NCBI GenBank assembly: GCA_005191425.1
Contig: SUPR01000098.1
Coordinates: 1 to 12,340 of the forward strand
DNA from: Candidatus Helarchaeota ASGARD archaeon Hel_GB_B
GTDB lineage: Archaea; Asgardarchaeota; Lokiarchaeia; Helarchaeales; HEL-GB-B
DNA: 12,340 nt
Reading direction: 5' to 3'
Shown: positions 1 to 12,340 of the stretch, piece by piece
Layout of the letters: each line of letters begins with the position of its first letter
How positions within the stretch are numbered: position 1 is the stretch's first letter
The notes under the pieces: model-generated
The model's input: the letters and a program-made list of their open reading frames with translations, nothing else
The model's database searches: none
Told to the model about the DNA's origin: nothing
Program-made: the position numbers and the translations under genes

Positions 1-210
1 TAAAATTATAACTCAAAATTTGAGGTCTATTAAATTTAAATTTATTAATAATATTTAAAGCGATTATATATGTTAAAAATAATTTATAATAAAATTAGAG
101 GAATTTTAAATAAAATTTCTTCATATTTTGGACCGTTATTGGTCTATACTCATTTAAACTTAACAATTAAAAATAAAATACATCAAATAGAATTTTAAAA
201 TTATAAAAAC

Positions 211-217
211 AGGTTGA
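211..217 (+). promoter_or_regulatory. Shine-Dalgarno-like site for the ABC ATPase
   Basis: AGGTTGA, a one-base-insertion variant of archaeal AGGTGA, ending 7 nt before ATG 225. Confidence 0.45.
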
Positions 218-224
218 TATAAAA

Positions 225-1265
225 ATGGTAATTGCAAAAAAAGATAAAATTATTGATAATCCAATAAACTCCCATGAGAACAACAAACTTAATAACCGCG
301 TTGATGATAATTTAAAAATGAAATCTAATGGTGATTATATTAAGTCGTCCAATAATCTCAATAAAAAATATAAAAATGTTAATAATTTCAATATTAAAAT
401 TTCACTTAAAGATATTAAATTTACCTATAGAAATGGAATACATGCCTTAGATGATATTACATTCAATGTCGAAGCTGGGGATTTTATAGGAATAATTGGG
501 CCAAATGGGACTGGAAAATCTACCTTGCTAAGAATCCTGGACGGAATACTGAAACCTCAGGTTGGTACTATACTTATCCAAGGAAAAGAATTAAATAAAT
601 ACAAACTTAATGACCTCGCTAAAGTTATTGGATATATACCGCAGAACAGTGTATCAATTTTTCCCACTACAGTTTTTGATACAGTACTATTAGGTAGGAA
701 ACCATACATTGAATGGGGTAGTCCTACTAAGAAAGATATTAAAATAACCTCAGAAATTCTATACAAATTAGGTCTGGAAGAGATTGCAATGAGAAACATT
801 ACTGAGTTAAGTGGTGGACAATTGCAAAAAGTATTAATTGCAAGGACATTAGCCCAACAACCAGACATTATTTTATTGGACGAACCTACTTCTAACCTTG
901 ATATTAACCACCAATTAGAAGTATTAAATCTACTCCGACAGGAAACTAAAAAAAATATTACAGTCATTATCGCAATTCATGACTTAAATTTAGCGATTAA
1001 ATTTTGTAATAAGTTCATAATATTAAATAATGGAAAAATTGAAGCAATTGGCGGTAAAGAAGTTATTTCAAAATCTATTATTGAGAAAGTATTTAAGGTT
1101 CGGGTTAAAATTATTAATGATGGCACTGACTTATTTATTATACCAATGATATCTAATGAAAATGAAGAAGACGTTATTACTTTAGATATTATAAGTTATG
1201 ATGAAAAAATTAATGGAAATACTAAAGAAAAAATTGAAAAAGAAGATATATTTACCGTTCAATAA
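225..1265 (+). CDS. ABC transporter ATP-binding subunit, iron-complex/cobalamin (FepC/FecE/BtuD-like) family, with low-complexity N-terminal and acidic C-terminal extensions
   Basis: Walker A GPNGTGKST, Q-loop IGYIPQ, family-typical TVFDTVLLGRKPY, signature LSGGQLQK, Walker B ILLDEPTSNLD, H-switch AIHDLNLA. SD-like AGGTTGA at 211-217 precedes ATG 225. Confidence 0.93.
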   Translation: MVIAKKDKIIDNPINSHENNKLNNRVDDNLKMKSNGDYIKSSNNLNKKYKNVNNFNIKISLKDIKFTYRNGIHALDDITFNVEAGDFIGIIGPNGTGKSTLLRILDGILKPQVGTILIQGKELNKYKLNDLAKVIGYIPQNSVSIFPTTVFDTVLLGRKPYIEWGSPTKKDIKITSEILYKLGLEEIAMRNITELSGGQLQKVLIARTLAQQPDIILLDEPTSNLDINHQLEVLNLLRQETKKNITVIIAIHDLNLAIKFCNKFIILNNGKIEAIGGKEVISKSIIEKVFKVRVKIINDGTDLFIIPMISNENEEDVITLDIISYDEKINGNTKEKIEKEDIFTVQ

Positions 1266-1267
1266 AT

Positions 1268-1273
1268 AGGAGG
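1268..1273 (+). promoter_or_regulatory. Shine-Dalgarno site for the TsaA-FmdE gene
   Basis: AGGAGG 9 nt upstream of the TTG start at 1283, inside a 17-nt intergenic gap; supports an operon with the ATPase. Confidence 0.75.
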
Positions 1274-1282
1274 AAATATAAA

Positions 1283-2413
1283 TTGGTCGAAATTACTCAG
1301 ATTGGAATTGTAGTTAATGAAGTTAAAGAGCCAATGGACCCTTTTAAATTTGAAAATGTTATCTCGAAAATAGTCGTTGACAAAAAATATGAAGACGGAC
1401 TATTCAACCTTGATAAAAATGAATATATTCAAGTAATATATTATTTTCATAAATCTCCAACACCTAAAAAATTAATTGGGACTTCATATTTTGGGTCTAA
1501 AGAGGGGGTCTTTGCTACAAGAAGTCCAATAAGGCCCGGAGCCGTTGGACTTTCTACCGCAAAGTTAATTAAAATCCAAAAAAATGAGGTTATAGTTAAA
1601 GGTTTGGACGCAATTGATGGAACACCTGTTCTTGACATTAAACCGTATACCCCCACACTTGATGAAAAAGAAATTTCAAGAATAAAAAAAGAGATAGATT
1701 ATAATAATTTAAAGAGAGACCTCTGGCCCTTAATAAGAAACTGGGACTTAGAACCAATATTACATGAAGCAGCAAAACTTCATGGACATTATTGCTCAGG
1801 GCTGGCAATGGGCGTCATGATGGGTTCCTATGCCATGAAAAAACTGGGTTCATTTGGGTTTTCTGATGGAATGGAAAATATAATTGCAATTGTTGAAATG
1901 AACCATTGTGCAGTTGATGGTATTCAATATACAACAGGTTGCACTTTTGGAAATAATGCCTTAATATTTAGAGACCTCGGTAAAACTGCATTATCATTGC
2001 TAAAAAGGACAGATACTTCATGTAAAGGAATTAGAATATCTTTGAAACCAATCCCCTGGGAATCACTCTCGGAAAATCAGCCAGAATTAAATGAACTTTT
2101 TGATAAGGTCGTCAAATATAGAAATGGTACCCCTAAAGATTTAAAACGTCTTAAAGAATTGATGCGATTAAATTCATTGGCATTTATCAAACGAAAATTT
2201 GAAGATACCTTTAACGTAGAGAATATCACTATCCCAAATCAACCATGGGCATCTATTAAAGAAAGCGTCAAATGTGAGAAATGCGGAGAATTAATAATGA
2301 AATCCAGGACTGTAAATATCAATGGGAAAGTTTTATGCCTTAAATGCTCTAATACTAGCTTCTACGAAGTTTCAGGGAATGGTATTCAAAAAATAGATTG
2401 GAACTCTCTTTAA
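1283..2413 (+). CDS. Fusion protein: N-terminal TsaA/TrmO(YaeB)-like SAM-binding domain + FmdE (formylmethanofuran dehydrogenase subunit E-like) domain + C-terminal CxxC...CxxC zinc finger
   Basis: aa1-122 carry GVFATRSPIRP and GLDAIDGTPVLDIKPY (TsaA hallmark). From about aa160: HGHYCSGLAMG and EMNHCAVDGIQYTTGCTFGNN..FRDLGKTA (FmdE hallmark). C331-x2-C334 and C352-x2-C355 form the finger. TTG start with SD. Confidence 0.9.
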   Translation: MVEITQIGIVVNEVKEPMDPFKFENVISKIVVDKKYEDGLFNLDKNEYIQVIYYFHKSPTPKKLIGTSYFGSKEGVFATRSPIRPGAVGLSTAKLIKIQKNEVIVKGLDAIDGTPVLDIKPYTPTLDEKEISRIKKEIDYNNLKRDLWPLIRNWDLEPILHEAAKLHGHYCSGLAMGVMMGSYAMKKLGSFGFSDGMENIIAIVEMNHCAVDGIQYTTGCTFGNNALIFRDLGKTALSLLKRTDTSCKGIRISLKPIPWESLSENQPELNELFDKVVKYRNGTPKDLKRLKELMRLNSLAFIKRKFEDTFNVENITIPNQPWASIKESVKCEKCGELIMKSRTVNINGKVLCLKCSNTSFYEVSGNGIQKIDWNSL

Positions 2414-2548
2414 TAATATTTCTAATATTCATTTATAGCTCTATTAATAATAATTTCATTTACTGTATTATCATTATCCTTGTTAATTCCTTGAAAAAAT
2501 ATATTTTTAATATTTATTATCTACATTTTTTGGAATTTAATTGAATTA

Positions 2549-3460
2549 TCAATGTCTATAGTCTAAAAAATCTGGACTATCAAAGTCATTACTTTCTTCA
2601 TCATTTTCCTCATCGCCGCCACCTAAATCAGTCCAATGTTCATAACAACTCAATGCAAATTCCATATCACCTAATTTTTCCAACATTTCACCTTGTAATA
2701 GCCACACTTCCTTATTTTCTGGTTCCAAAGATAATAACTCCATAAAACATTTAACCGCTTCTTCCAAATCACCTGAAATCTTAAGAAGAATACCTTCTGC
2801 ATACAAGGATTTTATATCTTCAGGCTTTATTTTTAATGCCTCTTCAAAACACTCAATAGCTCTATCTATATAAAATAATTTTGCTAATGTGATCCCCTTA
2901 TTATACCAACCATCTACAAATCTTGGGTTTATATCTAAAGATTTTTCAAAACATTCCAATGCCCCATCTAAATTCCCAGATTTTCCTAATACAATACCCT
3001 TACCACACCATGCTCTAAAATTTTTGTCATTAATACTCAAACATCGGTTATAACAATGAAACGCCTGTTCCCATTCACTTAATTCTTCAAATACTACACC
3101 TTTATTAAACCACCCATCTTCAGATTCAGAATTTAACTCTAATACTCTATCATAACATTCCAACTCCTTCTTATATTCTTTCAACATCCCATAACCATAA
3201 CCCAAATTATTCCAAGCATCTATCAGCTCAGGGTCAATTTCCAGGACTTTTTTAAAACAAAAGATTAATTTATCCCATTTTTTTAATTTTTTATAAATCA
3301 ATGCTAAATTTTTCCAATTTATAACATTTTTATCATCTAGATTTACTGCTTGTTCCAAACATTTCTCTGCCTCAGATAGATCCCCTTTTAAATAACATAT
3401 ATACCCTAAAGCACTTAAATTATCTACTTTTTCATCTTTAGAAAATTTTTTACCATTCAT
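2549..3460 (-). CDS. Tetratricopeptide repeat (TPR) protein with acidic C-terminal tail
   Basis: About 7-8 consecutive 34-aa repeats of the type W.NLG.....L.EY..A..CY...L...P (e.g. AWNNLGYGYGMLKEYKKELECYDRVLELN). Tail GGGDEENDEESNDFDSPDFLDYRH. AGGTGA SD upstream. Confidence 0.92.
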   Translation of the reverse strand: MNGKKFSKDEKVDNLSALGYICYLKGDLSEAEKCLEQAVNLDDKNVINWKNLALIYKKLKKWDKLIFCFKKVLEIDPELIDAWNNLGYGYGMLKEYKKELECYDRVLELNSESEDGWFNKGVVFEELSEWEQAFHCYNRCLSINDKNFRAWCGKGIVLGKSGNLDGALECFEKSLDINPRFVDGWYNKGITLAKLFYIDRAIECFEEALKIKPEDIKSLYAEGILLKISGDLEEAVKCFMELLSLEPENKEVWLLQGEMLEKLGDMEFALSCYEHWTDLGGGDEENDEESNDFDSPDFLDYRH

Positions 3461-3464
3461 ATAC

Positions 3465-3470
3465 TCACCT
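3465..3470 (-). promoter_or_regulatory. Archaeal-type Shine-Dalgarno site for the TPR gene
   Basis: Plus strand TCACCT = AGGTGA on the minus strand, 4 nt before ATG 3460. Confidence 0.65.
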
Positions 3471-3497
3471 TACTCCAATTTTTATTTATAGTTATTT

Positions 3498-3641
3498 TTA
3501 AATGAACCCTATATCTCGTTTATTTTTTTGACACTCACTTAAAATTCTCAATTTGACAGAATTTAATTCAATCTTTAATCTTGCTTTTTTAAAATCTCCA
3601 ATTCTTTTACTAATTGAAGGTCGAGATCTTAAATAATCCAT
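3498..3641 (-). CDS. Possible small basic protein (47 aa), not in the ORF track
   Basis: Hand translation: MDYLRSRPSISKRIGDFKKARLKIELNSVKLRILSECQKNKRDIGFI*, ATG at 3641, TAA ending at 3498, co-oriented upstream of the TPR gene. No SD and no recognised family. Confidence 0.2.
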   Translation of the reverse strand: MDYLRSRPSISKRIGDFKKARLKIELNSVKLRILSECQKNKRDIGFI

Positions 3642-3722
3642 AATTATTATTCATCTATTTAATATCTTGTTCCTAAACAAATGATTTGCCCCACGCCTAT
3701 ATCTGGGTTTTATAAAATTTTG

Positions 3723-3742
3723 AGTCCAGTAGGGACTTTTTT
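3723..3742 (+). terminator. Short hairpin followed by a T tract (terminator-like)
   Basis: AGTCC-(AGTAG)-GGACT followed by TTTTT. No annotated plus-strand gene ends here. Confidence 0.3.
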
Positions 3743-4044
3743 ATTAATAAAACTTATTTCTTTTTATACTGGATTGGCTAAATATAATTAAAATTAATTA
3801 CTTAAAATTACAATTAATAAGAAATTTTTGTCCAATATTCTATATATAACATAACATAGAATAAAAAGATAGTCTTTGGACGATATTTTTACAATTTACG
3901 AATAATATTATAAATGATATAATTGAATAATTAGTTTAAAATAAAGTGGATTTATTCAATATCAAATAAAAGTCTTCGTAGAATTTTATTTCTATTACTT
4001 AAATAGTCCAATTTATTTAAATTTAAATTAAATAGGTCCTAATA

Positions 4045-6726
4045 ATGAAAAATAGAGAGTTATTCTTTCTGGGCATTGCAGATATGTCTGGTATGATTTT
4101 AATGACTGCAATAATTTTTCACTATCAAAATTATTATATCAATACATTGTTTGTAGGCAATTCTTATGCTTATTTATTAGGATTTCTTGTCCCGACTATC
4201 AGTCTCTTTATTGGTGCTTTTGCATATCCAATTAGTGGATATTTTAGCGATAGGTTATCTACTAGGTTTGGTAGACGTCGACCATTCTTTTTTCTTGCAA
4301 TTCCGGGTGGTATTAGTTTTGGACTTGTTTCTATGCCTATGTTTGTCCAAATAGGTATCAATTTTTCAAATAACTTCTTAAGTGGCTATATTTTCATCTT
4401 GACCTTTTATATTTTATTTGTAAGCTGCTGGAGATTTGTTCAGTGCCCATTTCTTGCTTTATTTGTAGATGTAACAAAACCCGAAGAACAGATTAAAGCT
4501 TCGATTTTTCTGAACATGTGTGATATTGCAGGCACTTTGATTGGAATTGGTATCCCGCTAATTCTAGATTTAAGCATTATAAAAGGGTACTTAACGCCCA
4601 TTTTCGGCTATTATAATGCAATCGAATTTTCTGGTTATTTATTTGGACTTATTTACATTATTTCATTTATTTTAGCCTTTTTCTTTGGACCTAAAGAAGA
4701 TATTGAATTACTTAAAAAGAATAAAAATAAGAATACCAAAGATGATAACTTTCTAAAAGCATTAAAAGAAATTCTTACAATTCCAGCTCTACGAAATTAT
4801 ATTATTTCTGCGTTTTTCTATGTATTTTGTTTTAATATTGCAATTTATTATCTAATGCCCTATTTAAATAGCCTTGGATTAAGTTCGTCAGATATAATAA
4901 TTTACGCAATTCCCTTGTTTCTAGCTATAATAATTTTGTTTTTTGTTTTTTCTAAGATCTCCAAATCATGGGGTAAAATCAAAACATTCAGAATAAGCCT
5001 CCTTTGGGGCGCCGTAGGTACCCCATTCTTGCTGGTGATTGGAGTAACTAATATCGGACCGCTTTCAATCATGGACCAATTAGTTATACTTTTTATAATT
5101 CTATCCGGTAGTATTGTCGGTATGTTAATTTTCCAATACGCAATCTTAATGGACCTCGGTAAATTAGTACCACTTAAAGAATCTACTTTCGTGGGCGTTT
5201 ACTCGTCTATTATCGTATTTTCGCAGCCCCTTTCCACATTCGCCTTAAGCTTTTTAACCCAATATTTAAACCCAATAAATATCTGGATTTGGAATGGAAA
5301 CCTCGGCTACGCTTCAATCGGTATTGTTATGGGAATTGGATTCCTTATAAGCTACTTTTTTATGAAAAAAGTAAACTACGAAACTCAAACTGCACCCGAA
5401 AACTCCGAAAACCCCGAAAACCCTAAAAATTCCGAAAACTCCAATAATCTCAATCATAATATTGATGAACAGTTTAAATCAAAAATTGATAACTTGACCA
5501 ATAATAAGAGCCCTATTAAACACATTAAAAAATTGGATTATCCACGCCTGTGTGGCACTCCCGGAGAAAAAAATGGCGTTAATTATATAACTTCTGTTTT
5601 AGACTCAGTCGATTTCCATTATAAAATTGAAGAATTCCCCGTACCAAAATCCTCCAAATTTAAAAAGATATTATTACCTCTCCTTGTAATTGTCTGGGGA
5701 ATAATAAGTCTTTATAATGTGTTTTTTATTTCAGGAACTTTTGAATTAATAATAGCAATTATAATCTTGATAGTACCACTATCTTTAATTATTATCCTCG
5801 TCTTTTTAAATAAGCTCTTTAAATTCATACTCAAAGGTTATTATTTGAAAATTAAAAAATTGGAAAAAAAATTGCAATTTGACCGGACTCGCTCAATAAA
5901 TATTAAATTTGGAAAAAATATTATCGCCGATTATTCGCCACAAAAACCAAAAGGACATATCATCTTTACTGCTCACCATGATAGCATCTCATTATTAATT
6001 GGCAATATGAAATTACTCACAGTCCTTGGAGCTATTTCTATTGTTTCATTATTTATTTATAGTATAGCCTATTTTCTCCATTACCTGTTTATCGTGCTTA
6101 ATATACCTATTAATTTATTCGGACAATTCCCGGTCCTTTTTATTATTATCTTGCTATCCTTCTTGATACCTATATCTATACTCTTAACTATCCGGGCATT
6201 TAGGTCAAATAAATCCCATGGCTCTATTGACGATATGACAGGTACCAGCATATTGCTAGAACTATCCAAAATCATCAAGGAGATAAATCCTCCTTTTAAA
6301 ATTACCCTGGCTTTCTTCTCAGGTGAAGAATTGGGCCTTCTAGGCTCCGGGTTCCATTACTATAACAATTCCGATCTATATAACGATACAACACTTATTT
6401 CGGTGGACATGATTGGTGAAATTAGCCCTCTTTCTATTGTTAAATCAGTTAGCCCTATTTTGCCCGCAAAAATGGACCAAAGTTTGAACGAATTATTCTC
6501 TTGTATTGCTGATAAACTCGGTATCAAATTAAAGAAAATCAAATTTCTATATCCTGGGTCAGATTTTGCTCATTGGCTCCTAAATAATAAGTCCACTACA
6601 TGGATCATTAACCCAAGTAAATACATCCATACACCAAAAGATGTGCCTAACAATGTTAATATCGAACTTTTGAATAATTGCTTAAAATTAATAACTGGCT
6701 TTTTACTAGAAAAAACTAAAGATTAA
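4045..6726 (+). CDS. Fusion: 12-TM MFS transporter (GPH/MFS_2-like) + low-complexity linker + M28-family zinc metallopeptidase/hydrolase with four inserted TM helices
   Basis: aa1-443: 12 hydrophobic segments and MFS motif A GYFSDRLSTRFGRRRPF. aa493-893: YPRLCGTPGE, AHHDS (H644), GSIDDMTG (D730), FSGEELGLLGS (E761/E762), SVDMIG (D788), SDF, YIHTPKD (H862). One uninterrupted frame. Confidence 0.88.
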   Translation: MKNRELFFLGIADMSGMILMTAIIFHYQNYYINTLFVGNSYAYLLGFLVPTISLFIGAFAYPISGYFSDRLSTRFGRRRPFFFLAIPGGISFGLVSMPMFVQIGINFSNNFLSGYIFILTFYILFVSCWRFVQCPFLALFVDVTKPEEQIKASIFLNMCDIAGTLIGIGIPLILDLSIIKGYLTPIFGYYNAIEFSGYLFGLIYIISFILAFFFGPKEDIELLKKNKNKNTKDDNFLKALKEILTIPALRNYIISAFFYVFCFNIAIYYLMPYLNSLGLSSSDIIIYAIPLFLAIIILFFVFSKISKSWGKIKTFRISLLWGAVGTPFLLVIGVTNIGPLSIMDQLVILFIILSGSIVGMLIFQYAILMDLGKLVPLKESTFVGVYSSIIVFSQPLSTFALSFLTQYLNPINIWIWNGNLGYASIGIVMGIGFLISYFFMKKVNYETQTAPENSENPENPKNSENSNNLNHNIDEQFKSKIDNLTNNKSPIKHIKKLDYPRLCGTPGEKNGVNYITSVLDSVDFHYKIEEFPVPKSSKFKKILLPLLVIVWGIISLYNVFFISGTFELIIAIIILIVPLSLIIILVFLNKLFKFILKGYYLKIKKLEKKLQFDRTRSINIKFGKNIIADYSPQKPKGHIIFTAHHDSISLLIGNMKLLTVLGAISIVSLFIYSIAYFLHYLFIVLNIPINLFGQFPVLFIIILLSFLIPISILLTIRAFRSNKSHGSIDDMTGTSILLELSKIIKEINPPFKITLAFFSGEELGLLGSGFHYYNNSDLYNDTTLISVDMIGEISPLSIVKSVSPILPAKMDQSLNELFSCIADKLGIKLKKIKFLYPGSDFAHWLLNNKSTTWIINPSKYIHTPKDVPNNVNIELLNNCLKLITGFLLEKTKD
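5395..5439 (+). repeat. In-frame 9-bp tandem repeat x5 encoding (P/S)-(E/K)-N in the MFS-M28 linker
   Basis: cccgaaaac tccgaaaac cccgaaaac cctaaaaat tccgaaaac = PEN SEN PEN PKN SEN. Confidence 0.9.
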
Positions 6727-6750
6727 ATATCAAACAATGTATAATCTATA

Positions 6751-6810
6751 TTAAAATCCTATTATCTGTATTTAAATCCTATTTATTATCATTGAATCCT
6801 CTCTAAAATT
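6751..6810. repeat. Degenerate 20-bp-period repeat with conserved AATCCT core x3
   Basis: AATCCT at 6755, 6775 and 6795, in the gap between convergent genes. Confidence 0.55.
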
Positions 6811-6916
6811 CTATATCTTGATTAATTTAATGTTAATTAGTATAAACATTATCCATCATTTTTAAATTAAAAAAATATGGTATTTATCGATTTTAATTCT
6901 AATTTTTAATCGCTGT

Positions 6917-7786
6917 TTACTCAATTTGTTTATTTCGTATCTTTATGAATCTCCAAATAGTAATTACTATTGCTATACTCATTGTAACTCCAGCCCAAGG
7001 TAATGCATATTGAACACCATAAATAAAACTGTCTATTCCTTGAAATATTAGTGCCAGTAAATATGGAACAATTACATAAATTGTAGCCACCGATCTTTTA
7101 TTCTCTATTGTTTTAAAGTAAACTTGCCCTCTTTTTGTCAGCGACATATAAATACTAAATATTAAATAAATAAGTGCCGAAGTTTAAAACCAACCAAAAT
7201 AATTCATTAAAGGTATTCCGTAATAAAGACCACCTTCTGGCCAATACCAGTTCCCTCTCGCTACCATCACTGGGTCATTTATTAAATCCCATGACATCAT
7301 TATAGCTCCCGCTACCATCGATACCACATACAATTTGATAAATTTTTTCACTGAACCTATTCTCTCAAACTCCGACCGATTTTCACTTATTTTTCCAAAT
7401 ATTATGTTCGTCATTGAATACATACAATATATATATGTAAACCACGTTAAAGGAATTATATACGGCACCTTGTCCATAAACATTGGCCCTAAACTGGTCG
7501 TATAATGCCACTTACATCCTGGTATTAACCCTATAGCACCAATATATTCTAGCATTAATGTCAATGAATACGTTATCACTAAAAAAATCATTGTGTTCCA
7601 AATTCCTACCGTTTTTTTACCATGGACTATCGTAAACCCAAAAAATATTATTACTTCTATAAGCGTCAGCACCGTCTCCGAAATATTGAATAAAATCGTC
7701 CTCTTTAATATGAAGAATATTGTAGCTAATAATAATAATATCACAGAAACCAATTCATATTTATCTTTTAACATCTGATTAACCAT
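6917..7786 (-). pseudogene. cruF: CruF-family (carotenoid biosynthesis/hydratase-like) membrane protein interrupted by a single in-frame TAA at 7184-7186
   Basis: Motifs HG...G, LEYIG, Y..SLGP...KVPYIIPLTW, WDLINDP, W.W...G.YYGIPLMNYFGWF. Track ORFs 7184..7786 and 6917..7147 are in the same frame, joined by 12 open codons (TSALIYLIFSIY) after the TAA. The joined frame has 289 positions before the final stop. The symbol is family-level only. Confidence 0.8.
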
Positions 7787-8071
7787 TTTTTTATTTTTAT
7801 TATTCGACTCTATCTTATCCCAATAGATTTTTTATCTTTTTTTAAAATCATCTTAATCTGAATTTTACGTTCTAATTGAGTTTATTTAAAAAATAAGATT
7901 TAAAATTTTATGTGTCTACGCATTATAATTTTTTATTTTATTTTTCCTCTTTCTTTTTATTTTATTTTTTAAATTCACTCATATAAAATTCTTGTTTTTA
8001 ACTTATTTAGTCTTTTAATCATTATTATTAATAGAAATTAAAAAATATCAAATTTAATATTTCTAAATATT

Positions 8072-8090
8072 AAAAATCTTTAATATATAA
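8072..8090 (+). promoter_or_regulatory. Candidate archaeal BRE/TATA promoter for the oxidoreductase operon
   Basis: AAAAA followed by TTTAATATATAA, ending 35 nt upstream of ATG 8126. The AT-rich background makes this weak. Confidence 0.3.
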
Positions 8091-8125
8091 GTTAATCTAA
8101 ATTATTATTACGAGATGAAAATTGC

Positions 8126-9241
8126 ATGTTGCCAGGAAAGTATTTGGTATTAGGAGATATTGCTTGTGCAGAAGGTGCAATTTATGCTGGATGCAAATTA
8201 TTCGCAGGGTACCCAATAACTCCCGCAACGGAAATTGCAGAATACCTTTCAAGAAGATTACCTGAAGTTGGGGGTGATTTTTTACAAATGGAGGACGAAA
8301 TTGCATCATCTGCTGCAATAATTGGAGCATCATGGGCAGGTGTTAAGGCTATGACTGCTACATCAGGCCCTGGCTTTAGTTTAATGCAAGAGAATATTTC
8401 ATACGCATATCATACAGAAACACCTATTGTAATAGTTAATGTTCAAAGGTCTGGGCCATCTACTGGTCAAGCTACCTATCCAGCTCAACAAGAATTCTAT
8501 CAATCACGATATGGTGCTCACGGAGATTATGAATCAATTGTATTGTGTCCAAGTTCAGTACAAGAAACATTCGATATGACGATTCGATCTTTTAATTTGT
8601 CCGAACAATACAGAATACCCGTTATTTTACTAATGGACGGAGCAATTGGACATATGAGAGAAAAATTGGTCATCCCAAATCCTAAAAATCTAAATATTAT
8701 AAGACGAGTTTATATGGACGATAACTATACAGAGAATGGACTTGTTTTACCAATGGGTAAGTTTGGCTCCGGCCAAAAATTATTAATAACTGGGTCTGCT
8801 CACGAAATTTCCGGAAAAAGAAATTATACTCCTAAAGTCCATCAATCTACAATTAAACGTATTTGCTCGAAGATCCAAGCCAATAATGATATCATTGAAA
8901 TTGAGTCCTTTAATTTAGATGATGCAAATACAATTATTATTTCTTATGGAGTCTCAGCTAGACCGTCCTATGGCGCTATGTTAAATTTAAGGAAAAAAGG
9001 CGTAAAAATAGGGTTTATTCGATTAAAAACAATCTGGCCCTTCCCGGATACACTGCTTAGAAATTTGATCAATAATAATGTGCATTCCATTTTCGTTGTC
9101 GAAATGAATAATGGTATGGCTGTGCGAGAAGTAAGTCGAGTTATTAAAAATGCACAAGTTTTCAGTATATCCGTTCTGGGTGGGATCATCCCAAAAATTA
9201 AATATATCACCAAAAAAGTGGAGGAGATTATTTATGATTAA
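8126..9241 (+). CDS. korA: 2-oxoacid:ferredoxin oxidoreductase alpha subunit (KorA-like, gamma-less short alpha)
   Basis: AGYPITPATEIAE, QMEDEIAS, ATSGPGFSLMQE, VQRSGPSTG. Substrate specificity cannot be determined from sequence. Confidence 0.93.
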   Translation: MLPGKYLVLGDIACAEGAIYAGCKLFAGYPITPATEIAEYLSRRLPEVGGDFLQMEDEIASSAAIIGASWAGVKAMTATSGPGFSLMQENISYAYHTETPIVIVNVQRSGPSTGQATYPAQQEFYQSRYGAHGDYESIVLCPSSVQETFDMTIRSFNLSEQYRIPVILLMDGAIGHMREKLVIPNPKNLNIIRRVYMDDNYTENGLVLPMGKFGSGQKLLITGSAHEISGKRNYTPKVHQSTIKRICSKIQANNDIIEIESFNLDDANTIIISYGVSARPSYGAMLNLRKKGVKIGFIRLKTIWPFPDTLLRNLINNNVHSIFVVEMNNGMAVREVSRVIKNAQVFSISVLGGIIPKIKYITKKVEEIIYD

Positions 9242-10025
9242 TCTGATTAAAAAATATTCGCGATTTTTACCACATAAGTTTTGTCCTGGATGTGGAAATG
9301 GCATTATTCTTAATTGTTTTATGAGAGCTATAGATCAATTAGACATAGATCCGAATTCATATCTGTGCGTTTCTGGGATTGGGTGCTCTTCATGGATTCC
9401 AAGTCCATATCTGAATTTAGATACATTCCATACAGTCCATGGTAGAGCTATTGCTTATGCTACTGGTGCTAAAGTTGCCAATAAAAAGTTGAATGTCATT
9501 GTGTTCACTGGAGATGGCGATGGTGCTGGAATTGGCGGAAATCATTTGATTCATGCAGCTAGACGAAATATAAATTTAACTGTTTTTTTGATAAATAATT
9601 ACATTTATGGGATGACTGGCGGACAAATGGCACCTACTACTCCCAAAAACTCGATAACTTCAACCTCAGTTTTCGGGAGCCCGGAACGTCCTTTTGACCT
9701 CTGTGATTTGGTAAAGTCTGCAGGTGCTACATATATAGCTAGATGGAGTGTATTTCAGCCCCGACAACTAATTAAATCTATGAAAGAAGCTATATTACAT
9801 AAAGGATTTGCTTTTATTGAAATATTATCACCATGCCCAACTGAATTCGGAAGGAGAAATCAACTCTCAATTAAAGACTATCTTTCTCTTTTTGATCCGA
9901 AATCTTCTCGCGAAAAAAATAAATTTAAAACACCATTTGGAATTCTAGTTAAGAAAAAATCTCCAGAATTTTGTGATATTTTAGATCAAATAAAAAAAAT
10001 TGCTTCTAAAAAAGGTGATATCTAA
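9234..10025 (+). CDS. korB: 2-oxoacid:ferredoxin oxidoreductase beta subunit (TPP and 4Fe-4S binding)
   Basis: FCPGCG, GIGCS, HGRA, GDGDGAGIGGNHLIHAARRN, NNYIYGMTGGQMAPTTP, SPCPT. Start moved from the track's 9150 to ATG 9234, which has GGAGG at 9220-9224 and overlaps the korA stop by 8 nt. Confidence 0.93.
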   Translation: MINLIKKYSRFLPHKFCPGCGNGIILNCFMRAIDQLDIDPNSYLCVSGIGCSSWIPSPYLNLDTFHTVHGRAIAYATGAKVANKKLNVIVFTGDGDGAGIGGNHLIHAARRNINLTVFLINNYIYGMTGGQMAPTTPKNSITSTSVFGSPERPFDLCDLVKSAGATYIARWSVFQPRQLIKSMKEAILHKGFAFIEILSPCPTEFGRRNQLSIKDYLSLFDPKSSREKNKFKTPFGILVKKKSPEFCDILDQIKKIASKKGDI

Positions 10026-10026
10026 A

Positions 10027-10581
10027 TTGCTCAAATCAATTAAAATTATAGGCATGGGGGGACAAGGTATCATAAAAATTAGTTTAATACTCGCTGAATC
10101 TATTTTTGAAAAAGGTCTAAATGTAGTCCAAACTCAAACATATGGAGCAGAAGTCCGTCGAGGTGTAGTATCCGCTGATGTCACCTATGAAACACAAAAA
10201 GATACAGAGATTTATGATTTAAATGTTGATTTTTTTGATTATTTTTTAATAATGGCTAAAAATGGGTTTGAAAAATATAAGTCCATTATTAATAATTACT
10301 CTACTATTATTTTCTCAGATTCATTCTCCATCCCAATAAATGAATTAAATTTAAAATCGTGTATTAAATACGCTATTCCAGATTCAGATGTCATCTCTCA
10401 ACTCAAATTTAGATCATCCTTGAATATGTGTTATCTTGGTGCTCTCGCTAAGATTTGTCCAGATTTGGATATCGATATCTTAAAAAATATAATAACGAGA
10501 GAGAGCTCTAATAAATATCTGGACGATAATTTAGAATCTTTTCAAATTGGACTTGATATAATTAAAAAATATAATTCTTAA
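10027..10581 (+). CDS. korC: 2-oxoacid:ferredoxin oxidoreductase gamma subunit
   Basis: GMGGQG, VVQTQTYGAEVRRG, NMCYLGAL. Start moved from the track's 10000 to TTG 10027, preceded by AGGTGA at 10013-10018 and 1 nt after the korB stop. Confidence 0.88.
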   Translation: MLKSIKIIGMGGQGIIKISLILAESIFEKGLNVVQTQTYGAEVRRGVVSADVTYETQKDTEIYDLNVDFFDYFLIMAKNGFEKYKSIINNYSTIIFSDSFSIPINELNLKSCIKYAIPDSDVISQLKFRSSLNMCYLGALAKICPDLDIDILKNIITRESSNKYLDDNLESFQIGLDIIKKYNS

Positions 10582-11099
10582 TCAGACTTCGATACTCCCG
10601 ATACTCCCGATACTATACAACCTTTTTCCGTTAAATTATGGGAGAATTTTAATTCGGCTAAATTTGTTAAATATTCTCTGAATAATGAACGACAATAAGT
10701 ACGACAATATAATTCTGGCGGATTTTCTAAACCAAATTTCTTAAACAATTTTTTCATTTCTTTTTTTAAAGGACACTTATCTATAGTTATTTTTATTCCA
10801 TCGGGTCTATCCTCAAATGTAACGTGAGACAATGGCAATATATATTGCAGACTTTCTATCACTCTTTTCATCAACATATTTCCAACTTGTTTTTGAGACA
10901 TAACCTTAACTGATTTAACTAAAGATCTTTTCAAGAACCCAAGTCTATAATTTGCACTCCATTCCGCCATTTTTTGGCCGTATTCAATTGGCTCATTTTC
11001 ACCATATTTTTCCGATAAATATTTGATTAATATAACATAATTTAACATTAGACTTTCCTTTGTAGATTCATACATTTCTTTAATACTAAAATTTTTCAT
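10578..11099 (-). CDS. V4R/ATC-hydrolase-clan-like small protein with four cysteines (putative metal/ligand-binding or sensory domain)
   Basis: Helical N-half, then ITIDKCPL...YCRTYC...KGCIV (C109, C132, C136, C161), the cysteine pattern typical of V4R-clan domains. GGAAGG SD-like upstream. 40-nt gap from the dehydrogenase gene. Confidence 0.6.
   Translation of the reverse strand: MKNFSIKEMYESTKESLMLNYVILIKYLSEKYGENEPIEYGQKMAEWSANYRLGFLKRSLVKSVKVMSQKQVGNMLMKRVIESLQYILPLSHVTFEDRPDGIKITIDKCPLKKEMKKLFKKFGLENPPELYCRTYCRSLFREYLTNLAELKFSHNLTEKGCIVSGVSGVSKSD
10590..10614 (-). repeat. In-frame 9-bp tandem repeat (about 2.8 copies) encoding VSGVSGVS
   Basis: Plus strand cgatactcc cgatactcc cgatact. 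Confidence 0.85.
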
Positions 11100-11139
11100 A
11101 TATTTCCTTCCATTTTATTAATTATTCTTCTTTAATTAT

Positions 11140-12312
11140 TTAAACTAAAGAATGCTCAACTCTAACAATGGGTGACTTTATGCCCATCTTTTTCAATTCT
11201 TTAAAATACTTATTTGGGTCTATACAAGTTTCTGGAAATAATGTACCTGTTTTTGTAATTTCATTTCGAGCTATCATTAAACCAGCAACTGTTAATGGCA
11301 TCGCAGTACCTATTCCAATCATATCCATTCCTTTAGGTGCTTTATAGAGAGACTCTATTGTTATTGTAGTCTTTTTTCTATTCTTTTTACCCTTTACTAT
11401 AACTCGAAGAATTCCAAAATATTCAGGTTTATGGTCTTTTGGGATTAACTCGCTATATAAATGTCTCAATATTTCTCGCGGAACAATCTCTTTACCATTA
11501 ATAATATGTGCTTTAGTATCTGCAAGCCCTAAATCTATCAAGAATTTCGCTTTCTCAGTAAATATCGGAGAATGCCCACCTTTAAAATATACAAATTTTA
11601 TTCCTTTATCTTTAAATGAAATTGGAAGACTAAAAACTTCAGAATGAATTCTATATATAACCTCAATACTTCCAATCGGCTCCGGTAAATAAATCTCTTC
11701 TTTACCCTCAAAAGGTTTTAATTTAATATAATCCCCATTTTTATATATAATTGGTTCCTTAGTTAGACCATCTAAAACGGAGTCCATGTGCCATGAAAAT
11801 TTTATGGGAGCATCCTCTTCTGAAATATCATGTACACAGTCAAAAACACCAATTTCATCAACACTATCTAATTGATCAACTCCATATTTAGCCATTAAAT
11901 TGGTATTTCCAGGTGCTGCACCCATACATAAAAGAGCAATAAGTCCCAATTTTCTGAATTCATCATTTAATTTATACTGCTCTTTTGTGATGTGAAAAAG
12001 TCCACCAGGGTCTACGTAATTTACTCCTGCCTTTAAAGCAGATTTCATTCCATACAAATTGAATTGATAACCTGCTGTGTTTATTACTAAATCGGATCCT
12101 TTTATTAATTCAGAAGTTGTTTTTACATCCGTTATATCTACTTTTCTAAATACTACTTTACTACTAGATACTTCTTTTATTACATTTTTAGCTCTTTTTG
12201 TATCAATATCTCCGACAATTATTGTGTCTATCTTTGAATTCGTTGATAGTAATGATACTACCCATTTGCCAACCGTTCCAGCTCCAATAACTACAAATTT
12301 CATTTTAATCAA
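11140..12312 (-). CDS. Saccharopine dehydrogenase-like NAD(P)-dependent oxidoreductase (lysine dehydrogenase / carboxynorspermidine dehydrogenase superfamily)
   Basis: Rossmann GAGTVG and GDID, VINTAGYQFN, YVDPGG, GAAPGNTN, HSEVFSLP, PETCIDP. Start is TTG 12312 or ATG 12303. Confidence 0.88.
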   Translation of the reverse strand: MIKMKFVVIGAGTVGKWVVSLLSTNSKIDTIIVGDIDTKRAKNVIKEVSSSKVVFRKVDITDVKTTSELIKGSDLVINTAGYQFNLYGMKSALKAGVNYVDPGGLFHITKEQYKLNDEFRKLGLIALLCMGAAPGNTNLMAKYGVDQLDSVDEIGVFDCVHDISEEDAPIKFSWHMDSVLDGLTKEPIIYKNGDYIKLKPFEGKEEIYLPEPIGSIEVIYRIHSEVFSLPISFKDKGIKFVYFKGGHSPIFTEKAKFLIDLGLADTKAHIINGKEIVPREILRHLYSELIPKDHKPEYFGILRVIVKGKKNRKKTTITIESLYKAPKGMDMIGIGTAMPLTVAGLMIARNEITKTGTLFPETCIDPNKYFKELKKMGIKSPIVRVEHSLV

Positions 12313-12340
12313 CTCTATTATATTTTCATTTCTTTAACTT

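Follow-up and report, generated by a model that had tools for sequence, protein, structure and literature searches.

The two genes at positions 225-2413 of the window (the whole stretch of 12,340 nucleotides analyzed here) are, with a rough probability of 0.6, the last two of a four-gene nickel uptake operon whose final product, a protein joining a TrmO-like beta-barrel to an FmdE domain and a zinc ribbon, is a nickel-handling accessory and not TrmO. The metal is taken to be nickel because a predicted NikR operator precedes the operon in this organism and because nikR, larBCE and NiFe-hydrogenase genes accompany the fusion in other lineages; the nickel specificity of the fusion itself we infer from gene context alone. 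The protein would most likely act as a nickel-handling accessory in the cytoplasm. Literature searches returned no characterization of, or experiment on, any member of the TrmO-like/FmdE fusion family.

The gene pair and the upstream half of the operon

The features of the pair are collected in Table 1. The fusion ORF (1283-2413, plus strand) encodes 376 aa from a TTG start, which is backed by the 78%-identical homolog P0004, whose protein starts with MVEI at the same position. The ATPase gene ends with a TAA at 1263-1265, followed by a gap of 17 nt (1266-1282) up to the fusion gene, and because this gap carries a Shine-Dalgarno-like motif the two genes probably belong to one transcript. The operon would end at 2413, since the next gene lies on the minus strand and is convergent. 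The earlier note had described a FepC/BtuD-class ATPase linked to a three-domain protein by a 17-nt gap bearing AGGAGG, and both the ORFs and the sequence agree with this description. The ATPase has an Asn/Lys-rich N-terminal extension of 57 aa and a C-terminal extension of about 45 aa, is 66% identical to the ATPase of the 78% relative L010, and scores highest of all proteins in the genome against an HMM of fusion-linked ATPases (354 bits, the runner-up reaching 234).

Table 1. Features at and before the gene pair, in window positions.
Feature	Positions	Strand	Description	Evidence
FecCD permease stop codon TAA	1..3	+	contig break exactly there	L129/L130/L131 alignments from nt 1, 96-99% identity
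AT-rich spacer, permease-ATPase, 221 nt	4..224	+	no permease remnant, NikR box or significant RNA structure	
ABC ATPase, type II importer (FecE/FepC/BtuD-class)	225..1265	+	346 aa	Pfam ABC_tran 7.5e-35
AGGAGG Shine-Dalgarno-like motif	1269..1274	+	8 nt 5' of fusion-gene TTG start	direct read
TrmO/YaeB-like beta-barrel, residues 1-127	1283..1663	+		Pfam TrmO_N; 2nv4 superposition
Helical linker, residues 128-165	1664..1777	+	P143 and R144 near-invariant	conservation and model
FmdE domain, residues 166-310	1778..2212	+	His2Cys2 H167/H169/C171/C209	Pfam and conservation
Cys4 zinc ribbon / treble clef	2273..2347	+	C331/C334/C352/C355	Pfam zf-dskA_traR 4.3e-07
C-terminal beta-hairpin tail ExxGxGI and stop codon	2348..2413	+	G365, G367 invariant	

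Inspection of the DNA upstream of the window, which had been proposed from the sequence, located the remaining genes of a metal ABC importer in three sister assemblies (L129, L130 and L131). In these the order is a binding protein (Peripla_BP_2), a permease (FecCD), a spacer, the ATPase and the fusion, with the permease gene ending 221 nt 5' of the ATPase ATG and with the same downstream genes as in the window. Neither FecCD nor Peripla_BP_2 was found on searching the window's own assembly; we considered and rejected the loss of both genes, because the sister assemblies show that the contig ends at the permease stop codon. The spacer is identical in L129, its counterpart in L010 has only 38 nt, no permease remnant was found in positions 1-224 by blastn or tblastx, and RNA structure in the 221 nt was not significant (fold z-score -0.74). 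With a spacer of this length before the ATPase, the last two genes of the operon could be expressed separately. The binding protein of the lineage resembles TM0189 (2ETV; 2e-91) far more than it does CeuE-type proteins; TM0189 is called uncharacterized, and a search of the literature on it found nothing useful.

All three sister loci carry a perfect NikR-type palindrome, GTATTAC-N14-GTAATAC, 13 nt before the ATG of the binding-protein gene, and L010 has the same half-sites around a different spacer, also 13 nt before the gene. The published NikR consensus is GTGTTAC-N13/14-GTAACAC (PMC545781), and we predict from the sequence that the palindrome is the NikR operator of the operon. The window itself holds no NikR box in positions 1-400 at up to 4 mismatches, the predicted operator lying upstream of the binding-protein gene, beyond the contig. 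Elsewhere, the genome encodes two NikR proteins, neither of them adjoining the operon, as well as LarB/C/E, two NiFe hydrogenase large subunits and one CbiM/NikM protein. No NikR boxes were found in rough windows upstream of these other nickel genes, and one near-match to the box from a genome-wide scan (C92) was discarded, being a direct repeat and not a palindrome.

Gene neighborhoods of the fusion family

The functional tie to a metal ABC importer proposed in the earlier note was borne out by the neighborhood survey that it had suggested. This survey covered 81 loci, 67 of which have enough upstream DNA to be judged, and in 57 of these 67, spread over ten phylum-level groups, a binding protein, a FecCD permease and an ATPase are encoded directly 5' of the fusion; the same gene order ending in the fusion recurs in archaea and bacteria, and cultured carriers of the fusion include Alkalitalea saponilacus, Halanaerobium, Halorhabdus and Methanosarcina. 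Of the 59 loci in which the distance between ATPase and fusion genes was measured, 48 have values from -50 to +69 nt. Such tight coupling to the ATPase gene is also what one would look for if the fusion acted on the importer after translation as a regulator or sensor, binding nickel and perhaps AdoMet and gating the transporter by analogy with SlyD-NiuD of Helicobacter pylori; treble-clef zinc fingers are often protein-docking modules. Control of a FecCD-type nickel importer by a metallochaperone has a precedent (PMC7840056). We consider this role very unlikely, given that some fusion loci have no importer in the neighborhood. Homologs that stand alone without any transporter (L011-L014, L019, L076 and L081) also count against the nickel-accessory reading favored here.

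The nickel link was then read from the neighboring genes. Genes for NikR, LarB/C/E or NiFe hydrogenase, or NikR boxes, lie near the fusion in 41 of the 81 loci, with NikR genes in 28 of them, LarB-, LarC- and LarE-like genes in 9, 8 and 7, respectively, and the NiFe hydrogenase large subunit in 6. The upstream windows contain 16 NikR boxes, whereas shuffling gives an expectation of 0.21 (maximum 3 in 100). The fusion is also preceded by importers of other classes, namely an Opp/Nik-type fused ATPase in L020 and ABC-3 permeases with nikR beside them in L017 and L022, and in L049 it comes after larE-larB-larC-nikR, where the upstream DNA encodes no importer; therefore the common link among the loci is nickel and not one class of transporter or corrinoid.

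We also weighed the view that the fusion is the accessory of an importer for corrinoid, iron-siderophore or heme, cobalt or a Mo/W-related cofactor. The highest-scoring NCBIfam models for the ATPase are of the F420-0, heme, FecE and corrinoid types, with BtuC-type models among the best when the permease is added, yet all of these scores, for ATPase and permease alike, fall far below the models' own cut-offs. FmdE was first described from operons of the Mo/W formylmethanofuran dehydrogenase, and a formyltransferase (FTR) gene adjoins the L010 operon; fmd/fwd catalytic genes, however, were found neither in the window nor in the sister loci. No nickel marker occurs within 8 kb in 40 of the 81 loci, and one is present in only 2 of the 7 Asgard loci. 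Set against this are the enrichment of NikR boxes and genes, the predicted box before the organism's own operon, the occurrence of the fusion beside importers of the ABC-3 and Opp/Nik types as well as larBCE-nikR, and the lack of any match, at Rfam gathering thresholds, to a cobalamin or other riboswitch in 12 sources (the window and 11 related loci). Taking these results together, we find a metal other than nickel unlikely. The list of candidate metals offered from the sequence thus keeps nickel, on the predicted NikR operator, nikR, larBCE and NiFe-hydrogenase genes, whereas corrinoid, iron and Mo/W are disfavored by the absent riboswitches and fmd/fwd genes and by the variety of importers. 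That same variety argues against the idea that the protein processes one imported chelate.

The barrel is probably not a tRNA methyltransferase

TrmO is the commonest public annotation of the fusion homologs, and the match to Pfam TrmO_N is clear (residues 17-127, 9.6e-29, 100.4 bits), so that a genuine tRNA t6A37 N6-methyltransferase with FmdE and the ribbon standing in for the RNA-binding C-terminal domain had to be considered; zinc ribbons can, after all, bind nucleic acid. Several results stand against such an enzyme. The score on the NCBIfam TrmO equivalog TIGR00104 is 90.0 bits and thus below the cut-off of 93.25. E. coli TrmO needs its DPRxxY motif to form m6t6A, and the fusion has neither this motif nor the C-terminal domain that carries it: the barrel and its helical linker are followed by FmdE, as the earlier note had proposed, and then by the zinc ribbon. 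Among the four AdoMet ligands of AF0241 (Gln22, Arg82, Asp111 and Lys122, which correspond to Q25, R92, D125 and K136 in E. coli and to P20, R80, D109 and K120 in the fusion), the one that holds the AdoMet amino group, Gln22, is replaced by a Pro that is conserved across the fusion family.

The barrel tree, in which E. coli TrmO is the one validated TrmO, places the fusion barrels in a clade of their own (support 100/98), apart from E. coli TrmO and from the stand-alone Asgard TrmO-like proteins, and the genome encodes a second TrmO-like protein whose barrel falls on the E. coli side with weak support. One stand-alone barrel fell inside the fusion clade (L114), and we set it aside for its long branch and non-metal context. 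Residues 84-91 read RPGAVGLS, as had been remarked, where AF0241 has RPNPIGL; the fusion family mostly has Ser at the divergent position (RPSxIG), and the Gly is specific to a small lineage (P0001, P0004 and P0005). Moreover, the operon context is one of metal uptake, and no m6t6A has been reported from archaeal tRNAs (PMC4132733). Despite its annotation, the fusion is therefore probably not the methyltransferase that makes m6t6A37 in tRNA, in keeping with the earlier doubt that it is a tRNA enzyme, and we regard that function as highly improbable.

The AdoMet pocket is nevertheless almost intact. R80, D109 and K120, equivalent to the AF0241 residues that bind the carboxylate and amino groups of AdoMet, are conserved to 90% or more in the fusion homologs together with the RSPxRP loop, and the AF2 model of the fusion (pLDDT 92.8, pTM 0.87) superposes its barrel on AF0241-AdoMet (2NV4) with a target-normalized TM-score of 0.85, an rmsd of 2.0 and 34% identity. 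Since these three residues grip the amino-acid end of AdoMet, the barrel probably binds AdoMet or another ligand with an alpha-amino acid. A role purely as a chaperone leaves this conserved pocket unaccounted for.

The FmdE domain and the zinc ribbon

The FmdE domain (3e-34 in Pfam) and the ribbon (residues 331-355) keep the motifs that had been noted in them. Across 120 homologs, the residues of HGHxC (H167, H169, C171) and of NxCxxD (N207, C209, D212), which reads NHCxxD here, are invariant, as are the four ribbon cysteines, while G219 and C220 of the GCT motif are at least 90% conserved. The putative metal ligands H167, H169, C171 and C209 correspond to His16, His18, Cys20 and Cys61 of TA1109 and to His15, His17, Cys19 and Cys55 of the 2GLZ protein. 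Foldseek matched 2GVI with a target-normalized TM-score of 0.72, and the Cys4 ribbon aligns with the zinc-finger domain of that structure. Solved FmdE proteins have a tetrahedral His2Cys2 site occupied mainly by zinc, in one case by mixed Zn/Ni, and in TA1109 an unidentified ligand lies 1.8 A from Cys61, the residue equivalent to C209 of the fusion (PMC2954224). Six stand-alone FmdE-ribbon proteins were matched near the fusion clade, and the one gene context viewed was uninformative.

The ligand beside Cys61 of TA1109, the well-conserved AdoMet residues, the superposition on AF0241-AdoMet and the preservation of the two-domain fusion of barrel and FmdE in more than 800 proteins would all suit a SAM-dependent enzyme, one that transfers the methyl or aminocarboxypropyl group of AdoMet to a ligand at the FmdE metal/Cys site and so makes or modifies a nickel chelator or cofactor precursor. 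The change of the amino-group Gln to Pro speaks against it, and neither an exporter nor any other biosynthetic gene accompanies the cassette; we hold this activity to be unlikely. In a related version the fusion would be a nickel-processing enzyme of a new kind, a class VIII AdoMet barrel acting on a ligand or metal at the FmdE His2Cys2 site and either stripping or building a chelator or readying nickel for cofactors, which we likewise give only a small chance of being correct.

A possible path of nickel through the system

Returning to the nickel-handling accessory, we propose the following scenario. When nickel is scarce NikR would leave its operator, and the importer would bring nickel in, probably as a small complex. 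The fusion, made just downstream of the ATPase, would take up Ni(II) at the solvent-exposed His167, His169, Cys171 and Cys209 of its FmdE domain, with the Cys4 ribbon serving either as a structural zinc site or as a docking module, and with the barrel probably holding AdoMet or another ligand bearing an alpha-amino acid, which may be a cofactor, a signal or a spent chelator. Nickel would then be handed to client systems, for which the NiFe hydrogenases and LarB/C/E of the genome are candidates.

Comparison with known systems

With TrmO/YaeB (E. coli b0195; P. aeruginosa 7BTU) and the archaeal YaeB AF0241 (2NV4) the fusion shares a single-sheet beta-barrel, the RSPxRP loop, GLDxxDGTP, DIKPY and the Arg, Asp and Lys ligands of AdoMet. 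It departs from both in having Pro for Gln, and Gly, or in most of the family Ser, for the Asn of RPN; further differences are the missing DPRxxY domain, the junction to FmdE and a zinc ribbon, the metal-uptake operon and the separate clade. The C-terminal half resembles TA1109 (2GVI), Dhaf_2992 (2GLZ) and SYN_00638 (3D00) in its alpha+beta core, in the HGHxC motif that with a distal Cys makes up His2Cys2, and in the C-terminal treble-clef zinc finger (PMC2954224). Unlike these solved proteins it bears an N-terminal TrmO-like barrel, an architecture listed as unsolved in the same work, and unlike the original FmdE/FwdE it does not lie beside formylmethanofuran dehydrogenase genes; in that work FmdE-family genes mostly adjoin metal transporters, and 13 of 208 family members have the formylmethanofuran dehydrogenase context (PMC2954224).

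The nickel importer of gastric Helicobacter, NiuBDE (CeuE/FecDE), is under the control of NikR and of the metallochaperone SlyD (PMC5140060, PMC7840056). The operon described here resembles it in the FecCD/Peripla_BP_2-class importer, in the link to NikR and in a cytoplasmic partner whose nickel binding is predicted; this partner, unlike SlyD, has an unrelated fold and is encoded within the operon. HypA-type nickel metallochaperones are small cytoplasmic proteins that each carry a nickel site and a structural Cys4 zinc ribbon, have no AdoMet-type domain and are encoded with hydrogenase maturation genes. The fusion would follow the same logic of a metal site, predicted to hold nickel, next to a Cys4 ribbon, without any relation to HypA in sequence or fold.

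Implications

FmdE (PF02663) and the archaeal-type YaeB/TrmO paralogs, without a known role since 2010 and 2014, respectively, are both tied here to nickel uptake in a manner that can be tested, and the labels TrmO and formylmethanofuran dehydrogenase subunit E that the fusion carries in hundreds of genomes are both probably wrong. The gain from the window alone is modest, and consists in documenting the cassette in an Asgard lineage. Were the fusion a nickel-processing enzyme, it would represent an unrecognized step of nickel trafficking in many anaerobic archaea and bacteria and would give a first function to FmdE proteins and archaeal YaeB paralogs. In anaerobes, Asgard archaea included, hydrogenases, CODH/ACS, F430 enzymes and nickel-pincer enzymes are limited by how much nickel is supplied, and a cytoplasmic nickel acceptor coupled to the importer, if this is what the fusion is, would fill a gap in that chain of supply.

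Operon structure

The window is an entire contig (G000:C1, 12,340 bp) of a 3.5-Mb genome with 30% GC that is 93.7% complete and lies in 182 contigs, and MAGs labelled Helarchaeota or Promethearchaeota (Asgard archaea) supply its best protein matches. The sequence details that the earlier note had read for the ATPase and fusion genes were all present in the ORFs and alignments (see table). Because the next gene, encoding a TPR protein, is convergent on the minus strand, the transcription unit stops at the fusion gene.

Searches of the whole assembly found no FecCD permease and no Peripla_BP_2 binding protein, and no trace of either remains in nucleotides 1-224 of the window. At the 90% level, the fusion clusters with proteins encoded on far longer contigs, and four sister assemblies (L129, L130, L131 and L132) match the window from base 1 with 95.8-99.2% identity, the L129 contig being 157,935 bp long, and have the same downstream genes wherever their contigs reach that far. 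Inspection of the upstream DNA, as the earlier note had proposed, revealed in L129, L130 and L131 the genes of a 363-aa Peripla_BP_2 protein and a 358-aa FecCD permease. The permease stop is the TAA at positions 1-3 of the window, followed by a 221-nt spacer of identical length in L129-L131. Since the sister assemblies carry both genes upstream, their apparent absence is due to a contig break, and their loss from the genome is ruled out. The operon order is binding protein, permease, spacer, ATPase and fusion.

The permease-ATPase spacer is AT-rich and conserved in the sister assemblies, and it may contain an internal promoter for the ATPase and fusion genes; the interval measures 38 nt in the 78%-identical Asgard relative L010, and the genes are adjacent or overlapping in most other lineages. 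Directly 5' of the operon, L129 encodes Csx1-like, Csx3 and MJ1433-like genes (L129:3193-6258). The top NCBIfam models for the ATPase are of the F420-0, haem, FecE and corrinoid types, with every score far under the cut-off. Its two terminal extensions are missing in most family members and are shared, with weak conservation, by the L010 ATPase.

Features of the window and of the fusion protein
Feature	Position	Strand	Description
ORF inside spacer	70-198		42 codons, called by one assembly
ABC ATPase ORF	225-1265	+	346 aa, ATG start
ATPase N-terminal extension	225-398		57 aa, Asn/Lys-rich
ATPase C-terminal extension	1120-1262		~45 aa
AGGAGG	1269-1274	+	In 17-nt ATPase-fusion gap, read in sequence
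Fusion ORF	1283-2413	+	376 aa, TTG start
TrmO_N	Fusion residues 17-127		Pfam
FmdE	Fusion residues 166-310		Pfam
zf-dskA_traR	Fusion residues 331-355		Pfam
TPR gene	2549-3460	-	3' of fusion; ORF and Pfam
MFS transporter-M28 peptidase fusion	4045-6726	+	893 aa; 888 aa in sister assemblies
Caroten_synth/CruF-like membrane protein, in an Asgard genome	7184-7786	-	200 aa; PF04240, 1.6e-29; 285-289 aa in sister calls, so the start may lie further upstream
2-oxoacid:ferredoxin oxidoreductase	8126-10581	+	Three genes (alpha, beta, gamma); alpha overlapped by longest beta ORF (9150); beta called as 263 aa in sister assemblies, start near alpha end
ORF	10578-11099	-	173 aa; no Pfam/NCBIfam match; 170-aa called gene kept in sister assemblies

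A predicted NikR operator

The sequence GTATTAC-N14-GTAATAC, a perfect 7+7 inverted repeat, stands 13 nt 5' of the binding-protein ATG in L129, L130 and L131. Apart from one symmetric change, this palindrome agrees with GTGTTAC-N13/14-GTAACAC, the NikR consensus of Rodionov et al. (2004, PMC545781), and is a predicted operator; in the L010 operon the half-sites and their position are unchanged and the spacer sequence differs. Allowing at most two mismatches, 16 NikR-box matches were found in the survey windows just upstream of nikR, receptor and binding-protein genes (3.3% of the sequence), the expectation from 100 local shuffles being a mean of 0.21 and a maximum of 3. This genome encodes two nikR genes, one adjoining larB-larC, together with a larE-like gene, two NiFe hydrogenase large subunits and a CbiM/NikM gene.

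Genomic neighbourhood of the fusion

We surveyed 80 species-representative loci encoding fusion relatives, drawn from at least 525 confirmed relatives, clustering the flanking ORFs without prior labels and then naming the large clusters by Pfam. The association with metal ABC importer genes that the earlier note had expected was borne out: Peripla_BP_2, FecCD and ATPase genes lie immediately 5' of the fusion on the same strand in 57 of the 67 loci having at least 3.3 kb of DNA 5' of it, with ATPase-to-fusion gaps mostly of about -50 to +60 nt. These cassette loci span ten phylum-level groups (Asgard, Thermoplasmatota, Thermococci/Methanofastidiosa, Halobacteria, Spirochaetota, Bacillota, Desulfobacterota/Myxococcota, Bipolaricaulota, Thermotogota and Bacteroidota). 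After the importer genes, the next largest cluster was NikR (28 loci); others were TonB-dependent receptors (17, nearly all Bacteroidota), LarB (9), LarC (8), LarE-like proteins (7) and the NiFe hydrogenase large subunit (6).

The fusion comes after a fused Opp/Nik-type double ATPase at one locus (L020), after ABC-3 permeases adjoining nikR at two (L017, L022), and after larE-larB-larC-nikR with no importer upstream at another (L049); some homologues stand alone with no transporter beside them. Because it follows several importer classes or none, what constantly accompanies the fusion is nickel regulation and use rather than any single transporter class. These varied partners also argue against the processing of one particular imported chelate, such as the corrinoid that the earlier note had entertained. 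Searches of the window and of eleven related loci turned up no riboswitch.

In a genome of the same genus (G001, L011-L014) a fusion 57% identical to that of the window stands alone without a transporter, and the 78% relative lies in a full operon; the copies in Asgard archaea thus seem to form separate lineages, paralogous or transferred. The L010 binding protein (L010:6713-7804) closely resembles (2e-91) TM0189 of Thermotoga maritima (PDB 2ETV), whose deposited label, putative iron(III)-binding protein, may be wrong if this importer lineage carries nickel.

The metal site and the TrmO-like barrel

The three solved FmdE proteins have a solvent-accessible tetrahedral His-His-Cys-Cys site, occupied by mixed Zn/Ni in one structure and by Zn in a second, the latter with an unexplained ligand 1.8 A from the distal Cys, and also show a treble-clef zinc finger; most family members adjoin metal transporters, and the PF01980-FmdE fusion is listed as an unsolved architecture (Axelrod et al. 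2010, PMC2954224). By alignment, the counterparts of these metal ligands are H167, H169, C171 and C209, which are invariant in 120 sequences, as are the four ribbon cysteines. The AlphaFold2 model from the 120-sequence alignment is confident (pLDDT 92.8, pTM 0.87), and Foldseek searches with its parts matched only 2NV4, 2GVI, TrmO structures, 2GLZ and 3D00.

AdoMet is bound in AF0241 by Gln22, Arg82, Asp111 and Lys122, and E. coli TrmO requires a C-terminal DPRxxY motif (Kimura et al. 2014, PMC4132733). In a phmmer alignment to 2NV4 the ligands correspond to P20, R80, D109 and K120 of the fusion, the last three each conserved in at least 90% of 120 fusion proteins; P20 is a conserved proline inside a DPF motif that stands in place of PRQG. 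The DPRxxY domain is absent from the fusion, which reaches 90.0 bits against the NCBIfam equivalog model for TrmO, under the cut-off of 93.25. Maximum-likelihood analysis of 51 barrel domains, including one validated TrmO, places the fusions in one clade (support 100/98) that excludes E. coli TrmO and the 29 stand-alone TrmO-like domains of Asgard archaea, agreeing with the doubt of the earlier note that this is a tRNA enzyme. These observations, with those below on distribution, archaeal tRNA and a paralogue, indicate that the fusion is probably not TrmO. Among 31 related Asgard genomes a fusion-length frame occurs in just 3, whereas TrmO-like genes standing alone are common. Kimura et al. 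(2014, PMC4132733) also note the lack of any m6t6A detection in archaeal tRNA and the possibility that YaeB paralogues of archaea act on other targets.

The genome has a second TrmO-like gene (G000:C153:16178-16891; L006:1222-1935), beside a triple-PAS protein, whose 237-aa product falls on the E. coli side of the tree with weak support (89/61); it has a 93-aa N-terminal extension, and its orthologues in other Asgard genomes are of 260-264 aa.

A probable nickel-handling accessory

Taken together, the ATPase and fusion genes are probably the end of a nickel uptake operon and the fusion a nickel-handling accessory, a reading to which we give a probability of about 0.6. The importer would carry nickel, the FmdE site would receive Ni(II), the TrmO-like barrel would bind AdoMet or another amino-acid-type ligand, and the fusion would pass nickel to client systems. 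This reading is weakened by the absence of a nickel marker from half of the surveyed loci, by the homologues that stand alone, and by the metal of the solved FmdE sites, which was mostly zinc. Its main rival is that the fusion is a SAM-dependent enzyme, as suggested by the conserved AdoMet pocket, which a chaperone role does not explain. Our literature search found no paper characterising the fusion. What the present analysis adds is an Asgard instance of the cassette, the resolution of a contig-break artefact, and a predicted operator conserved in two Asgard lineages.

Follow-up and report, generated by a model that had tools for sequence, protein, structure and literature searches.

Among single chains made up of a peptidase and a polytopic membrane module are the ERMP1/Pff1-type M28 proteins, whose M28 domain is contiguous and precedes the TM helices; they lack a carrier fold, and no hairpin interrupts their catalytic domain. 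Another example is given by the peptidase-containing ABC transporters (PCATs), in which a C39 cysteine peptidase is joined to an ABC exporter. The coupling of an MFS carrier to an enzyme is known from a lysophospholipid remodelling pair of Gram-negative bacteria, the MFS protein LplT and Aas, an enzyme of the cytoplasmic face. Their genes are neighbours in most bacteria and a single ORF in some, and the two proteins associate in a complex (PMC11416262).

The gene analyzed here, P0001, lies in a stretch of DNA of 12,340 nucleotides (the window). As in the ERMP1/Pff1-type proteins and the PCATs, a peptidase and a polytopic membrane module are found in one chain; the chain begins with a GPH/MFSD2-like MFS carrier (residues 1-443) and ends with a Peptidase_M28 domain, the two being connected by a low-complexity linker (Table 1). 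The initial annotation described a single frame of 893 residues, and the ORF list and the translation confirmed it. An open frame of 2.7 kb with conserved homologues, in DNA of about 30% GC, is far beyond chance. P0001 is a real, rare archaeal gene that codes for a 12-helix carrier of sugar/lipid type with an intact zinc peptidase joined to it. Neither Foldseek nor the literature yielded a characterised protein, a solved structure or a paper with an MFS+M28 architecture, in agreement with the initial annotation. Literature searches on M28 with transmembrane and archaea, and on MFS with M28 and fused, returned nothing relevant; in the ESM Atlas, a feature search on the full-length chain gave plain MFS clusters only, and NCBIfam gave only sub-threshold matches (GPH_sucrose, LapA).

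Table 1. Features of the fused gene (positions in the window)
Feature	Residues	Position	Strand	Basis
Whole fused gene P0001	893 aa plus stop	4045..6726	+	ORF list, translation
MFS carrier domain, 12 TM helices, GPH/MFSD2-like	1-443	4045..5373	+	Pfam, clade profile, model
MFS motif A, GYFSDRLSTRFGRRRP, cytoplasmic TM2-TM3 loop	G65-P80	4237..4284	+	87 MFS rows
Disordered PEN/SEN linker	444-467	5374..5445	+	pLDDT <50 (full-length model)
First soluble M28 piece	468-537	5446..5655	+	pLDDT >90; stand-alone members
TTG codon, possible internal start	L497	5533..5535	+	Sequence, strain variants, relatives
TM hairpin 1 (helices 538-561, 565-586)	538-586	5656..5802	+	Both models; hydropathy
Second soluble M28 piece	587-654	5803..6006	+	Invariants in 108 family rows
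TM hairpin 2 (helices 655-684, 696-718)	655-718	6007..6198	+	Both models
M28 catalytic core	719-893	6199..6723	+	PF04389, family invariants, Foldseek

Carrier half and linker

The N-terminal half matched the Pfam models MFS_2 (PF13347; 63.6 bits, cut-off 27) and MFS_1 (63.4 bits, cut-off 33.4) over residues 10-370. In the full-length AlphaFold model this part has 12 long helices, a count read together with hydropathy since the pLDDT of the MFS half was low (about 45, because only six alignment rows covered it), and a K/R-rich loop at residues 218-251 joins the two six-helix halves. Domain packing and the orientation of the active site to the MFS cavity are unreadable at this pLDDT. The arrangement of 12+2+2 helices given in the initial annotation agrees with the models and with hydropathy.

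When a profile of the MFS clade was compared with solved structures the best match was MFSD2A (4.8e-31), and MelB scored 2.8e-26. The motif A consensus GxxxD(R/K)xGR(R/K) was found as G65-YFS-D69-RLSTRF-G76-RRR-P80; across 87 MFS rows D69 and G76 never varied, and R78, R79 and P80 hardly did. The cation-site aspartates D55/D59 of MelB (WDAxxDP in MFSD2A) were not found in the fused clade, where the profile alignment placed G57 and Y61, whereas DAxxDP is kept in the wider set of MFS homologues (87 rows). The carrier appears to belong to a divergent GPH/MFSD2-like clade that lacks the usual cation site. In two genomes a paralogue of the carrier, from the same MFS group, belongs to an operon that reads penicillin-amidase, small ORF, MFS.

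P0001, P0002 and P0003, the three fused proteins, have homologous linkers, that of P0001 being 15 aa longer than the other two. The P0001 linker contains a 9-nt tandem repeat at 5396-5442 (period 9, 5.2 copies, TRF), and strain variants carry 18-nt in-frame deletions within it. The initial annotation had stated that no in-frame ATG in the linker could start a separate gene. The translation of P0001 indeed has no Met in residues 444-537, but codon 497 is TTG and strain variants have ATG there: runs X2 and X3 carry T>A at this codon. P0002 has a Met at the position of L497, and the separate M28 ORF of locus L010 begins exactly there. An internal start at codon 497 is possible because of the TTG and of the ATG or Met found in strain variants and relatives.

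Catalytic domain and membrane topology

Peptidase_M28 (PF04389) matched residues 724-884 with 66.3 bits (cut-off 21.3), covering profile positions 27-190 of 193. The 26 profile positions missing at the start correspond to the AHHDS strand, which is split off by a TM hairpin. The first soluble piece contains the N-terminal helices, the DYPRxxGTxGE motif and the first strand; BSAP and 2EK8 align with it at their N-terminal helix, and it has a counterpart in stand-alone family members from about residue 5-20. The second piece consists of a K-rich helix, the NIIA strand and AHHDS with the Zn ligand H644 (5974-5976) and D646. The codons of the core residues are D729 at 6229-6231, E761/E762 at 6325-6330, D788 at 6406-6408 and H862 at 6628-6630.

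In 108 family rows no change was seen at N625, H644, D646, D729 and E762, and hardly any at E761, D788 and H862; the five ligands H644, D729, E762, D788 and H862 and the base E761 were all invariant in the three fused proteins. The initial annotation had assigned H644, E761, E762, D788 and H862 correctly. It had placed the bridging Asp at D730, but family invariance and the alignment of D729 to the Asp in GAxDN, the canonical motif (GANDN in BSAP), identify D729; D730 stands where most M28 enzymes carry Asn. With this correction its claim of an intact hydrolase site was upheld by the invariance of ligands and base in the fused proteins.

A model of the C-terminal half (pLDDT 96.2, pTM 0.93) had the AAP/SGAP-type alpha/beta fold, and Foldseek gave a probability of 1.00 against 2EK8, 1XJO, 6HC7, 5GNE and 1AMP. 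The nearest solved relatives of this half are the aminopeptidases BSAP/YwaD, 2EK8, SGAP and LapA, and it is predicted to be a di-zinc M28 exopeptidase. Animal-type glutaminyl cyclases, which are related to M28, bind a single zinc; since the domain keeps the complete set of five two-metal-site ligands, it was not read as a glutaminyl cyclase. The same genome holds four further M28 paralogues.

The contiguous soluble catalytic domain of all solved M28 members is absent here, since two TM hairpins interrupt it. These were recognized in the initial annotation, one before AHHDS and one between AHHDS and GSIDD, and both the C-half and the full-length models reproduced them. Hairpin 1 precedes the strand ending at H644 and occupies the site of the PA domain in PA-domain M28 enzymes. 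Hairpin 2 is inserted between the Zn ligands H644 and D729; in the models its points of exit from and return to the fold are no more than about 10 residues from these ligands. More than 100 representative family members have a hydrophobic insert of 70-85 aa between HxDS and GxxDD, and the TM hairpins show little sequence conservation in the family (108 rows).

The mean number of K+R residues was 5.7 on the domain side and 1.1 in the hairpin turns, a bias found in 107 of 108 family members, and an N-terminal hydrophobic segment was present in only one of 105 stand-alone members. This charge bias, the missing signal peptides and the place of motif A in the carrier lead to the prediction that the catalytic domain lies on the cytoplasmic face. 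The same evidence bears out, as a prediction, the cytoplasmic placing of the catalytic segments in the initial annotation. The models suggest that the active site would be tethered near the membrane, no further than about 10 chain residues away on either side of hairpin 2.

Distribution of the fusion and of its halves

Two proteins of other Helarchaeota lineages, P0002 (70% identity) and P0003 (46% identity), carry the fusion in frame and align with P0001 end to end, which supports the initial view of a single chain and not two genes. The MFS halves of the fused proteins are 54-76% identical. Independent assemblies at NCBI and JGI hold the same fusion, and contigs from the metagenomes of other studies bridge 4627-5727 and 5282-6726, their linkers differing only by in-frame changes of 18 nt. 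The fusion is real and conserved and is no assembly artefact.

An uninterrupted fusion was present in only one of 400 Asgard species representatives and was not found in a genome of the same genus, G126 (93% complete). The initial annotation had raised the case of relatives with separate genes. This holds in part: at L004 of G128 an MFS_2 gene and an M28 gene lie on the same strand with a gap of 33 nt; in L010, which is frameshifted, an MFS 60% identical to the N-terminal half precedes an M28 frame displaced by one base, homologous linker sequence extends across the MFS stop, and the frame break falls in an A-rich run; and most relatives have the peptidase alone. It does not hold for the fused P0002 and P0003. 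In an M28 tree the fused P0001 and P0002 formed a well-supported clade with unlinked copies, and since the fused P0003 fell outside this clade the MFS-M28 link appears to have been made or broken more than once.

Stand-alone relatives of the M28 half form an unnamed family of membrane proteins of about 380-445 aa, annotated as 'M28 family peptidase', in Helarchaeota, Promethearchaeota, Hermodarchaeota, Actinomycetota, Chloroflexota and Gemmatimonadota. Along their full length P0004 and P0005 share 40-42% identity with the C-terminal half; the two hairpins are common to the family, and whole-length structural look-alikes of this half gave TM-scores of 0.70-0.86. No curated NCBIfam model matched this family above threshold. 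The initial annotation described the membrane-embedded M28 domain as part of the fusion; the domain is widespread in this stand-alone form and did not arise with the fusion. The join to the MFS carrier is the rare part, and the membrane-embedded M28 domain is common.

No transporter was found beside the close stand-alone M28 relatives P0004, P0006, P0007 and P0010 or beside three more distant ones, indicating that the peptidase can do without the carrier, and no recurring partner was found around the stand-alone genes sampled. The split pair of G128/L004 has two GT87 GT-C glycosyltransferases upstream in the same orientation; UbiA, PAP2 and an AMP-binding ligase are near P0002; and a Caroten_synth-like membrane protein adjoins the fused gene in the window and in L013. 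This membrane-lipid theme is absent in L014 and loose overall. No precursor peptide or biosynthetic genes were conserved beside the fused loci.

Proposed function and comparison with known systems

With somewhat better than even confidence, we predict that P0001 carries out transport-coupled hydrolysis at the inner membrane face, in a manner similar to LplT-Aas. The GPH/MFSD2-type carrier, the short flexible linker and the cytoplasm-facing di-zinc M28 exopeptidase would constitute one membrane protein, in which the four-helix anchor of the M28 half would hold the peptidase in the membrane. The carrier would deliver the substrate to the inner face and the peptidase would there remove a terminal amino acid, according to the flip-and-modify logic of LplT-Aas; delivery followed by cleavage would be expected from a cytoplasmic domain with its active site near the membrane. 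In the most likely version a small peptide or an amino-acid conjugate would be imported and then cleaved, but the substrate could equally be amphipathic. The pattern known for LplT-Aas was also found here, as fused (P0001, P0002, P0003), adjacent (G128/L004) and frameshift-split (L010) forms, and the occurrence of both adjacent and fused forms is a classic sign of a functional link. Against this reading stand the missing equivalents of MelB D55/D59 in the carrier, the stand-alone M28 genes with no transporter beside them, and the M28 tree.

Other readings share part of this evidence. The MFS half could, like MFSD2A, LplT or LtaA, move an amphipathic aminoacyl- or peptidyl-lipid or a lipopeptide to the inner leaflet, where the M28 domain would strip off the head group for envelope or lipid remodelling. 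We consider this unlikely: the best solved match is the lysolipid symporter MFSD2A, but its lead over MelB is small and both belong to one family, and we know of no M28 enzyme that acts on lipids. The closeness of hairpin 2 to H644 and D729 would tie the active site to the membrane surface, although the poor conservation of the hairpins is that expected of a plain anchor. Membrane-lipid genes (GT87, UbiA, PAP2, AMP-binding ligase, Caroten_synth-like) often surround fused or split loci, but the theme is loose and missing in L014. LplT-Aas provides a precedent here too (PMC11416262). It is more doubtful that the fusion is one of convenience, in which a housekeeping, tethered aminopeptidase is read through neutrally from the MFS gene with no hand-over of substrate, and in which a start at codon 497 might yield a separate peptidase. 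The stand-alone form prevails and occurs in neighbourhoods that have nothing to do with transport, the genome has four more M28 paralogues, the fusion is patchy among Asgard species, and the TTG at 5533, the ATG of strain variants, the Met of P0002 and the ORF start of L010 would fit such a start. On the other hand, the frame is kept down to 46% identity between lineages, with well-conserved MFS halves and only in-frame changes in the linker, which argues for selection on the single chain, and adjacent and fused forms are both found.

The reverse order, in which the cytoplasmic M28 domain would trim a precursor and the MFS half export the product by a PCAT-like logic, is less probable again. 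It fits the same predicted topology, and with the loss of the cation-site aspartates of importing GPH symporters an import by Na+ symport is not assured, but to our knowledge the GPH/MFSD2 carriers characterised so far are importers, the fused loci lack conserved precursor or biosynthetic genes, and M28 enzymes are exopeptidases and not leader-peptide endoproteases. Lastly, an assembly or sequencing artefact joining two genes is highly improbable: the source is a metagenome-assembled genome of 182 contigs and in L010 the frame breaks by one base within an A-rich run, but the fusion recurs in independent NCBI and JGI assemblies, the junction is spanned by contigs that come from several studies, and the linker is homologous in three fused proteins.

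Single-chain fusions of an MFS carrier and a hydrolase are very uncommon, and a fusion is among the few sequence-level clues tying an orphan carrier to an orphan enzyme. This one offers a testable hypothesis for two uncharacterised groups, the GPH/MFSD2-like clade without the usual cation site and the large, unnamed, hairpin-threaded M28 family. Asgard archaea are thought to subsist largely on peptides. If the substrate hand-over is true, the protein would be a compact model of transport-coupled catabolism or envelope remodelling in these organisms; if instead the lipid head group is the target, the stand-alone membrane family would contain the first M28 enzymes acting on membrane-bound substrates.

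Compared with known systems, the carrier resembles MelB and MFSD2A in its profile match over nearly the whole length, its 12 helices and its motif A, but the fused clade has G57/Y61 in place of D55/D59, and neither MelB nor MFSD2A bears a hydrolase. The M28 half shares the alpha/beta fold, the H-D-E-D-H ligands and the general-base Glu with the soluble aminopeptidases BSAP/YwaD (6HC6, B. subtilis), 2EK8 (Aneurinibacillus AM-1), SGAP (1XJO/1CP7, S. griseus), LapA/LapB (Legionella) and AAP (1AMP, Aeromonas). These enzymes are secreted and soluble, whereas in P0001 the M28 fold is interrupted by two TM hairpins, there is no signal peptide, and the domain is predicted to be cytoplasmic; BSAP and 2EK8 have a PA domain where P0001 has hairpin 1. 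The TM-score by query was only about 0.5 against the soluble M28 structures because no solved structure matched the membrane part. Members of the stand-alone membrane M28 family differ from P0001 in having no carrier attached, the C-terminal half of P0001 being a full member. Finally, LplT-Aas differs in its enzyme, Aas being an acyltransferase/acyl-ACP synthetase without TM helices and the enzyme here a di-zinc M28 hydrolase with four of its own, in its carrier, the one here being GPH/MFSD2-like and not of the LplT family, and in its hosts, Gram-negative bacteria as opposed to an Asgard archaeon. Both systems have in common the adjacent/fused pattern and an MFS carrier coupled, here by prediction, to an enzyme at the cytoplasmic membrane surface.

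The fused MFS-M28 protein and its relatives

The fused gene was found as one single open reading frame (P0001), in agreement with the initial annotation, which had read it as one uninterrupted MFS-M28 chain. When 5.8 billion proteins were searched with a word-based method, two more full-length clusters came to light, P0002 (871 aa, 70% identity) and P0003 (855 aa, 46% identity), each carrying both Pfam families. The three proteins aligned end to end and their linkers are homologous; a 9-nt tandem repeat makes that of P0001 15 aa longer. The junction is also bridged by contigs from other studies' runs, which differ from the window by point changes and by 18 letters deleted in the linker repeat, a deletion that preserves the reading frame. 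The fused homologues, the homologous linker and the in-frame bridging contigs make an assembly artefact joining two genes very unlikely.

The fused gene is monocistronic, with a 584-nt AT-rich spacer on its 5' side and a convergent gene on its 3' side, and GC content is about 30% across the entire window. DNA of the window was present in metagenomes from marine sediment and hydrothermal vent, and its named relatives are annotated as 'Candidatus Helarchaeota archaeon'. Among the other genes of the window, the Caroten_synth-like gene encodes a protein with 76% identity over 282 aa to that of a gene in locus L013, located at the same position beside fused P0002; its one in-frame TAA, at a position where the L013 orthologue has Ser, reflects either a nonsense mutation or an erroneous base. 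The TrmO/FmdE/zinc-finger protein is an unusual three-part protein. The same oxidoreductase gene trio as in the window lies near the paralogous MFS operon of locus L011.

Coordinates of features in the window, the fused protein and related loci
Sequence	Position (strand)	Feature
Window	1283-2413 (+)	376-aa ORF: TrmO N-terminal domain, FmdE domain, DksA/TraR-type C4 zinc finger
Window	4045-6726 (+)	Fused MFS-M28 gene, 893 aa
Window	4627-5727; 5282-6726	Records bridging the junction
Window	5396-5442	9-nt tandem repeat in linker
Window	5533-5535	Codon 497 (L497), TTG
Window	6926-7786 (-)	Caroten_synth (PF04240)-like membrane protein
Window	7184-7186	In-frame TAA in Caroten_synth-like gene
Window	8126-10581 (+)	2-oxoacid:ferredoxin oxidoreductase alpha, beta, gamma, three successive genes (POR_N/PFOR_II, TPP_enzyme_C, POR)
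Window	10578-11099 (-)	173-aa ORF without Pfam match
P0001	10-370	MFS_2/MFS_1 (Pfam)
P0001	538-561/565-586	Hairpin 1 helices (predicted)
P0001	655-684/696-718	Hairpin 2 helices (predicted)
P0001	724-884	Peptidase_M28 (Pfam), from profile position 27
L004	1684-7266	Two GT87 (GT-C type) genes, then split MFS and M28
L011	2881-7338	Penicillin amidase (~870 aa), unknown 158-176 aa protein, GPH-like MFS
L034	4011-8441	Same operon as L011

Among 400 Asgard species representatives the uninterrupted fusion was found in the window's genome only (3.54 Mb, 182 contigs, 93.7% complete), and in genome G128 the MFS and M28 genes are adjacent. G128 and locus L004 belong to the same species (99.8% identical); in L004 a 455-aa MFS_2 gene (29% identity to the MFS half, E 8e-53) is followed after 33 nt by a 421-aa M28 gene (P0005). 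The initial annotation had named close relatives consistently encoding two genes as evidence against a fused chain; this species has two genes, and P0002 and P0003 are fused. The two glycosyltransferase genes of L004 lie directly upstream, point the same way and are separated by short gaps, and the four genes look like one operon. In locus L010 the MFS gene, 60% identical to the MFS half, ends in an A-rich run. The M28 frame is shifted by one base and runs open through the MFS stop, encoding homologous linker sequence there; either the gene was split recently or a fused gene contains an erroneous base. In every other relative examined the peptidase stands alone among unrelated neighbours.

In a maximum-likelihood tree, fused, split and unlinked copies formed one 100/99 clade, with fused P0003 outside a 99/98 subclade containing P0001 and P0002. 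Since these copies are intermixed and the fused proteins resemble each other closely in their MFS halves (54-76% identity), the MFS-M28 link was made or lost on more than one occasion.

The membrane M28 module

The model of residues 470-893, built from 108 family rows (pLDDT 96.2, pTM 0.93), showed an M28 alpha/beta fold broken by two transmembrane hairpins, as the initial annotation had described. Foldseek against the PDB returned solely soluble M28 aminopeptidases and glutaminyl cyclases (probability 1.00), with a TM-score by query of only about 0.5 because no solved structure matches the membrane part. The nearest solved relatives by sequence search, BSAP/YwaD and 2EK8, carry a PA domain at the place occupied by hairpin 1. 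Hairpin 2 falls between metal ligands one and two, its helices starting 10 residues past H644 and finishing 10 residues ahead of D729 in the model, and the di-zinc site must by inference lie close to the membrane surface. H644, D729, D730, E761, E762, D788 and H862 are identical in all three fused proteins. These include the metal and base residues assigned earlier, except that the bridging Asp is not D730 but D729, which is invariant in the family and corresponds to the Asp in the canonical GAxDN motif.

When 1.84 billion representatives were searched exhaustively with HMMER, 568 proteins matched the M28 half. Among the best 150, the majority are 380-445 aa long and cover the whole half, and most share the hydrophobic inserts that separate HxDS from GxxDD. 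Members with an organism name belong to Helarchaeota, Promethearchaeota, Hermodarchaeota and Actinomycetota, and whole-length structural look-alikes (TM 0.70-0.86) to Chloroflexota, Gemmatimonadota, Actinomycetota and Bacillota clusters. The window's own genome holds four additional matches, two near whole-module (C172, 413 aa; C97, 402 aa) and two partial (C56 and C160). No curated family model naming this group was found; the membrane M28 module is a separate family in its own right.

In the 108 family rows, the hairpin flanks next to the catalytic domain have a mean of 5.7 Lys+Arg and the turns a mean of 1.1, and 107 rows show this bias. An N-terminal hydrophobic stretch occurs in only one of the 105 stand-alone members. 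Motif A (G65...RRRP80) of the MFS half lies between TM2 and TM3; in known MFS carriers this motif is cytoplasmic. With 12+2+2 helices, all catalytic pieces are thus predicted from sequence to be cytoplasmic, as first proposed.

The carrier half

The full-length model was poor in the MFS half. The clade profile matched MFSD2A (4.8e-31) and MelB (2.8e-26) over nearly full length. G57 and Y61 of the fused carrier align with the cation-site aspartates of MFSD2A and MelB, although DAxxDP is retained in the wider homologue set. The penicillin-amidase operon of L011 and L034 is kept in two Helarchaeales-related genomes, its MFS being a paralogue of the MFS half (28-29% identity), and is a second link of this carrier group to an amide hydrolase.

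Proposed function

The best-supported reading, to which we give somewhat better than even chances, is that transport by the MFS half would be coupled to hydrolysis by M28 at the inner membrane face. A lipid-like substrate is a live alternative, although a rather improbable one; the inferred membrane-proximal active site, the MFSD2A-like carrier and the genes for lipids or the envelope in the neighbourhood of some loci (two GT87, UbiA, PAP2 and the Caroten_synth-like protein) speak for it. Process-and-export is less likely, as are the assembly artefact and a neutral fusion from which a free peptidase may be released by an internal start at codon 497. This TTG codon is ATG in strain variants from two other runs, P0002 has Met there, and the separate M28 ORF of L010 begins at exactly that position.

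For transport-coupled hydrolysis the closest functional precedent is LplT-Aas, in which a lysolipid is flipped by an MFS carrier and then modified by a cytoplasmic-surface enzyme, the two genes being neighbours in the majority of bacteria and joined into one in some (PMC11416262).
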